A DNA stretch of 46,467 nt, from positions 7,742-54,208 of the forward strand of contig CAZSVL010000007.1 of NCBI GenBank assembly GCA_964610305.1. Reading direction: 5' to 3'. Every line of letters starts with the position of its first letter. Position 1 is the first letter of the stretch. This DNA comes from an uncultured Gammaproteobacteria bacterium (lineage in GTDB: Bacteria > Patescibacteriota > Patescibacteriia > Magasanikbacterales > JBBTXJ01). The translations under genes were made by a program, and so were the position numbers. A model generated the notes under the pieces. That model had not been told where the DNA came from. It was given only the letters and a program-made list of their open reading frames with translations, and did no database searches. This document shows positions 1 to 46,467 of this stretch, in pieces.

Positions 1-2
1 TT

Positions 3-536
3 AGCAATAATTCAGATGTGCCGCTAGGCCTCCTGTTCCAGCCAGGTCACGTTGGGGTATCGCTGGGTGGAGGAAAACATTTTCAGTCAGGAGGTGGTGC
101 AGCTCGCAAGCATGCGTTTGCAGATGGGCAGTGTCCAAATCTGGTGAAAGATGCAAAAGGAACCTCTCTATGTGACTACTGTAGTAAGATACCAGATGAA
201 GCTCCAAGAACGGGCCGCTTTGGTAAAGGCGACGGAGGCTCAGACTTCTGCAAGGGAAATCAAGGATGGGCTATTGGAAACATAAACATAAAGGAAAAAA
301 ATAGTTTTAGAATCGTAATCAGCCCGCCTAGCATTGTGGATATGGAGGCCCCACCCCTTGATAAGTGTGCAAAGCTGCCGAAAAATGCCTTGAACGCAGG
401 AGAGGTTAAGGAAGAGTTTAAATCAGGCAAGATGTCTAAAGTACTCTGCGAAGCCGCAAAGGGCTCTTGGAAAGGAAGTGATGGTTTTGTTGATGGCATC
501 CTCACAGCCGTAGGAACCGTGTTTAGTCGCCGATAA
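3..536 (+). CDS. 3' part of a hypothetical, probably exported, Cys-containing protein (truncated by the window edge)
   Basis: Frame is open from base 3 to the stop at 534-536. It has several Cys and no recognisable family. radA starts 10 nt downstream. Confidence 0.6.
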   Translation, partial: SNNSDVPLGLLFQPGHVGVSLGGGKHFQSGGGAARKHAFADGQCPNLVKDAKGTSLCDYCSKIPDEAPRTGRFGKGDGGSDFCKGNQGWAIGNINIKEKNSFRIVISPPSIVDMEAPPLDKCAKLPKNALNAGEVKEEFKSGKMSKVLCEAAKGSWKGSDGFVDGILTAVGTVFSRR

Positions 537-546
537 ATTCAAGACC

Positions 547-1863
547 ATGAAGCAACCAACATTTAACTGCTCTCACTGCGACACCCAATACCAAAAATGG
601 ACGGGCAGATGTTTGGAATGCGGAAAATGGGGAACCGTGATACAAGCATCAAGTGATGCGCCTGATAAAAAAACACTGAGTCCGCCAGGGCAAACCGTCA
701 AACTCAGTGATAAGAGACAAGTAGCGCCACGCACGCATACAAAAATTGCAGAGCTAGACAGAGTTTTGGGGGGAGGCCTGGTACCAGGGTCTCTTTTGCT
801 TTTGGGTGGAGCGCCAGGCATTGGAAAATCTACCATTGGATTGCAGCTTGCCAGCGCACTGCCATCAGTTTTATATTGCTGTGGAGAAGAATCTGTTGGG
901 CAAATTGGCATGCGCGCTAGCAGGCTAGGATTACAAACAAACAACATTTCTTTTTTGGAATCTACAAAGGTGGAAACCATCTGCGCTACTATCGCGCAGC
1001 AAAAACCAAAACTGGCTATTGTGGATTCCATTCAAACAATTCGCAGTTCAGACGCTACTGGTGAACCAGGAAACACAACGCAAATGCGCGCGTGCACCGC
1101 TCAACTTTTGGCGGCTGCAAAATCCGGAAGCACTGCCATATTAATTGTGGGCCATGTTACAAAAGACGGCTCTGTTGCGGGACCGCGCACTCTGGAGCAC
1201 ATGGTAGATACGGTTTTATATTTAGAGGGGGACAGGTTCCATCAGTATCGCCTCCTGCGAGCCGTAAAAAACAGATTTGGCTCTACGGATGAAGTAGGTA
1301 TGTTTTCTATGAACGAAACTGGCCTGCACCAAGTGAGCAATCCCTCTGCAGCTTTTCTAGAGCAGCGTGGAGATGCCGTGCCTGGCTCCGTCCTCACCTG
1401 CCTCATGGAGGGCACCAGATCGCTTTTGGTTGAAATTCAGGCGCTTGTCACTAAGACGCCGTTTGGCTACCCCACGCGCAAAGCAAGTGGTTTTGATAAC
1501 AATAGATTGCAGATACTGACGGCAATTTTGCAAAAACGTAGCGGCCTCTCACTAGAGAGCTATGATATTCACCTAAACGTTGCCGGCGGAATACGCGCGC
1601 AAGAACCAGCAGCAGATTTGGGCGTCTGCCTTGCTATTGCAAGTGCCTACAAAGACAAAATCCTGCCCGCAGAGCTGGTAGCCTTTGGAGAAGTAGGCCT
1701 TGGTGGAGAGGTGCGCCCTGTGTCTCATACAGAAAAACGCATAAAAGAATGCGAGCAGCTCGGCATGAAAAAAATTATTATCCCCTCTCAAAAAAACTCA
1801 GTAAAGTCCTCTCTCATCATAACTCCTGTAAAAAATCTCCAGGATTTGATTGCAAAAGCCTAA
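547..1863 (+). CDS. radA: DNA repair protein RadA/Sms
   Basis: N-terminal C4 zinc finger (CSHC..CLEC), Walker A GAPGIGKS, KNRFG motif, Lon-like C-terminus (GEVGLGGEVR). Confidence 0.97.
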   Translation: MKQPTFNCSHCDTQYQKWTGRCLECGKWGTVIQASSDAPDKKTLSPPGQTVKLSDKRQVAPRTHTKIAELDRVLGGGLVPGSLLLLGGAPGIGKSTIGLQLASALPSVLYCCGEESVGQIGMRASRLGLQTNNISFLESTKVETICATIAQQKPKLAIVDSIQTIRSSDATGEPGNTTQMRACTAQLLAAAKSGSTAILIVGHVTKDGSVAGPRTLEHMVDTVLYLEGDRFHQYRLLRAVKNRFGSTDEVGMFSMNETGLHQVSNPSAAFLEQRGDAVPGSVLTCLMEGTRSLLVEIQALVTKTPFGYPTRKASGFDNNRLQILTAILQKRSGLSLESYDIHLNVAGGIRAQEPAADLGVCLAIASAYKDKILPAELVAFGEVGLGGEVRPVSHTEKRIKECEQLGMKKIIIPSQKNSVKSSLIITPVKNLQDLIAKA

Positions 1864-1877
1864 GGTTATCCCCATAT

Positions 1878-1906
1878 TTGACAAAAAAATCCAATTGCCG
1901 TATACT
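1878..1906 (+). promoter_or_regulatory. sigma70-type promoter
   Basis: TTGACA(1878-1883)-17 nt-TATACT(1901-1906). Confidence 0.8.
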
Positions 1907-1976
1907 AGTGCGCATTGTCTCTGGCAAGGATGACCAAAGGCAGGGGGTTAACTCACCACAACATGCAAGGGGAAAG

Positions 1977-2330
1977 GTGGGAAAGAAAGAACTGATTGAT
2001 GCACGGATGGTTGACGAGAACAGCGCACTTGGTTTGTACGTAAAGCATAGTTCCAGCGCGGGGCAACTGCGTCCTTACCTTGGCACTGCGGTTAAGATTG
2101 ATCCTACCACAGCCCATTATCTCAAGGGTGATCCGCGCAAGTTGCGGGTAAAGATTACTTTTGAGGATGGTAAGAAGACTGATCTTCTCATCAACATGCT
2201 TGAAAGCCTTGATGCTGCAACACGCGAGCTGCTTCACAACTTTGCCATGAGATCGCGCAGCAAGGATGCCAAGTCCGTGACAAACATCCCAATTCCTCCG
2301 CGGCCCATGGCCGCTGGCGCACGTCCGTAA
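1977..2330 (+). CDS. hypothetical protein (~117 aa), probable distant paralogue of 2434-2745
   Basis: The ORF-track start at 1749 overlaps radA and lies upstream of the promoter. GTG 1977 follows AAGGGG (alternative ATG 2007). It has its own promoter and terminator. Confidence 0.7.
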   Translation: MGKKELIDARMVDENSALGLYVKHSSSAGQLRPYLGTAVKIDPTTAHYLKGDPRKLRVKITFEDGKKTDLLINMLESLDAATRELLHNFAMRSRSKDAKSVTNIPIPPRPMAAGARP

Positions 2331-2335
2331 TACAC

Positions 2336-2366
2336 GCCGTCTCAATTTTCTTGAGACGGCTTTTTT
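2336..2366 (+). terminator. intrinsic terminator
   Basis: GCCGTCTCAA-ttttc-TTGAGACGGC followed by TTTTTT. Confidence 0.85.
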
Positions 2367-2371
2367 AATGC

Positions 2372-2400
2372 TTGACAACTCTTAAATGCCATTGTATACT
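2372..2400 (+). promoter_or_regulatory. sigma70-type promoter
   Basis: TTGACA(2372-2377)-17 nt-TATACT(2395-2400). Confidence 0.8.
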
Positions 2401-2433
2401 ACTGCTGCTCTATTTCACCAAAAGGGGTAAGAC

Positions 2434-2745
2434 ATGGGATTTCCGGCTGTCATTGTAGATAAGTCGCGTATCAGCGGTGTTTCTGTAACACCGACCACGC
2501 AAAAATTATTTGGTGCAAAAGTGAGTGTAAAAGGCGATTCTGCTCGTATGCCTTACAGCGCAGACGATCACAATGTTCGCGTTGATGTACGCGTTGAAAG
2601 CGGTCCTTTGCAGGGACGCACTTTCCCCCTCCCCATTGACATGCTTACCATGGCCGACCATCATCGCGCCGAAATATTGCGCGGAGCCCTTGGCAACGTC
2701 ATGGAAGAAGTGCAGCATGATCACTGTGGTTCACACAGAATTTAG
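2434..2745 (+). CDS. hypothetical protein (103 aa)
   Basis: AAGGGG upstream of ATG, own promoter, downstream terminator. Confidence 0.75.
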   Translation: MGFPAVIVDKSRISGVSVTPTTQKLFGAKVSVKGDSARMPYSADDHNVRVDVRVESGPLQGRTFPLPIDMLTMADHHRAEILRGALGNVMEEVQHDHCGSHRI

Positions 2746-2777
2746 GTTTGCTCCTGCCCACCTAGGGGCAATCCTTC

Positions 2778-2810
2778 CCGCTTTGTTTCCTCGGAGACAA
2801 AGCGGTTTTA
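2778..2810. terminator. hairpin terminator between convergent genes
   Basis: CCGCTTTGTTTCC/GGAGACAAAGCGG then TTTT. Confidence 0.7.
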
Positions 2811-4835
2811 TTATTCCAAATGAATTTTCTCTCTCCACGCATTAAAATACTCCGCCATCTCCGGCCACCTTTCCATGGTAGCGTCGTGCTCAAAAACCCA
2901 TTTAGCCGTTTGCTGTGCTGTCTTAATCAGCGCACTGTCATGCAAGTTGGCCAGTTTCAAATGCATCATGCCAGACTGCGCCTTTCCGTATACTTCTCCC
3001 GGACCTCGCATCTGCAGATCATGCTCTGCCAATTTAAATCCGCTATTTTCTTTTTCAAAATACTTAAGTCGCTCCATGGTTTTCTCAGAAACACTCTCTG
3101 AAAAAACCAAACAAAAAGACTGATGATCAGCACGTCCCACACGTCCTCTAAATTGATGAAGCTGCGCCAAGCCAAATCTATCCGCTCCTTCTATCCACAT
3201 GACGCTTGCATTTGGTACATCTACTCCCACCTCTATGACAGAAGTGGAAACGAGTATGTCTGTTTTGCCCGAAACAAAATTATCCATTACCTCTTTCTTA
3301 TCTGTGCTTTTCATGCGACCATGCAGCAACCCAATACGGTAGTCTTTAAAAACACCGGACAACTGCTCAAAAAGCTGCTTTGCACTTTTAGCACCCACCT
3401 TATCTGACTGCTCAATCAGAGGCGCAATAGCAAAAACTTGTCTGCCCATTTTTATTTGATCTGAAACAAAATTATACGCCTTCTCTCTATGCCTAGCTTC
3501 AACTATTCTTGTTTTAATTGGCTTTCTACCAGGAGGAAGATCAGGAATTATTGACAGATCCAAATCTCCAAATGCGGCCAAAGCAAAAGATCTGGGAATA
3601 GGCGTGGCGGTCATAGAAAGAAAATGGGGAACCAAACTAGCAATGCCGCTTTTTTCTTTTAGGAGCCTACGCTGCTCCACGCCAAAACGATGCTGTTCAT
3701 CTACCACAATCAGACCCACTTTACTAAACGTTACTTTACTCTGAAGCAGTGCGTGTGTGCCTATAATTATTTGCGCGTCATTTGGCTTACTTTTGCCATC
3801 GCTATGAAGCTTGCTAGTACGCGTAATAACGCCAATACTTGTCTGCTTAGATAAAAGCGTACACAGGGTGGAAAAATGCTGATTTGCTAACACTTCTGTA
3901 GGAGCCAAAACCACAACTTGCAACCCTGCAGACACAGCATTAAGTGCCGCAATAGCACACACCACGGTTTTTCCCGATCCCACATCACCCTCTAGCATTC
4001 TATTCATGGGCTGATCCTTCTGACAGTCCAGCAGTATACTCCACGCTGCCTTTTTCTGACTATCGGTTAGAGTAAAGGGCAGTGACTGTACAAATTTTTT
4101 TATCTTGAGCTCATCAAAAGGGATGGGCAATGCTGTTTGCATGCTATTGGTAGCGCGATTAAATTGGCCCAAAAGCTGCACCAAAAAAAGCTCATCAAAC
4201 TTTAGTCTTTTCTGCGCCAGATCAAGCGTAATGGAAGAATCGGGAAAATGATACTGCCCCAGCGCCTCCTTAAGTGATTGCACCCCCGCCTTTTCTTTTA
4301 TTTCTACCGGAAGCCACTCGGGAATATCTATTTCTTCCAAAACCTGGGCAGCAAGAAACCGAAGCTGCTTTTGTGTAACGCCGGAAGTAAGCGGATACAT
4401 AGGTATAATGCGAGCCGTGTTCCGATTATCGCGCGGGCGCTCCCACGCCGGTGAAGACATGTGCAAACCAAACCTATCTTCTTTAACAGCACCGCTGAGA
4501 ACCACCTGCTCGCCAGCCTTGAGCGTCTTTGCAATAAATGGCTGATTAAACCAAACGGCTCGTGCTGATCCTGTTTCATCTTCTATTACCGCCTCTGTCA
4601 TCATCATGCGCTTACGCGGGGTGCGACGCGCGGCGATGTGCCTAATCACGCCTTTTACCGTTGTCTGAGTACCGCTACGAAGCGCTCCAATAGCCGTAAC
4701 ATCTCGCCAGTCTTCATGCCTAAAAGGCAGGTGCCACAAAAGATCTCCGGCAGTTTCAATACCCAATTTGGCCAATTTTTTCTCAAGTTTGTCCCCCACC
4801 TTTTTAAGCTCACGGACAGGCGTATCTAATATCAT
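2811..4835 (-). CDS. recG: ATP-dependent DNA helicase RecG
   Basis: OB wedge domain, GDVGSGKT, DEQH, MTATPIPR, QFRGRVGR, DLQMRGPGE motifs. Confidence 0.97.
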   Translation of the reverse strand: MILDTPVRELKKVGDKLEKKLAKLGIETAGDLLWHLPFRHEDWRDVTAIGALRSGTQTTVKGVIRHIAARRTPRKRMMMTEAVIEDETGSARAVWFNQPFIAKTLKAGEQVVLSGAVKEDRFGLHMSSPAWERPRDNRNTARIIPMYPLTSGVTQKQLRFLAAQVLEEIDIPEWLPVEIKEKAGVQSLKEALGQYHFPDSSITLDLAQKRLKFDELFLVQLLGQFNRATNSMQTALPIPFDELKIKKFVQSLPFTLTDSQKKAAWSILLDCQKDQPMNRMLEGDVGSGKTVVCAIAALNAVSAGLQVVVLAPTEVLANQHFSTLCTLLSKQTSIGVITRTSKLHSDGKSKPNDAQIIIGTHALLQSKVTFSKVGLIVVDEQHRFGVEQRRLLKEKSGIASLVPHFLSMTATPIPRSFALAAFGDLDLSIIPDLPPGRKPIKTRIVEARHREKAYNFVSDQIKMGRQVFAIAPLIEQSDKVGAKSAKQLFEQLSGVFKDYRIGLLHGRMKSTDKKEVMDNFVSGKTDILVSTSVIEVGVDVPNASVMWIEGADRFGLAQLHQFRGRVGRADHQSFCLVFSESVSEKTMERLKYFEKENSGFKLAEHDLQMRGPGEVYGKAQSGMMHLKLANLHDSALIKTAQQTAKWVFEHDATMERWPEMAEYFNAWREKIHLE

Positions 4836-4884
4836 GGCTCTACCGTATCAAAAAAACAAAAAAGCCTCCACTGGGAGGCGCATT

Positions 4885-7659
4885 TTAATCTTCTAGTGAC
4901 GCAAAAAGCTCTTCAATTGAAAGCCGTCTACCCGTCTCTGGGTCAATGGCTCCACTGAGATCTGATTTCCGCAAAAGATTCCTTCTATGCCTGTCTCTTT
5001 CTTTTGGTTTCACATCTAGAGAATTGAGAATCCATTCTACCGTACTCTCAAGATCTTCGGGCAAGTATGACTTGCTACTGCAAAACATAAGCGCTGAGGC
5101 TGTCATCAACGCTTTTTGGTGTGCCGTGGCAGAATCAGGAATGAAATCATTGATTGCCCAAAGCAGCGATGCTTGGTCAAGCACAGCCGTGTTTGTCCTG
5201 CGTGCATGCCGCGCGGCGTGACGCACAATAACTTCAATGTCGGCACCCGTTAGTCCATGCGTAGAGGCGGCGCATCGGGAGTAATCAATGTCGCTGTCCT
5301 CTGCCACGGCAAAGCCATGCCGCCGGATCATCATGTCAAACAGCTGAGCCCGCACTCTATCGTCTGGGAGCAATACAGGCAAACGCTCATCACATCTACC
5401 AGATCGCACCAAAGCAGCATCAAGCAAATCCGGACGGTTGGTAATCTGCACCACAAAAATGCGTCCACGAATAGCAGGATCAGAGAGAAACTGCATTTCT
5501 TTTTGCATCTTGCGCTCAGTTACACCAGAATCCCCATGTTGCTGACCACGCTGTGCTCCACCACCCTGATCAACCTCATCTTTAATCCAAATGCATGGCG
5601 CCAGATCAAACAGCGCCTCGTACGCCATCTCGTCTTTGCGTTCAGTTTCCCCCACCAGCGGATCTCTTGTGTTACGAGACTTCAGGCATAAAATCCCCGT
5701 CTCTTTTGCAAGCGCCATAGCGGCCATAGTTTTGCCGGTTCCAGGTGGTCCGGTTACCAAGCAGCCCATGGGCACAAAGTGGTGATTGCCGGCCTGCATA
5801 TCAAAAGCAACTTCTCTAAAGAGCTCGTGCATGTGCTCATTTCCGCAGATCTGATCAAAGCCAAACACTGGATTAATCACTTCAAACAGATGCCCGTACG
5901 ATTGCTCCAAAAGTTGCTGCCTGTGTTGCAACAAAGCAACCCTATCCACAGCTGAGCCACGAGCTCGTGTGTCGCGCAAGAGGTTAACAATATCTCGGTA
6001 GCCAAACCCCTGCACAATACGCGCAAGCTCGGGCGCTCCCATTTTTGGAATGGCAAAGTAACCCAATGGCCCACTTGCGGCCATGGCTACTTCAATACGC
6101 TGCAAAGCAGATCTGAGCATTCTGATTTTTGCACTATCCGGATTAGCTATCTGCTGCTCATGATAAGCGATTCTCTGCCGAATCTCAGCAGCTTTAGATG
6201 TCCAGCTATCAAGAGCTTTATCAGCTTGCTCCGAGAGCATCCTCCTCATATCTACCAGATGCTTTTGCTCTGCAGTACTGCTCGTATGCGGATTGCCAAT
6301 AGAGCTAAGCAATCCATCTACCTCCAACAGCCTCTGCTGCGCCTGCGCTATCTCAAAGGGTGTACACCAGAGCAATCCGTCCGGTTGGTACGCGACACTC
6401 TTCTCTCCACCGCGCTTCTCCTGTGAATAGATAATCCCATCGCTAAAGCTAAACAACCTATTACACCCATCTCCCACCTGCGCAAGAGTTGGTGCATTGG
6501 GAAGAGAAAGTTCAACTAAACCGCGCCACCTTTTGCGAAATACCCTAAAGGTGCTACTGCGCACGTCTCCCTTTTCAGAAAAACAGATAGTGTCATTTGC
6601 TCTGAGCCGACGCCACTGTTTTGCGCTTGTTAGAGAAGCAAAAGGGTGAGAGGTTCCGTGCTCCAGAATGTTTCTTAGGGTCTCTCGTTCTCTCTCAAGC
6701 TGAATCCGTTCTTTTTCAGCATTGTGTGTCTGAGCCTGAATTTGATCATTAACCATTCCCTCTTGGATGGTTACCGCTTCTCTAAGTGCCCGAACCCCCG
6801 GGTCATGCTCAAGAAAGGTTTCTTTATCAATCTTTAAGTGTCGCTCTAGCTCTGCGTTCTCATCCTCTAGCCGCGCCCTACTCCAAACGCGCGCAACCTC
6901 TTTCTCACTTTCAAAGACCGCCTCAGCTGCAGCCCTATCTTTACTCAAATCTGTAGGCGTTCCTCTACACATGTACTCAAGAAATTTCTGCCGCTCATCC
7001 ACCGATGGCTTATTAACACGAATGCAAAAGACGGGAGAATCTGGTCGTGCCAAGCGCTCATTGACTACCGAGGCCGATGGAGCGCTCATCAAAAGCATAT
7101 GACCAGCTCTGGCAAAATCTTGCATGCTAGCAAGTTGAAGCGCAAACAGAGCAATAGTAATCTCTAGCTTATCTCTTTGACTCTGACTACTGCAGACACT
7201 ATCAACATCTGGCATTACGCCAATAATGGGTCTTTGCTGCCGCGCTGCCTCTTGATAAGCGCGCATGATAAGATCAAATGCCAAATCAAGTCTGGCAGGA
7301 AGCTCTGCAGGTTTTTCATTAAGCGTACCGCGCGCAGTGGCAAATGGATCACCGCTGGTATCTTCTTCTGGCTCTTCTATCAGAGACCTAAACACACCTT
7401 CATCAAATGCTCTTGGAAACTGAAATCCTCTTGCTAAATCGTACTGCCACAACAGTCGTCCGCTCTCACTGAGCGTATGTGCTACTACTGTTTCCCAGCG
7501 ATCCAGCATATCAACCGTTCTTTTGTGTCCAGCCTTTTTGTCAAAAGCTGCTACATCAGAAAGATCAAATCGTGGAAATCCATCCCCCACATTTCCGGTA
7601 AACAAAAAAACGCGGTGCCCTGCCCTCATCGCCTGATCAAACTTTTTTAACCAATGCAT
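4885..7659 (-). CDS. Ycf46-like AAA+ ATPase: degenerate N-terminal AAA module, long coiled-coil insertion, intact C-terminal AAA module
   Basis: Walker A GPPGTGKT, Walker B CIWIKDEVD, SRH TNRPDLLDAALVRSGRCD. N-terminal FLFTGNVGD is a degenerate P-loop. SD AGGAGG. Confidence 0.85.
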   Translation of the reverse strand: MHWLKKFDQAMRAGHRVFLFTGNVGDGFPRFDLSDVAAFDKKAGHKRTVDMLDRWETVVAHTLSESGRLLWQYDLARGFQFPRAFDEGVFRSLIEEPEEDTSGDPFATARGTLNEKPAELPARLDLAFDLIMRAYQEAARQQRPIIGVMPDVDSVCSSQSQRDKLEITIALFALQLASMQDFARAGHMLLMSAPSASVVNERLARPDSPVFCIRVNKPSVDERQKFLEYMCRGTPTDLSKDRAAAEAVFESEKEVARVWSRARLEDENAELERHLKIDKETFLEHDPGVRALREAVTIQEGMVNDQIQAQTHNAEKERIQLERERETLRNILEHGTSHPFASLTSAKQWRRLRANDTICFSEKGDVRSSTFRVFRKRWRGLVELSLPNAPTLAQVGDGCNRLFSFSDGIIYSQEKRGGEKSVAYQPDGLLWCTPFEIAQAQQRLLEVDGLLSSIGNPHTSSTAEQKHLVDMRRMLSEQADKALDSWTSKAAEIRQRIAYHEQQIANPDSAKIRMLRSALQRIEVAMAASGPLGYFAIPKMGAPELARIVQGFGYRDIVNLLRDTRARGSAVDRVALLQHRQQLLEQSYGHLFEVINPVFGFDQICGNEHMHELFREVAFDMQAGNHHFVPMGCLVTGPPGTGKTMAAMALAKETGILCLKSRNTRDPLVGETERKDEMAYEALFDLAPCIWIKDEVDQGGGAQRGQQHGDSGVTERKMQKEMQFLSDPAIRGRIFVVQITNRPDLLDAALVRSGRCDERLPVLLPDDRVRAQLFDMMIRRHGFAVAEDSDIDYSRCAASTHGLTGADIEVIVRHAARHARRTNTAVLDQASLLWAINDFIPDSATAHQKALMTASALMFCSSKSYLPEDLESTVEWILNSLDVKPKERDRHRRNLLRKSDLSGAIDPETGRRLSIEELFASLED

Positions 7660-7688
7660 TGCCCCTCCTGGCTATTTTTTTGTAAAGA

Positions 7689-7743
7689 GCTTTTCACTAA
7701 AGACCGGTGATCTTCAGTGAAAAGCGGGCAACACGTGTTGCCC
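7689..7743. repeat. two tandem intergenic hairpins inside the operon
   Basis: GCTTTTCACTAAAGA/TCTTCAGTGAAAAGC (7689-7725) and the perfect palindrome GGGCAACACGTGTTGCCC (7726-7743). Confidence 0.7.
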
Positions 7744-7747
7744 TTTG

Positions 7748-8362
7748 CTACGCTGCGCTCAGAAGCTCTATAATTGCTTTAAGTTCGGTGTAATCAGTGA
7801 CACCGGTAATGGTGAGGTGTCCGTCCTCACTTAATGTTACCTGCACTCGTCCGTCAGCTAACTGCTCGGCCGAGTATTTGTCAGTGAACAGATGAATACG
7901 CTGATTGGACGAACCGCGAAGAGGCTGATTTTCGGCATCAAGCTGATCAAATGGCCCATCAATGAGCACATCTAGCTGAGCTAAAAACGCCTTGCTACCC
8001 TCTGGAGCGTCATCGCTCTGCAAATGATCAAGGGTATAGCCGCTCCAGCTCAGTGTTGACAGACCCATTAATCTGCAAAAGCGCGCCAATGGGGCTAGAG
8101 CTTTTGCCTGATCAAAAGGCTCACCGCCGGAGAAACTCACTCCTTCAATACCATGGTCTTGCTTGGCTCGCTCAATTTCTCTAAAGAGTGAAATAACGCC
8201 GCGCTCGGTGGCGGGTTTATCCGGAATTAACTCCGGCGTAGAGCACCCAACACACTTTATACTGCAGCCACGAACCCACAGACAGGCACGTTTGCCTGGG
8301 CCCATAGCTGTTGTGCACGGCTCAAAGACGCCTACATTTACCCTATACCTCCGATAGCTCAT
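7748..8362 (-). CDS. NrdG-like radical SAM (4Fe-4S single cluster) activase-family protein
   Basis: GPGKR..WVRGC, CxxxCxxC (CSIKCVGC), SGGEPF, DVLIDGPF, LRGSSNQR. No nrdD in the window. Confidence 0.9.
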   Translation of the reverse strand: MSYRRYRVNVGVFEPCTTAMGPGKRACLWVRGCSIKCVGCSTPELIPDKPATERGVISLFREIERAKQDHGIEGVSFSGGEPFDQAKALAPLARFCRLMGLSTLSWSGYTLDHLQSDDAPEGSKAFLAQLDVLIDGPFDQLDAENQPLRGSSNQRIHLFTDKYSAEQLADGRVQVTLSEDGHLTITGVTDYTELKAIIELLSAA

Positions 8363-8568
8363 GCCTTCTGCTTTACAGAAGTATGGTGCTTGTGCTCCTG
8401 TGGAGGCAATCTTGGGTCTAGATCTTTCTCATCTTCTGAACTCACACCAAAACATTCAAGCAAAGCGTTAAACAAATCATCTCGCTCGCTGCACTGCTCG
8501 CCAACAGGCAAGGACAGATCAATGCGCGTCTGACCATTTGGCTTCATGGTGGCTCTTAGCTTTGCCAC
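8359..8568 (-). CDS. small DUF2997-like protein
   Basis: 69 aa; the MKPNGQTRIDL..GEQC pattern resembles DUF2997. Overlaps both neighbours. Confidence 0.65.
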   Translation of the reverse strand: MAKLRATMKPNGQTRIDLSLPVGEQCSERDDLFNALLECFGVSSEDEKDLDPRLPPQEHKHHTSVKQKA

Positions 8569-9161
8569 TACGCGATCACCTTTTGCTTGTCTGTAATTTC
8601 CGTTTCCATGATGAGCGTGCCGTCTTCCTGCCTTGCAGTCTTAACATCTGAATCTCCAACTATCTTGAGCGCCCCTTCAATTGATTGCTCGGTATAGGCT
8701 TTATTGATGGCATTTTTCATGAAACGGATAACACCCGCCTCTGTTCCACGCGTATCGCTGATCTCTCGACAACGAAGATTCTCGCCATGCTGATAGATAC
8801 CAACTTGACTGTCGCCACGCTTTAAAACACCCAGACACTTTGATCCCGGAAAATTTAGAGCGGCGCTCTTATAAGCCCTGTCAATCTGCTGTTGCTCTTC
8901 CTTATCTGTTCCACGCGCAACAGGCCTATGAAACTCCTGCTCAACCTTAAACGTGTCAGTCTTATGCTGAGCATTAAGTTTTTCTGCTGCCTTATGCAGT
9001 GCCTCTTTTGCCACATGTCCACGCAAAGCCGCCCAATCCATCTTAGCAAGCTTTTTGGCAAGCTCTGGCCTTACTTTTGCTACTTTTTCAATGACCTTAG
9101 AAATATCTTGCGTGCCCCTAAAAAGATTGCTAAATCTGGCTGAAACATAATGTCTAGACAC
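8568..9161 (-). CDS. DUF1257/Ycf35-like protein
   Basis: MS(R)H start and a C-terminal VGIYQ...INKAY...LKIVG...EDGTLIM pattern typical of DUF1257. SD GGAGG before GTG. Confidence 0.6.
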   Translation of the reverse strand: MSRHYVSARFSNLFRGTQDISKVIEKVAKVRPELAKKLAKMDWAALRGHVAKEALHKAAEKLNAQHKTDTFKVEQEFHRPVARGTDKEEQQQIDRAYKSAALNFPGSKCLGVLKRGDSQVGIYQHGENLRCREISDTRGTEAGVIRFMKNAINKAYTEQSIEGALKIVGDSDVKTARQEDGTLIMETEITDKQKVIA

Positions 9162-9248
9162 AGCTTCTCCTCCCTTTTTACACCTATATCTACTTTACAC
9201 GCTACAGAATAAAAGTCAACAAAAAAGAGCGTGATGCTCTTTTCTTTG

Positions 9249-9320
9249 TGTCCCCAGTAGGAGTCGAACCTACATCGCAGGCTCCGCAAGCCTGTATTCT
9301 ATCCATTGAACTATGGGGAC
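9249..9320 (-). tRNA. tRNA-Arg(GCG)
   Basis: GTCCCCA/TGGGGAC acceptor stem, anticodon arm CAGGC-TTGCGGA-GCCTG, T loop GGTTCGACTCC. No encoded CCA. Confidence 0.93.
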
Positions 9321-9328
9321 ACTCGAAA

Positions 9329-9441
9329 GCTCCGCCCCCTTTGGGGGATCTCCCGAAGGGAGACAGGCCCGTATTCTATCCGTTGAACCCCGACGCCCAA
9401 AGGGGTCGGGGAGCCGACTGAAGCGTCGGCTCTACGAGCGC
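9329..9441 (-). pseudogene. 5' half of a tRNA-Arg relic interrupted by four short hairpins
   Basis: Removing the inserts gives GCGCTCGTAG-TTCAACGGATAGAATACGGGCCT-GCGGAGC, which matches the D and anticodon arms of the adjacent tRNA. Confidence 0.7.
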
Positions 9442-9442
9442 A

Positions 9443-9946
9443 CTACAATTTCAGCATCCGTCCAAGCTGGCTGGTCAGAGGCTCGTCATCCTTGTCTTCG
9501 GATTCCGGCAAATATTGTAGCAAAAGTTCTCTAATCTGTAAAGGGTCCAAGTTCCCCAGAGGAGCAGAAAATTCTCCAATGGTAAATACACCCGGCTGAA
9601 AATACACACGATGCACATTGCCCGGCTTGTATACTATCCAAAAATCATCAATCTCTCTATATTTCAAAAATTTTCTCCCAATTTTGATTCCCGCTGTGGT
9701 GATCTCGCAACTTACGTCCGGAGCGTCATTAACCTCCATCAAAAAATAAACAAGTGCTATCAAAATAATAACAACGCCAAAAATATAGTTAGCAGTCCAC
9801 AGAGAATAGAGCAGCAAAAGGCCAGCTGCTAATGTGGCAATAAAATACCACTTAGTACTTCTTTCCGGTGTCTCGTACTCCTCAAATGACCATCCCAAAA
9901 GCACATCTCCGTGGTGCTCAGAACGCTTTTTCTTTTTCTTAGCCAT
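9443..9946 (-). CDS. conserved CPR membrane protein (DUF5673-like, two TM segments plus PH-like domain)
   Basis: W..EEY..ERS..WY motif, two hydrophobic segments, ITTAGIKIG. Confidence 0.75.
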   Translation of the reverse strand: MAKKKKKRSEHHGDVLLGWSFEEYETPERSTKWYFIATLAAGLLLLYSLWTANYIFGVVIILIALVYFLMEVNDAPDVSCEITTAGIKIGRKFLKYREIDDFWIVYKPGNVHRVYFQPGVFTIGEFSAPLGNLDPLQIRELLLQYLPESEDKDDEPLTSQLGRMLKL

Positions 9947-9971
9947 AACGCAAGTATATCAAAAATTTGAC

Positions 9972-11612
9972 TTATTGCCCATAAATGTCTGCGTACGCTG
10001 CGCGGTATATCTCAAAGGCAATATCGCCACTGTTTGTGTTTACAAAATCAGGCACTATCTCTGCACTCACAAACTCCTGTTTAACTGCTTGCGCAAACTC
10101 GTCAGAGGTGCCATCATCTCGCTTGGTCTTGTCGGTAGCATGGATATAAATAAGCTCACCGTCTTTCTGCAGCTGCTCAATAAGCTCCGGGTTTAAATCC
10201 AGCTGATTCCACTGCTTGCTGCTGAGCAATGGCCACCCCTCTTGCAAGAGCCTCCTGTAAAAAACCCAAAAATATGTTTGATACCCCATTGTGTTATCGT
10301 AAATAAATATTAAGCGGAGCGGCTGACCGCTTTTTTCCGATCTCTTTGCTTGAATAAACTCCGTAACGCTTGGACGCAGATTAAAGGGCAAATAAGTACT
10401 AACGCGCCCTTGCGTCAACTCTCCCACACGCTCATTCAATGCAAAAATACCGTAATCTTTTCTTTCCAAGGCAGACGCGTACGTGAGAGACCTGTAGCCA
10501 TAAGGTCCACCGTAGTTATTCGCAAAAATAGAGTTAAACGCAAAGAGTAATTCAAAAATTATGACAGCTCCAATTACAAACTTCCGCCTAAGTTCAACTA
10601 CAAAAGCCGCAGCCAACATCGCCATAAACACCGTACTATAAAAGAAGAATCTACCGGCCGTATCTGCAAACCACACAAAAACAAGACTGGAAAGCAGCAT
10701 TAAGGTGGTAAATTTCCATCCAAAATGAATTTTCTTTTTTTTATCTATTGCAAAAAAGCCGATCGCTTGAATAGTGACAATAAATAGTATGGGGCTAATA
10801 TAATAAAAGAGGGATCTCATATCTGCCAAACGCTCCAGCGTAGATCCTCTTTGCTCTTTTCCCAACAGAACAAGCCATTGTGTTTTTTGCTTGAGCAATG
10901 TGGCAATCTGAACATCAAAATGCCCAACCGTTTTATAAAGCATTACATTGTAAATTATCACCGGAGAGACAACGGCCAGCAGCGGCACCATTGCACGCAT
11001 CCATGGCATTCTTTTTTTGTATATAACATAGGCAAAAACAGGAAGGAAAAAAAACGCAGTGTATTTTGCCAGAATTGCCGCGCCAAAAGCAGCCCCAAAC
11101 CATGGCACATACTTCTTATCTTCTAGTGCTTTTAAGAAAATCAAAGTGCTCAAAAGTATAAAAAAGAGCGTGACGGATTCCATCATAGAAGATCTACCGT
11201 AAGCGATCGCAAAATCGTTTACTGCCCATAGCGAGCTGGCAACCAAGCCCGTCTTTTTATCAAAAAGAAGAGATGCAATGTAAAACAGCACAATGACAGA
11301 TCCTATATCAAGCAGAGCAGAGGGCAATCTGGCTTGAGCAACACCAGACCCAAAAATCCTCTGAGAAACATGCTGCAGCATAAAAACTAACGGTGGATGA
11401 TCATGAAAAGATAGCTTTTGCCACCACGGCTGAACATCAAACCAATCCAGCGGCGTGGTCTGTAGCGGCGTTCCCAACGTGTCTACATAATCTATGGAGC
11501 GCACGCTATAAGCCGGCTCATCCCCTATTAAACCGTCGCTTCCCAAGGCAAATAAACGCAGACCAGCGGCCAACAAAACAATAAGTCCTAGAATTCTTTT
11601 CTCTCTGCTCAT
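9972..11612 (-). CDS. GT-C fold glycosyltransferase (ArnT/PMT, family 39/83-like)
   Basis: DE motif (GDEP), DHPPL, ARLPSA, LAKYTA, many TM segments. ATG 11612 preferred over GTG 11621. Confidence 0.85.
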   Translation of the reverse strand: MSREKRILGLIVLLAAGLRLFALGSDGLIGDEPAYSVRSIDYVDTLGTPLQTTPLDWFDVQPWWQKLSFHDHPPLVFMLQHVSQRIFGSGVAQARLPSALLDIGSVIVLFYIASLLFDKKTGLVASSLWAVNDFAIAYGRSSMMESVTLFFILLSTLIFLKALEDKKYVPWFGAAFGAAILAKYTAFFFLPVFAYVIYKKRMPWMRAMVPLLAVVSPVIIYNVMLYKTVGHFDVQIATLLKQKTQWLVLLGKEQRGSTLERLADMRSLFYYISPILFIVTIQAIGFFAIDKKKKIHFGWKFTTLMLLSSLVFVWFADTAGRFFFYSTVFMAMLAAAFVVELRRKFVIGAVIIFELLFAFNSIFANNYGGPYGYRSLTYASALERKDYGIFALNERVGELTQGRVSTYLPFNLRPSVTEFIQAKRSEKSGQPLRLIFIYDNTMGYQTYFWVFYRRLLQEGWPLLSSKQWNQLDLNPELIEQLQKDGELIYIHATDKTKRDDGTSDEFAQAVKQEFVSAEIVPDFVNTNSGDIAFEIYRAAYADIYGQ

Positions 11613-11666
11613 CACACTCACCTTACCAAAGTTGGCAAAAACAAAAAAGCGCCGAAGCGCTAATCT

Positions 11667-12395
11667 TTAAAGTGCGGATGCGATACTCTCCGCTACTGCT
11701 TGCGCAGCCTCAACCTTATTTTTAGCCTGCGTAATCGTGCGACCCACCACAAGCATGTGCGCGCCAGCCTCTATGGCGCCAGCGGGCGTGCTAATGCGCG
11801 CTTGGTCATCTGTGCCATCTTCTGGCAAGCGAATCCCTGGCGTCACAGGATTTAGTCCTGCTTCTCTGACAATCGCGGCTTCTTTGGGACTACAGACGAT
11901 CCCTCTGACTCCAACGCTTTTTGCCATGGCCGCAAACTGAGCAACCTTCTGCCCTGGCTCATCGCCAAAGATAGAGACGCATTGATCGCTATCAACAGAA
12001 GTCAAAACCGTAACCGCCAAAACCTTTCCTCCACCCAAGGCGCTTACGGCTTTTCTCATGGCCTGCTCTCCACCACTGGCATGCACGGTTGCGTAAAGAG
12101 GCTCTACTTTTGAAAGCTTCCCAGCCGCGCCGCCTACTGTATTGGGAATATCATGGAGTTTGAAATCCCACATAATTCTTCCCTTAGCTGAGGAAAGAAA
12201 CTTTCTGCCAGCCTTCAGAGATCTAACCGCTCGCTCAAGCCGCTCCTCAATGTGAGGGTCTAAAAGCATTGACATTCCCAGCTGCAAGCCAAGTTTAATA
12301 CCCCCAACATGACCGCGCAGCTCCTCCCACAAATGAAGCGCTGCAAATGCTGTATCAACGTCAGCCGCTACAATGATTCTCTCGTGTGGTTTCAC
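11667..12395 (-). CDS. pyrF: orotidine-5'-phosphate decarboxylase
   Basis: IIVAAD, DFKLHDIPNT, TVHASGG, VTVLTS, TPGIR, DDQ, VVGRTIT. GTG start overlaps the pyrE stop (GTGA) with a GGAGG SD. Confidence 0.95.
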   Translation of the reverse strand: MKPHERIIVAADVDTAFAALHLWEELRGHVGGIKLGLQLGMSMLLDPHIEERLERAVRSLKAGRKFLSSAKGRIMWDFKLHDIPNTVGGAAGKLSKVEPLYATVHASGGEQAMRKAVSALGGGKVLAVTVLTSVDSDQCVSIFGDEPGQKVAQFAAMAKSVGVRGIVCSPKEAAIVREAGLNPVTPGIRLPEDGTDDQARISTPAGAIEAGAHMLVVGRTITQAKNKVEAAQAVAESIASAL

Positions 12396-13027
12396 CAAGA
12401 ACCTCCCTGAGCCAGATATGCTTCTCCGTGGCCAAAATCGGTGTTGATTGGCACTTTGTCTGCGCACAACGGACACTCATCCTCTGCAAAGTCACCAAAA
12501 CTTTTATTCACCGTAGAGATCAACAGTGCAGATGCCACATGCTCTGCACTCAAGCTGCCACGATTCCAGAGTGCTCCCGTAGCTACCGGCATACCGCCAG
12601 CGTTTAAAATAGCGTCCACCACCAAACGCGTGGTTTTGCCGGTGGTCAAAATATCTTCTACAACTACCACGTTTTTATCGGCAACACGATCAGCCCAGTC
12701 ATACGGGAAAGCAAAAGATCCGTCTTCTTGCTTGTCCACACGAATCGCCTGAACAACCTTGGCAACGGTAGAGAGTTCAAATGCAAGGGCATGCGCCAAT
12801 GTAATGGCGCCCATTGCAGGTCCCACCACCACATCCACACTAACCTCCTGTGCTCTCAACTCATCGGCAATCATCCCACAAAGATCATGCACCGCCATCA
12901 CGTTGGGCAAAGCATTTGTTTTTGCAACATAGTGATACCCATGCCTACCAGATGTGTAGACAAAATGCCCCGTCTTAAGCACACCCAATTCTTTCAAAAT
13001 CTGCTCAGCTGCCCTTTGCTCTTCCAT
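12392..13027 (-). CDS. pyrE: orotate phosphoribosyltransferase
   Basis: GHFVYTSGRH, PRPP motif VVVEDILTTGKT, adjacent to pyrF. Confidence 0.92.
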   Translation of the reverse strand: MEEQRAAEQILKELGVLKTGHFVYTSGRHGYHYVAKTNALPNVMAVHDLCGMIADELRAQEVSVDVVVGPAMGAITLAHALAFELSTVAKVVQAIRVDKQEDGSFAFPYDWADRVADKNVVVVEDILTTGKTTRLVVDAILNAGGMPVATGALWNRGSLSAEHVASALLISTVNKSFGDFAEDECPLCADKVPINTDFGHGEAYLAQGGSW

Positions 13028-13056
13028 TGCGCCTCCAACGCTGCTTGTGCATCGCT

Positions 13057-13085
13057 AGTGTAGTAAACACAGCCAAAAAAGTCAA
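13057..13085 (-). promoter_or_regulatory. sigma70-type promoter of pyrE-pyrF
   Basis: Minus strand TTGACT-17 nt-TACACT. Confidence 0.65.
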
Positions 13086-13145
13086 CATCCTTGCGATAAA
13101 AAAATAGTTTTGCTAAGCTGTGGTCGTGCTAAAAAGGAGGAAAAC

Positions 13146-13892
13146 ATGCGCACACCTAAGAAGCTCTTTGTAACAGATATTGACGGCACGTTTATCAGAA
13201 GCTCGCTTTTGATTGAGCTGTGCTATGAGCTCATCAAAAGAGGCATCTTCCCAGAAGAAGCTGCCAGAGACCTTAGTCATACCAGAGATCAGTGGGAGCG
13301 CCGACAGGGCGAGTACGATGACTACATCATGGCCGTGGTAGATGTGTATTACCACTTCATTAAGGGCTGCAGTATTGCCGATGTTAGCTACATTGGGAAA
13401 ATGGTTGCAGAGTGGCAACGCTTCCGCGTCTACTGTTTTACGCGGGATCTGATTACTTACTTTGTAAATCAGCCAGACTACTACTGCGTAGCTATCTCCG
13501 GCTCACCCGGCCCCATCGTACGCCCCTTTTCCAACATGTGGGGCTTTGATGAAGTCCACTGCTCAGAGGCAAGAGAACTTCCAGACGGAAGCTTCGGAGA
13601 TCGTACCAGCTTTACCTATGATGGGAAGGATAGAATCATTAGGGAAATTCTTGAGAATGATGACTCTCTCACCCTAGAGGGCTCGGTTGGTATGGGTGAC
13701 ACCGTAGGAGATCAATCTTTCCTAGAAATGATGACCCACGCCATCGCCTTTAATCCAGAGGAAGGATTTGCACGCGCAATTCTGGAGGCTCAGCCGCCTT
13801 CCCCAATGCAAATTGTGGTGGAGCGTAAAAGTGTTGCCTGGCAAGCAGGCAAGATCATTACCGCTTCTGCCTGGCTACGCTCAATAAAGTAA
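13146..13892 (+). CDS. HAD-IB family phosphatase (SerB-like)
   Basis: DIDGT motif I, ISGS motif II, K, GDTVGD motif IV. SD AAGGAGG before ATG 13146. Confidence 0.88.
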   Translation: MRTPKKLFVTDIDGTFIRSSLLIELCYELIKRGIFPEEAARDLSHTRDQWERRQGEYDDYIMAVVDVYYHFIKGCSIADVSYIGKMVAEWQRFRVYCFTRDLITYFVNQPDYYCVAISGSPGPIVRPFSNMWGFDEVHCSEARELPDGSFGDRTSFTYDGKDRIIREILENDDSLTLEGSVGMGDTVGDQSFLEMMTHAIAFNPEEGFARAILEAQPPSPMQIVVERKSVAWQAGKIITASAWLRSIK

Positions 13893-13957
13893 ATATCGCC
13901 GCTTTTCCAGCGGCTTTTTCTTTACGCAATAGCGGCTCTGCGCTATACTAGGCCAGC

Positions 13958-15379
13958 ATGCAACACGGCACTAATTTTCTGCAACCAAAAAACAGAGAGG
14001 AAAAACAAGGCGGCAGCGCGAAATTTGTTGTTATACTCGCGCTTATTTTTGTTTTAGGAATTGGTGGATACATAGTAGTTGGAGCGCGCGGGGCTGAAGA
14101 TACACGCATATCTGATCCTTCTGCTGCTGCTGATTTTGGCTCTTCTACCCATCGATTTTTCCGCAGGCTCAAATCTTTCTTTAGCGGCGGCTTTGCAGGC
14201 ATAGAAAGTGAAAAAAGAGATCGCATAAATGTGCTGCTCCTTGGCATGGGAGGCTTGGGACATGATGGCCCCTTTCTTACTGACACCATCATCATGGCCA
14301 GCATAAAACCCTCTACCGGCCAAGTGTCCATGCTCTCTATTCCCCGCGATACGGCTGCGCCCATTCCCGGCTACGGTTGGTATAAAATAAACCACGCCAA
14401 CCATTTTGGAGAACAAGAAAAGCCCGGAAAAGGCGGAGAGTTGGCGTCTGCCGTAGTAAAGGACATTTTGGATGAACCAATAGATTATTACATGCGGGTA
14501 GACTTTAGCGCTTTTGAAGAGCTTATAGATGAGGTTGGTGGGGTGGAAATCCAAGTGGAACGATCATTTGTGGATCAACGCTTCCCTGATGGAAAAGACA
14601 AAACAAAAGTGGTCAGTTTTGAAAAAGGATCAGAGCAAATGGACGGCCAGCGCGCTCTTACTTTTGCCCGATCACGGCACGGCACTAATGGAGAAGGTTC
14701 AGATTTTGCGCGAGCCGCACGGCAGCAAAAAGTGCTTCTTGCGCTGAAAGAAAAAGTGCTCTCACTGGGGACCATAGCAAATCCGGTTCGGATAAAAAGA
14801 ATAATGGGCACGCTGAAAAATCACATGAGCACCAACGCAAGCGTTGGCAACATTGTTAAATTTATTTCTCTTGCGCAAAATATAGATATTAATGCCATTC
14901 ACACGCACGTTCTTACCAATGCAGAAAATGGTATGCTGAAAAATGCCACGATAAACGGAAACTTTTTGCTTGTTCCACGCATTGGCCAAGGAAATTATAG
15001 CGCTATAGCGGAGTTGGTAGAAAATATGTTTGATCAAGAAGCCGCGCCTGTTCCGCTTGCGCCAGAGCCCACTGCCCCACCAGGCGCGCTCCATGTTGCG
15101 GTTTACAATGGTACGGTTAGCGGGGGCTTAGCGGCGCGTTGGCAAAAATGGCTTCAGGAAGAAGGTTTTGGCGTTCCTGTCATAGGAAACACCATTGAAC
15201 GCCCGTTTCCGGCTACAGAAATTATTTTGCTGGATGAGACCGCAAAAGAATCAGCACAAAATCTAGTAGATCTTTTTGGCACACCGTATAGTGTTGCCAC
15301 CAGCACAGAAAAAATAGATGTTGTGCCAGAGGTACAGGCGCTTATACTCCTGGGAATAGACGCAACAGAACCGTATTAA
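13958..15379 (+). CDS. LCP (LytR-CpsA-Psr) family protein with C-terminal LytR_C domain
   Basis: TM anchor, TDTII, SIPRD, KINHA, RSRH..SDFARAARQQ, C-terminal VYNGT..GLA. Confidence 0.93.
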   Translation: MQHGTNFLQPKNREEKQGGSAKFVVILALIFVLGIGGYIVVGARGAEDTRISDPSAAADFGSSTHRFFRRLKSFFSGGFAGIESEKRDRINVLLLGMGGLGHDGPFLTDTIIMASIKPSTGQVSMLSIPRDTAAPIPGYGWYKINHANHFGEQEKPGKGGELASAVVKDILDEPIDYYMRVDFSAFEELIDEVGGVEIQVERSFVDQRFPDGKDKTKVVSFEKGSEQMDGQRALTFARSRHGTNGEGSDFARAARQQKVLLALKEKVLSLGTIANPVRIKRIMGTLKNHMSTNASVGNIVKFISLAQNIDINAIHTHVLTNAENGMLKNATINGNFLLVPRIGQGNYSAIAELVENMFDQEAAPVPLAPEPTAPPGALHVAVYNGTVSGGLAARWQKWLQEEGFGVPVIGNTIERPFPATEIILLDETAKESAQNLVDLFGTPYSVATSTEKIDVVPEVQALILLGIDATEPY

Positions 15380-15425
15380 CCCCGAAAGTCTGGCTTTTTT
15401 ACATAAATAGTGCTATGCTGCTGCT

Positions 15426-16799
15426 ATGGCAGGCAAGGCAAAAATAAAAAAAGAAGGAATCCCCACTATAGCTCTAGTGGGGCGTGTTAATGTTGGAAAA
15501 AGCACGCTTTTTAATAAAGTAACGGAAACTACGCAGGCGCTAGTCTCTAACGTCCCCGGAACCACTAGAACGCGCAACATTGCCCATGCCTGGTGGCGCG
15601 GCGCTCCGCTTAAATTAGTAGACACCGGCGGCCTCACCTTTGACGATACCGTACTTTTGGAAAAAGAAATCATAAAACAGACAGAAATAGCCATAAAAGA
15701 AGCCGACCTTATTTTATTTGTGGTAGATGTCCTCACCGGAATCCTTCCACAGGAACGAGAGCTTGCAAAAAGGCTACGGAAACTAAAAAAACCAATCATT
15801 TTGGTAGGAAACAAAGCTGATAGCCCAAAAAAAGAGTTGCAATCATACTCTGGCGGATGGCAAGCCCTTGGATTTGGAGAGCCGCTTCTTGTTTCTGCCT
15901 CTAGCGGACGCCGTGTGGGGGATCTTTTAGATGAAGTTTACGATGCACTTCCAAAAAAAGCTATGCCAGACTTTGATGAAGAAGATGCCATAAAAGTAGC
16001 TATCATTGGAAAGCCAAACGTAGGAAAATCATCTTTGTTTAATGCGCTCGTAGGAGAAGACCGCGTAATTGTCTCTCCCATGGCCCACACCACTCGGGAA
16101 CCTCACGATACTCTTGTAGTCTGGGATGGAACACCTATAAAATTTATTGATACCGCTGGAATCAGAAGGCCGGCACGCATGAAGGCTGGATTAGAAAAAG
16201 ATGGCGTTAAAAAAAGCCTTAAAACGCTGACAAAAGCTGATATTGCTCTTTTGGTAATAGATTCCACCGATGATCTCTCTGCACAAGAAAAACGTCTTGC
16301 CGCTGAATTAGAGGAACATGCCGTAGGAACCATCATCATCATAAACAAATGGGACATGGTTGCTGATGGCGGCACCGCTCCAGCCAGAAATGCAGCAAGG
16401 CAGCAGTTGCAAGGACACTTCCCTTTTGCCACACATGCGCCCATCACCTTTACGTCAGCCTTGAACAAAAAAGGTGTTCATACTATTTTGCCACTTATTA
16501 AAAAAGTTGATGAGGCCAGAAAGCGAGAGCTCTCAGAAGATCAGCTCCAAACTTTTTTCAGAGACGTACTGCGCAGGCACAAACCAGCACGCGGAAAGGG
16601 AACAAAGCACCCACGGCTTACCAGCTTTACTCAAATTGCCACCAACCCACCCGTTTTTGAGCTGCGCGTAAAATCTAACACCTCACTCCACAGAAGCTAT
16701 GTTAACTACCTCAAGAATCAATTACGCAAGCAGTTTGATTTTACCGGCGCACCTATTATAATAAAGCTACGCAAAAATAGAACTTCTAACACTACATGA
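15426..16799 (+). CDS. der: ribosome biogenesis GTPase Der (EngA)
   Basis: Two GTPase domains (GRVNVGKS, GKPNVGKS; DTGG/DTAG; NKAD/NKWD) and a KH-like tail. Confidence 0.97.
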   Translation: MAGKAKIKKEGIPTIALVGRVNVGKSTLFNKVTETTQALVSNVPGTTRTRNIAHAWWRGAPLKLVDTGGLTFDDTVLLEKEIIKQTEIAIKEADLILFVVDVLTGILPQERELAKRLRKLKKPIILVGNKADSPKKELQSYSGGWQALGFGEPLLVSASSGRRVGDLLDEVYDALPKKAMPDFDEEDAIKVAIIGKPNVGKSSLFNALVGEDRVIVSPMAHTTREPHDTLVVWDGTPIKFIDTAGIRRPARMKAGLEKDGVKKSLKTLTKADIALLVIDSTDDLSAQEKRLAAELEEHAVGTIIIINKWDMVADGGTAPARNAARQQLQGHFPFATHAPITFTSALNKKGVHTILPLIKKVDEARKRELSEDQLQTFFRDVLRRHKPARGKGTKHPRLTSFTQIATNPPVFELRVKSNTSLHRSYVNYLKNQLRKQFDFTGAPIIIKLRKNRTSNTT

Positions 16800-17317
16800 A
16801 ACTAATTGTTGGTCTAGGTAATCCAGGAAAAAAGTACGAAAAAACGCGTCATAACGTTGGTTTTATAGTTCTTGACGCTCTAGCTGGAAATGCTCATTGG
16901 GGAAAAAGCAAAAATCTGAAGGCTGAATACATTAAAACAAGCATTGAAAATCAAAATGTACAGCTTCTTAAGCCGCAGACGTTTATGAACGAATCCGGAT
17001 CTGCCGTGGCTGCCGCTGCCAACAAAAATGGCACCGAGCCGGATGACATTTTGGTCATTCATGATGATATTGATATTCCTCTGGGAGAGATCAAAGTACA
17101 ATCAGATAAAAGCGCAGCTGGACATAACGGCATCAAATCAATAATCCAACATTTAGGAACACAAGAGTTCACCAGAATTCGTGTAGGCGTTAAGCCCTCC
17201 AGACAAATAGGAGACGCCTCAAAATTTGTACTTGGCAGGTTTGGCATTTTTGAAAAGCGAAAACTAAGCAGCAGCATCCGTGCAGCGATAGAGGCTACTG
17301 AAAACTGGCTAGCGTAA
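16796..17317 (+). CDS. pth: peptidyl-tRNA hydrolase
   Basis: LIVGLGNPG, TRHNVGF, KPQTFMN, HDDID, GHNG. Confidence 0.97.
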   Translation: MKLIVGLGNPGKKYEKTRHNVGFIVLDALAGNAHWGKSKNLKAEYIKTSIENQNVQLLKPQTFMNESGSAVAAAANKNGTEPDDILVIHDDIDIPLGEIKVQSDKSAAGHNGIKSIIQHLGTQEFTRIRVGVKPSRQIGDASKFVLGRFGIFEKRKLSSSIRAAIEATENWLA

Positions 17318-17318
17318 T

Positions 17319-17978
17319 ATGAAAAAGGGGGTATTTGTAATTCTTGCAGTAGCACTCGCCACTGTTTTTTTGTTTGTTAACAGAAGGCACTTTGGGAACC
17401 CTCAATACAAAAATTGTGAAAGAAACACATCTCCTCAATTTTCTCACCATATCGCAGATACAAAAGATATTTGGATGGTTACTCCGCCGGGCGGGACTAA
17501 TCCACAAGGAGATTTTAAAGCGCATTCATATTTGTGGCTATACGAAGGAACTGGCCCCGTTGCCGTCTATGCGCCCGTTGACATGACACTGAGCGGAGGA
17601 GCCTTTTACAAAGAATTTGGCGAGCTCAATTACACACTTCGCTTTAGAGTAACCTGCGAAATATATCTAAAAATTGATCACATAAAACAGGCAGTGCCCC
17701 CTATTGCAACCGCTCTTCCCCAAATTCCCGCAATCAATGACACGCACGATCAGCACTTAAAAAATGAAATTGAATTTAATGCAGGAGATCTCATAGGTTA
17801 TGTGGGTGGAAAAAATGCACACAACTGGGACTTTGGTGTTTATAATTCCACCGCAGGAACCAGAGAAAACGGCCAGTGCCCCTTTGATTTCTACCCACCA
17901 GAGATGGCTAAATTTTATACCGACAGATTCATAGGTATAACCGGAAACGGCCCTCCACCAACACTCTATTGCGAATAA
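17319..17978 (+). CDS. exported hypothetical protein, possible degenerate M23-like fold
   Basis: N-terminal signal/TM segment; VYAPVD...AGDLIGYVG...DFGV pattern. Confidence 0.65.
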   Translation: MKKGVFVILAVALATVFLFVNRRHFGNPQYKNCERNTSPQFSHHIADTKDIWMVTPPGGTNPQGDFKAHSYLWLYEGTGPVAVYAPVDMTLSGGAFYKEFGELNYTLRFRVTCEIYLKIDHIKQAVPPIATALPQIPAINDTHDQHLKNEIEFNAGDLIGYVGGKNAHNWDFGVYNSTAGTRENGQCPFDFYPPEMAKFYTDRFIGITGNGPPPTLYCE

Positions 17979-18001
17979 AAAAGCCGGAGACATCTCCGGT
18001 T

Positions 18002-18394
18002 TTAGTATACAAACCATACTACTAGACCTGTTTGAGCAAGAAGCAAAATATAGGTCTGACTAAGAGCCATCTCAATACGCTCACTGCTTACAATAATGGC
18101 AAGCCATAGCAAAACTACCACTAATAGAAAGGTAAAAAATGGAACACTTAGTGGGAATATCTCTATAACACACAACGGCCCCACAGCAGCACAATACGCT
18201 GCAATAACCGGCATTCCCCAACGCACCATTCCTACTGACAAAATCAGCATAAGAACAAGACCAATATTGGCTACCACTTCCAACTGCACAACGCGCAGGC
18301 AAGCGGCAGCAACTAAGACAAACGCAGTGGTCCACAATTGATGCTTAACCAATCGCCAATAAGGCCAGGAAGACGGGAACAGACTTTCTGACAT
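18002..18394 (-). CDS. hypothetical multi-TM membrane protein
   Basis: Hydrophobic ORF; AAGGAG upstream of ATG 18394. Confidence 0.6.
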   Translation of the reverse strand: MSESLFPSSWPYWRLVKHQLWTTAFVLVAAACLRVVQLEVVANIGLVLMLILSVGMVRWGMPVIAAYCAAVGPLCVIEIFPLSVPFFTFLLVVVLLWLAIIVSSERIEMALSQTYILLLAQTGLVVWFVY

Positions 18395-18456
18395 TTCATC
18401 TCCTTTTTTTAATGAACAGCAGTGCTGTATACTAGCATTAGCGCCATAAAAAATCA

Positions 18457-19311
18457 ATGATTAAAATTCTTTCAAGCAGCAAACAATACTCTCCCTTGCT
18501 TAAAGAGATAGCAGACGCTCCTGCATCTTTTTTTCTACGTGGAGATCTGCCAGATCAAAATCTGCCTACCATTGCTATTGTAGGGACGCGGCGACTCACT
18601 CGCTATGGAAAGCAGTGGACAGAAAAAATATCACTAGAGCTGGCCAGAGCAGGTATTGTCATAGTCTCCGGATTAGCCCGTGGCATAGACACCATCGCCC
18701 ACAAGGCAGCGCTAGAAGCGGGCATGCCCACGGTTGCGGTACTAGGAACCGGCATAGATGACAAAAGCATTTTTCCAAAGCAAAATCTGCAGCTAGCGCA
18801 TGACATTATTGACAACGGAGGCGCACTGCTGTCAGAATACCCTGCAGGGACGCATGGAACAAAATATACGTTTCCGGCACGCAACAGAATTGTCGCCGGC
18901 ATGTCACTGGGAACACTTGTAATGGAAGCACCCGTAAAATCAGGCGCGCTCATTACCGCCAGACTAGCCCTAGATTACAACAGAGAAGTTATGGCCATCC
19001 CCCATCCGCTTGGTACATGGACAGGAGAGGGAAATAATAATATTCTCAGAAAAGGTGCTCATTTAATAAGATGTGCAGAGGATGTTATAAAAATCCTAAA
19101 TCTAGAGGAAAAACTAAATGCTACACCCGCATATGTAGAACAAAATGATTCAGAAAAAGCTATACTGTCAATTCTCACTGAACCACTCCACATTGATCTA
19201 ATCATTGAAAAGGCAAAGCTCCCGCAGCAAGACGCTATGACCACACTCACCATGTTGGAACTCAAGGGCGTGGTGCATAATCACGGTGATATGACATTTT
19301 CTAAACAATGA
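18457..19311 (+). CDS. dprA: DNA-processing protein DprA
   Basis: AIVGTR, VSGLARGID, FPARNRIVAG, SGALITA, C-terminal winged helix. Confidence 0.96.
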   Translation: MIKILSSSKQYSPLLKEIADAPASFFLRGDLPDQNLPTIAIVGTRRLTRYGKQWTEKISLELARAGIVIVSGLARGIDTIAHKAALEAGMPTVAVLGTGIDDKSIFPKQNLQLAHDIIDNGGALLSEYPAGTHGTKYTFPARNRIVAGMSLGTLVMEAPVKSGALITARLALDYNREVMAIPHPLGTWTGEGNNNILRKGAHLIRCAEDVIKILNLEEKLNATPAYVEQNDSEKAILSILTEPLHIDLIIEKAKLPQQDAMTTLTMLELKGVVHNHGDMTFSKQ

Positions 19312-20654
19312 AAGTAAGATCCTACAATCAAGCGCTGGATGTATTGCTGTCGCTGAGCAATATTTCTACGCAACAATACATGAAAGACTCTCGTGGATGT
19401 GAGGTGTATCTTAAGCGTCTGCAATGGTTGCTTGATGAGCTTGGAAATCCAGAGAAAGGGCTCCGATACATCCATATTGCTGGCACAAGCGGCAAGGGAT
19501 CTACCGCCATAATGCTCCACGAGATCCTACGTAGCGCAGGATATAAAGTGGGAACGTACACATCTCCTTATGTGAGTAGTTTTATTGAGCGAGCCCGAGT
19601 GAACACAAAATGTGTTCATCCAGATGACGTAGTAGAGGCTACCAATGTGGTGCTGCCTGCTGTGGAGCGCGCCATGGCGTATAGCCCCCATGGCATGCCG
19701 TCATATTTTGAAATTGTTTTTGCCATGATGCTGTGGCATTTTGCACGGCAAAAATGCGATTTTGTTATTTTAGAAGCGGGATGCGGTGGGAAATACGATG
19801 CTACCAACGTAATTCCTCCTCCGCTTCTGGCTATTGTCACCACTGTTGGGCTGGATCACACAGAGCTTCTTGGAAAAACAAAAAGAGTAATTGCAGCTAG
19901 AAAAGGCGGAATATTTAAGCCCGGTAGTACAGCCATTATCGGGGAACCCGATCAAGCCATAAAAAACGTACTCGTTAAAAAGGCAAAAGAAGCCAATGTA
20001 AAGAAGATTATAAGGTGTCCTAAAGTTTCAAAAGTGACTGTCAGCACGTCCGGCACATCCTTTTCTTATCAAAAAAAGTCCTGGAAAATAAAACTCGTTG
20101 GATCGCATCAGGCTGAAAATGCACGCATTGCCATCGAAGCAGCGCGCGCTCTGCGCATTCCATACGGCACTATTGCCACAGGATTAAAAAGAGCAGCTCT
20201 CCCAGGGAGATTTGAAATAGTAAGCAATAATCCAACGGTCATTTTAGATGGCGCGCATAATCATGACAAAGTTGACGCACTTGTGGGAACCTTAGACAAA
20301 CTGTACGCAGGAAAAAACTGGAATGTGCTTGTTGCAGCCGGTGCAAATGAGCGAAAGGCTGACATGTTTGACAGGCTTTTTGCCAGAAGCTCTCGCATTG
20401 CAACAACACGCTTTACCACAAGACACCGCACAGCCGCAAATCCAGGGAAACTAGCAGAGCGAGCCATAGAGATAAAACCAGAAGCCGAAACCGGCATTTT
20501 TGCCTATCCAACAGATGGCTTGAGGTGGATTTTAAAAACGGCAGAGCCAGATGATATTGTGGTGATCACCGGCTCGCTTTACCTCATTGGAGACGTAAGA
20601 AAAAAATGGCACCCACTCTCTAAAATTCTAGAAAAACGAACGCCTTTTGTTTGA
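19308..20654 (+). CDS. folC: folylpolyglutamate synthase/dihydrofolate synthase family (Mur-ligase fold)
   Basis: HIAGTSGKGS, YTSPY, EAGCGGKYDATNV, DH, PGRFE, LDGAHN, TGSLYLIG. Confidence 0.9.
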   Translation: MKVRSYNQALDVLLSLSNISTQQYMKDSRGCEVYLKRLQWLLDELGNPEKGLRYIHIAGTSGKGSTAIMLHEILRSAGYKVGTYTSPYVSSFIERARVNTKCVHPDDVVEATNVVLPAVERAMAYSPHGMPSYFEIVFAMMLWHFARQKCDFVILEAGCGGKYDATNVIPPPLLAIVTTVGLDHTELLGKTKRVIAARKGGIFKPGSTAIIGEPDQAIKNVLVKKAKEANVKKIIRCPKVSKVTVSTSGTSFSYQKKSWKIKLVGSHQAENARIAIEAARALRIPYGTIATGLKRAALPGRFEIVSNNPTVILDGAHNHDKVDALVGTLDKLYAGKNWNVLVAAGANERKADMFDRLFARSSRIATTRFTTRHRTAANPGKLAERAIEIKPEAETGIFAYPTDGLRWILKTAEPDDIVVITGSLYLIGDVRKKWHPLSKILEKRTPFV

Positions 20655-20679
20655 CACAATAACAATCCTTGAGTATGCT
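20651..20679 (+). promoter_or_regulatory. sigma70-type promoter of topA
   Basis: TTGACA-17 nt-TATGCT. Confidence 0.7.
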
Positions 20680-20724
20680 TGGAGTCAATAAAAAGTAACC
20701 GGCGCCGGGTCGCACACTGCGAAA

Positions 20725-20752
20725 TTGTTACTTGCTACTTGTTACTTGCTAC
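20725..20752 (+). repeat. heptamer tandem repeat (TTGYTAC)x4
   Basis: TTGTTAC TTGCTAC TTGTTAC TTGCTAC just upstream of the topA ATG. Confidence 0.75.
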
Positions 20753-20758
20753 TTTTCT

Positions 20759-23026
20759 ATGTCTACTTTGATCATCGTTGAGAGCCCCACAAAGGCAAAG
20801 ACCATAACCAAATTTCTTGGCAAGGGGTATACCGTTACCTCTTCTTTTGGTCATGTAAGAGATTTGCCGAAATCCAAGATGGGCATAGACATAGAAGGCG
20901 GCACTTTTGAGCCAGATTATGTAGTAGCAGAAGAAAAAGAAAAAACGGTCAAAGATCTAAAGTCTAAGGCAAAAAAAGCAAAAGCCATTATATTTGCCAC
21001 TGATGATGACAGAGAAGGTGAGGCCATCTCTTGGCATCTTGCGCAGCTTCTAGACATTGACCCAAAAAAAGCAAAGCGAATTGTTTTTCATGAAATTACC
21101 AAGCATGCAGTGGAGCAGGCACTTGAGAAACCCCGCCACCTAGACATGAATTTGGTGCATGCCCAACAAGCGCGCCGTGTGCTGGACCGGCTTGTTGGTT
21201 ATGAACTCTCCCCTCTTTTGTGGAAAAAGGTTGCCAGAGGACTCTCAGCCGGAAGAGTACAATCCGCCGCTGTCCGTCTTATTGTAGAGCGCGAGCGCGA
21301 GCGAAAAGCCTTTAAAGAAGATGAATACTGGACACTGGAGGCTGATTTTTCAGAAGATAAAACTGATTTCATAGGAAAGCTGTCTGAGAAATCTGGGAAA
21401 AAACTAAAGAAACTGGATATCGGCGAGAAGAAAGAAATGGACAAGATACTCAAGGATCTCAAGGGCGCTGATTACAAAATTCTCAGCATTGAAAAAAAGC
21501 AACAAAAAAGAAATCCCCCGCCCCCTTTTAGAACCAGCACACTTCAACAAGCTGCGAACAACCAACTGGGAATGGGCTCACGCCAGAGCATGCGTATTGC
21601 GCAGCAACTGTATGAGGGAATAGATCTTAAAGGGCACGGACACGTTGGTCTGATTACCTATATGCGTACGGACTCTACCAACATGTCTCCTAAATTCCTT
21701 GGCGAGGCCAACGATTTTGTTAAATCTGAATATGGAGACAAATATACGCTAGACAAGCCACGAGTCTACAAATCTACGGCAAAAGGCGCGCAGGAGGCTC
21801 ACGAGGCAATAAGACCAACGGACGCCACGCTCACGCCAACACTTCTTCAAGACAAGCTAACGCCGCAACAATACAAGCTCTACAGCCTCATTTGGCGCAG
21901 AGCTCTTGCAACACAAATGGCTGCAGCTCAACTAGATGCAGAGGCTATTGATATTAAGGCAGACAAATACACCTTCAGAGCAACCGGACAGCTCATAAAT
22001 TTTGACGGATGGCTTAAGCTGTATCCAAAAAAAGTTAAAGAGAATGCTCTGCCCCAACTTAAGGAAGGCAAAAAGATAGACTGCAAGAAACTACGTCCAG
22101 AACAACACTTTACCGAGCCGCCAGCGCGCTATTCTGATGCAACACTCGTAAAAATATTAGAAGAACTCGGTATTGGTCGTCCGTCAACTTATGCGCCAAC
22201 CATTCACACGGTTGAAGCTCGCGGTTACGTAGAAAGAGATGACAACAAACGTCTCTATCCAACGGATATTGCCATGGTGGTAAATGACATGCTTGTTGAA
22301 CACTTTAAAGATGTGGTGGATTACGATTTTACCGCAGAAATGGAAGACAATTTAGACAAAGTTGAAGAAGGTGATAGAAAATGGGCACCGCTTATAAAAA
22401 AATTCTACGGACCTTTTCATAAACTTATTGTAGATAAAACTGAGCATCTTAAAAAAGAAGATGTGGTGCATGCCCGGGAAATTGGTATTGATCCTAAAAC
22501 AAAAAAACCAGTATCGGCGCGCGTCGGCCGCTTTGGCCCTTTTGTTCAATTAGGAACCAAAGATGATGAAGAAAAGCCACGTTTTGCTTCCCTTGAAAAA
22601 GGACAAAGCGTTGAAACCGTTACTCTTAAAGAAGCGCTTCACCTCCTAAGCCTCCCCCGCGTGCTGGGAAATGATGAAGATGGAAATGAAGTAATCTCAG
22701 ACATTGGCAGATTTGGCCCTTATGTTAAGGCAAACAATAAATATTACTCTCTTAAAGAAGATGATCCTTATAAAGTGGATCTAAAAACAGCACTCAAAAT
22801 AATTGCAGCTAAGAAAAAAGAGGAAGCCAATAAAATTATCCAAGATTTCAAAGAAGAAGGCATTCAGGTACTCAATGGACGCTATGGTCCATACATAACA
22901 GACGGCACAAAAAACGCAAAAATGCCAAAGGATGTAGACCCCAAGAAAATATCGATCAAGCAATGCAAAGAAGAGCTTGAAAAAGCGCCGGCAAAGGGAA
23001 AACGCAGATTTCCGCAAAAAAAATAA
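20759..23026 (+). CDS. topA: DNA topoisomerase I
   Basis: IVESPTKAK, DDDREGE, SAGRVQS, catalytic ITYMRTDS, C-terminal GRFGPY repeats. ATG 20759. Confidence 0.98.
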   Translation: MSTLIIVESPTKAKTITKFLGKGYTVTSSFGHVRDLPKSKMGIDIEGGTFEPDYVVAEEKEKTVKDLKSKAKKAKAIIFATDDDREGEAISWHLAQLLDIDPKKAKRIVFHEITKHAVEQALEKPRHLDMNLVHAQQARRVLDRLVGYELSPLLWKKVARGLSAGRVQSAAVRLIVERERERKAFKEDEYWTLEADFSEDKTDFIGKLSEKSGKKLKKLDIGEKKEMDKILKDLKGADYKILSIEKKQQKRNPPPPFRTSTLQQAANNQLGMGSRQSMRIAQQLYEGIDLKGHGHVGLITYMRTDSTNMSPKFLGEANDFVKSEYGDKYTLDKPRVYKSTAKGAQEAHEAIRPTDATLTPTLLQDKLTPQQYKLYSLIWRRALATQMAAAQLDAEAIDIKADKYTFRATGQLINFDGWLKLYPKKVKENALPQLKEGKKIDCKKLRPEQHFTEPPARYSDATLVKILEELGIGRPSTYAPTIHTVEARGYVERDDNKRLYPTDIAMVVNDMLVEHFKDVVDYDFTAEMEDNLDKVEEGDRKWAPLIKKFYGPFHKLIVDKTEHLKKEDVVHAREIGIDPKTKKPVSARVGRFGPFVQLGTKDDEEKPRFASLEKGQSVETVTLKEALHLLSLPRVLGNDEDGNEVISDIGRFGPYVKANNKYYSLKEDDPYKVDLKTALKIIAAKKKEEANKIIQDFKEEGIQVLNGRYGPYITDGTKNAKMPKDVDPKKISIKQCKEELEKAPAKGKRRFPQKK

Positions 23027-23068
23027 AACCCGCCACCCACGCAAGTGCGGGCTACGGGCATCAGGATT

Positions 23069-23236
23069 CTACGTTGCCAAATCGCCAAGCAGCTCTTGAA
23101 TTTCTACATGAGAGACGATTTCTCTTGCTCTAATTTTGGGCACACCATCTGTAGACGTCTGACCGTTTCCTGCCAACTGATCAGCGTGCTGCTTGTCGCA
23201 CTCCTGCTTTTTTTTCGACACACTACTGTCTTGCAT
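23069..23236 (-). CDS. small hypothetical protein (55 aa)
   Basis: SD AAGGAGGT before ATG 23236, TTGACA..TATATT promoter upstream, hairpin downstream. Confidence 0.55.
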   Translation of the reverse strand: MQDSSVSKKKQECDKQHADQLAGNGQTSTDGVPKIRAREIVSHVEIQELLGDLAT

Positions 23237-23284
23237 GACGCACCTCCTTGCCCAATATAGTAACACAAACAGGCTTGTCAAACA

Positions 23285-23488
23285 AAAAAATCGCACGTAT
23301 GCGATTTTTTAATGTGGTCCGGAAATGGTAACCCCAATGCCAATGGTGATATTTGGGCCCTTCCGGTACCACACCGTAGGGCCGAGGATTCTCAGAACCA
23401 CGGCGATAGTTTACCAGAAAGAAAAAATCCCCGCAAGCGAGGATCTTTTCTTTGGCTAAGGTTACGAATGTAACCCAAACATCACCAT
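23285..23488 (-). ncRNA. candidate ~200 nt structured small RNA
   Basis: Own promoter (TTGACA 23516-23521, 17 nt, TATATT 23493-23498), 16 bp closing helix 23473-23488/23343-23358, terminator at about 23285-23310. Confidence 0.55.
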
Positions 23489-23550
23489 AATCAATATAGC
23501 ACACCCTTAAGTGTTTGTCAAATATAAAAGGGGAGTAAATCCCCAGGCAA

Positions 23551-24072
23551 TTACAGTCCTCTATCAAAATGACGGCTTAGCTCTGTTGTTTCTCTTTTAT
23601 GCTCTTCTGAGACCGGTTCCCATGGCTGCCTAGGTGGCACATGCCTGCCCGTAGATTCCATGTAGTCACGCAAAGAAGTTACATCTACAATAGAGCCGTC
23701 CCCACATATCTGTAGACGTCCCTTGCTAATTGCGGAGCGAACACTCTTGGGCTGAATATCTAGGATACGTGCAGCTTCAGCTATTGAGATGCCACCCTCT
23801 CCATGCACCAGAAGATCATCAGCAGTTATAAACGGTATTCCGGGAAATGCCGGAAAACTTTTCGAATCTGGGTCAAACGGGAGGGACATGAGAACGCGTC
23901 CATTTTCAAGCACTTTCTTAATGTTTGGATCGTGTAAGGCGCTTTTAGACCACAGCTCGTAGGCCTCTTCTGTCTCAAACCAAATCCTAGTCACCACCCC
24001 ACTGATCTTCGGATCTTTAAAAACAATCTGACAATAAGCCCTTCTATCTGACACGGAAACCTCCTTGCTCAT
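23551..24072 (-). CDS. hypothetical protein with a C-terminal HTH_17/excisionase-like DNA-binding domain
   Basis: ISIAEAARILDIQPKSVRSAISKGRL...VDVTSL. Start at 24072 chosen because 24120 overlaps rel. Confidence 0.7.
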   Translation of the reverse strand: MSKEVSVSDRRAYCQIVFKDPKISGVVTRIWFETEEAYELWSKSALHDPNIKKVLENGRVLMSLPFDPDSKSFPAFPGIPFITADDLLVHGEGGISIAEAARILDIQPKSVRSAISKGRLQICGDGSIVDVTSLRDYMESTGRHVPPRQPWEPVSEEHKRETTELSRHFDRGL

Positions 24073-24106
24073 TTCAGTAAACCATGGCAAAAATCCCTTG
24101 TCAACC

Positions 24107-25594
24107 CTATGAACTCCCAATAGTCTTAAACCAATCTTTTATAGTAGATTTTGTATGCTGGCGTATCTGCGTCCGTGCATGGTTTGTTTTTACAAACTTA
24201 ATCCAATCTGGGCTAGGCCCTTTTCTATTTTTATCAGTTATAACCTCTACCACATCTCCGTTACGCAACGGCGTGTCTAAACTAGCCATCTGATCGTTTA
24301 CAATGGCGCCAGAGCACGTGTTCCCAATTTCTGTATGAACCGAATAGCCAAAATCTACCGGCGTGGCGTCCTCTGGCAAGTCCATCACATCTCCCTTTGG
24401 TGTAAACACAAAAATTCTATTCTTAAAATGATCAATTTTCATCAACTCAATATCTTTGATCTTCTTAAGAATATCCTCTTGTACTTTTGCCAGCTCTTGA
24501 ATCCACTGCACTTGCCTGTTTGGCATGCGCGATCCATGCTCATCATAATGCCAATGAGCAGCAATACCATATTCTGCCTCACCATGAATTTTTTTGGTTC
24601 TTATCTGAAACTCTACAATTTGACCATCATCGCAAAAAACCGTGGTGTGTAGAGACTGATACCCGTTTGGCTTGGGCTGCGCAATGTAGTCTTTAATACG
24701 ACCTTTAAGCGGCCGCCACAATTTATGAATCACACCAAGCACGGCGTAGCAATCAGGAATTTCTGGCACAATAATACGCATGGCCATGATATCGTATACC
24801 TTATTAATATCGTTATCTTTGCGTAATAGCTTTCTGTACAAACTATACAAATGTTTGCGCCGCCACTGAATATCATCAACATTAAGCTTTGCTTCTTTAA
24901 TTTCTTTTTCCGTTTTAGCGGAAATTTTGTCAAAATATTCCTCGCGTACTTTTGCTTTTTCCTGAACCAATTTATCTACGCGTGCATATTCTTTTGGATA
25001 TACGTATTTGAAGGCGGCATCTTCTAGCTGCCCCTTCATCTCATGAATACCCAACCGATTTGCAATAGGAGCAAAAATTTCTAACGATTCTAGTGCAACT
25101 CTGTATTGTTTATTTGGGGGAAGTGAGTCCAGCGTCTCCAAATTATGCAATCTATCAGCAAATTTAATGATAATAACGCGCACATCCTCTGCCATGGCTA
25201 CAAACATCTTACGCAAATTCTCTATATAGCGCTCAACGCCCCTATATTTAACTTTTCCAAGCTTGGTAATACCGTTTACCATGCTGGCTACGTCTTTTCC
25301 AAAGTGTTTTTCTATTTCTTCCAGTGTTACCTCTGTATCTTCTGGGACATCATGCAGTATTCCTGCCACTACAATGTTAGTATCCATTCCCATCTCTGCC
25401 AAACGCTGCGCTGTTGCTACGGGATGAATAATATAAGGCTCTCCGGATTTTCTTTTCTGACCACTATGGGCTTTTTGGGCAAAATCAAAAGCAAGACGGA
25501 TTAAATCAGTATCCGCCGTTGGGTTATGCTGTGTAGCCGTGTCAAGCAACGTCTTTAGTTGTTTCTCTAAATCTACTTTAATCTCTGTAGCCAT
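24107..25594 (-). CDS. rel: RelA/SpoT-family (p)ppGpp synthetase/hydrolase (HD-SYNTH-TGS, no ACT domain)
   Basis: RKSGEPYIIHP, LHDVPED, GYQSLHT, EFQIRT, VFTPKGD; only 495 aa. Confidence 0.93.
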   Translation of the reverse strand: MATEIKVDLEKQLKTLLDTATQHNPTADTDLIRLAFDFAQKAHSGQKRKSGEPYIIHPVATAQRLAEMGMDTNIVVAGILHDVPEDTEVTLEEIEKHFGKDVASMVNGITKLGKVKYRGVERYIENLRKMFVAMAEDVRVIIIKFADRLHNLETLDSLPPNKQYRVALESLEIFAPIANRLGIHEMKGQLEDAAFKYVYPKEYARVDKLVQEKAKVREEYFDKISAKTEKEIKEAKLNVDDIQWRRKHLYSLYRKLLRKDNDINKVYDIMAMRIIVPEIPDCYAVLGVIHKLWRPLKGRIKDYIAQPKPNGYQSLHTTVFCDDGQIVEFQIRTKKIHGEAEYGIAAHWHYDEHGSRMPNRQVQWIQELAKVQEDILKKIKDIELMKIDHFKNRIFVFTPKGDVMDLPEDATPVDFGYSVHTEIGNTCSGAIVNDQMASLDTPLRNGDVVEVITDKNRKGPSPDWIKFVKTNHARTQIRQHTKSTIKDWFKTIGSS

Positions 25595-25751
25595 GTGTCA
25601 TATTACTTGTTTACCATCACACCACAAAAAAAAGAAATGCGCAAGCACTTGACGTTCTATAATACTGATGCTATCGTTTATCTGGCTCAAGATTAAAGTG
25701 CTAGTTCAAGAGTGCGCGTGTGAGCTAGTCGGCATCATTGTGGTGTCGACT

Positions 25752-26609
25752 TTATGTTCCAAGCATCTTCTCAATAGCATCACGCAACTCCTGCTCAGAA
25801 CTAAAATCCATTATAATGCCGCCCTTTCCACCTCTGCACGTAACCCTCACGCGCGTACCAAAGAGCTCCTCAAGCTCTTTTTGTTTTTGCTCCAACACGG
25901 GATCCAGAGTAGTCCTTTTTTTCTTTTTTCTAGATGTGCGTGCTGTTTCCCGCTCCAAGGAGTCTGCATCCATGTCTTTTGCCTGCTCCCAGATTTCTCT
26001 TATTTTCTCCTCTGGCTCGTCTCCCAAAGATAGCGCAATAGCGCGCGCTTTTTTATAACTTAACTCTCTTTTTGCTACCGCATCCTGCATATCTGACGGC
26101 AATTTTAACAGACTCAAACAACTACTCACCACTGAAGGATGACACCCAACACGCTTTCCAATGGCCACACCTGTTAGCCCAAACTCATCTTTAAGCTGCT
26201 TGTAGGCCATGGCTTTTTCAATTGGGTTAAGATCCTCCCTCTGCACATTCTCTATAATAGCCAGCTCAAGCTGTTGCTGGTCATTTGCAGAGCGAACCAC
26301 GGCGGCAATTTCTGCAAGATCTAAAAGTTGAGAAGCTCTAAAACGCCGCTCTCCAGCAATAACAAAATACGTATTCTCATCTTTTGGCGTAACCACAATG
26401 GGCTGGAGCAATCCATGTGCTTTTATTGAATCAGCCAAATCCTGAAGCTCTTTCTTCGCAAAATTTCTTCTTGGCTGATACGGATTTGGCTCAATAGAGC
26501 TTATCGCAATCATAACAAGACCATCATCATTTTTAGATACCACCGGCATTCGCACGTCTGCGGTTGTTTTGTCCGGAATTAATGAAGAGAGTCCCCTACC
26601 TAGTGCCAT
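25752..26609 (-). CDS. parB: chromosome partitioning protein ParB
   Basis: LGRGL, NPYQPRR, IAGERRFRA, ENVQREDLNPIE. Confidence 0.96.
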   Translation of the reverse strand: MALGRGLSSLIPDKTTADVRMPVVSKNDDGLVMIAISSIEPNPYQPRRNFAKKELQDLADSIKAHGLLQPIVVTPKDENTYFVIAGERRFRASQLLDLAEIAAVVRSANDQQQLELAIIENVQREDLNPIEKAMAYKQLKDEFGLTGVAIGKRVGCHPSVVSSCLSLLKLPSDMQDAVAKRELSYKKARAIALSLGDEPEEKIREIWEQAKDMDADSLERETARTSRKKKKRTTLDPVLEQKQKELEELFGTRVRVTCRGGKGGIIMDFSSEQELRDAIEKMLGT

Positions 26610-26619
26610 ATATAAATAA

Positions 26620-27387
26620 TTAAGCGTTATGCATGGTTAATAATTCTCTGGCAAGCCGATCATACGCGCGCGCTCCCTTGCCATGTGGATCGTACGCTAA
26701 AATGCTCTGTCCGTAGCTGGGCGCCTCTGCCAAACGCACCGTCCGCGGAATAACGGATCTAAAAATACTACCAGGAAAATGCCGATACAACTCTTGCCAT
26801 ACCTCTGTTGAGAGTTTTGTGCGGGTATCAAACATAGTCAGCAGCGCACCATTAATCTTAAGCTCTGGCTTAATGTGCTCCTGAATAAGTTTGATGGTCT
26901 CCAGCAGCTGTCCCAAACCCTCTAGCGCGTAATACTCCGCTTGCACGGGAATCATAATTTCATCTGCCGCCACAAGGCCATTAATAGTTAAAAGCCCCAG
27001 AGACGGCGGAGAATCTATGATTACATAATCATAGGCGTGATGAACCTCTTGCAGCACGTCATACAATCTATGCTCACGTCTATTTTCATTCACGAGCTCA
27101 ATATTTGCGCCGGCCAAATCCTGCGTGGCGGGAATAAGACGCAGCCCATCATGTAAAGAATTACGAACCACCTCTCTCATTCTCTTGTTCCCCACAAGCG
27201 CTTCATAAAGACCGTGCTGCAAATCATCTTGCCTAAAGCCCATACCCGCCGTAGCGTTTGCCTGAGGATCCAAATCTACCAGTAACACAAAACGCCCGTG
27301 CTCAGCCAAAAAAGCAGCAAGGTTCACGGCTGTTGTAGTTTTTCCCACTCCTCCCTTTTGGTTGACAACCGAGATGATCTTTGCCAT
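26620..27387 (-). CDS. parA: chromosome partitioning ATPase ParA/Soj
   Basis: NQKGGVGKTT, DLDPQANAT, DSPPSLG, LAEAPSYG. Confidence 0.97.
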   Translation of the reverse strand: MAKIISVVNQKGGVGKTTTAVNLAAFLAEHGRFVLLVDLDPQANATAGMGFRQDDLQHGLYEALVGNKRMREVVRNSLHDGLRLIPATQDLAGANIELVNENRREHRLYDVLQEVHHAYDYVIIDSPPSLGLLTINGLVAADEIMIPVQAEYYALEGLGQLLETIKLIQEHIKPELKINGALLTMFDTRTKLSTEVWQELYRHFPGSIFRSVIPRTVRLAEAPSYGQSILAYDPHGKGARAYDRLARELLTMHNA

Positions 27388-27447
27388 AATATGGTGGCAT
27401 TATAGCATACGCAGTTGTCAGCTGTCAGCTATCGGCTTTAAGAAAAT

Positions 27448-27540
27448 GCCGCGGTGGCGGAATTGGTAGACGCGCTGGACTCACCATGAACCACAAGGGT
27501 TCATGGTGTCCTGCACCCTTGTGGTGCAGGACAAAATCCA
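27448..27540 (+). pseudogene. 5' half of tRNA-Leu with two hairpins inserted in the anticodon loop
   Basis: 27445-27483 is identical to 27787-27825 (39 nt). The hairpin insert follows, then CAAAATCCA resumes the tRNA sequence. Confidence 0.8.
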
Positions 27541-27545
27541 ATACT

Positions 27546-27788
27546 ATGCATTACGTGTATGTCTTAAAACTCAGCAACGGTCAATATTATGCAGGATCCA
27601 GTGGTGACCTCAGGCAAAGAATATTGCAACATAAAAACGGCAAAGTACAAAGCACTCGCCATCGCAGACCCATAACACTTGTCTTCTATGAAGCTTTCTT
27701 ATCAAAAGAGGACGCTTTGAGAAGAGAGAACTACTTCAAAACATCAAAAGGTAAAACAACTTTACGCATCATGTTGCGTAACACATAA
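27546..27788 (+). CDS. small GIY-YIG nuclease (UPF0213/SLX1-like)
   Basis: YVYVL..YYAG..DLRQRI.QH..G...T, YEAF..A..RE.YFK; 80 aa from ATG 27546. Confidence 0.9.
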   Translation: MHYVYVLKLSNGQYYAGSSGDLRQRILQHKNGKVQSTRHRRPITLVFYEAFLSKEDALRRENYFKTSKGKTTLRIMLRNT

Positions 27789-27789
27789 T

Positions 27790-27874
27790 GCCGCGGTGGC
27801 GGAATTGGTAGACGCGCTGGACTCAAAATCCAGTGAGGGTAAACTTCGTGAGAGTTCGAGTCTCTCCCGCGGCA
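27790..27874 (+). tRNA. tRNA-Leu(CAA)
   Basis: GCCGCGG/CCGCGGC acceptor, CTGGA-CTCAAAA-TCCAG anticodon arm, long variable arm, GTTCGAGTC. No encoded CCA. Confidence 0.95.
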
Positions 27875-27898
27875 CAAATGACAAACACAGGAGACAAC

Positions 27899-28396
27899 AT
27901 GGAGACTATAAGCGAGGGAACCGTAGGATCTCTTGCGGGTATTAGCGTTGGCATGGGACAAATCAGCATGGGTACATACACGCTACCAGATGGCACCGCT
28001 AAACAAGGATTGTCGGCAACTATAGCTCCTTTTGATTCAGAAAAAAATATTCCTGTAGGAGCCGGCAGCAAAGTGGTCGTGGGTGATGTTCTGTGGCATG
28101 TCGAGCAAATCATGAAAGTTGACGACACGCCTGGCCATATCCGCCTGAAGCCACTGCACGCGGTAAAACCGACAAACGGCAACACCGTAAGAGCAGAGGC
28201 ACTGGATATGACCTACAAAAAAGACTGCGTACGCTGTGGTCATGATGCCGGTTGGAGTGGTAAGATAGAAAAACACGGAAGAGACATTCATATGATTTAC
28301 TTTTGCACGCAATGTCAACTGGACTATTCCAGCATGGATGGGTCCCTTCAACGGCAGCTCAAAAAAAATCCTCCGGTTTTTAGACCAGGAGCATAA
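27899..28396 (+). CDS. hypothetical protein with a C-terminal CxxC...CxxC zinc ribbon
   Basis: AGGAG before ATG 27899; CVRC and CTQC. Confidence 0.7.
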   Translation: METISEGTVGSLAGISVGMGQISMGTYTLPDGTAKQGLSATIAPFDSEKNIPVGAGSKVVVGDVLWHVEQIMKVDDTPGHIRLKPLHAVKPTNGNTVRAEALDMTYKKDCVRCGHDAGWSGKIEKHGRDIHMIYFCTQCQLDYSSMDGSLQRQLKKNPPVFRPGA

Positions 28397-28453
28397 AATA
28401 ACAAGCTGGACGCCCTCCAGCTTTTTTGATAGGCTTTGCCCCAAGGAGGTGAT

Positions 28454-29527
28454 ATGACAGACAGGCCGATCTACGTAAGGTTTCCCAAGCCAAGTGATGG
28501 TCATTGCCATTTAAGATGGGACGGTAGAACTGATGTAGCGCTACCCTTTAGCGCGCGTCACTTTCAGCGCGTGGTTTGTATGGGCAATGACGACCCACCC
28601 ACCACAACAGCACAGAGGATTATCAGCTACAGAGAATACCTAGATGCAAAAGCTGCTAAGATGGGGTTCCCTCTCTTTGAACCACTGATGGTTCTCTATG
28701 CTACAGATGAGACCACCGCAGAAGATGTGCGTGCTGCCAAAAAGGCCGGCGCGGTAGGCATCAAGGTTATTCCAAAGGGGATGACCACCGGGTCAGAATT
28801 TGGTGTTACTGATTTCAAAAAGCGTACGCCCATGTTTGCCGTAGCTCAGGATGAAGGACTGCCCGTGCTGCTGCACGGAACGCTCCCCTACGATCCGCTC
28901 GCGCACCGCAACCCACTGGATGAAGAAAAAGATTTCCTGCCTACACTCAAGTGGATGGTTGAAACCTTCCCGCGGCTTAAGATCAGTTACGAACATGTAA
29001 GCTCTGCTCTGGTAGCTGACTACATTGCGCAGATTAGCGATCCATCCCGGCTTGTTGCCACCATCACAGTACATCACCTGTTCCTCTACCAAGGCAACGT
29101 GATCTACCCCAAGGTAAAGCCACATCACTGCTGCGCACCGTTCCCCAAGACATTTGAGGATATGATCCGACTGCGCCACTACGCACTTACCGGACACCCG
29201 TGCTTTTTCTTGGGAACAGACAGCGCACCCCACTTTAGAGACAAAAAAGAGTGTGCGGATGTAGACAACGGTGTATTCTCTGCTCCAGTAGCTATCTCCA
29301 TGCTTCTGTCGCTCTTCTGTCACAAAAGCGGCTGGTCTCTGAGCTATCCAAATGAATTTACGGCCTTCACCTCTGGCAATATGGCCTCATTCTACGGACT
29401 ACAGCCGCCAACAGAGACCGTTACGTACCAAAAAAAGTCATGGATCACCCCCCAAGAATATGATGGCATTGTCCCCTTCTGGGCTGGGCAGCCGCAGAAT
29501 TGGGTATTGGTAGAAAATCCTGATTAA
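28454..29527 (+). CDS. pyrC: dihydroorotase (homodimeric type)
   Basis: DGHCHLR, G.TTGS, LLHG, EHVSS, TVHHL, FLGTDSAPH. SD AAGGAGGT. Confidence 0.93.
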   Translation: MTDRPIYVRFPKPSDGHCHLRWDGRTDVALPFSARHFQRVVCMGNDDPPTTTAQRIISYREYLDAKAAKMGFPLFEPLMVLYATDETTAEDVRAAKKAGAVGIKVIPKGMTTGSEFGVTDFKKRTPMFAVAQDEGLPVLLHGTLPYDPLAHRNPLDEEKDFLPTLKWMVETFPRLKISYEHVSSALVADYIAQISDPSRLVATITVHHLFLYQGNVIYPKVKPHHCCAPFPKTFEDMIRLRHYALTGHPCFFLGTDSAPHFRDKKECADVDNGVFSAPVAISMLLSLFCHKSGWSLSYPNEFTAFTSGNMASFYGLQPPTETVTYQKKSWITPQEYDGIVPFWAGQPQNWVLVENPD

Positions 29528-29584
29528 ACTACACGCTGGACACACTCCAGCGTTTTTTGTTACACTGCGCGCCAGGAGGTGATC

Positions 29585-30496
29585 ATGTTTGAAGTTGATC
29601 TTTGTGGAAACAAACTAGAACACCCGCTAGCAAATGCAGCGGGAACATGCAAAAAACTTGAAGGCGAGTTGAGCGTAAAAGAGCTCTGCAGAGCAAAACC
29701 TGCCGTGATAACCGTTGGTTCTGCCACCATTCCTGAAAGACTAGGAAACCCAGGAAATGTATTTTATATCGGACCTCACGAAGGACTAAACTCTCTGGGA
29801 ATGCCAAACTCTGGAGAGTCATACTACATAAAGTACTTGCGCGAGATGGTAAGAAAAGCTCACGCTACCGGCGCGCTCCTTAAATTTAGCGGAGCTGGTT
29901 TCTCACCAGATGAATTTGTGCGACTAGCTGCGCTTGCGCAACAGGCAGAAGTGGACATTTTTGAGGCAAACCTAAGCTGTCCCAATGTCATAGAAACTCT
30001 TGGCACACCAGGCGCGCCTTATTGCTTTAACCCTGCTCTTACGGATCAAACACTTCGAGCAATTAGAAAAAAGACAAATCTCTTGATCGCAGCAAAAGTC
30101 CCACCATATTCAAATCCATCTGACTTGCAAAGAATGGCCAGAATTGTGCACGAGGCCGGCGTAGATATAGTCATTGCGTGCAACACGTTTCCCCAGGGCA
30201 TGGCATTGGATGACAAATTCAAGCCTGTTATCTCTGCCGGTGTTGGCCGCGCGGGCGTATCCGGGCCAGCCATGAAGGCCATTGCACTTGGACAAGTAAT
30301 GCAGTGGCGTGAGGCTCTTCCAGAGAGAATTGCCATTGGTGGCGCTGGTGGCATCAGCAGCGGAAAAGATGTTATGGACTATCTGCATGTAGGCGCAGAC
30401 TATGTAGAGATAGCAACGCAACTTTTTGTGGAAGGCCCTGGAATGTTCAGTCGACTTCTTGCAGAAATGGTAGATCTAAAAGAGCACACCCGTTAA
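29585..30496 (+). CDS. pyrD: dihydroorotate dehydrogenase, class 1
   Basis: NAAGT, LNSLGMPN, NLSCPN (catalytic Cys), CNT, GVSG, GAGGI. SD AGGAGGT. Confidence 0.92.
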   Translation: MFEVDLCGNKLEHPLANAAGTCKKLEGELSVKELCRAKPAVITVGSATIPERLGNPGNVFYIGPHEGLNSLGMPNSGESYYIKYLREMVRKAHATGALLKFSGAGFSPDEFVRLAALAQQAEVDIFEANLSCPNVIETLGTPGAPYCFNPALTDQTLRAIRKKTNLLIAAKVPPYSNPSDLQRMARIVHEAGVDIVIACNTFPQGMALDDKFKPVISAGVGRAGVSGPAMKAIALGQVMQWREALPERIAIGGAGGISSGKDVMDYLHVGADYVEIATQLFVEGPGMFSRLLAEMVDLKEHTR

Positions 30497-30573
30497 ACTA
30501 TTTTGTCACAGTCCTTGCGCCAAACGCAGGGTTTTTTTATACTTATGCTGCCGCTCATTTCACAGGAGGCACC

Positions 30574-31899
30574 ATGGTACGGGGGATTTTTTTATTTTTG
30601 CTTTTGATTGGATGCTCTTCCGATCCACCAACAGATCCGCAGCAAACAGAGCCTGCTCCCATTACCTGGGGGCTAGTGAGTTCTACCGCTCAGCTCGTAA
30701 ATGAGGTATTAGATCCGGCAATATGTCAAAGTGGCTGGACACGTTTAAAAGAGGATCTAGACGGCAAAAGCCAGGGACATTTGCCCCCGCTTCAAAAGGA
30801 CTACGTAAAGCGATTTGAGACACTAAGAGATTTTGCAACAGCGGCTGCAAATGTAAAGCCGCTTTTAGGAGAAGCCATAGGCATTATCAGAATTTCAACT
30901 ATGTGGCCATGCTGGAGCTCTAGTGCAGACTGGCCAGGGCACGTAGACCAAGCTATTCACACTTTGCAACAGGCAGGATGGACAGTAGAGCTCTCACTGC
31001 TACAGCGAGACTCATACCCCACATCTTTGCACGGTAGCGATGGATTTGGCCTTGGTGGCTGGGCACATGATAACGCGCCAGATGAATTTGTAGATTACGT
31101 AGAGCGTGTTCTAGAAAAACTATATGGCAGATTGCCACCGCTCACACGCATTTACTTAGCCAACGAACCGGTCTCTGCCCTATTTGAGGGATATCTAAAC
31201 GGCGAGGGCAAATGGCCACCAGGAGGAAAGGCCGCCGGCAAAAGCCTTGGCAAAGCGCTGATTAACATGCGAGACGCTTTTAAGCGCGCTGGCTCTAAGG
31301 TATATGGCGCAGGACATGTTCCGGCAGTATCAGTAAACATCAGGCCTATGACTAGCAAAGATACCGATGAAGCTAAAACCCTTGATCTGGTTCGCAACTG
31401 GTGGCTGCTTAACGGCGTGGTCATGGGATGTAATGATGATAACTTCTCTGGATTGTGCAATCGTGACAAAGTAGGCCCGATTGATGAGATAGGTCTTACG
31501 TTCTACGGAACCATGTCTGCAACAGATGCAGCCGTGAACATTGCAGATGGCGTTCCCATGAGCCTGCCAGATCACAACTTTGTTCCCAACGCTTTCTGGT
31601 TTGGTGAGGCACTCTCTGAGCTGTATGGCGTCTATGACGTATCCATTGGCGTTTCTGAAGTAGGCTTTTCATCCGGATCCACAGACAAAATGGAAACGTG
31701 GCTACAAGAATACAAGTCGCGCGTTGGAATCGTAACACCAAAGGGAGACAGCACCTTTATACAAATTCACACCTTATTTGAAAGCGCAGAATTCTCAGCC
31801 GGAGAATGGTACTTTCATATGGCAGAGGGCTGCAATGGCTCTGCATGCAAACTGACCCCTTGGGGAGAGCGAGCTCTTGCGGTCATCTCTGAAAACTAG
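30574..31899 (+). CDS. lipoprotein glycoside hydrolase, clan GH-A (GH1-like, divergent)
   Basis: Lipobox LLIGC, acid/base NEP, nucleophile VSEVG, WPPG. Confidence 0.7.
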   Translation: MVRGIFLFLLLIGCSSDPPTDPQQTEPAPITWGLVSSTAQLVNEVLDPAICQSGWTRLKEDLDGKSQGHLPPLQKDYVKRFETLRDFATAAANVKPLLGEAIGIIRISTMWPCWSSSADWPGHVDQAIHTLQQAGWTVELSLLQRDSYPTSLHGSDGFGLGGWAHDNAPDEFVDYVERVLEKLYGRLPPLTRIYLANEPVSALFEGYLNGEGKWPPGGKAAGKSLGKALINMRDAFKRAGSKVYGAGHVPAVSVNIRPMTSKDTDEAKTLDLVRNWWLLNGVVMGCNDDNFSGLCNRDKVGPIDEIGLTFYGTMSATDAAVNIADGVPMSLPDHNFVPNAFWFGEALSELYGVYDVSIGVSEVGFSSGSTDKMETWLQEYKSRVGIVTPKGDSTFIQIHTLFESAEFSAGEWYFHMAEGCNGSACKLTPWGERALAVISEN

Positions 31900-31932
31900 A
31901 CATGGCGCCTATGGCGCCTTTTTGTTATCCCC

Positions 31933-31961
31933 TTGACAAGGTGCTACAAATAGTGTAAACT
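31933..31961 (+). promoter_or_regulatory. sigma70-type promoter of the ABC transporter leader
   Basis: TTGACA-17 nt-TAAACT. Confidence 0.75.
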
Positions 31962-32000
31962 CTTTAATTGCTACCCATTTTTGGGAGTAATAAACAAAAT

Positions 32001-32166
32001 ATGACATTTCTAACCATCAATTCAAACGTGTCAGGAAAGGCGCCAATCGTGCGTGCTATTGTTGATGGTACCTTTAATTTCAACACTAACGCTGAGCAAC
32101 CGGATCCAAGATTTTAAGCTAAAATAAGCTAAAAGTTTTAGATCCCTTGCCCAGCAGGGGATTTTT
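32001..32166 (+). promoter_or_regulatory. leader peptide (32001-32117) plus terminator/antiterminator attenuator
   Basis: 38-codon uORF ending QPDPRF; terminator ATCCCTTGC/GCAGGGGAT-TTTT at 32142-32166; competing hairpin 32102-32145. Confidence 0.6.
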
Positions 32167-32196
32167 AATCGTTCTTTCACCTGTAAGGAGTTAGCG

Positions 32197-34038
32197 TTGA
32201 AAAATCCGTTTAGCACATGGAAGAAGCATTTATCAGGAACAGCAGAAAGTGTAAAAGTGTACAAATGGGTGTGGACAAAACTTCTCTCAGAAAAAAGCAA
32301 AAGATTTGCCAAGTGGATGATTCTCTTTGTCGTTCTTGGTCAAGGGATTGGCATGGCCAGCCCATGGATTTTAGGACTATACGTAGATGCACTTGCGGAT
32401 CCAAATCCTATGCATTGGTACCATCTTGGCGCCTTGACCACATGCTTTGCACTCTCGCGCATCTTTCACTTCATTAAAGGCCTCTTCAGAGAGGTGGCTT
32501 GGGGAGAGAATGTTCGCATGCTTGATTGGAGATCAAATCAGCTGTTCATGGAAAAATCTCTTGGCCAGCACTTAAGCCAAGCAGACAGACTTGCGGCTTC
32601 TAACATGGAAAAGGGCAGGAATCGCCTCTTTGATGTGCAACAAGTCTTACTCTTTGAAATGGTTGAAGTCTTGTACATGCTCTTTATCTCATACGTTTTT
32701 GTGTGGATGATGAGCCCCGTTGCCGGGATGATTATGAGCGCTGGATTCATCAGCTTTATTCTCTGGTCGCTTGTGATCAATCAGAAGATTGCCCAGATTG
32801 GCATTCCCATTGATAAAGACTTTAGAGCTGTAAACAGGCATAGAGTTGAGCGCATGGATAGGGTGGAGCGCGTTAAGGCTTTTGGCAAAGAAGACGAAGA
32901 AGTTGCCTTCCAAAATCAGTGGCTTGAGAAAACCATCATGGCGGATCGCAAACTGTGGTTCTGGGTCATCAAACACATGAACGCCCGCTCCATCATTAAT
33001 ATTTCTTGCCTCATTGGCGTTGTTGGATACGCCGGCATGAACGTGCGCGCTGGTATTTGGGAAATGGGCATACTTGTCCCGCTTTATCTCTGGTGCAAAG
33101 GAATTGTTGATAATCTCTGGCGCGTTGACTACATGGAACGCCGCCTTAATGAAGCCATGCCTTCTGTGCGAGCCATGATGCAGGCGCTGACCATTGCGCC
33201 AGATGTGGTAGACAAAGATGACGCTATAACACTGCAGGCAAATCAGCCCATCGGCGTTAGCTTTAGCGGAATCTCTCATAAGTATCCTCAGAGCAATGGA
33301 ACACCCGCCCAACCCGTACTCAAAAACATCACCTTTGATGTAAAGCCGGGAGAAGTCGTGGCGCTTTTGGGGCAAAGTGGTGTTGGCAAAACCACTATTA
33401 TGCGGCTTTTGCAACGCGCTATGGATCCGCAAGAGGGATCGGTGAGCGTTTGCGGTAGTGATTTGCGTAACATTAAGCTCTCCAGCTGGCTGTCCAAAAC
33501 CGGCTACATTGCGCAGCAACCAGCGGTGCTTGATGGCACAGTAAAGTATAATTTGCTTTATGGCCTGGAGCCAGAGCAACGCGCGCTTGTTACCGACGAG
33601 CAACTCTGGGCGCTTATGGAGCAGTTCAAGATTGACTTTGGTGAGCGCCTTACTGAAGGCCTTCAAACCAAGGTTGGGAAAAATGGTCTTAAACTCTCTG
33701 GTGGAGAAGCGCAACGCCTGATGATTGGCGCAGCGGCTATCAAAAACCCAGACTTTATGATCATTGATGAGGCTACTAGCTCACTGGACTCAACTACTGA
33801 AAAGCAAGTTCAGCATGGCCTGGCAGAACTACTTAACGGCGGCATGGGAGCGCTGATTATTGCTCACCGCCTCTCTACCGTGCGGGACATCTGCGATAAA
33901 TTCGTAGTACTCCGTCCTGTAGCTGAGCTTGTAAATGGCGATCCTCAGGTTGAGGCAATCGCCACATCCTTTGATGAGCTCTTTAAGACTTCCCCCACCT
34001 TCCGCAGACTAGCGGGAGATCAAGGAATTACGGTGTAA
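32197..34038 (+). CDS. ABC exporter with fused TMD and NBD (MsbA/ABCB-like)
   Basis: N-terminal TM domain, GQSGVGKT, LSGGEAQR, IIDEATSSLD, IAHRLST. TTG start after AAGGAG. Confidence 0.93.
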   Translation: MKNPFSTWKKHLSGTAESVKVYKWVWTKLLSEKSKRFAKWMILFVVLGQGIGMASPWILGLYVDALADPNPMHWYHLGALTTCFALSRIFHFIKGLFREVAWGENVRMLDWRSNQLFMEKSLGQHLSQADRLAASNMEKGRNRLFDVQQVLLFEMVEVLYMLFISYVFVWMMSPVAGMIMSAGFISFILWSLVINQKIAQIGIPIDKDFRAVNRHRVERMDRVERVKAFGKEDEEVAFQNQWLEKTIMADRKLWFWVIKHMNARSIINISCLIGVVGYAGMNVRAGIWEMGILVPLYLWCKGIVDNLWRVDYMERRLNEAMPSVRAMMQALTIAPDVVDKDDAITLQANQPIGVSFSGISHKYPQSNGTPAQPVLKNITFDVKPGEVVALLGQSGVGKTTIMRLLQRAMDPQEGSVSVCGSDLRNIKLSSWLSKTGYIAQQPAVLDGTVKYNLLYGLEPEQRALVTDEQLWALMEQFKIDFGERLTEGLQTKVGKNGLKLSGGEAQRLMIGAAAIKNPDFMIIDEATSSLDSTTEKQVQHGLAELLNGGMGALIIAHRLSTVRDICDKFVVLRPVAELVNGDPQVEAIATSFDELFKTSPTFRRLAGDQGITV

Positions 34039-34044
34039 CAAAAT

Positions 34045-34073
34045 ACCGGCAGAATGTTCTGCCGGTTCTTTTT
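34045..34073. terminator. terminator between convergent genes
   Basis: ACCGGCAGAA-tg-TTCTGCCGGT then TCTTTTT. Confidence 0.8.
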
Positions 34074-34287
34074 ATACACTTGCTCTTGTTAAGTTGCTAG
34101 ATTCTCCGCCACAGAACTCAAGGACGGCTGCGGAAGCATTACTCTGACAAGCTGCATCACTGCAGCTACACACATGAACAAAACCGTACTGCATCTCACA
34201 TGTTGCCTTCTGACCACAAGAACAATTCTCATGACGAGCACCCTGCTTAATCCTAACCGTGCGTGTAACGGGAATACCCGTAACCAT
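34072..34287 (-). CDS. small Cys-rich hypothetical protein (71 aa)
   Basis: SD AAGGAGGT, promoter TTGACA-17-TATTCT; CSC..C..CSC....C pattern. Confidence 0.65.
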   Translation of the reverse strand: MVTGIPVTRTVRIKQGARHENCSCGQKATCEMQYGFVHVCSCSDAACQSNASAAVLEFCGGESSNLTRASV

Positions 34288-34376
34288 AAACACCTCCTTG
34301 CCGTAGAGAATAATACATTCCATAAAATTTGTCAATAAACATAACGTGATCAAAAAAATTTACCACTCCTTTCCTC

Positions 34377-34409
34377 TCCATAGCTTGACGGTCGTCAAAT
34401 TATGGAAAG
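34377..34409. repeat. palindromic repeat, left copy flanking the PaaX-like gene
   Basis: TCCATA-gc-TTGACGGTCGTCAA-at-TATGGAAAG. Confidence 0.8.
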
Positions 34410-34426
34410 AGGAGTATACTAAAACC

Positions 34427-35032
34427 ATGTCCGCCTTTCATGATAGAGTAGACCAATTCCTGGAAGAGCGTCGTCTTGCCGCTGCAATTTTGACGGTTGC
34501 CGCAATTACAGGGGTATTGACTGTGGCTGTTGTAGCCCCAAATGCCATCCAGCTATTTGCGCAGACAACAAAGAAAAGGTACAGGTACAAAAATAAAAAC
34601 TGGAAACGTACGCTCACCCGTCTCAAAAAAGCGGGCTATCTCAACAATCATTCCAAAATACCAGGAGCTCATACATATTCCATCACCGAAAAAGGATTTT
34701 TACACCTATTAGGTAAAATACCTTCAAAATCTGTTCAACAGTCAAAGAAAAAATGGAATAAAAAGTGGCACATCATAATGTTTGATGTAGACGAAGATAA
34801 AAGAGGAATACGAAATGTTCTACGCAGACAACTCCTTCATCTTAACTTTACTCAACTACAAAAAAGTGTCTGGATAAACGCATATGCACCAAACCAATCA
34901 ATTCTACAACTTTTGCAAGAGGGTGCAAAGCTGCAATCAGTTAAACTTTTTTACATCCAAACTGATAGATTTCACGGAGATCAGCCGATATTAAAACAAT
35001 TTGGCCTGGCAAATAGACTTTCCATTTCTTGA
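34427..35032 (+). CDS. CPR-type PaaX-like protein (winged helix plus Cas2/VapD-like ferredoxin domain)
   Basis: LTRLKKAGYL..YSITEKG wHTH; WNKKWHIIMFDV.E..R..R..L....F..LQKSVW. ATG 34427 is 6 nt after TATACT. Confidence 0.85.
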   Translation: MSAFHDRVDQFLEERRLAAAILTVAAITGVLTVAVVAPNAIQLFAQTTKKRYRYKNKNWKRTLTRLKKAGYLNNHSKIPGAHTYSITEKGFLHLLGKIPSKSVQQSKKKWNKKWHIIMFDVDEDKRGIRNVLRRQLLHLNFTQLQKSVWINAYAPNQSILQLLQEGAKLQSVKLFYIQTDRFHGDQPILKQFGLANRLSIS

Positions 35033-35053
35033 CGACCGTCAAACAATGGAAAG
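35018..35053. repeat. palindromic repeat, right (inverted) copy overlapping the stop codon
   Basis: CTTTCCAT-ttc-TTGACGACCGTCAA-aca-ATGGAAAG. Confidence 0.8.
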
Positions 35054-35134
35054 CTCTTTTTGTGTGAACTTGGGACATCCTGAATATAATGCAGTTTTTA
35101 TACAACGCAAAAACCGCCGGGCGGCGGTTTCTAT

Positions 35135-35323
35135 TTGTTGCGGGGACTGGATATTCACTGCTCGCCGCTGCGCGCTGCGCTCCATAAGGGCTTCCGCCCC
35201 TCTGGTCTTCGCTTCGCTCAGGTCACCCTCCGCAATGTAAGGGGGATACTCCCCCTTACCATCCCCCTAGGTTCAAATCCCCCAATCTACGCAACAAAAT
35301 ACAGCACAATGTGCTGTATTTTG
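35135..35323. repeat. tRNA-fMet 3'-end-derived direct and inverted relics with palindromic inserts
   Basis: TTGTTGCGGGGACTGGAT at 35135-35152 equals 35321-35338. Inverted GGTTCAAATCC at about 35270. 18 bp hairpin at 35290-35328. Confidence 0.7.
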
Positions 35324-35397
35324 TTGCGGGGACTGGATTTGAACCAGCGACCTCCAGGTTATGGGCCTGGCGAGCTGCCTGACTGCTCTACCCCGCG
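35324..35397 (-). tRNA. initiator tRNA-fMet(CAT)
   Basis: CGCGGGG...CCCCGCAA with C1:A72 mismatch; anticodon arm CCAGG-CCCATAA-CCTGG; GGTTCAAATCC. Confidence 0.9.
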
Positions 35398-35434
35398 GGA
35401 CTATTCTACCAGCGCTTGCCTTTTTTGTCAACAG

Positions 35435-36472
35435 TTATATCAAGGTCACCCTACTACACGGAAACGTAACTGCTTTGTTTATATCTTGCGCCCCATGAAG
35501 CCACTGAATTACTCTTGCCATACCAAATCCGCAGCCGGCGTGTGGTACGCTTCCATTCTTCTCTAATCTATCCATGTACCAATCAAAATCCTCTATTGAG
35601 CCGCCCTTTTCCAGAAGCCGCTTAAACATGTTGGACTTCAACAACCGATCCTTCATCACCTCTGGAATATGCACGCGCGCCGCTGCTCCTACAGATTCGC
35701 CCGCAAACGGTAGAATCAGATCTGAGGAGAGCACTCTTCCCGCATGATCCGGATCTGGCAACATGTTAAAGAACTTCTCTACTTCTATATTTTGCCCGTC
35801 TGGATGCATGGGGTCGGGAAAGTGAGTAATAAACAGCGGGCCGCCCCCCATTTTTTGCACTAGCTGCTGTTCTCTTTTGCTGCTAATATCATCTCCCCAT
35901 TTGATATCCTCTCCCAGCTCTTTGAGAGTATCAATTGCCTGATCATACGTAAGCCGTGCAAAAGGCTTAGAAAAATCCGCTAAATGCGGAGCTTTGGTCA
36001 ATCGGTATGTGGCACTTCCCACAGCTTTTATGAATCCTTCTATCTCTTGCAAAAGCTTCTCAAATCCTCCCGCAAACTCAATTTCAATCATCATAAATTC
36101 AGACAAATGCCTGCCATCTACATCTGGCTCTGCTCTAAAGCTGGGCCCAACGCAGTAGACTTTTTCTAAGTCTGGAACATACGCCTCCAGATAAAGCTGA
36201 GCCGTCTGCGCTAAATACGCTGGAATATTTTTGTATGAGCTCTGGTCTCTCCACCAAAAATTCTCTCCTTGCCCCGCTACCGTAAAAAGCGTGTCCACAT
36301 TCTCGCACGCGCCACTTGCCCTTACCATTCGTGGAGGAAACATTTCTAAATACCCTTTTCCCTCTAAATAATCTCTTCCCGCCTTAAAGGCGATAGCCTC
36401 CACTCTTGTTACCAAATGCGGATCCTTCTTTGTTTCTATTGTTTTAATATTTGTTATTGTTTGTGTTGTCAT
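35435..36472 (-). CDS. class II AsnRS/AspRS-like catalytic-domain-only protein (possible archaeal-type asparagine synthetase)
   Basis: YLAQTAQLYLE, motif 2 FRAE..RHLSEF, motif 3 PHAGCGFGMAR. Only ~345 aa with no N-terminal OB anticodon-binding domain. Confidence 0.8.
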   Translation of the reverse strand: MTTQTITNIKTIETKKDPHLVTRVEAIAFKAGRDYLEGKGYLEMFPPRMVRASGACENVDTLFTVAGQGENFWWRDQSSYKNIPAYLAQTAQLYLEAYVPDLEKVYCVGPSFRAEPDVDGRHLSEFMMIEIEFAGGFEKLLQEIEGFIKAVGSATYRLTKAPHLADFSKPFARLTYDQAIDTLKELGEDIKWGDDISSKREQQLVQKMGGGPLFITHFPDPMHPDGQNIEVEKFFNMLPDPDHAGRVLSSDLILPFAGESVGAAARVHIPEVMKDRLLKSNMFKRLLEKGGSIEDFDWYMDRLEKNGSVPHAGCGFGMARVIQWLHGAQDINKAVTFPCSRVTLI

Positions 36473-36479
36473 AGTATAT

Positions 36480-36617
36480 GTCATCCTGAGCGCAGCAAAG
36501 GATCCCGCAGCTACCAGATCCAAGCTGCAATGAATAATTGGGCCTGAAACTAGGGAACTTTCTGTCTATAAAAAAATATCCCCTCTTTAGGGGATTCTTC
36601 GCTTTGCTCAGAATGAC
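36480..36617. repeat. inverted pair of GTC-tagged REP-like palindromes
   Basis: GTCATCCTGAGCGCAGCAAAGGATCCC (36480-36506) versus the reverse complement of 36591-36617: 22/27 identical. Confidence 0.75.
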
Positions 36618-36742
36618 GGTGAAAGGATTCAGGCGAAATTTGGAAATACGATGCCTGCGGCTGAGCAAGCCGCGGCGGCGCTAAATTGTGGCGCTTAGGC
36701 ATCCGCGATAGTATAGTGCGCACCAGATTCATTGTCAAAAAG

Positions 36743-36751
36743 TTATCCACA
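36743..36751 (+). promoter_or_regulatory. consensus DnaA box
   Basis: TTATCCACA in an intergenic region. Confidence 0.45.
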
Positions 36752-36796
36752 AAAAAACTTGGCACCAAACGGCACCAAGCACTCAACCATGCCAAG

Positions 36797-36976
36797 TTAG
36801 GCTGGCACACAAACCCAAGTGACACGGATGTGCTCTCGTGCCATCACCGCGTGAGTTCCCTCACCAAGATCCTTGCCGACGTCCTTAGGATCATGCGAGT
36901 AGCTTACCCGCGATTCTTCCCTTGCTGACAGCACAAAGTTCCCTGCCACATTGCTTCCGAATACACAAGTTCTCAT
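36797..36976 (-). CDS. small hypothetical protein (59 aa)
   Basis: SD AAGGAGG before ATG 36976; promoter TTGACA-17-TAGAGT upstream. Confidence 0.55.
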   Translation of the reverse strand: MRTCVFGSNVAGNFVLSAREESRVSYSHDPKDVGKDLGEGTHAVMAREHIRVTWVCVPA

Positions 36977-37072
36977 TTTGCCTCCTTCTGGTGACACTGC
37001 ACATCTGCTGAAACTCTAACACACTTTAGCCATCTTGTCAAGGACGCAAAGCCGCGCTATACTACCTTCTCT

Positions 37073-38032
37073 ATGCGATATCTCATCACGTACTGGTCTT
37101 TCATTTTTATCATAATTTCGCTCTTCTCAGCGGCTTTTTTTGCTATTGTTTGGTCGCAACGTGGGGTAAAAAATTATAAGTCGCTTTGGTTTGGTCGTAC
37201 TCACCTTGCCGGTTTTTTGTCTGCTAGCGCGCTTCTGTGCTCAATTCTGCTTTTGTACATGATCTCTGAAACTCAGCAGCTCATAGTCAAAAACGTGTCT
37301 TATAACATGAATCTTGGTGAGCCTCTCAAAATTGCGCTGATTGCTGATACGCAAACCACACTACATAAAAGAGAGTCTTACATTCAACAAGTTGTTGATC
37401 GCATTTTGGAACAAGACGTAGACGCTGTTTTTTTTGCGGGGGACATGATTAACAACGAGCTCCCTCTAGATGATGAGCTGCCGCACTTAGCCCCCCTAAA
37501 GACGCTAGCGCAAAACGTGCCTGTGTACGCTGTCTTGGGAAATCACGAATACGGTATTAGTAATCCCATCATGCCCGCTGTTCACCCCAATGTTTCTCAA
37601 GTAGTTTATGACTACATGAAATCACTTGGCGTTCATATGCTGGTTAGCGAGCTTGTCTTTTTAGAAAAAAACGGCGAGACCGTGCTAGAACTGTATGGCT
37701 TTGATGATCTCTGGAACCCCGTTTTCCAGCAGCCTACGCTACCACAAAAAAATCATCCCAGAATAGTAATGTCACACAATCCGGACGGTGTGTATCTGGT
37801 TGACACCAGCACCGCAGATATGGTAGTATCAGGCCACACTCATGGTGGCCAGGTGCGGTTTCCCTTCTACGGAGCCAGCACAGACGTGGCCACCAGACTT
37901 GAAAAAAAGTATTACAAAGGTGCCAGCGAGCACAATGGTGTACCGCTATACGTTACCTCTGGACTGGGAGAGAGCGGCCCTCCGGTTCGCCTTTTCAACC
38001 TGCCAGAGATAGTAATACTGACTATACAATAG
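37073..38032 (+). CDS. membrane-anchored metallophosphoesterase (YkuE-like)
   Basis: IADTQ, AGD, LGNHE, SHNPD, SGHTHGGQ. Confidence 0.92.
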   Translation: MRYLITYWSFIFIIISLFSAAFFAIVWSQRGVKNYKSLWFGRTHLAGFLSASALLCSILLLYMISETQQLIVKNVSYNMNLGEPLKIALIADTQTTLHKRESYIQQVVDRILEQDVDAVFFAGDMINNELPLDDELPHLAPLKTLAQNVPVYAVLGNHEYGISNPIMPAVHPNVSQVVYDYMKSLGVHMLVSELVFLEKNGETVLELYGFDDLWNPVFQQPTLPQKNHPRIVMSHNPDGVYLVDTSTADMVVSGHTHGGQVRFPFYGASTDVATRLEKKYYKGASEHNGVPLYVTSGLGESGPPVRLFNLPEIVILTIQ

Positions 38033-38122
38033 TCATTGCGAAGGGGCGCATGCCCCTGTGGCAATCCCGTGAATATCACAGACTGTTAAGCAACGGGATC
38101 GCTTCGCTTCACTCGCGATGAC
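38032..38122. repeat. inverted pair of GTC-tagged REP-like palindromes
   Basis: GTCATTGCGA...GCAATCCCGT (38032-38070) and ACGGGATCGC...TCGCGATGAC (38093-38122). Confidence 0.7.
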
Positions 38123-38129
38123 AGACCAT

Positions 38130-38203
38130 GTCAGGGTAGCTCAGATGGTTAGAGCGCGGGACTCATAACCCCGAGGTCGGGAGTTCGATCCTCCCCCCTG
38201 ACA
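38130..38203 (+). tRNA. tRNA with CAT anticodon (elongator Met or lysidine-type Ile2)
   Basis: GTCAGGG/CCCTGAC acceptor, CGGGA-CTCATAA-CCCCG anticodon arm, GGGAGTTCGATCCTCCC. No encoded CCA. Confidence 0.88.
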
Positions 38204-38251
38204 CGAGAAAGTAGGAAAATCCAAGCACCGCCCAACACGGTAGGAGGTCTG

Positions 38252-38902
38252 GTGGCTATCACATTTGTAATAGTAAACCTGGTAATGGCCCATGTGATCC
38301 TTTTTTATTGGATCAAAGATATGGGCGGCGTAGAAAAAACTAAGAAAATGGTGCGTGCCTTTGGTCTAAACACCGTATTTGGCTTCTTTGCTTCCTACGG
38401 CCCGTTAATGCTAATCTATGTGCTGTTTCCAAAAACACCTTATGTGCTGAATCTGGGCTGGTCCAGACTTGTTACAGACGCACATAGCAATGTCAATTTA
38501 GCGCTCCCACTGAAGGCAGCCCAAGAATCAACACTCGGACTCATTTTATTTAGTTGGCTCATACCTGTCTTATGCGCCTGCCTTCCAGTACTTGCGTACG
38601 CGGAAGAGTGTATCTTTCGACATAAACGCATCAGCTGGGCAGCAATACTGCCGGCCAGCATTGCTTTTGGATTCGCTCACGCCCTTGTTGCAGGAATACC
38701 CATAAGGGCTGGCCTGGAACTATCGTGGGTGGGGCTGTTTTACGCACTGGTTTATAGGAGAGCCTACGTTGCTTCAGTAGGCGTGGAAGGTGCTCACCTG
38801 GCTCATGAAAATGCTCTCCTGACATCTTCTTCTTACCACCTCTTTAACAATACCATTGTGGTAGGACTCTTCTTTATATTTACGATATACGGTTTTTTTT
38901 AA
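38252..38902 (+). CDS. CPBP/Abi (CAAX protease-like) intramembrane protein
   Basis: EExxFR (AEECIFR), FxxxH (FGFAH), HxxxN (HLFNN). SD AGGAGG. Confidence 0.85.
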   Translation: MAITFVIVNLVMAHVILFYWIKDMGGVEKTKKMVRAFGLNTVFGFFASYGPLMLIYVLFPKTPYVLNLGWSRLVTDAHSNVNLALPLKAAQESTLGLILFSWLIPVLCACLPVLAYAEECIFRHKRISWAAILPASIAFGFAHALVAGIPIRAGLELSWVGLFYALVYRRAYVASVGVEGAHLAHENALLTSSSYHLFNNTIVVGLFFIFTIYGFF

Positions 38903-38942
38903 GACGCTCCCACCCCGGGAGTTTTTTTGATATAATGGCCGC

Positions 38943-39842
38943 ATGGATTGGGTGTACATAGCGCTTGGAGCCTACGTACTACAGGCTATTGTATTTGCAA
39001 TAGACTCTGTTGTTGTTACCAAACATTTGAAAAACGCAACGTCATATGCGTTTTTTGTTTCTCTTTTGGGACTTTTTGCAGTTTTGCTGGCTCCGTGGGG
39101 ATTTGAGATGGTTAGGCAAACAACGTTGATCACGGCGCTCTTTGCCGGCACAGCCTTTACCTTTGGAACGCTCTTTTTTTATCGCGCTCTTCACGTGCAC
39201 GAGGCTTCTCGTGTGGTACCCGTTGTAGGCGGCATGGTTCCGGTTTTTGCCTTTGCGCTGTCGTTTATTTTTCTTCCGGAGCAGCTTCCTTCCACTCAGA
39301 TATTGTCTTTTGTTATTTTGGTAACCGGTACAGTTTTAATTACCTATCCATTCCATAGAAATACCAAGCACCACATGAAACCCGCCATCATTGGCGAGAT
39401 GCTTTTTGCGGCACTGCTGTTTGCGTGCTGGGGCACACTTTCTAAACGTGTCTTCTTGGACACAAATTTCATAAACGGACTCATATGGATCCGTTTGGGT
39501 GCGGCGGCAGGAGGATTACTCCTCTTATTTGGAGGCAGGCTGAGAAAAGAAATATTGCATGGTAAACGAAGACTAAAAGTACACTCTGGAGGACTCATTA
39601 TAGGAAACAAAATGCTCAGTGCCGTTGCCACCATAGCACTCACCTACGCGATTGCTATTGGAAACACAACTCTGGTACACGCATTGCAAGGCGTTCAATT
39701 TGTTTTCCTTTTTGGTATTGTGGTAATTCTGTCTCACTGGTTTCCAAAATTTTTCAAAGAAGATCTGCGTCCCAGTCTTATTGCTCAAAAGCTAGGCTCT
39801 AGTATATTAATCGCCGCTGGTGTGGCCATGCTTTTGATATGA
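38943..39842 (+). CDS. DMT/EamA-family transporter
   Basis: About 10 TM segments in two repeats; ASRVVP motif. Confidence 0.8.
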   Translation: MDWVYIALGAYVLQAIVFAIDSVVVTKHLKNATSYAFFVSLLGLFAVLLAPWGFEMVRQTTLITALFAGTAFTFGTLFFYRALHVHEASRVVPVVGGMVPVFAFALSFIFLPEQLPSTQILSFVILVTGTVLITYPFHRNTKHHMKPAIIGEMLFAALLFACWGTLSKRVFLDTNFINGLIWIRLGAAAGGLLLLFGGRLRKEILHGKRRLKVHSGGLIIGNKMLSAVATIALTYAIAIGNTTLVHALQGVQFVFLFGIVVILSHWFPKFFKEDLRPSLIAQKLGSSILIAAGVAMLLI

Positions 39843-41146
39843 ACAATGACAAACTAAAAGCAATCTGCGCCACATGCCACACGCACGATCACAAACCTTT
39901 AAAATTCCCTAAGGGCTTCTTGTGGGGTGCAGCCACATCCGCTCATCAAGTAGAAGGAGGAAATGATAACAATGATTGGTGGGCATGGGAACAAGAGGGA
40001 AAGCATATTAAAAATAACGACACCTCTGGCGCTGCTACTGATCATTTCAATAGATTTGAAGAAGATTTTGATCTCGCAAAAAAACTCAAACACAACACAC
40101 ATAGATTCTCTATTGAGTGGAGCAGAATAGAACCAAAACCAGGCGTATTTAACAATGCAGCGCTAGATCATTATGAAGACGTGCTAAAAGCGCTCAAAAA
40201 AAGAAAACTAGAGCCCATGGTAACGCTGCATCACTTCACCAATCCACTTTGGTTTTCTCAAAAGGGTGGCTGGCAAAAGCACGCAAGTCCACATTATTTT
40301 AACCGCTATGTAGAAAAAGTAGTTAAACGCTACAAAAAATATGCAACCCTTTGGTGCACTATTAATGAACCGTTTGTATACGCATCAAATAGCTATATAC
40401 AAGGTAATTGGCCGCCTCAGAAAAAGAGTCTTTGGGCTACACGCAGAGTACTCTCTCATATGGCAGACGCGCATTATATGGCATACAAAACCATCCATCG
40501 CGCTTATCCAAAAAACAAAAGGCCGCACGTAGGTTTTGCCCATAACCACATATCCTTTACGCACTACGGAAACGGTATCAAGGATTATTTATTTGAATGG
40601 CTCCTCAACAACATCTGGAATGGCTGGTTTTACAGAAAAACTAGAGGGACCCATGATTTTATAGGTCTTAACTATTACTTTTATCACCGTATAAAAAAAG
40701 GAAGCAGTGCCTATTCCGCATCAGATGCCGACAGAGACGTAACCGACATGGGGTGGGAAATCTACCCAGGAGGCATATTTAGGGCCCTCATAGAGCTCTC
40801 AACGCATAATTTGCCTATATACATTACAGAGAATGGCCTAGCTTCCGTAAATGACCACAGAAGATCGCGTTTTATTGTGGCGCACCTTAAAGAGGTGTAC
40901 CACGCAATAAAAGCCGGAGTAGATGTAAAAGGCTATTACCATTGGTCACTCACGGATAATTTTGAATGGGACAAAGGATTTGCGCCTCGGTTTGGCTTAA
41001 CACACATTGATTACGATAATAATTTTAAAAGAACCCCACGCAACAGCGCCAACGTCTTAGCCAGAATCGCTAAAGAAAATGCTATTAACCATGATCTGCT
41101 CAGATTTATTGGCCATGATGCAAAAGATGAACCAGCCGTAAAATAA
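39839..41146 (+). CDS. glycoside hydrolase family 1 (beta-glucosidase-like)
   Basis: FPKGFLWGAATSAHQVEG, RFSIEWSRI, TINEP, ITENG, DNFEW. Confidence 0.96.
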   Translation: MNNDKLKAICATCHTHDHKPLKFPKGFLWGAATSAHQVEGGNDNNDWWAWEQEGKHIKNNDTSGAATDHFNRFEEDFDLAKKLKHNTHRFSIEWSRIEPKPGVFNNAALDHYEDVLKALKKRKLEPMVTLHHFTNPLWFSQKGGWQKHASPHYFNRYVEKVVKRYKKYATLWCTINEPFVYASNSYIQGNWPPQKKSLWATRRVLSHMADAHYMAYKTIHRAYPKNKRPHVGFAHNHISFTHYGNGIKDYLFEWLLNNIWNGWFYRKTRGTHDFIGLNYYFYHRIKKGSSAYSASDADRDVTDMGWEIYPGGIFRALIELSTHNLPIYITENGLASVNDHRRSRFIVAHLKEVYHAIKAGVDVKGYYHWSLTDNFEWDKGFAPRFGLTHIDYDNNFKRTPRNSANVLARIAKENAINHDLLRFIGHDAKDEPAVK

Positions 41147-41147
41147 C

Positions 41148-42233
41148 ATGCCTAAAAAAAGCAAAAAAAAGAGCATTGCGCAGATAGAGATCCACAGAAT
41201 TGATAAGATGATCTCTCATCTGTGGCATCATTCCCACAAGCATCGCGTTGCTATGGCCAGCGTTATCTTTTTAATCTTCTTTGCTGTAATTTGGGCGCTC
41301 ATGTTTAAACTTGATTTTAGCAAGCCCAATGAAGAAATTACCTATGGCGTTACGTTCAGCAAACAACACGCAGAATTTTTGCAGCTTAATTGGCAAGACA
41401 ATCTCATAGCTGCACTGGATGATCTAGAAATTAGGCACTTTAGAATCCCAGCATATTGGAGTGAAATAGAACCCGTGGACGATCAGTTTGATTTTTCTGC
41501 ACTTGACTGGCAGATAGAGCAGATAGGCAAGCGAGGCGGCACCGTGATTCTGGCGGTTGGCCAGCGCACACCGCGATGGCCGGAATGCCACATACCTTCT
41601 TGGGCAGAAAATTTGGACACGGGAGCTCAGCAGCAAAAAATTCTTCAGATGTTGCCCGTTGTGATTTCCCGATATGAGGACAACCCTACCATAATCAGAT
41701 GGCAGGTAGAAAACGAGCCGCTCTTAGGACTGTTTGGCGAGTGTCCACGTCCCGACGAGGACTTTTTGCAAAAAGAAATTGCGCTTGTAAGACGCATGGA
41801 TTCCACCAAACCCATAATGAGCACGGCAAGTGGCGAATTAGGCGATTGGGACGGTACAGGAGAGCATGTAGATATTTTAGGCGTATCGCTCTACAGAACC
41901 ATCTGGAAGCCGCTGCTTGGCTATTTTGACTACCCTCTGCCAGCTGCGTTTTACACCCTCAGAGCAAAAGCCACCATGCGCACCGTACCAAAAATTGTCC
42001 TCTCAGAGATGCAGGCAGAACCGTGGCTTCCAGGAGCGCCACCAGATATTCCCTTTGATGAGCAATACAGATCTATGAATTCAGAAGTTTTTGAAGACAC
42101 ACTCGCCTATTCCAGAGCGGCTGGTTTTGATGAAATATACCTCTGGGGGCTGGAGTGGTGGTATTGGCTGAAAACTTCTCACAACAAGCCGGCCATGTGG
42201 GAAACCGCGCGGACTCTTTGGGGAAAAAATTGA
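41148..42233 (+). CDS. membrane-anchored clan GH-A glycoside hydrolase
   Basis: N-terminal TM, YW..IEP, PRWPECH, WQVENEP, SEMQAEPW. Confidence 0.8.
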   Translation: MPKKSKKKSIAQIEIHRIDKMISHLWHHSHKHRVAMASVIFLIFFAVIWALMFKLDFSKPNEEITYGVTFSKQHAEFLQLNWQDNLIAALDDLEIRHFRIPAYWSEIEPVDDQFDFSALDWQIEQIGKRGGTVILAVGQRTPRWPECHIPSWAENLDTGAQQQKILQMLPVVISRYEDNPTIIRWQVENEPLLGLFGECPRPDEDFLQKEIALVRRMDSTKPIMSTASGELGDWDGTGEHVDILGVSLYRTIWKPLLGYFDYPLPAAFYTLRAKATMRTVPKIVLSEMQAEPWLPGAPPDIPFDEQYRSMNSEVFEDTLAYSRAAGFDEIYLWGLEWWYWLKTSHNKPAMWETARTLWGKN

Positions 42234-42356
42234 AAAGAATTGTAGTATATAATTTGACGAACCCTCCTCTCTCTTTGCACATACCTTCGTCCGACTTCGC
42301 CGGACTCCGGGGACTTAACATCAGCATCGCGGAGGGTTATTTCGCTAACGCGAAAT

Positions 42357-42386
42357 AAAAAAATGCCGTATCTCAGATACACGGCA
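42357..42386 (-). terminator. intrinsic terminator of the large RNA
   Basis: Minus strand TGCCGTGTATCTGAGATACGGCA followed by T7. Confidence 0.8.
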
Positions 42387-43809
42387 GGAGATGAAGGTGA
42401 TAGGAAGTTCACCATCTTCTGGTCCTGCTAGACTGTTTCTAAGGTTTTAACGCCCTAGTCATATCTTGCAGAATCATCTCTTTATTTGGTAAGCCTTTTT
42501 GCGCTGACAACGCTTTTGATAGGCAAACATCTCACCGAACCCTTAACCTGCGTTAACAAGTCCTCGGGACCAGATTCCGATACGCTACTACTACAGAGCT
42601 GATCATTCTCGTCGCTACCGCGTCTTCCGAAGAATACGCCGTTTACCAGAGACTAACCACCTTCCGCAGATGCACCACTACTTTTGATCGCAAGACGTCC
42701 GAAGACTTCCCGCAAAGTAGCTCTGCCCAAATCATTGGTCATATCGGTTTTTCCGTTTTTACTTTGTCCACTTGCGTGGTTCCTAATGCTCTCCAGGCTT
42801 TTTTACGGCCTGTTTTCAGATTAAGCTGCCTGCGCAAGCGCAAACTTCTTTATCTTCAGATCACATCCAAAGTTTTGAGGCGTGAGGATGGAATTCCTCT
42901 TTTACCCATCTGCTTTCAGTCCTCCAGCCACTTGCGCAGCTAAAGTTCCTATACCTTGGTGCATCGGATGCACTTCCGGTCAACTTCTGCCATTGTCCTC
43001 CGCCGCGCAAGCGCAACGGACTTCTCTGGCATCAACGATGGATACTGACTTTTATTCACTTCCTTGATTAAACGATCACGCTACTTAGAATCACGGCCCT
43101 TTTTACGGGGCTGCGAAACTTATAGTAGTGCGTCTGCGCGTCTCCCTCTAGATGAAACCGAAGTCTCACATTTCAGGATTAACGCAGCAACCTCACTCTC
43201 TCAAAGATGCGTACCTCTCCTCTCACAGAGAGATCATCAGCATTGGCTTTTGCGTGCTTGTTCTTCTGATAACCTGTTCCAACGATCCCAGTGGCGAGAA
43301 CTCTTTCCCCCAAGGTTTCCCCCAGAGTAGCCCAAGGTTTCCCCCAAGCAAAGCTCAGCTTCTGAAAACGTCTTTGGCAAGATGTTCCGATCTTACCCAG
43401 CAGCTCCACATCCGCAGTCCGAAGACCACAGTGTTTTACTACAGACAGGTGCTCAAACACACCGCGTTGCCTCTTGAGTGCTCTTTCCGCTCGCTCTCAC
43501 GAATGGTTTTTGCACGGTTGTAATGATCTGGGTGTCAACCTTTTCATCAAAACCCTCAACGTACTCGGCTTACACATTAACTAGTCTGAACCTGTTGCTA
43601 TTGCCCCAGGTGACCCAGAGCCTCGGTGATACCGCTGCGGAGGTTTTACCCCCACGCATCGGCCGCCGTACGCTCCAGATTCCACTACGGTTTTTTAGGC
43701 CGCAATGTCTGCTAGCACTGTGCTTATCTTTAGAGCAGCTTTGTTTCACGCTGCGTCTGGGAAGCCAATTCCCCATCGCTTTTGACGGCAGTAACCGTTT
43801 TTGGCGACA
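42357..43809 (-). ncRNA. candidate giant structured non-coding RNA (~1.45 kb)
   Basis: No credible ORF. Promoter at 43816-43844, terminator at 42357-42386, four cUUCGg and several GNRA hairpins, all on the minus strand. Confidence 0.75.
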
Positions 43810-43815
43810 AGAGTT

Positions 43816-43844
43816 ATACTACATGAGCTACAATATGGTGTCAA
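43816..43844 (-). promoter_or_regulatory. sigma70-type promoter of the large RNA
   Basis: Minus strand TTGACA(43844-43839)-17 nt-TAGTAT(43821-43816). Confidence 0.7.
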
Positions 43845-43852
43845 GTATTACA

Positions 43853-43950
43853 TGTGGATAACCTATTTTTTGGCTAAAATATAACAAAAAAATTGGCCTC
43901 TTGCGCCAATTTTTTTGATCACCAATGACAATCTATGCAACTTATCCACA
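43853..43950. promoter_or_regulatory. two consensus DnaA boxes flanking a terminator hairpin
   Basis: TGTGGATAA 43853-43861 and TTATCCACA 43942-43950; AAAAAAATTGGC/GCCAATTTTTTT hairpin between them. Confidence 0.55.
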
Positions 43951-43952
43951 TT

Positions 43953-44750
43953 TTAGAGTATTTCTACGGACGAAACCGTCTCAAATTCAAGCAAAGTCTT
44001 TAAAATTTGCCTCCGTGCCAACCTTTTATCACATTGACCTTTTATTTCGTCAAAAGCGTTAGATAATCTCACCTTTGCTTTTCCATCTTCTATCACAAGG
44101 CTCTCTAGACTTACCCCAAAGGGCATGGCGGTATAGGTACCCTCGTCTTTTTCACGTTGTGTTGGACCAGCAAAAAGAAGCTCTAATGCCGCAGAGCCTA
44201 CCGCCGGTGTTTTTGGCACCATACGCTCATACGCCTGCACCTTACTGCAATGACCTTCTCTTGGCGCAAAAAATACAAGCAACGGAACCTGCTCGCTTGC
44301 AACTTCCAATGGCACCTTAACCATATTTATAGGCAAACCGCTTTTTGCAGACTCCTCGTAAACCTCAAGCGTAATGAGATCTCCAGGCTCTCCTTGAAAC
44401 TCAACCGCTCTTAAAAAGGGACCAGGAATATGCATATCTGGCTGCTGCGCCGTTGCAAAAGAGGTGCCCACCTCATTTCCCTGCTGGTCTCTAATGCCGA
44501 TCACTACGGTACCCTCAAATGCTCGAGCCTGTCCCGTAACAATAAGAGGGCTAGCCACTAGTGCATGAGCTTTTGGCAGCGTGACTTCTATATCATTGTT
44601 AGATACAACAACAATAGGCTCATCCTCCTCTAAAGAATTTTCTATTTGAGCGGTCGGTGCCACCACACCACCACGCGCGTCAATCCAAATAAATACTACC
44701 AAAAAAACAAGGGCAAGCGCCCCCATCAGTATCCATTTTTTCTTTTTCAT
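43953..44750 (-). CDS. membrane-anchored Gmad2 Ig-like plus GerMN domain protein
   Basis: P......SPL.V.G.ARAFEG, ALELLFAGPT..E, QI.KTL..F..V..VEI. ATG 44750 overlaps the upstream stop (ATGA). Confidence 0.85.
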   Translation of the reverse strand: MKKKKWILMGALALVFLVVFIWIDARGGVVAPTAQIENSLEEDEPIVVVSNNDIEVTLPKAHALVASPLIVTGQARAFEGTVVIGIRDQQGNEVGTSFATAQQPDMHIPGPFLRAVEFQGEPGDLITLEVYEESAKSGLPINMVKVPLEVASEQVPLLVFFAPREGHCSKVQAYERMVPKTPAVGSAALELLFAGPTQREKDEGTYTAMPFGVSLESLVIEDGKAKVRLSNAFDEIKGQCDKRLARRQILKTLLEFETVSSVEIL

Positions 44751-45262
44751 AGACTCATTCTTATCCAATCATATATACCGTCTGCCCCCAAAGTGATTGC
44801 AGTAACAATAAAGGCTGCAAGAATGATACCGCCTAAAATAAACGGGAGGGCCAATTTTTTTGGAATGCCAAAAAGCCATGCCGCTACAGAGCCAGTCCAT
44901 GAACCGGTCAAAGGCAAGGGAATTCCGACAAAAAACATGAGGGCAAGCGCTCCGTATTTAGCATGTTTTTTAGCAAATTTACGATCCGTGCGCGCAAAAA
45001 CCCAATCCCAAAACCTTTTGCATGTCTTAGATTTTTTAGAGCACCACTCGCTTGCGGGAGCAATTAGATACAAAATAAACAGGGCAGGAATCAAATCTCC
45101 CACAACAGAATAAAATATAGCCTGCCAAACCGGCAAATCATATATAGTTATAGCTATAGGCACTGATGCACGCAGCTCTGTTACCGGAATCATGGCAATT
45201 AAAAAAGTAGCCAGCTGCGGCGGCAGGGACGAAAACCAATCTATAAATATGTGTGGATCCAT
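44747..45262 (-). CDS. putative small multi-drug export protein (COG2426)
   Basis: MIPVTELRASVPIA, FVGIPLPLTGSWTG. Confidence 0.9.
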   Translation of the reverse strand: MDPHIFIDWFSSLPPQLATFLIAMIPVTELRASVPIAITIYDLPVWQAIFYSVVGDLIPALFILYLIAPASEWCSKKSKTCKRFWDWVFARTDRKFAKKHAKYGALALMFFVGIPLPLTGSWTGSVAAWLFGIPKKLALPFILGGIILAAFIVTAITLGADGIYDWIRMSL

Positions 45263-45265
45263 ATG

Positions 45266-46255
45266 TTATTTCCAGGTGTGATTATCAAAAGCCCAACTGG
45301 CAAGATCTCTGGCCTCTGTGAATCGGGATAAATGCTCAGATGACCCCAAAACAAGCACCCAAAGCTTATTCCCATTCTCATTTTCAACTTCTGTAATAAA
45401 ATGAAAGCCGCTCTCTGGCAAATAGCCGGTCTTAGAAGGGCCTATCTTAGAAAAAACATGCTGTACCTCTTCGTGGAGCGCATTAGTGCTTTCCACGGCC
45501 CTTTTTGACCCATCCTCTGTCTCCACAACAAACAACGGCGTTCCCAGAGCTTCTTTTACAATTGGCCTTTCAAGCGCTTTAGAGTACATTGTCATTATTT
45601 CCCGTGCGGTTGCCTTGTTGTCAACAGAAAGCCCGGCGGCATCACCAATCTGAACCCTAGATAATCCTAAATCTTGCAACTTCAGACGCATTTTAGCAGG
45701 AAAAGATGCACTGGAGGATGGCTTGATCTGATCAGCAAGCGCGTAAGTGGCCCTGTTAGATGAACCAACCAGACTTCCAAATAATAGATCCCTAAGGCTT
45801 ATGTTATCTCCCTGCAAAAAAAACCTTCTACCCTCAACACCAGCACCCTTGTCTAAAGTTGATGTGGCTGCCCAAAACGGGTAATCATCTGCTGCTGTAA
45901 TTCCGGTTACCAGCTTAGTAAGAGATGCCATAATAATGCGCTCATCTGCGGCCTTCTCATACAAAACACCCTCTGAAAGAGGATCAACAACGAGGGCGCT
46001 CACTGCCGTAATCTCTGGAGCATCGGTTGCGTCTTCATTTCTATGAGCAACAGCCGGGCGTTCTGGTAACTCAAAAACCTCAGAAGGCTCTACTTTCTGC
46101 AAGTGAGGAAAAGCGTTTCCCACAAGTCCTACCCCAGAGAGCACCGATTGCGCCGACACGCTTTTGCCCTGCAACGCTTTCATGCCAACAAGAGTCCATG
46201 CGCCCACCACAGCCACACCAAGCAAAATTCCTAAAACTATTTTTCCAGAATTCAT
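45266..46255 (-). CDS. serine D-Ala-D-Ala carboxypeptidase (peptidase S11)
   Basis: SxxK (ASLTK), SxN (SSN), KTG; N-terminal TM. Confidence 0.9.
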   Translation of the reverse strand: MNSGKIVLGILLGVAVVGAWTLVGMKALQGKSVSAQSVLSGVGLVGNAFPHLQKVEPSEVFELPERPAVAHRNEDATDAPEITAVSALVVDPLSEGVLYEKAADERIIMASLTKLVTGITAADDYPFWAATSTLDKGAGVEGRRFFLQGDNISLRDLLFGSLVGSSNRATYALADQIKPSSSASFPAKMRLKLQDLGLSRVQIGDAAGLSVDNKATAREIMTMYSKALERPIVKEALGTPLFVVETEDGSKRAVESTNALHEEVQHVFSKIGPSKTGYLPESGFHFITEVENENGNKLWVLVLGSSEHLSRFTEARDLASWAFDNHTWK

Positions 46256-46256
46256 A

Positions 46257-46467
46257 TTAATCTTCCAATGCTAATCCTATTTCCGATCTCTGGCTAAGCT
46301 GCTCATAGTCTGGCAATTGATCCACATTTTGGATTCCCAGATGCCTGACAAAATCAAAGCTGGCTTGATACATTGGCACATGCATTTTTTTGTCCATTTT
46401 TTCTGTTATCAAGCCCCGCATCAATAGATTTCTAACAATAAGTGTACAGTTTACGCCCCGAATCATC
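46257..46467 (-). CDS. scpB: SMC-Scp complex subunit ScpB, 3' part (truncated by the window edge)
   Basis: IRGVN....RNLLMRGLI...Y....F..HLG....QLP. Confidence 0.88.
   Translation of the reverse strand, partial: MIRGVNCTLIVRNLLMRGLITEKMDKKMHVPMYQASFDFVRHLGIQNVDQLPDYEQLSQRSEIGLALED

Follow-up and report, generated by a model that had tools for sequence, protein, structure and literature searches.

Conservation of Ycf46, Ycf35 and DUF2997 extends from plastids to bacteria, and to our knowledge no mechanism is known for any of them. The cyanobacterial DUF2997 and ycf35 genes adjoin a ferredoxin gene, as far as the available part of the source describes (PMC4284462), and the ycf46 operon of Synechococcus elongatus shows (p)ppGpp-dependent induction at severe oxidative stress, again according to the accessible part of the report (PMC13683863). 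In many non-photosynthetic lineages, genes of these three types are hard-wired to an activase-like radical SAM enzyme and a membrane DNA-binding helix-hairpin-helix (HhH) protein. Here we show that four genes of a CPR bacterium, lying in a window of 46,467 nucleotides (the whole stretch of DNA that was analysed), are a stripped-down and divergent variant of this widespread, unnamed gene cluster, one without the HhH gene. The initial annotation of this DNA had called the module conserved and uncharacterised; indeed, five-gene relatives occur across many phyla and no published description of the cluster was found in the literature searched.

The four genes (p1 to p4, Table 1) are co-oriented on the minus strand between recG and tRNA-Arg(GCG), an arrangement already proposed and now borne out by the open reading frames, the TIGR00643 match and the tRNA coordinates. 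The first three genes overlap, as had been stated, p1 and p2 by 1 nt (TAGTG) and p2 and p3 by 4 nt (ATGA), which suggests translational coupling. Strong ribosome-binding sites precede the first and the last gene, also as described before (GGGAGGAG, 7 nt 5' of the GTG of p1; AGGAGG, 6 nt 5' of the ATG of p4). Of the promoter and terminator previously assigned to the unit, the terminator stood, a hairpin and T-run following p4. The promoter is weak: a site lies upstream of p1, but promoter-like sites occur in the region at chance frequency (4 observed versus 4.1 expected from shuffles). A second terminator-like hairpin, with a weak T tract (GCTTTTCACT), is predicted between p3 and p4; the unit may therefore consist of p1-p2-p3 plus p4. 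This hairpin, the insertion in p4 and the HhH protein as a fifth gene of the cluster were all absent from the initial annotation.

Table 1. Features of the p1 to p4 locus and its flanks, by position in the window
Feature	Position	Strand	Remarks
recG	2811-4835		TIGR00643 668 bits vs cut-off 659
Intrinsic-terminator-like hairpin and T-run	4850-4879	-	directly 3' of p4; hairpin 4864-4879, GCCTCCCAGTGGAGGC, then TTTTTTGTTT
p4, AAA+	4885-7659	-	924 aa
p4 internal GRRLSI	4915-4932	-	C-terminal region
p4 AAA module	5113-6141	-	
p4 pore loop LVGETE	5641-5658	-	
p4 Walker A	5728-5751	-	
p4 lineage-specific insertion	6145-6957	-	~270 residues; common to 3 relatives
p4 N-domain	6958-7659	-	
Terminator-like hairpin GGGCAACACGTGTTGCCC	7726-7743	-	in the 88-nt p3-p4 gap; predicted
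p3, radical SAM	7748-8362	-	204 aa
p3 C-terminal extension	7754-7855	-	residues 170-203; DUF2997-like hairpin and helix, without Cys loop
p3 GGEP	8117-8128	-	
p3 CxxxCxxC	8243-8266	-	
p2	8359-8568	-	69 aa, GTG start
p2 Cys26 codon	8491-8493	-	Cys invariant in 13/13 aligned proteins
p1	8568-9161	-	197 aa, GTG start
Promoter-like TTGACT-16-TAAAGT	9192-9219	-	upstream of p1; 9/12 positions matched
tRNA-Arg(GCG)	9248-9320		

By its CxxxCxxC and GGE motifs and its profile scores, p3 belongs to the radical SAM superfamily. Fer4_12 (PF13353; 1.6e-28, 100.2 bits, cut-off 22) and Radical_SAM (PF04055; 7.9e-9, 36.3 bits, cut-off 29.5) both scored above cut-off, giving HMM support to the earlier assignment, and C33, C37 and C40 together with G79, G80 and P82 are invariant in 17/17 aligned sequences. 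The best-scoring named family is NrdG, whose profile (TIGR02491) is spanned from position 6 to 151 of 154 at 85.8 bits, short of the 126.1-bit cut-off; the pyruvate formate-lyase (PFL)-activating enzyme 3c8f aligned to residues 11-111 (E 3.3e-6). The observation that an NrdG-like protein is encoded in a window without a glycyl-radical enzyme extends to the whole genome, including the nrdD gene that had been flagged for checking: a profile search of the 1.09-Mb, 99.57%-complete assembly (26 contigs) returned zero matches to NRDD (PF13597) and Gly_radical (PF01228), and as positive controls these profiles matched 6/14 and 3/14 genomes, respectively. With no reductase in the genome to activate, p3 is not a ribonucleotide-reductase activase; an identity as NrdG was rejected on the sub-cut-off score and the absence of NrdD or any glycyl-radical enzyme from the genome. 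Where a genome has no NrdD, as in this bacterium of the candidate phyla radiation (CPR), 'NrdG' is probably a wrong annotation. A quick tree grouped p3 with cluster-linked enzymes (54 rows, SH-aLRT 91) and placed it apart from 23 of 30 viral NrdG-like rows that were sampled. Matches to the viral proteins mostly end at residue ~156 and their median length is 164 aa, versus 202-209 aa. The C-terminal extension of p3 (97 rows) in turn aligned with the DUF2997 alignment (hhalign 89.6%, E 1.9e-6).

The small protein p2 aligned over 47 columns with 61 DUF2997 proteins from syntenic loci (hhalign 94.2%, E 1.1e-7), and the five of these tested against Pfam all passed the cut-off. The Pfam model (PF11211, cut-off 24.1 bits) did not match p2 even at E 10, and a scan of the genome with it was also empty. 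In the relatives L090 and L091 a DUF2997 gene lies immediately upstream of the radical SAM gene. Judged from remote homology, the conserved Cys and gene position, p2 is a divergent DUF2997, so that the proposed assignment holds by remote homology though without a Pfam match. The Gly preceding this Cys is not conserved among close relatives.

The proposed identity of p1 as DUF1257 is weak. HMM support was lacking, DUF1257/Ycf35 (PF06868, cut-off 22.2 bits) matching neither p1 nor 34 members of its family nor anything in the genome scan; the canonical ~150-aa DUF1257-like partner itself gave sub-threshold matches to this model in 5/10 members (best E 8.7e-4). What stood is a weak profile match between the C-terminal half of p1 and the DUF1257-like profile (hhalign 35%, E 4e-4, 78 columns) and a common predicted fold. 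In its AF2 model (pLDDT 88), p1 is an alpha+beta protein with a helical insert, and its secondary-structure elements follow the same order as in the model of the DUF1257-like partner. By manual count, the two models have 23 of their 50 top PDB entries in common, with a KA1-like fold, as well as the BFVD matches A0A7S5REL3 and A0A125SJ50. The p1 family is small (35 cluster representatives; exhaustive search, 35 hits), with a conserved MSRHY N-terminus, and p1 occupies the gene position held elsewhere by the DUF1257-like gene. Profile match, modelled fold and gene position thus point weakly to a DUF1257-like protein.

For p4, the AAA assignment was confirmed by Pfam matches to AAA (2.8e-22, 80 bits) and AAA_lid_3. 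Residues 507-849 aligned with 56 AAA+ proteins of ~540 aa (hhalign, E 3.2e-40), and residues 70-230 aligned with the same proteins at E 5e-4 (31% probability). This ~540-aa family has near full-length matches, which we take to be Ycf46, in 105/151 genomes of the cyanobacterial phylum, in agreement with the Ycf46 likeness first noted. By its classical AAA module and the N-terminal domain of this family, p4 is a Ycf46-type AAA+ ATPase. A script located the Walker A, pore-loop and arginine-finger motifs; its pattern missed the Walker B DE (D694-E695), which was seen by eye in the translation. With its motifs intact, the ATPase looks active.

Relatives of p3 in this cluster are spread over many phyla. 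The usual cluster encodes a membrane-anchored HhH protein, an NrdG-like radical SAM enzyme, a Ycf46-type AAA+ of ~540 aa, a DUF1257-like protein and DUF2997; the five-gene set is complete in 52/79 loci of at least 12 kb and in 75/160 of all loci, and a p4-like AAA+ was found in 62/80 genome loci, although these locus counts are not independent because relatives have layouts in common. A C-terminal GRxxD-hydrophobic tail is common to the AAA+ (73/98) and HhH (84/97) proteins of the cluster, the Gly being absent from 25 of the 84 HhH tails, and was found in 0/158 radical SAM and 0/82 DUF1257-like proteins. By locus, tail and HhH gene were both present in 48 cases, neither in 10 and mixed in 5. 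The window is of the 'neither' class: no HhH gene was found in its cluster or in close relatives, and p1, p2 and p4 have no terminal tail, therefore the tail idea cannot explain the window variant. In a manual reading of the survey of the cyanobacterial phylum, 16/18 tail-reaching AAA+ among the matches listed adjoin a radical SAM gene, and none of the listed matches ending by model position 533 does so. The radical SAM family is unlinked to AAA+, DUF2997 and DUF1257-like genes at 10/10 loci of large photosynthetic-type cyanobacterial genomes; therefore, the enzyme can do without a partner encoded nearby, or can act on another target.

The best explanation, which we hold tentatively and at slightly less than an even chance, is that this cluster variant encodes a protein-directed radical SAM enzyme that acts with an unfoldase and has its target within the module. 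Here, p3 would cleave SAM reductively, as in glycyl-radical activases, and the 5'-deoxyadenosyl radical would be used on a protein of the same module. Candidate targets are the DUF2997 loop in which the invariant Cys lies and, for canonical clusters, the GRxxD-hydrophobic tails at the C-termini of AAA+ and HhH proteins. The hairpin module common to p2 and the C-terminus of p3 may serve to dock p2, and p4 may unfold the partner that has taken the radical or been modified, deliver it or recycle it. In favour of this reading are the activase core of p3, the gene linkage, the intact motifs of p4 and, as hints of a physical link, the p3 extension and the tails; against it speak the unconserved Gly of DUF2997, the Gly missing from some HhH tails, the tailless proteins of the window and the unlinked cyanobacterial enzymes. 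A bolder and rather unlikely proposal is that recruitment of a glycyl-radical-type activase has allowed a radical or covalent change to be set on a non-enzyme partner, at the DUF2997 Cys loop or the GRxxD tails, and that the AAA+ unfoldase then reads or resets this mark. If true, this would be a protein switch of a new kind, based on a radical and distinct from the known glycyl-radical enzymes, and the long-unexplained Ycf46, Ycf35 and DUF2997 of cyanobacteria and plastids would gain a first biochemical handle.

Alternatively, the cluster may be a stress or redox checkpoint like the cyanobacterial ycf46 operon, its AAA+ remodelling targets under stress and its radical SAM Fe-S enzyme serving mainly to switch or regulate in response to oxygen or redox state, not to modify a partner. 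The spread of the ~540-aa AAA+ family through the cyanobacterial phylum, the oxidative-stress induction in S. elongatus, the ferredoxin gene beside DUF2997 and ycf35, and the housekeeping flanks of related loci are consistent with such a checkpoint. However, the activase catalytic motifs are all kept in p3, which argues for catalysis, a search of the window's four proteins found no regulator or sensor domain, and the cyanobacterial data, in the accessible parts of those sources, concern expression and not mechanism. We consider this alternative unlikely.

The genomic setting bears on whether the genes form an anti-phage or conflict system, in which the effector would be the radical SAM enzyme (by making a toxic nucleotide, for instance, or by damaging incoming DNA that the HhH protein holds) and the AAA+ a sensor or switch. 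Such a role might be read from the patchy spread of the system (5/301 genomes of the class, yet many phyla), from large partners that differ among lineages, from the HhH DNA-binding partner of the canonical form and from the likeness of the p4 AAA domain to IetA/IteA. However, housekeeping genes (metabolic, transport) prevail in the flanks of 22 related loci, with restriction-type neighbours at 1 and a transposase or recombinase at 2; an EPSP synthase gene adjoins the cluster at a conserved position in 4 gut-type loci, and the cluster was found in 1/80 viral loci. PADLOC matched the generic AAA domain of p4 (IetA 3.4e-16) and gave no match for p1, p2 or p3. An identity of p4 as IetA/IteA was rejected at 60.3 bits against the NF042959 cut-off of 510; CDC48, proteasomal and FtsH models outscore the IteA model on p4. 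With housekeeping flanks and rare viral copies, a defence role is not supported and appears distinctly unlikely, and a housekeeping or stress function is the more likely physiological role. The 'conflict-type' role suggested in the initial annotation is thus not supported, and 'retained' in a reduced genome, as it put it, is not distinguishable from 'acquired' for a system in so few genomes of the class.

That the radical SAM enzyme modifies or repairs DNA or RNA, with the HhH protein bringing the substrate and the KA1-like DUF1257 fold binding nucleic acid or membrane, is highly doubtful. HHH_3 domains are present in 6/6 HhH partners tested, the KA1-like matches include the RNA-binding METTL16 and TUT1, and recG and radA flank the window cluster; but the HhH gene is absent from the window and close relatives, the matches are modest (Z 5-8) and to a common fold, and the families nearest to p3 all act on proteins. 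Finally, the chance is very slight that p3 is an ordinary NrdG, its top named family, with a reductase gene missed in an assembly of 26 contigs, or that a locus without HhH gene and tails is a decaying, functionless remnant, as NRDD and Gly_radical are absent from a nearly complete genome with controls positive, p3 is under the NrdG cut-off and has the cluster-typical extension, the four reading frames are unbroken and their starts coupled, and one relative keeps 60% identity in p1, 73% in p3 and 65% in the p4 insertion.

The gene linkage and the tail common to two partners make two questions testable, namely which protein is hit by the radical and what binds to the tail, and culturable hosts with the cluster are at hand among Bacillaceae and actinomycetes. 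Compared with known systems, p3 has the small radical SAM core, CxxxCxxC and GGEP of NrdG (TIGR02491) and the PFL-activating enzyme (PDB 3c8f/3cb8). It departs from NrdG in its score, in a genome without NrdD or a glycyl-radical enzyme, in an added DUF2997-like C-terminal module of about 45 aa, and in a conserved family linkage to an AAA+ rather than a reductase. The anti-phage ATPase IetA/IteA has a classical-clade AAA domain like that of p4, although the match is limited to this domain. The cyanobacterial genes differ in that the radical SAM homologue is unlinked to the ycf46, ycf35 and DUF2997 types in the 10 large genomes sampled and that AAA+ matches of large genomes end short of the C-terminal tail of the cluster AAA+; the window's p1 and p2, for their part, have diverged beyond the reach of the Pfam models, and a long insertion sets p4 apart. 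Nevertheless, cyanobacterial and plastid ycf46 belong to the same AAA+ family, with near full-length matches in the phylum's large genomes (E ~1e-175 to 1e-190), and in the DUF2997-ycf35-fed7 cluster of cyanobacteria, as far as the available text goes, DUF2997 stands beside a DUF1257-like gene as it does in the canonical cluster (PMC4284462).

The four genes p1 to p4, encoding a candidate DUF1257-like protein, a divergent DUF2997 protein, a radical SAM enzyme and an AAA+ ATPase of the Ycf46 type, are a reduced and divergent variant of a widespread, undescribed module. Its canonical form has five genes, for a membrane helix-hairpin-helix (HhH) protein, a radical SAM enzyme, an AAA+ protein of ~540 aa, a DUF1257-like protein and a DUF2997 protein. 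In the window, the co-oriented set between recG and tRNA-Arg that the initial annotation had described was confirmed as four ORFs (see table). The first three genes indeed overlap, p1 and p2 by one base and p2 and p3 by four, and both p1 and p4 have a strong Shine-Dalgarno sequence ahead of the start codon, as claimed. The set had also been credited with its own promoter and terminator; a hairpin with a T-run does lie 3' of p4, but the promoter-like site 5' of p1 is weak and its frequency is not above chance. Within the operon, the gap separating the radical SAM gene from the AAA+ gene holds a second terminator-like hairpin that could attenuate or split transcription. NCBIfam gave no match for the two ORFs just past the tRNA gene. 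The observation behind the annotation is confirmed, and its interpretation is partly supported.

Features of the window and of related loci (L) or genome contigs (G:C) retrieved by the scans; locations without a prefix are window positions
Feature	Location	Strand	Remarks
p1	8568-9161	minus	ORF, 197 aa
p2	8359-8568	minus	ORF, 69 aa
p3	7748-8362	minus	ORF, 204 aa
p3 extension	7754-7855		residues about 170-203
Second hairpin	7726-7743		gap between p3 and p4
p4	4885-7659	minus	ORF, 924 aa
recG	2811-4835		bounds the set on one side; TIGR00643 score exceeds cut-off
tRNA-Arg	9248-9320		bounds the set on the other side
radA	547-1863		neighbour of the cluster
pyrF	11667-12476		neighbour of the cluster
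ORF past tRNA	9443-9946		167 aa
ORF past tRNA	9972-11621		549 aa
Tail examples	L003:3884-5539 and 6237-6995		AAA+ and HhH endings
Tail examples	L073:7622-9244 and 6030-6998		AAA+ and HhH endings
Second radical SAM gene	L268:5052-5867; L269:5216-6034; L272:5842-6663		large cyanobacterial genomes, ~272 aa
Radical SAM match with in-frame stop	G301:C11:8691-9269; G349:C1:80077-80667; G409:C1:224051-224629; G331:C14:9986-10564; G346:C50:10018-10599; G343:C4:125299-125877		
Beta-propeller-like paralogues	L089:7402-8514 and L089:11400-12548		

Profile searches matched p3 to Fer4_12 (1.6e-28) and to Radical_SAM. Its best named family was NrdG, the activase of class III ribonucleotide reductase (positions 6-151/154; 85.8 bits, below the cut-off of 126.1), and the nearest solved structure by sequence was the pyruvate formate-lyase activating enzyme (E 3.3e-6). 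The protein had been called NrdG-like with no glycyl-radical enzyme in the window, and this now holds genome-wide: across the host genome (1.09 Mb, 26 contigs, 99.57% complete), neither NRDD nor Gly_radical gave a match, while positive controls did score. Since neither occurs in so nearly complete a genome, p3 is an activase-like enzyme without a textbook substrate. Cluster-type radical SAM enzymes, p3 included, have a C-terminal extension that aligns to the hairpin-helix of DUF2997 (hhalign 89.6%, E 1.9e-6) with the Cys loop deleted; this module is a feature not noted before. Complex prediction for p3 with p2 scored 0.01, which is uninformative for or against pairing.

How far the module extends was apparent from the relatives of p3, 835 of which were recovered in a word-indexed search. 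Among the named relatives, those of Candidatus Uhrbacteria come closest (47-57% identity), ahead of those of Bacillaceae (about 40%). A genome scan yielded 80 loci from Bacillota, Actinomycetota, Myxococcota, Planctomycetota, Methanobacteriota, Melainabacteria-type cyanobacteria and others, with a p4-like AAA+ gene in 62 of the 80. Two layouts recur, namely AAA - ~150 aa - ~70 aa - ~250 aa - radical SAM, and ~320 aa - radical SAM - AAA - (DUF1257-like) - (DUF2997). The ~70-aa partner is DUF2997 by Pfam (5/5 tested), and the partners of 250-337 aa carry HHH_3 (6/6); in an alignment inspected by eye, the N-termini of the latter show hydrophobic stretches resembling membrane helices. A metagenome scan with the radical SAM alignment added 80 loci, only one of them close (L092) and itself incomplete. 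By home-built profiles, all five genes are present in 75 of these 160 loci; of the 79 loci that are 12 kb or longer, 52 are complete and 13 have the radical SAM gene alone. Viral contigs carried the full cluster in 1 of 80 loci and the radical SAM gene alone in 77; the viral matches mostly stop near p3 residue 156, and PHROGs returned only NrdG-like and unnamed AAA families. In a quick, arbitrarily rooted tree of 83 rows (random picks of 35 of the 75 five-gene and 30 of the 77 viral loci, 13 loci with radical SAM only, and p3 with its four relatives of the same class), p3 grouped with two of those relatives (SH-aLRT 99) within a 54-row group of cluster-type enzymes (SH-aLRT 91), and 23 viral rows formed a separate group. 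The analysis shows tight linkage, across phyla, between a radical SAM enzyme that resembles an activase but has no reductase and three partners: a Ycf46-type AAA+ protein, DUF2997 and a DUF1257-like protein.

The small proteins of the window were harder to place. Pfam gave no match for p2, but p2 with two orthologues matched a 61-sequence DUF2997 alignment (94% probability, E 1.1e-7) and one Cys is invariant in 13/13 aligned sequences, so that the DUF2997 assignment stands as remote homology. A glycyl radical at the Gly three residues before this Cys was rejected because that Gly is lost in close relatives. The naming of p1 as DUF1257 found no HMM support. Its family is small: an exhaustive profile search gave 35 cluster representatives, about 170 aa long, and the word-indexed search one relative; the protein atlas gave only weak leads (best 0.88), among them a cluster in which 28% of members carry DUF1257. 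The C-terminal half of p1 nevertheless matched the DUF1257-like partner of related clusters (35% probability, E 4e-4), and strands and helices follow one another in the same sequence in the AF2 model of p1 (pLDDT 88, pTM 0.83) as in that of the partner (pLDDT 78). Foldseek of p1 against the PDB returned nothing at E <= 0.001; 23 of the 50 top PDB entries are common to both models, with a KA1-like fold (Z 5-6 for p1, 7-8 for the partner), and both models match BFVD entries A0A7S5REL3 and A0A125SJ50. We take p1 for a probable DUF1257-like protein with a helical insert. A C-terminal Gly-Gly, considered as a general feature of the small proteins, was rejected, being present in 10 of 34 p1-family members and absent from the window's proteins.

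The ATPase p4 carries a classical AAA module, in which a script picked out the Walker A, pore-loop and arginine-finger motifs; the Walker B DE was recognised by eye in the translation. Residues 507-849 match 56 of the ~540-aa AAA+ proteins of related clusters (E 3.2e-40) and residues 70-230 match their N-domain (E 5e-4). Between them lies an insertion of about 270 residues (235-505) common only to three relatives, one of them recovered by the word-indexed search, and with neither a recognisable Pfam family nor a usable protein-atlas match. For the N-domain and insertion of p4 and the extra genes of relatives L088 and L089 together, Pfam yielded weak beta-propeller matches at most.

Canonical AAA+ proteins end in RGGRx-h-D-hydrophobic, and HhH proteins in (G)Rxx-D-hydrophobic; the glycyl-radical enzyme motif RVxG-aromatic served as a comparison. 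This tail occurs in 73/98 AAA+ and 84/97 HhH proteins, compared with 1/95 DUF2997, 0/82 DUF1257-like and 0/158 radical SAM proteins, and 157 of the 165 tail-bearing sequences among 3142 ORFs of 100 aa or more belong to the AAA+ or HhH families. Per locus, tail and HhH gene were both present in 48 cases, both absent in 10 and found singly in 5. The shared tail, too, is a feature not noted before. In a sample of 151 genomes from the cyanobacterial phylum, the AAA+ protein is found in 105 and the radical SAM family in 53. Among the matches listed, read by eye, 18 AAA+ proteins extend to the tail end of the model and 16 of these adjoin a radical SAM gene (13 small genomes, 1.8-2.2 Mb), whereas the other listed matches stop at or before model position 533, without a radical SAM gene next to any of them. 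The tail thus goes with the linked version of the system, although these counts overstate the statistics because relatives are not independent. In ten large cyanobacterial genomes, no AAA+, DUF2997, DUF1257-like or HhH gene lay within about 6 kb of the radical SAM homologue; at three of these loci another radical SAM gene lies upstream, and one locus has a gene for a photosystem reaction centre close by. Some small genomes hold two radical SAM-AAA+ pairs. Next to an AAA+ form of ~569-577 aa, which belongs to the second pair in three genomes and to the sole pair listed in three others, the radical SAM match is interrupted by a single in-frame stop (TAA, TAG or TGA, depending on the genome), which may only reflect a match extending into the upstream gene.

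The window's variant fits a class with neither HhH nor tail: the family profile detected no HhH partner in its genome, and p4 lacks the terminal tail, with an internal GRRLSI 10 residues before its end. The radical SAM gene occurs in 5 of 301 genomes of the window's taxonomic class. Of these five, loci L088 and L089 share the window's layout and long AAA+ protein, each with one extra gene between p3 and p4 (by Pfam, one without a family and the other weakly beta-propeller-like), and L090 and L091 have the order DUF2997 - radical SAM - short AAA+. In L089, the long AAA+ gene sits between two beta-propeller-like paralogues, whose products both terminate in ...WADASFG. A deltaproteobacterial/myxobacterial variant (L035, L065, L068, L123, L150) also lacks HhH and has its AAA+ gene on the strand opposite the radical SAM gene, with another conserved ending, ...P(L/I)(T/A)SRF(G/S).

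As to function, we infer that the radical SAM enzyme most likely takes a protein from within the module as its substrate; the small proteins would serve as adaptor or target, and the AAA+ protein would unfold or reset the partner. A rival reading is a redox or stress switch: passages of PMC13683863 describe a ycf46 operon of the cyanobacterium Synechococcus elongatus that is induced at severe oxidative stress and needs (p)ppGpp, with no mechanism given there, and a DUF2997-ycf35-fed7 cluster is recorded in PMC4284462. For the radical-SAM-linked cluster itself, no paper was found in the literature searches made. A nucleic-acid-directed enzyme would be another rival. The conflict-type module of the initial annotation is a less likely alternative for which the patchy spread leaves room, but 105 proteins flanking 22 five-gene loci were mostly metabolic, transport or envelope proteins (exceptions being one locus with Mrr and HNH, one transposase and one serine recombinase), with an EPSP synthase gene adjoining the cluster in four gut-type loci. 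PADLOC matched none of p1-p3 and only a generic AAA domain in p4. With housekeeping-type flanks and so generic a match, no defence-island signature was seen. That p3 is a true NrdG is very unlikely: the likeness extends over nearly the whole NrdG profile, but the score falls below the family cut-off, and p3 belongs to a host without the reductase that NrdG serves.

Follow-up and report, generated by a model that had tools for sequence, protein, structure and literature searches.

Several described systems come close to the locus analysed here. Slx1, a partner of Slx4 with a RING domain besides its nuclease domain, cuts branched and hairpin-like DNA, and we know of no function assigned to the UPF0213 proteins. 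REP or BIME doublets (REPINs), which go with RAYT transposases, have an inverted hairpin doublet as their repeated unit. SegB comes from phages and has DNA-binding parts in addition to its nuclease domain. In fungal mitochondria, the GIY-YIG ORF of the Allomyces atp6 'hybrid gene' reportedly brings in a replacement piece of the host gene; to our knowledge, a fixed pairing of hairpin and ORF in one module has not been described for fungal mitochondrial elements. Allomyces mitochondrial DNA also contains mobile GC-rich double-hairpin elements, as related in excerpts of two later papers (Paquin et al. 2000, via PMC3787672 and PMC2800124). Cleavage by SegB leaves mostly 2-nt 3' ends, according to the excerpted text of its description (PMC2330249). 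Chenal et al. (2025) liken the hairpin-gene-hairpin layout of the Ssn nucleases to an insertion sequence, and the excerpted discussion of that paper also raises the RAYT/REP comparison; the word tRNA has 0 occurrences in its main text (PMC11893778). Lastly, rRNA genes of CPR bacteria can hold GIY-YIG ORFs in non-intron insertions. The excerpted text of that study judges these ORFs to stand outside spread by homing and likewise has 0 occurrences of tRNA (PMC11270868).

The window, which is the whole stretch of DNA that was analysed (46,467 nucleotides), holds a locus that shares parts with each of these systems. We propose, with somewhat better than even confidence, that it is a selfish mini-cassette of structural-RNA genes, and we leave open whether homing-like repair or hairpin-guided transposition moves it. 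In the literature searched, mainly the text of papers outside subscription journals, we found no account of bacterial GIY-YIG/hairpin cassettes that reside in tRNA genes.

The tRNA-Leu(CAA) locus and its insert

A 342-nt insert lies between the promoter and the gene of tRNA-Leu(CAA); all features given here are on the plus strand unless stated. Read in order, it holds the old 5' part of the tRNA, split at the anticodon by a hairpin doublet, next a GIY-YIG gene, and last a new copy of the tRNA 5' part, which makes up a complete tRNA-Leu(CAA) at 27790..27875 (ARAGORN; Rfam 61.4 bits, gathering score 29). Further upstream, a promoter-like site at 27362..27390 (TTGACA, 17 nt, CATAAT with TG; 11/12 matches) overlaps the start of parA on the opposite strand. 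The same promoter-like stretch is found in relatives ~30 nt upstream of tRNA-Leu, and the site is probably the native tRNA-Leu promoter; the region has 4 promoter-like sites where shuffles give an expectation of 0.6. Repeat copy 1 (27445..27483), the ghost of the old 5' part, consists of 3 leader bases and tRNA-Leu nt 1-36 and stops after the first two anticodon bases, CA. It is 100% identical to repeat copy 2 (27787..27825), which supplies the cassette-side leader and tRNA nt 1-36 and serves as the 5' part of the working gene, so that the two copies form a 39-nt exact direct repeat with a spacing of 342. The ghost tRNA continues after the doublet at 27532..27540 (nt 35-43, CAAAATCCA). Because this 9-nt sequence is repeated at 27824-27832, the upstream tRNA copy can be followed to nt 43.

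The hairpin doublet occupies 27482..27533, with H1 at 27482-27508 and H2 at 27507-27533. Each is a perfect hairpin, its arms 11 nt and its loop 5 nt long, and together they form an inverted pair of one hairpin unit, set inside the anticodon with CA on both flanks and TG between the hairpins. Five bases, ATACT, separate the ghost tRNA continuation from the ATG of the 80-aa stand-alone GIY-YIG gene (27546..27788), a Pfam match of UPF0213/Slx1-like type. At the 3' end of this ORF lies a palindrome with 10-nt arms and no spacer (27762..27781, no strand assigned; 90% complementary), which has a terminator-like score on the minus strand only; the terminator scan of the region found no plus-strand terminator ahead of tRNA-Leu. 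Much of this had been claimed in the first-pass annotation, and it bears inspection well: the 39-nt repeat of the tRNA 5' half, the two anticodon hairpins with a CA duplication, loop regions of H1 and H2 that are exact reverse complements, and an 80-aa GIY-YIG gene whose TAA stop (27786-27788) overlaps the second repeat are all present. An integrase island with att duplication was also considered as a class for the locus and rejected: the contig carries no recombinase, a search for tyrosine recombinases on it found none, and the repeat is a tRNA 5' part.

The assembly can be checked against the one sequencing run whose Logan contigs contain the sequence. Three pieces cover it (27100-27472, 27454-27816 and 27807-28200), at depths of 7.64, 7.4 and 7.3, although the run is a possible source of the DNA and hence is not independent support. 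Equal depth of the three pieces fits one cassette copy per genome. No single Logan contig spans the 39-nt repeat with at least 31 letters on both sides, so the order of the pieces rests on depth and unique extensions. The contigs kept for this run show neither the joined (empty) form nor variants, which carries no weight as evidence of absence, and two further runs, X2 and X3, yielded only tRNA-Leu pieces of other organisms.

The protein matches Pfam PF01541 (E = 1.9e-14; 54.1 bits, cut-off 22.6), its residues 1-70 aligning to positions 1-74 of the 78 in the profile. The PDB entry 1zg2 was found both by a PDB sequence search (E = 3.6e-10) and by Foldseek (40% identity, E = 2.2e-5). The Foldseek order is UPF0213, Slx1, HIGLE, I-TevI and UvrC, with Slx1 chains at TM-scores of 0.59-0.69 on the query. 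In the AF2 model (pLDDT 94.6), residues 2-8, 14-19 and 44-51 form a three-stranded sheet, which is flanked by helices (22-30, 54-65 and 67-78) as in the GIY-YIG superfamily. Between 154 and 160 of the 161 homologues conserve each of the residues Y3, Y5, Y15, G17, R25, H29 and E61. We take Y3/Y5, Y15-G17, R25, H29 and E61 to be the catalytic set (the tyrosines of the GIY and YIG motifs with an Arg, a His and a Glu), and from these conserved residues the nuclease is predicted to be an active enzyme. Identity is 46-49% within its own group compared with 31-35% to the longer (~95 aa) GIY-YIG genes of this genome; on these comparisons the protein appears closest to UPF0213/Slx1-type nucleases and not demonstrably Ssn. 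The cutting of branched and hairpin-like DNA by Slx1 would fit a hairpin-directed enzyme here.

In the modelled dimer, ipSAE is 0.76 against 0.00 for the best control, runs agree in 100% of contacts and partner pLDDT is at least 92. The mark used for such a dimer was reached by 20/30 solved one-chain pairs and 1/23 solved single chains, counts that apply only roughly here because the alignment was supplied by this analysis. The modelled interface comprises residues 46-53, 55-56, 60 and 76-80. The model supports a symmetric homodimer without demonstrating it. The protein consists of the 80-aa catalytic domain alone, with no added DNA-binding domain, and the modelled homodimer might compensate for the missing part. 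As a single domain of 80 aa it is too small for a classical homing enzyme, with no part set aside to bind a long homing site.

Relatives, the wider family and its hairpins

Comparison with relatives shows the same site both empty and filled. In 10 of 11 related genomes parA is followed directly by tRNA-Leu(CAA) at ~29-200 nt with no GIY-YIG gene, and tblastn finds no such gene at these loci in any of the 11. In the close relatives L106 and L028 the same site is filled. Because parA is also upstream in these two, vertical descent with repeated loss at the tRNA-Leu locus is possible. The split piece agrees with its own intact tRNA at 43/43 positions here, compared with 33/44 in L106 and 33/43 in L028, where it reads as the ghost of a tRNA-Leu allele other than the adjoining intact gene. 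Over nt 1-45 our intact tRNA is identical to those of cassette-free G026 and G020, the only difference being in the variable arm; no immunity change was seen in nt 1-45 of the intact tRNA, and the old tRNA copy is the one disrupted by the doublet. With nt 1-45 unchanged, a nuclease that cut this sequence as double-stranded DNA would also cut the essential gene of its host, which counts against homing.

The closest cassette elsewhere has 63-64% protein identity, a distance that, like the lack of an empty or joined form in the one sample, can be noted against recent movement. The best cassette matches reach only 57% in species-representative genomes and 63% in metagenome contigs, so there is no evidence of recent transfer. 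Gene content is patchy, with no match at E <= 1e-5 in 22 of 61 related genomes. A decayed nuclease copy with stop codons sits at tRNA-Ser in this genome, and gene-less hairpin-split tRNA pieces adjoin intact tRNAs in G040 (Thr, Leu), G059 (Leu) and this genome (Cys, Thr, Lys). Such pieces also show that the duplication needs no gene in cis. Overall, the cassette is very probably inserted, mobile and selfish.

The locus is one of many. Four of the six short GIY-YIG genes in this genome abut a tRNA gene (tRNA-Leu, -Cys, -Ile and -Ser), each next to a hairpin-split piece of its own tRNA type; under uniform placement, the probability that at least 4/6 fall within 50 nt of a tRNA is 1.6e-7. One of the six is inside 23S rRNA, and at L079 and L103 the GIY-YIG ORF lies in 16S rRNA. 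The longer genes (~95 aa) are at tRNA in 0/5 cases in this genome. Elsewhere, in other genomes and in metagenomes, a tRNA lies on the same strand within 150 nt at 54 of 160 homologous loci. The ORF precedes the tRNA at 42 of these and follows it at 12, and a partial copy of the neighbouring tRNA was detected in 31/42 and 4/12, respectively. Among same-order relatives, a same-strand tRNA is present at 14/17 best loci of at least 37% identity vs 0/10 of lower identity. On the gene tree, tRNA type changes 24 times, compared with a mean of 45.4 and a minimum of 40 when the 60 labelled rows were shuffled 500 times; a tRNA-Leu clade (6 rows) and a tRNA-Gln clade (9 rows) are both starred. As far as the sequences tell, gene clades track tRNA type and targets are heritable. 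Not every family member fits this pattern. Of the 161, 101 are away from tRNA genes, and these are mostly without a hairpin; only 7 of 35 loci with a strong upstream hairpin have no nearby tRNA. Split tRNA piece, hairpins and gene are one recurrent module, and by homology the cassette belongs to a widespread family.

The hairpins are conserved as structures. Folded as DNA, the 63-nt hairpin stretch reaches -22.4 kcal/mol, against -8.8 +/- 2.07 for shuffles (z = -6.57), and 0/200 shuffles fold as well. In an alignment of seven copies, 97.1% of cells are paired and 9/20 pairs have changed on both sides, a level reached by 0/500 shuffles. Odd pairs (G-U vs C-A) are few and by eye do not look one-sided, which decides neither for an RNA nor for a DNA role of the hairpins. 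A covariance model finds a second full copy of the doublet in this genome (G000) at C3:76932-76994, for a total of 2 full copies and 1 weak match. G040 and G009 have 20 and 25 matches, both strands counted. Because the doublet is nearly two-fold symmetric (strand scores within 1-25 bits of each other), strand bias and orientation relative to the gene cannot be read. Gene-free doublets occur at C3 and C18 of this genome and at ~10 sites each in G040 and G009. Single hairpin units are found in frame within protein genes of G009, and in relatives similar units are seen in intergenic stretches, at sites resembling terminators and within protein genes.

The insertions fall within loops of the tRNA or at the borders of its stems (at anticodon 35/36, at D-loop 21/22, in nt 9-13 and in the T-loop). 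In 5/5 anticodon insertions the first two anticodon bases flank the doublet, with CA in 3 CAA genes and TA in 2 TAA genes; CA is also on both flanks of 2 T-loop copies. A tRNA piece of 2-15 nt lies between the hairpin and the gene-side end of the stub in 23/24 cases. A second hairpin family of this genome, at tRNA nt 10/11, departs from this pattern: its geometry is reversed, and the hairpins are followed by a long piece of tRNA.

Hairpin type also follows the nuclease. In this one genome, each of four nuclease genes has a hairpin family of its own beside it. Among the 160 loci, the Leu-locus hairpin family is found only beside Leu-clade genes and 2 sister rows, five of those hairpin copies having trained the covariance model. 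It follows the Leu-clade gene through at least 6 other genomes or metagenome contigs, and in G040 and G009 the doublet is 10-12 nt before the best-matching nuclease gene. Genome-level co-occurrence in 60 relatives is not clean: G015 has a 49% homologue and no hairpin match, and G059 has the hairpins but only a 40% homologue. In addition, this genome has no Y1 transposase that might move the hairpins instead. Since the hairpin family goes with the nuclease clade and has undergone compensatory changes, the two look like a cognate pair, which we consider likely.

These comparisons bear on the rest of the first-pass annotation. Its ~340 bp integrase-free element in a tRNA gene is borne out by the empty site in 10/11 relatives and a contig free of recombinases, and the check it had suggested gave parA directly followed by tRNA-Leu in those genomes. 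The enrichment it expected of small GIY-YIG genes by interrupted tRNA pieces is seen at 4/6 here and 54/160 elsewhere. Its RAYT/REP analogy suits the hairpins, as an inverted doublet that has gene-free sites and tracks the nuclease clade, and its doubt over an assembly artefact is answered by three pieces equal in depth, the middle one with unique extensions. Its interpretation is supported in part: that the nuclease may cut tRNA loci or mobilise the hairpins stays a conjecture, and the hairpins are better read as part of one recurrent module with split tRNA and gene than as accessory to a chance duplicate.

How the cassette may spread

A possible life cycle can be outlined. The nuclease would be expressed from the tRNA promoter, and RNase P would release the tRNA from the shared transcript. 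The doublet may be the nuclease's own DNA site, as co-variation suggests, in a role like that of SRM hairpins for Ssn nucleases and REP doublets for RAYTs, and a symmetric nuclease dimer could act on the two-fold symmetric doublet or on a matching tRNA loop. The nuclease would then break a cassette-free tRNA gene, and repair would copy from the cassette-bearing copy with the two tRNA halves as homology arms. Together with the 3' part already in place, the replacement copy (leader plus first 36-43 bases) would make the tRNA whole again, and the host cell would survive because the cassette carries the displaced half of the tRNA gene. Decay and deletion of the nuclease gene would leave hairpin-split tRNA stubs behind. 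Spread by such homing-like break repair, rather than by transposition, is a tentative reading that we put somewhat below an even chance. A bolder reading is that tRNA genes are subject to a natural cleave-and-rescue drive, the work of a mini-nuclease that is directed by hairpins and distinct from Ssn. Here, a dimer of the 80-aa enzyme would recognise the hairpin doublet or a matching hairpin loop in the tRNA gene, the resident gene would be broken inside the anticodon and the doublet left there, and the gene could be rescued only via the cassette's replacement 5' half, each nuclease clade having its own hairpin and its own tRNA target. We regard this reading as distinctly unlikely.

The main alternative is hairpin-guided transposition of single-stranded DNA, of the IS200/IS605, RAYT/REP or Ssn kind. 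The nuclease would bind the hairpins in single-stranded DNA and cut at the hairpin base; the unit would be the doublet alone, or doublet, gene and tRNA 5' part (342 nt here), and the target the loop of a tRNA-gene hairpin exposed in replication or DNA uptake, with the duplicated tRNA part either belonging to the moved unit or arising at insertion. A REPIN-like inverted doublet that is found gene-free at other sites speaks for this, as do insertion points at tRNA loops or stem borders and the single units in frame in G009 protein genes. If both repeat copies were cut after '...ACTCA', exactly 342 nt would come free, and the immunity problem would be gone, since double-stranded tRNA genes would stay uncut. 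Ssn, the only characterised stand-alone mini GIY-YIG nuclease, cuts single-stranded DNA beside a hairpin, as excerpted from its description (PMC11893778). However, a simple cut-and-paste unit leaves the 2-15 nt tRNA piece before the gene (23/24) unexplained, copies differ in target sequence and near two-fold symmetry makes strand bias unreadable. The protein, moreover, is nearer to UPF0213/Slx1 than to the genome's ~95-aa GIY-YIG genes (31-35% identity to these vs 46-49% in its own group). We consider transposition unlikely.

An improbable reading has two unrelated layers, a SegB-like free-standing homing gene and the host's REP-like repeats, which would have settled in the dead tRNA stub afterwards because insertions do no harm there. 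Hairpin units of relatives between genes, in terminator-like spots and in protein genes do suggest repeats that move by themselves, essential tRNA copies would not tolerate hairpins, which would then be seen only in dead copies, and family members off tRNA genes mostly lack a hairpin. Yet one host family would be expected, and four hairpin families lie by four nuclease genes here; the same family accompanies the Leu-clade gene in at least 6 other genomes or metagenome contigs, the 2-15 nt spacing from the gene-side stub end in 23/24 is not random, and the genome lacks a Y1 transposase. That the gene instead serves the host is highly improbable. An Slx1/UPF0213-type nuclease kept by tRNA genes for hairpin or cruciform DNA, or an SsnA-like limit on foreign-DNA uptake, would leave tRNA stubs as by-products of breaks, and it would suit a fold closest to UPF0213 and Slx1, the conserved catalytic residues and the host-level role of SsnA in Neisseria transformation (excerpted text of PMC11893778). 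A host gene sits poorly with its absence from the site in 10/11 relatives, with the 22/61 related genomes that have no match, and with the decayed tRNA-Ser copy and gene-less relics, which follow the gain, decay and loss of a selfish gene. Finally, we give next to no credence to the locus being misassembled, or being an intron-bearing or split tRNA. The 39-nt repeat is longer than the assembler word and contigs break there, but the three pieces are equal in depth, the middle one has unique extensions and dozens of independent assemblies have the same layout. Rfam finds one tRNA only and no group I or other intron family, the non-coding part of the 342-nt unit is only 102 nt, and the upstream copy ends at nt 43 without a 3' half while an intact tRNA lies downstream, so no splicing or joining is needed.

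If the selfish mini-cassette is real, essential single-copy tRNA genes of many bacteria, chiefly small-genome Patescibacteria, are colonised by mobile elements of ~300-350 bp, among the smallest known to us, which solve entry to an essential gene by bringing a spare gene part. This would explain 'ghost' tRNA halves and hairpins at tRNA loci of such genomes and assign a function to some members of the UPF0213-like group, which is large and uncharacterised, and it raises the question of how an 80-residue nuclease locates its target site. Paired nucleases and hairpins could serve as small site-specific DNA cutters, like Ssn enzymes; should cleave-and-rescue hold, nature would in effect offer a large library of small DNA nucleases that are site-specific and guided by structure.

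Comparison with known systems

SegB of phages T4/T6 is a close parallel in the excerpted text of its description: a GIY-YIG gene among or beside tRNA genes and outside introns, as here, whose presence varies between related genomes, as that of the cassette does, and which spreads together with flanking tRNA sequence (PMC2330249). As with Seg genes, the nuclease gene is beside its target and is present or absent among relatives at the same site. The 2-nt 3' ends in the excerpted SegB account match the 2-nt duplication that flanks the doublet. Unlike SegB, the cassette protein is an 80-aa catalytic domain alone on a bacterial chromosome, and the cassette, which has hairpins, sits within the gene that it targets and doubles a part of that gene. 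In nt 1-45 of the cassette's own tRNA no resistance polymorphism is visible; the doublet does disrupt the old copy.

The Ssn nucleases (SsnA, cd10448) are likewise stand-alone, single-domain mini GIY-YIG enzymes, of ~90-100 aa, a size to which the 80-aa cassette protein comes close. The excerpted Ssn text also describes GC-rich hairpin repeats by the gene and scattered elsewhere, and a hairpin type that co-varies with the enzyme, as seen here (PMC11893778). SRM hairpins often lie on both sides of an Ssn gene in that excerpted account, whereas here they are upstream only, inside the tRNA piece. No CGTC-type tag of the Ssn kind was seen by eye in the seven aligned hairpin copies, and unlike Ssn the cassette protein is nearest to UPF0213/Slx1 by sequence and fold. 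With REPINs the cassette shares an inverted doublet unit, a single- or low-copy nuclease gene by one doublet and gene-less copies elsewhere. Its partner, unlike a RAYT, is GIY-YIG and not HUH/Y1, with no Y1 transposase (PF01797) match in this genome, which is 99.6% complete. Unlike REPINs, it has a very low copy number (2 full + 1 weak), targets tRNA genes and duplicates a gene part.

In the Allomyces case, too, an endonuclease ORF is said to enter a gene and supply a duplicate of the displaced part, the old part becoming a stub, and the excerpted accounts place mobile GC-rich double hairpins in the same genomes. The cassette differs in its bacterial rather than organelle genome and in its tRNA rather than protein-gene targets. 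The CPR rRNA insertions are from the same bacterial group, and GIY-YIG genes are seen in 23S here and in 16S at L079 and L103; unlike the cassette, these insertions have no hairpins and no gene-part duplication described in the excerpted text (PMC11270868). For the protein itself, the best sequence and fold matches are the UPF0213 members BH0048 (PDB 1zg2) and EF2693 (PDB 1ywl), with Slx1 next.

Anatomy of the tRNA-Leu cassette and its empty sites

Repeat scanning and a reading of positions 27200-28100 identified a 39-nt exact direct repeat (27445-27483 and 27787-27825, spacing 342), and the scan also gave a 9-nt repeat, CAAAATCCA, at 27532-27540 and 27824-27832. ARAGORN and Rfam call a single intact tRNA-Leu(CAA), at 27790-27875. 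Taken with the repeats, this call means that the upstream tRNA copy consists of a 3-nt leader, tRNA nt 1-36, 48 nt of hairpins and nt 35-43, with CA, the first two anticodon bases, present on both sides of the hairpins. Both hairpins, H1 (27482-27508) and H2 (27507-27533), are perfect, with 11-nt arms and 5-nt loops, and their loop regions are mutual reverse complements; as DNA, the stretch has a folding z of -6.57 against shuffles, 0 of 200 of which fold as well. An 80-aa ORF at 27546-27788, whose stop codon extends into the second copy of the 39-nt repeat, encodes a GIY-YIG domain (Pfam E = 1.9e-14). The 39-nt repeat, anticodon hairpins, CA duplication, reverse-complement loops and 80-aa GIY-YIG gene with its stop overlap had all been described in the first-pass annotation, and all are present. 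A strong promoter-like site at 27362-27390 is found in the same place in relatives, just upstream of their tRNA, a position that, with no plus-strand terminator found between this site and tRNA-Leu, puts the cassette between the probable promoter of the tRNA and the tRNA itself. Directly after tRNA-Leu, a 165-aa ORF (27899-28393, plus strand) has CxxC...CxxC-like cysteine pairs in its C-terminal part and no Pfam match.

Among Logan contigs, the only run with the locus holds it in three pieces at depths of 7.64, 7.4 and 7.3, broken at the 39-nt repeat because the assembler uses 31-mers. With regard to the assembly artefact that had been allowed for at first, these equal depths fit one cassette per genome; the window may itself derive from this run, which hence gives no independent support. 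A 1.8-kb query around the locus recovered the parA neighbour in 40 of 40 relatives searched, and 11 of the loci were inspected closely. Ten are empty sites, in which the next gene after parA, about 29-200 nt away, is an intact tRNA-Leu(CAA), with nothing nuclease-like present; in the eleventh (G012) the tRNA is interrupted by masked letters, and tblastn found no nuclease gene at any of the 11. The proposal of an integrase-free insert in a tRNA gene, for which empty relatives had been the suggested check, is thus borne out, and the two tyrosine recombinases of the window's genome (G000) are both on contigs other than the cassette's. No Y1 transposase was found in G000. In relatives G026 and G020, the first 45 nt of tRNA-Leu are the same as the window's. 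Relative G039 has a 13-nt 5' stub of its own tRNA-Leu, then a hairpin, ~70 nt before the intact gene and with no ORF, which resembles what a similar event at this gene would leave behind.

Copies, stubs and relics

G000 (1.09 Mb, 26 contigs) contains 13 GIY-YIG matches, among them one UvrC-like, five of ~95 aa and six short ones of ~80-88 aa. Four of the six short genes adjoin a tRNA (Leu, Cys, Ile and a decayed copy at Ser), where uniform placement would put at least four of six no more than 50 nt from a tRNA with P = 1.6e-7; one lies within a 23S rRNA helix and one is on contig C8 without a nearby RNA gene. None of the five ~95-aa genes is near a tRNA. At all four tRNA loci, a fragment of the tRNA concerned is interrupted by two GC-rich hairpins, and no two loci share a hairpin pair. 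When the whole genome was searched for tRNA pieces, 11 loci had a partial copy next to the matching tRNA; the gene-less ones among them at tRNA-Thr, -Lys and -Gly contain a second hairpin family, which interrupts them at nt 10/11. The 23S case (C3:102115-102372; L004:1501-1758) has the family's short ORF in a helix loop with the stem CCCCCACGT...ACGTGGGGG, and the Rfam LSU model covers all of the locus around the ORF. An array of ~25 same-strand tRNA genes (C3:73798-77535) includes a second tRNA-Leu(CAA), together with a tRNA-Gly(TCC)-like copy of full length into which the second hairpin family is inserted at nt 10/11.

Other structures also adjoin tRNA genes in G000. Elements of ~80-125 nt follow tRNA genes at C1:223138-223372, C2:37336-37501, C3:77177-77384, C4:46333-46516 and C4:46843-47015, and on C12 downstream of tRNA-Ser. 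They have a T-arm-like start (GGGTTCGA...), a structured insert and, as their last part, a duplicate of the final 17-19 nt of the tRNA, occur twice in tandem at tRNA-Ser(GGA), and are a different element type from the GIY-YIG cassette. On C4, a tyrosine recombinase gene (C4:47106-47600) directly adjoins tRNA-Arg(TCT), whose 17-nt 3'-end duplicate ~157 nt downstream could have been left by a classical integrated element.

In each of the five anticodon-loop insertions, the hairpin doublet is bordered on either side by the opening two bases of the anticodon, which are CA in the three CAA genes and TA in the two TAA genes, and the hairpins are joined by a linker complementary to these bases (TG or TA). 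Two T-loop doublet copies have CA on both sides. These paired bases look like a 2-nt target duplication; none was found at the D-loop insertions (L105, G040) or at nt 12 (L025). The tRNA piece after the hairpins is 2-15 nt long in 23 of 24 ORF-side stubs, a count that omits L057 with its two inserts, and 38 nt in the exception, L083; the hairpins of such stubs therefore always lie just before the ATG. Four G000 copies of the second hairpin family break the short-piece rule. Identity between stub and neighbouring tRNA is 43/43 in the window, 33/44 at L106 and 33/43 at L028. The latter two stubs are closer to the window's tRNA type than to their own intact tRNA, and L028 retains an 11-nt start of that older tRNA after the ORF; both loci hold ghosts of replaced tRNA alleles.

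Gene-less forms at three tRNAs in relatives read tRNA nt 1-21, doublet, nt 22-29, ~27 nt and intact tRNA. On a metagenome contig (L114:1191-1494), two tandem 120-nt units, each a doublet followed by the tRNA 3' part (nt 35-87), lie downstream of an intact tRNA-Leu(TAA), so doublet-split tRNA copies can be amplified in tandem. Single hairpin units are also found in intergenic positions and, apparently in frame, within two protein-coding genes of relative G009. Translation, read by eye, places one (L237, C1:125947-126012) apparently inside a tyrosine-recombinase-like reading frame and one (L238, C15:26137-26185) apparently inside an isoleucyl-tRNA-synthetase-like frame.

The nuclease family, its targets and its hairpins

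Protein pattern scans gave 132 relatives in species-representative genomes and 202 on metagenome contigs, with 80 loci kept from each and shorter flanks in the latter. A tRNA gene is in the flank of 42 of the 80 species-representative loci (nearest tRNA on the ORF strand in 42/42) and of 23 of the 80 metagenome loci (22/23). A same-strand tRNA lies at most 150 nt away in 54 of 160 loci, downstream of the ORF in 42 and upstream in 12; a partial copy of it was detected in 31/42 and 4/12, respectively, counts that are too low because diverged stubs (e.g., L105, L106 and L028) escape detection. The expected association of small GIY-YIG genes with partial tRNA copies is hence seen both in G000 and elsewhere. 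The ORF frequently overlaps the tRNA by 10-36 nt. Taking the best locus per relative, a same-strand tRNA lies within 150 nt in 14/17 at identities of at least 37% and in 0/10 at lower identity. The 38 tRNA-less species-representative loci include two with the ORF in the 16S rRNA 5' region and one 165 nt past a tmRNA gene. At L070:1447-1837, a hairpin-less family member lies where a gap (GAPDH-like) gene begins, flanked by an exact 38-nt duplication of that gene's first 30 nt and 8 leader nt; this is the spare-part logic of the tRNA cassettes applied to a protein gene.

On a FastTree tree of 161 proteins (short alignment, many forks unresolved), tRNA type changes 24 times over 60 labelled rows vs 45.4 (minimum 40) in 500 shuffles, a comparison that is not a probability because related rows have labels in common. 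Six rows, the window's gene among them, form a starred clade in which every member is at tRNA-Leu; a second starred clade is made up of nine tRNA-Gln rows, with their own conserved palindrome at nt 12, and a 71-row clade is nearly entirely without tRNAs. The window's hairpin family is common to Leu-clade cassettes. Its unit is CCCNGNACC-loop-GGTNCNGGG, of which each doublet hairpin is a version, and the element is a REPIN-like doublet since the second hairpin is the first one inverted. Seven aligned doublet copies have a mean identity of 79%, with 97.1% of cells pairing and 9 of 20 pairs changed on both sides; 0 of 500 shuffles reach the observed values. Across the 160 loci, a doublet covariance model matches only beside the Leu-clade genes L025, L028, L105, L106, L114 and L152 and, weakly, two sister rows, five of the matched copies having trained the model. 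It also finds a second full copy in G000, where a tRNA-Glu 3' stub carries it in its T-loop, and doublets in 7 of 60 relatives, with numerous copies in G009, G040 and G059. In G040 and G009, the gene that best matches the window nuclease is preceded by a doublet at a distance of 10-12 nt. A single window-family hairpin is weakly matched ~40 nt upstream of a G000 16S rRNA 5' end (C18:7813-7875, L186). The RAYT/REP analogy drawn in the first-pass annotation stands as far as an inverted, REPIN-like doublet that tracks the nuclease clade; the mobilising action can only be inferred.

Catalytic residues are kept in 154-160 of the 161 homologues. The nearest solved proteins by sequence are the UPF0213 proteins BH0048 and EF2693, and a confident AF2 model (pLDDT 94.6) is ranked by Foldseek with UPF0213, then Slx1 and HIGLE, then I-TevI and UvrC. 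A two-copy model scores 0.76 vs 0.00 for the best control, all runs agreeing at pLDDT of at least 92, on a rough mark (own alignment used) reached by 20 of 30 known homodimers and 1 of 23 monomers. This modelling supports but does not show a symmetric homodimer.

Movement of the cassette and known systems

The following is established: the cassette is an insertion, with empty sites in relatives; such cassettes recur at tRNA and rRNA genes; the type of target is heritable; the structured hairpin doublet is conserved and tracks the nuclease clade; an intact tRNA is kept; and decay products exist. Given these, the inserted element is very probably a selfish cassette, and its nuclease and hairpins are likely to form a pair. 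We conclude that the host can survive the invasion of an essential gene because the cassette brings the spare tRNA part. How the cassette spread is a more tentative matter. We favour homing-like break-and-copy as a possible route, because it would account for the ghost alleles, for a spare part that begins exactly at the tRNA 5' end and for the conserved junctions. Its main difficulty is that the working tRNA has no protective change within nt 1-45, a problem that would be sidestepped by the main rival, single-strand, hairpin-guided movement of the Ssn or RAYT type, which we consider unlikely.

Among systems already described, the closest are SegB-type free-standing homing endonucleases, Ssn nucleases with SRM hairpins and REP/RAYT systems; also close are mitochondrial GIY-YIG ORFs with gene-part duplication, Allomyces double-hairpin elements and GIY-YIG ORFs in CPR rRNA insertions. 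The main texts of the Ssn paper (PMC11893778) and the CPR rRNA paper (PMC11270868) do not mention tRNA, and no published description of a tRNA-resident GIY-YIG/hairpin cassette was found in the literature searched, which covered few subscription journals. None of these systems brings a mini GIY-YIG gene together with a cognate hairpin doublet and spare tRNA sequence.

Follow-up and report, generated by a model that had tools for sequence, protein, structure and literature searches.

The minus strand of the window (the whole stretch of DNA analysed, 46,467 nt) very probably carries, at 42357–43809, a stand-alone gene for an extensively base-paired non-coding RNA of ~1.45 kb, whose family lies outside both Rfam and the literature searched. 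Transcription, ends and stability of this candidate RNA are predictions from the sequence: transcription would start at a strong σ70-type promoter belonging to the gene itself and preceded by a TTATCCACA box, and the transcript would end at its own intrinsic terminator. Its 5' and 3' domains appear to keep their helices through compensatory changes, and the middle would evolve fast, with lineage-specific hairpins inserted there; such insertions would account for the 1.45 kb seen here as against ~1.0–1.1 kb in three relatives. An earlier note on this DNA had offered, as one of two readings, a giant RNA of CPR bacteria belonging to a class not yet described, and this is the reading supported by the predicted transcription unit, its non-coding character and its covarying homologues. 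The CPR origin is consistent with a small, near-complete genome (1.09 Mb; completeness 99.57%); the protein-atlas clusters closest to one window protein (Doudnaibacteriota, Minisyncoccota, Woeseibacteriota and Roizmaniibacteriota) are a lead in the same direction, not proof.

The gene lies in a gap of 1,719 nt, which runs from the stop codon of a plus-strand gene (42233) to that of a minus-strand gene (43953). The gap had been described as containing only short ORFs, and it is indeed ORF-poor: the longest encode 127, 123 and 88 aa on the plus strand and 93 aa on the minus strand, and 42357–43815 (−) is without a usable ORF, those on the sense strand of the RNA region being of 68 and 93 aa. In all six frames of the gap there are 12–35 stops, with each of the three stop codons represented in every frame, such that no recoding would yield an open frame. 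Moreover, a Pfam search assigned no family to four ORFs within the RNA region or to one adjoining it, and a translated comparison of the five homologues described below found no reading frame common to them; for the close pair G001 and L143, translated similarity is spread over all frames and switches between them. A signal scan returned both the promoter (10 of 12 consensus matches) and the hairpin-T7 terminator (scan position 42386–42364) that the earlier note had placed on the minus strand (Table 1), and no further promoter-like or terminator-like site on that strand between the two. The ends of the transcript are predicted rather than mapped, the 5' end being placed ~7 nt past the −10 hexamer and the 3' end at the T run. 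On the upstream side, the terminator of the Gmad2/Germane gene stands between that gene and the RNA promoter; on the opposite flank are glycoside hydrolase genes (Pfam assignments), and the tRNA closest to the RNA within the window (38130–38203) is ~4 kb away. Over 42265–44400, the window agrees without a single difference with a 2,650-nt contig that comes from a separate assembly of a run, possibly the source sample, and a sequencing-run index found the RNA stretch in one DNA run, possibly that of the source sample, and listed no RNA run with it.

Table 1. Features of the candidate RNA gene and its upstream flank (positions in the window)
Feature	Position	Strand	Basis
Predicted ncRNA transcript, ~1.45 kb	42357..43809	−	Promoter, terminator, no ORF; both ends homologous to four loci
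TTATCCACA box, 8 nt upstream of −35 hexamer	43853..43861	−	Same box and spacing at 5/5 loci
Putative σ70-type promoter, TTGACA-17-TAGTAT	43816..43844	−	Scan; TTGACA-17-TAnnnT at 5/5 loci
Conserved 5' domain	43587..43811	−	End-to-end R1 match; pair counts
Central region, variable among relatives and expanded here	42526..43586	−	Hairpin scan; R3 model
Conserved 3' domain	42355..42525	−	End-to-end R2 match; pair counts
H2, 5' strand (GAGAUGA)	42474..42480	−	Pairs with 42388–42394
H2, 3' strand (UCAUCUC)	42388..42394	−	Partner of 42474–42480; UCACCUC in relatives
Putative intrinsic terminator: 8-pair stem, 7-nt loop, T7	42357..42386	−	Scan; equivalent hairpin and T run at 5/5 loci
Terminator of upstream Gmad2/Germane gene, 13-pair stem	43885..43917	−	Scan
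Upstream neighbour: Gmad2 and Germane domain protein, syntenic anchor	43953..44768	−	Pfam; both domains at 5/5 loci

The folded character proposed for the RNA is borne out by the density of its hairpins, by its folding energy and by compensatory changes in its homologues. On the minus strand, CTTCGG is found precisely at the four positions given in the earlier note (42627, 42699, 43158 and 43419), and the plus strand of the region has none; these four represent 4 of the 11 copies on both strands of the 46.5 kb window. The accompanying claim of four cUUCGg-capped stems stands in part: all four loops are present, but only two of them close a stem of at least four uninterrupted pairs, whereas the remaining two have three pairs followed by a mismatch. 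The GCAA hairpin at 42768–42779 is present, with a four-pair stem. When UUCG, GNRA and CUUG loops closed by four or more pairs were counted in 1.5 kb windows over both strands of the whole genome, only 8 of 8,442 such windows held nine or more: three correspond to the RNA region, four to a non-coding region of contig C3 and one to the 16S rRNA. Thus, the density of stable tetraloop hairpins in the RNA region equals that of the genome's own 16S rRNA. The same scan of a complete relative, G027, ranked the 23S rRNA region, and the 16S gene with its upstream flank, at the top. In 360-nt windows (20 shuffles each), the folding z-scores are −3.7, −1.7, −2.2 and −3.9 for the sense strand versus −2.0, +2.2, −1.5 and −0.5 for the antisense strand; the mean sense values are −2.9 in the window and −4.8, −3.4 and −3.5 in homologues, with the antisense strand less negative in each. 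UUCG, GNRA and CUUG hairpins abound in the central region, which has only short motifs in common with relatives, such as the hairpin at 42885–42898. Two further features were set aside. A-rich CCUAAAAA-type hairpin loops reach 2.0–2.9 per kb in three of the five RNAs, compared with 0.23 per kb genome-wide, and make no clear case for a repeated binding site because they are not enriched in G002 and G003; a complementarity between the P2 loop and a strand, noticed by eye, was dropped because 5–7-mers recur by chance at such a length.

Homologous loci were found through synteny. Three lie in genomes of the same family (G001, G002 and G003) and a fourth on a metagenome contig (L143), and in each a Gmad2/Germane gene is followed by the same promoter layout, an ORF-free stretch of 1.0–1.36 kb and a terminator. 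Across all five loci, the Gmad2/Germane gene is directly upstream, the spacing is identical (box, 8 nt, TTGACA, 17 nt, TAnnnT), and a hairpin with a T run follows 1,018–1,452 nt downstream. Three of the relatives have lengths of ~1.0–1.1 kb, and the fourth measures 1.36 kb including a gap of 100 Ns. So far, the RNA is known from five loci in one small bacterial family; three of the five sequences belong to a single genus, and two share 88% identity (874 of 998 aligned positions).

Sequence searches fared otherwise. The earlier note had looked to BLASTN for relatives across genomes, and it found none: against 60 relatives, and then 240 genomes of the order, the RNA gave only chance-level matches of 17–38 nt, the best match (E = 2e-4) being the promoter box, outside the RNA, and the true homologues were missed. 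With nhmmer and blastn, the RNA matched only itself in its own genome and had no match in a second candidate (see below), and blastn in distant mode found no match among 50,697 phage records. With the Gmad2/Germane protein as query, 130 metagenome and 101 species-genome pattern matches were returned, and none was confirmed. R1, the covariance model of the 5' domain described below, had L143 as its sole match among 80 metagenome loci with the promoter motif; its whole-genome searches (151 and 40 genomes) failed to recover G000 and G001, which are known positives, and are uninformative on other families. In G027, a complete genome from the sister family (963,177 nt), neither R1 nor R2, its counterpart for the 3' domain, had a match better than E = 0.045, with the positive controls recovered, and the only two ORF-free gaps longer than 1,250 nt both hold rRNA genes; the one extra match of the whole-genome R1 searches, also in G027 (13.6 bits), overlies a tRNA and ordinary genes, and was rejected. 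As BLAST and the pre-filtered model searches missed all of the homologues, and synteny alone found them, similar RNAs may be widely overlooked.

A further link between these loci comes from two covariance models, R1 for the 5' domain and R2 for the 3' domain, which were built from G002 and G003 only and had never seen the window. Both match the window over their full length at the two ends of the predicted transcript (R1, 34.5 bits, E = 1.8e-9; R2, 31.8 bits, E = 1.5e-6), they also recover G001 and L143 (20.4–27.7 bits), and both the window and G001 remain conspicuous in a search over 1.02 Mb. The 5' domain (~225 nt) comprises helices P1 (with P1a), P2, P3 and P3a, and a three-way junction of P5, P5a and P6; the 3' domain (~170 nt) comprises a compound hairpin, H1, a long-range helix, H2, that encloses further hairpins, and the terminator. 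Minimum-energy folds of four 3' domains, computed independently, have one common architecture.

The compensatory pair changes sought in these domains are present in both; a less biased test of whole folds gave a weaker signal. In the 5' domain, 93.6% of the cells are paired (84.1 ± 1.7% in shuffled controls) and 13 of 43 pairs are changed on both sides (6.3 ± 1.7), and in the 3' domain the corresponding values are 97.8% (73.2 ± 3.1%) and 16 of 32 (8.9 ± 1.8), none of 500 shuffles being as high in any of the four comparisons, although this control overstates the significance because the sequences are related; the counting alignments were also fitted to the model's structure. Slid controls gave 28–55% paired cells and 0–5 double-changed pairs for the 5' domain, and 38–48% and 1–5 for the 3' domain. 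Model-guided alignments were used for the counts because MAFFT with RNAalifold, applied to four sequences, misaligned the 3' block (no pairs) and gave partial structures for the 5' block. In the less biased test, the minimum-energy fold of one sequence is read in a close relative: 32 of 60 changed pairs are kept as against 26.1 ± 3.1 expected (179 of 5,000 simulations as high), and 31 of 50 as against 23.3 ± 3.0 in the reverse direction (33 of 5,000). The fold of G002 read in G003 keeps 65 of 195 (59.0 ± 5.8; 867 of 5,000), a non-significant excess. Within the 3' domain, all seven modelled pairs of the terminator stem are double-changed in some sequence, and all 35 cells of H2 are paired across the five sequences; here the relatives have GAGGUGA/UCACCUC and the window has GAGAUGA/UCAUCUC, such that both partners of one pair differ. 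The 3' strand of H2 in the relatives, UCACCUC, resembles the anti-Shine-Dalgarno sequence. The change of the CACCUCC-like motif to CAUCUCC together with its partner fits a structural, rather than an anti-Shine-Dalgarno, role. For the middle of the RNA, a third model, R3 (from G001 and L143), gave no significant match to the window or to G002 and G003, its only match in the window being a 14-nt hairpin (E = 0.74); the central ~1 kb, the source of the giant size, shows no demonstrable conservation among the relatives.

That the RNA might be a known family in disguise (an expanded GOLLD, ROOL or OLE, an ORF-less group II intron, a divergent SSU-like rRNA, or a hyper-expanded RNase P RNA, tmRNA or SRP RNA) seems very improbable, even though its length is near that of 16S rRNA, the relatives carry the CACCUCC-like motif near their 3' ends, and GOLLD, too, has one conserved and one less conserved part (PMC12286853). 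The motif is accounted for as one strand of a seven-pair helix that has co-varied with its partner in the window. A cmscan search of 42100–44000 against all 4,227 Rfam 15 models, among which we presume those for GOLLD, ROOL and OLE to be included, returned nothing relevant at E values up to 10: the four matches are of 46–88 nt and 15–21 bits, and three of them are in the promoter area. At gathering score, the window as a whole has four tRNAs only. The four homologous loci, searched at E values up to 1, had no match on the RNA, and tRNAs and a weak rimP-leader match outside it. The other reading of the earlier note, an expanded GOLLD-like RNA, consequently finds no support at either threshold, and the ROOL and OLE models likewise have no match in the region or at the homologous loci.

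The absence of 16S/23S rRNA, RNase P RNA and tmRNA from the region, which had been judged by eye, holds, and the genuine genes lie elsewhere in the genome: the sole 16S rRNA (RF00177) match, outside the window, is at 7870–9196 of contig C18, a 23S rRNA gene is similarly located elsewhere, RNase P RNA is at C5:13853–14305 (131.4 bits), and tmRNA is at C3:71344–71706. A 6S-like match at C5:66259–66411 (E = 2.6e-4) is under the cut-off. The SRP models have no match on the region at E values up to 10; both bacterial models (RF00169 and RF01854) also lack a match genome-wide, which might be taken to favour a disguised SRP RNA, in a pre-filtered search that missed true positives of R1 as well. A fuzzy search for an SRP domain-IV motif gave two irrelevant matches. 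A group II intron had been discounted, and this proves sound: there is no match to an intron model, the RNA has its own predicted promoter and terminator, exons do not flank it, no reverse transcriptase is found at the locus, and the ORFs are without Pfam families; its fixed place and the lack of a phage match point the same way. Since each test of membership in a known family failed, the RNA is new at the level of the RNA family; in the loose sense of a 'large ornate bacterial RNA', it joins an existing category. The literature searched yielded no description of a large RNA of CPR/Patescibacteria, nor TTATCCACA together with 'candidate phyla radiation'.

Of the remaining alternatives, the one that we regard as least improbable, though still quite unlikely, is a structured transcript whose function does not reside in the whole fold, either a precursor of small RNAs or a carrier of small ORFs with structured leaders. 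Conservation can be demonstrated for the two ends alone, with the middle free to vary, and the sense strand does carry its two short ORFs. Against this, peptide conservation among the homologues does not exceed the level that an 88% nucleotide identity confers on all frames alike, the 93-aa sense ORF has no Pfam family, the sense strand has no internal promoter-like or terminator-like site, and the 3' domain includes a long-range helix, with the full length folding better than its shuffles. A decayed protein gene or mobile-element remnant, in which the hairpins would be incidental, is a decidedly remote prospect, as a dead gene would not keep its promoter, terminator, position and compensated helices across genera, none of the five ORFs tested has a Pfam family, and no frame is conserved. 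It would fit the fast evolution and the lack of a BLAST nucleotide homologue in the 240 genomes; one plus-strand frame also has fewer stops (12 in 572 codons), but this low count is expected of a pyrimidine-rich antisense strand (GC skew of the region, −0.16 to −0.22 on the plus strand).

A DNA-level element, for example a region resembling a replication origin, is the most far-fetched of these readings. It is suggested by two perfect copies of TTATCCACA, which we take to be the same sequence as the DnaA-box consensus, that lie ~80 bp apart at the upstream edge, one being that of Table 1 and the other at 43942–43950 (+). However, promoters commonly have such a box 8 nt before the −35 hexamer, an arrangement seen in at least 119 metagenome stretches and mostly before ordinary genes, and other loci of the same genome also have the box. 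Moreover, the body is not A+T-rich (GC 0.47–0.52), and strand-specific, G-U-dependent folding and pair covariation are properties of RNA.

For the stand-alone non-coding RNA that we favour, nothing in the data indicates a partner protein or target. By analogy with OLE, ROOL and GOLLD, our leading, albeit tentative, guess is a stable architectural RNA, folded by itself or together with proteins into a compact particle, which would act by its fold rather than by base-pairing to mRNA or by coding. A protein-titrating decoy is unlikely and a ribozyme somewhat more so. A fundamental catalytic role sits poorly with so narrow a range and such fast sequence change. A precursor that is cut into smaller RNAs appears less likely again.

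The genome contains a second candidate, a non-coding stretch of ~1.9 kb on contig C3, beside a tRNA array (locus L029), in which R1, R2 and R3 found nothing. It is conceivable, although doubtful, that this small CPR family possesses two or more giant ornate RNAs unrelated to each other, which would exceed in size every other stand-alone structured non-coding RNA known in bacteria except rRNA, and that these would be large RNA-only or RNP machines (cages, scaffolds or catalysts) replacing missing proteins.

To our knowledge, very few bacterial RNAs besides rRNA exceed 600–800 nt and fold throughout. OLE, GOLLD and ROOL have each proved structurally remarkable. If the present reading is true, a family of 1.0–1.45 kb with covarying end domains would widen the size range of such RNAs, and would be the first of them, as far as our searches reach, to be tied to CPR/Patescibacteria, whose tiny genomes have many functions unassigned. 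It offers a concrete target, with a sequence, predicted ends and five homologues, suited to cryo-EM, chemical probing and the search for partners.

Among the known systems, ROOL (~600 nt) is similarly a large ornate RNA without a known protein partner, and a candidate RNA-only particle; our RNA has no Rfam match, and differs from ROOL in host lineage and genomic context, ROOL being associated with phages and tRNA islands (PMC12286853). GOLLD resembles it in being a stand-alone, very large, multi-domain, structured RNA in which one part is conserved and another much less so. According to PMC12286853, GOLLD is encoded by phages and prophages, frequently close to tRNA islands, whereas our RNA occupies a fixed chromosomal place behind the Gmad2/Germane gene, with no match among the phage records; it is also longer (1.0–1.45 kb), and both of its ends are conserved, with the middle variable. 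OLE offers the likeness of a chromosomal, highly structured large RNA, and the present RNA, too, may scaffold a ribonucleoprotein complex; OLE is of ~600 nt, well conserved in sequence, found in Bacillota and served by dedicated partner proteins, whereas the present RNA is twice as long, fast-evolving, from CPR-like bacteria and without an Rfam match. Finally, rRNA and RNase P RNA offer a likeness of architectural pattern only, without homology: in them, too, a conserved core is accompanied by expansion hairpins that differ between lineages, by many UUCG and GNRA loops and by A-rich linkers.

The region 42357-43809 (minus strand) very probably represents a real and conserved, albeit predicted, gene for a structured non-coding RNA of a new family. 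It lies in a 1.09 Mb genome (26 contigs; completeness 99.57%), of which the window is contig C7 7742-54208, and where the 1,719 nt between the glycoside-hydrolase-like and Gmad2/Germane genes contain no credible open reading frame (ORF): the longest encode 127, 123 and 88 aa on the plus strand and 93 aa on the minus strand, all six frames carry 12-35 stops, with all three stop codons present in each, and no Pfam family was assigned to the four ORFs tested inside the RNA region or to the one adjoining it. The signal scan gave no further minus-strand promoter-like or terminator-like sites inside this region. A separately assembled 2,650-nt contig spans 42265-44400 with 0 differences to the window; it derives from the sole run containing the sequence (one DNA run in the index of sequencing runs), possibly the source sample, and, therefore, shows contiguity, not independence. 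Directly past the RNA terminator, a 23-nt stretch (42340-42362) has an identical copy on contig C4 of the same genome (60470-60492), and 42333-42362 is also shared by a third contig of that run; the 23-nt stretch looks like a short dispersed repeat.

Features of the RNA locus and of related regions of the source genome (unprefixed positions are those of the window; C, contig; L029, the stretch of C3 with the second giant RNA candidate; L037, a stretch of C1)
Feature	Position	Strand	Remark
Glycoside-hydrolase-like gene	41148-42233	+	Convergent neighbour of RNA region
RNA terminator	42386-42357	-	8-pair hairpin, then T7
RNA body (predicted)	Between promoter 43844-43816 and hairpin 42386-42357	-	~1.45 kb
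Promoter TTGACA-17-TAGTAT	43844-43816	-	Signal scan
TTATCCACA box	43861-43853	-	Upstream of RNA promoter
Terminator of upstream Gmad2/Germane gene	43917-43885	-	Signal scan
Second perfect TTATCCACA	43942-43950	+	Opposite orientation; ~80 bp from promoter box, at extreme end of Gmad2/Germane gene
Gmad2/Germane gene	43953-44768	-	Pfam domains
16S rRNA	C18
23S rRNA	C3
RNase P RNA	C5		131.4 bits
6S-like match	C5		Sub-threshold
tmRNA	C3:71344-71706
tRNA array	C3 73,636-77,535 (L029 1137-5036)	-	26 tRNA matches within 3.9 kb
Second giant RNA candidate	C3 ~78,289-80,160 (L029 ~5783-7660)	-	~1.9 kb
Its promoter TTGACA-17-TATACT	L029 7694-7666		11/12 matches
Its terminator	L029 5808-5789
Its internal terminator-like hairpin	L029 6640-6611
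Candidate small RNA	C1 ~103,014-103,345 (within L037)	+	TTATCCACA box, TTGACA promoter, ~270 nt GC-rich hairpin-forming sequence, terminator

Searches with Rfam 15 (4,227 models) covered the whole window at gathering score, yielding four tRNAs and nothing else, and 42100-44000 at E up to 10, where the four matches obtained were short and weak (15-21 bits) and three of these fell in the promoter area. The 16S and 23S rRNAs, RNase P RNA, tmRNA and the 6S-like match all lie elsewhere in the genome. Bacterial SRP RNA, whether small (RF00169) or large (RF01854), gave no match in the genome at E up to 1 in a pre-filtered search; since this pre-filter is known to lose weak matches, the SRP RNA is better described as unlocated than as absent. 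In the literature searched, no large RNA of CPR bacteria was described.

With BLAST, the RNA retrieved no real relative from 60 relatives or from 240 genomes of the order, and a phage collection gave no match. A synteny search located a Gmad2/Germane orthologue (43-44% identity) in each of three other species of the same bacterial family (G001, G002 and G003); in every case the sequence downstream of this gene, on the gene's own strand, is poor in ORFs. A further locus (L143) came from scanning metagenomes with the promoter motif, and its RNA agrees with the G001 RNA at 874/998 aligned positions (88% identity). All five loci have in common the upstream Gmad2 + Germane gene, the layout box, 8 nt, TTGACA, 17 nt, TAnnnT, and a GC-rich hairpin with a T run that closes the RNA stretch; there was no Rfam match on the RNA in the four extra loci. 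From -10 hexamer to terminator hairpin, the units measure 1,018 nt (G001), 1,067 nt (G002), 1,119 nt (L143), 1,358 nt (G003) and 1,452 nt (window), the G003 figure including a 100-N run inside the RNA copy (L062 5038-5137, in the G003 locus) flanked on both sides by ~55 nt of duplicated sequence, a probable artefact of scaffolding; the true length would then be nearer 1.2 kb. The family was found in all four species examined of its bacterial family and on one metagenome contig.

The sequences were too diverged for MAFFT and RNAalifold; covariance models were therefore built from G002 and G003 only and tested on the others. For the 5' domain, R1 (264 positions, 43 pairs, on a structure that the author assigned to an alignment) covers 43587-43811 of the window over its full length (34.5 bits, E 1.8e-9), and matches G001 (21.6 bits) and L143 (20.4 bits) exactly at the inferred RNA start. 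For the 3' domain, R2 (161 positions, 32 pairs) hits the window at 42355-42525 (31.8 bits, E 1.5e-6), and L143 (27.7 bits) and G001 (22.5 bits) exactly at the inferred RNA end. The 1.45 kb unit and the 1.0-1.36 kb units thus share homologous 5' and 3' ends, an argument in favour of a single transcript. Neither domain was found in a complete sister-family genome (G027), with positive controls in the same run; its only two ORF-free gaps >1,250 nt both hold rRNA genes. Pre-filtered whole-genome searches with R1 missed even known members and are uninformative on range.

On model-guided alignments, biased towards the model, of only five sequences, all of them related, 93.6% of cells in the 5' domain are paired (shuffles: 84.1 ± 1.7) and 97.8% in the 3' domain (73.2 ± 3.1), and pairs changed on both sides number 13/43 (6.3 ± 1.7) and 16/32 (8.9 ± 1.8), respectively; 0/500 shuffles reached the observed values in either domain. 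Slid controls gave 28-55% and 38-48% paired cells, with 0-5 and 1-5 pairs changed on both sides. Moreover, minimum-energy folds of four 3' domains, computed separately, have an identical layout, and a 7-pair long-range helix in this domain reads GAGAUGA/UCAUCUC in the window and GAGGUGA/UCACCUC in relatives, both sides having changed with pairing kept. A more neutral test, in which the minimum-energy fold of one RNA is read in its relative, gave a smaller excess: 32/60 changed pairs were kept between G001 and L143 (26.1 ± 3.1 expected) and 31/50 in the opposite direction (23.3 ± 3.0 expected), and for G002/G003 the excess was not significant. Within the 5' domain (43640-43680 and 43587-43615, with equivalents in relatives), two similar strands lie downstream of the 5' strand of helix P5 (GGAAUCUGGAG-like), which can pair with the one or the other; one of the two overlaps hairpin P6. 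All members allow both pairings, which may reflect an alternative fold or may simply follow from the similarity of the sequences.

The two ends of the RNA are conserved, but the middle is not: with R3, a 223-column mid-region model based on G001 and L143, the window yielded a single 14-nt hairpin (E 0.74), and G002 and G003 yielded no match. K-mer chaining reveals a few common motifs, separated by window-specific insertions; the window RNA is the longest member because extra hairpins have been inserted, including the UUCG- and GAAA-capped ones of the earlier note. Six-frame peptides of the five RNAs have nothing in common beyond the level set by nucleotide identity, and G001 and L143 peptides match in every frame, with the frame changing along the sequence.

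The four CTTCGG motifs reported in the earlier note occur at exactly the positions assigned to them and constitute 4/11 of the copies in the whole window; in two of the four, the stem below has at least 4 uninterrupted pairs. A scan of both genome strands in 1.5 kb windows for stems of at least 4 pairs capped by UUCG, GNRA or CUUG loops found at least 9 of these in only 8/8,442 windows: three correspond to the RNA region, four to a second non-coding region on C3 and one to 16S rRNA. The same scan of complete G027 is topped by two regions that Rfam identified as the 23S rRNA and as the 16S rRNA gene plus the flank upstream of it, and the measure, therefore, does detect folded RNA of the rRNA kind. 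In 360-nt windows, folding energies lie 1.7-3.9 standard deviations below dinucleotide shuffles on the RNA sense strand, against a mean of -0.45 for the antisense strand.

The second region on C3 holds another giant non-coding candidate, with the genome's highest tetraloop-hairpin density (11 per 1.5 kb). Rfam models gave nothing for it at E up to 0.01, BLAST retrieved no relative from 240 genomes, and neither BLAST nor models R1-R3 showed it to resemble the RNA of the window. In G002 and G003, a promoter and 5' motif resembling those of this candidate lie downstream of the orthologous neighbour gene and precede hairpin-rich sequence. The candidate flanks one side of a tRNA array, with the tmRNA gene ~2 kb away on the other; together they make up an 'RNA island'. 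The ARAGORN count for the whole genome is 63 tRNA genes.

The promoter box TTATCCACA, identical to the DnaA-box consensus, occurs 28 times in the genome, and the arrangement with a TTGACA -35 hexamer 8 nt downstream of it seems to be widespread among promoters; the corresponding 18-base motif was seen in at least 119 metagenome stretches, mostly before ordinary genes. In the literature searched, no paper contained TTATCCACA together with 'candidate phyla radiation'. The similarly arranged element on C1, directly upstream of small translation-factor and ribosomal-protein-like ORFs, matches no Rfam model at E up to 0.01 and is possibly a small RNA so far unrecognised.

As to function, the best fit, held tentatively, is a stable architectural RNA that would fold into a particle, alone or with proteins. 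We favour it because of the strong stand-alone promoter, the folding along the full length, the conserved terminal domains (one with a long-range helix) and the hairpins freely inserted mid-RNA; additionally, no complementarity-based target and no adjoining partner gene of RNA-binding look were found, and both were counted towards this reading. That the RNA serves instead as a protein decoy seems unlikely, that it is a ribozyme somewhat less likely again, and that it is a precursor that undergoes processing the least probable of these.

For the architectural reading, PMC12286853 offers a precedent: OLE, ROOL and GOLLD are shown there to fold into particles, alone or with proteins. GOLLD members, according to the same paper, are often >800 nt long, conserved in the 3' part but variable in the 5' part, and located in phages near tRNA islands. 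Membership of GOLLD is rejected, as the RNA of the window fails both the model test and the context test; the likeness to GOLLD lies in the same size class and in mosaic conservation.
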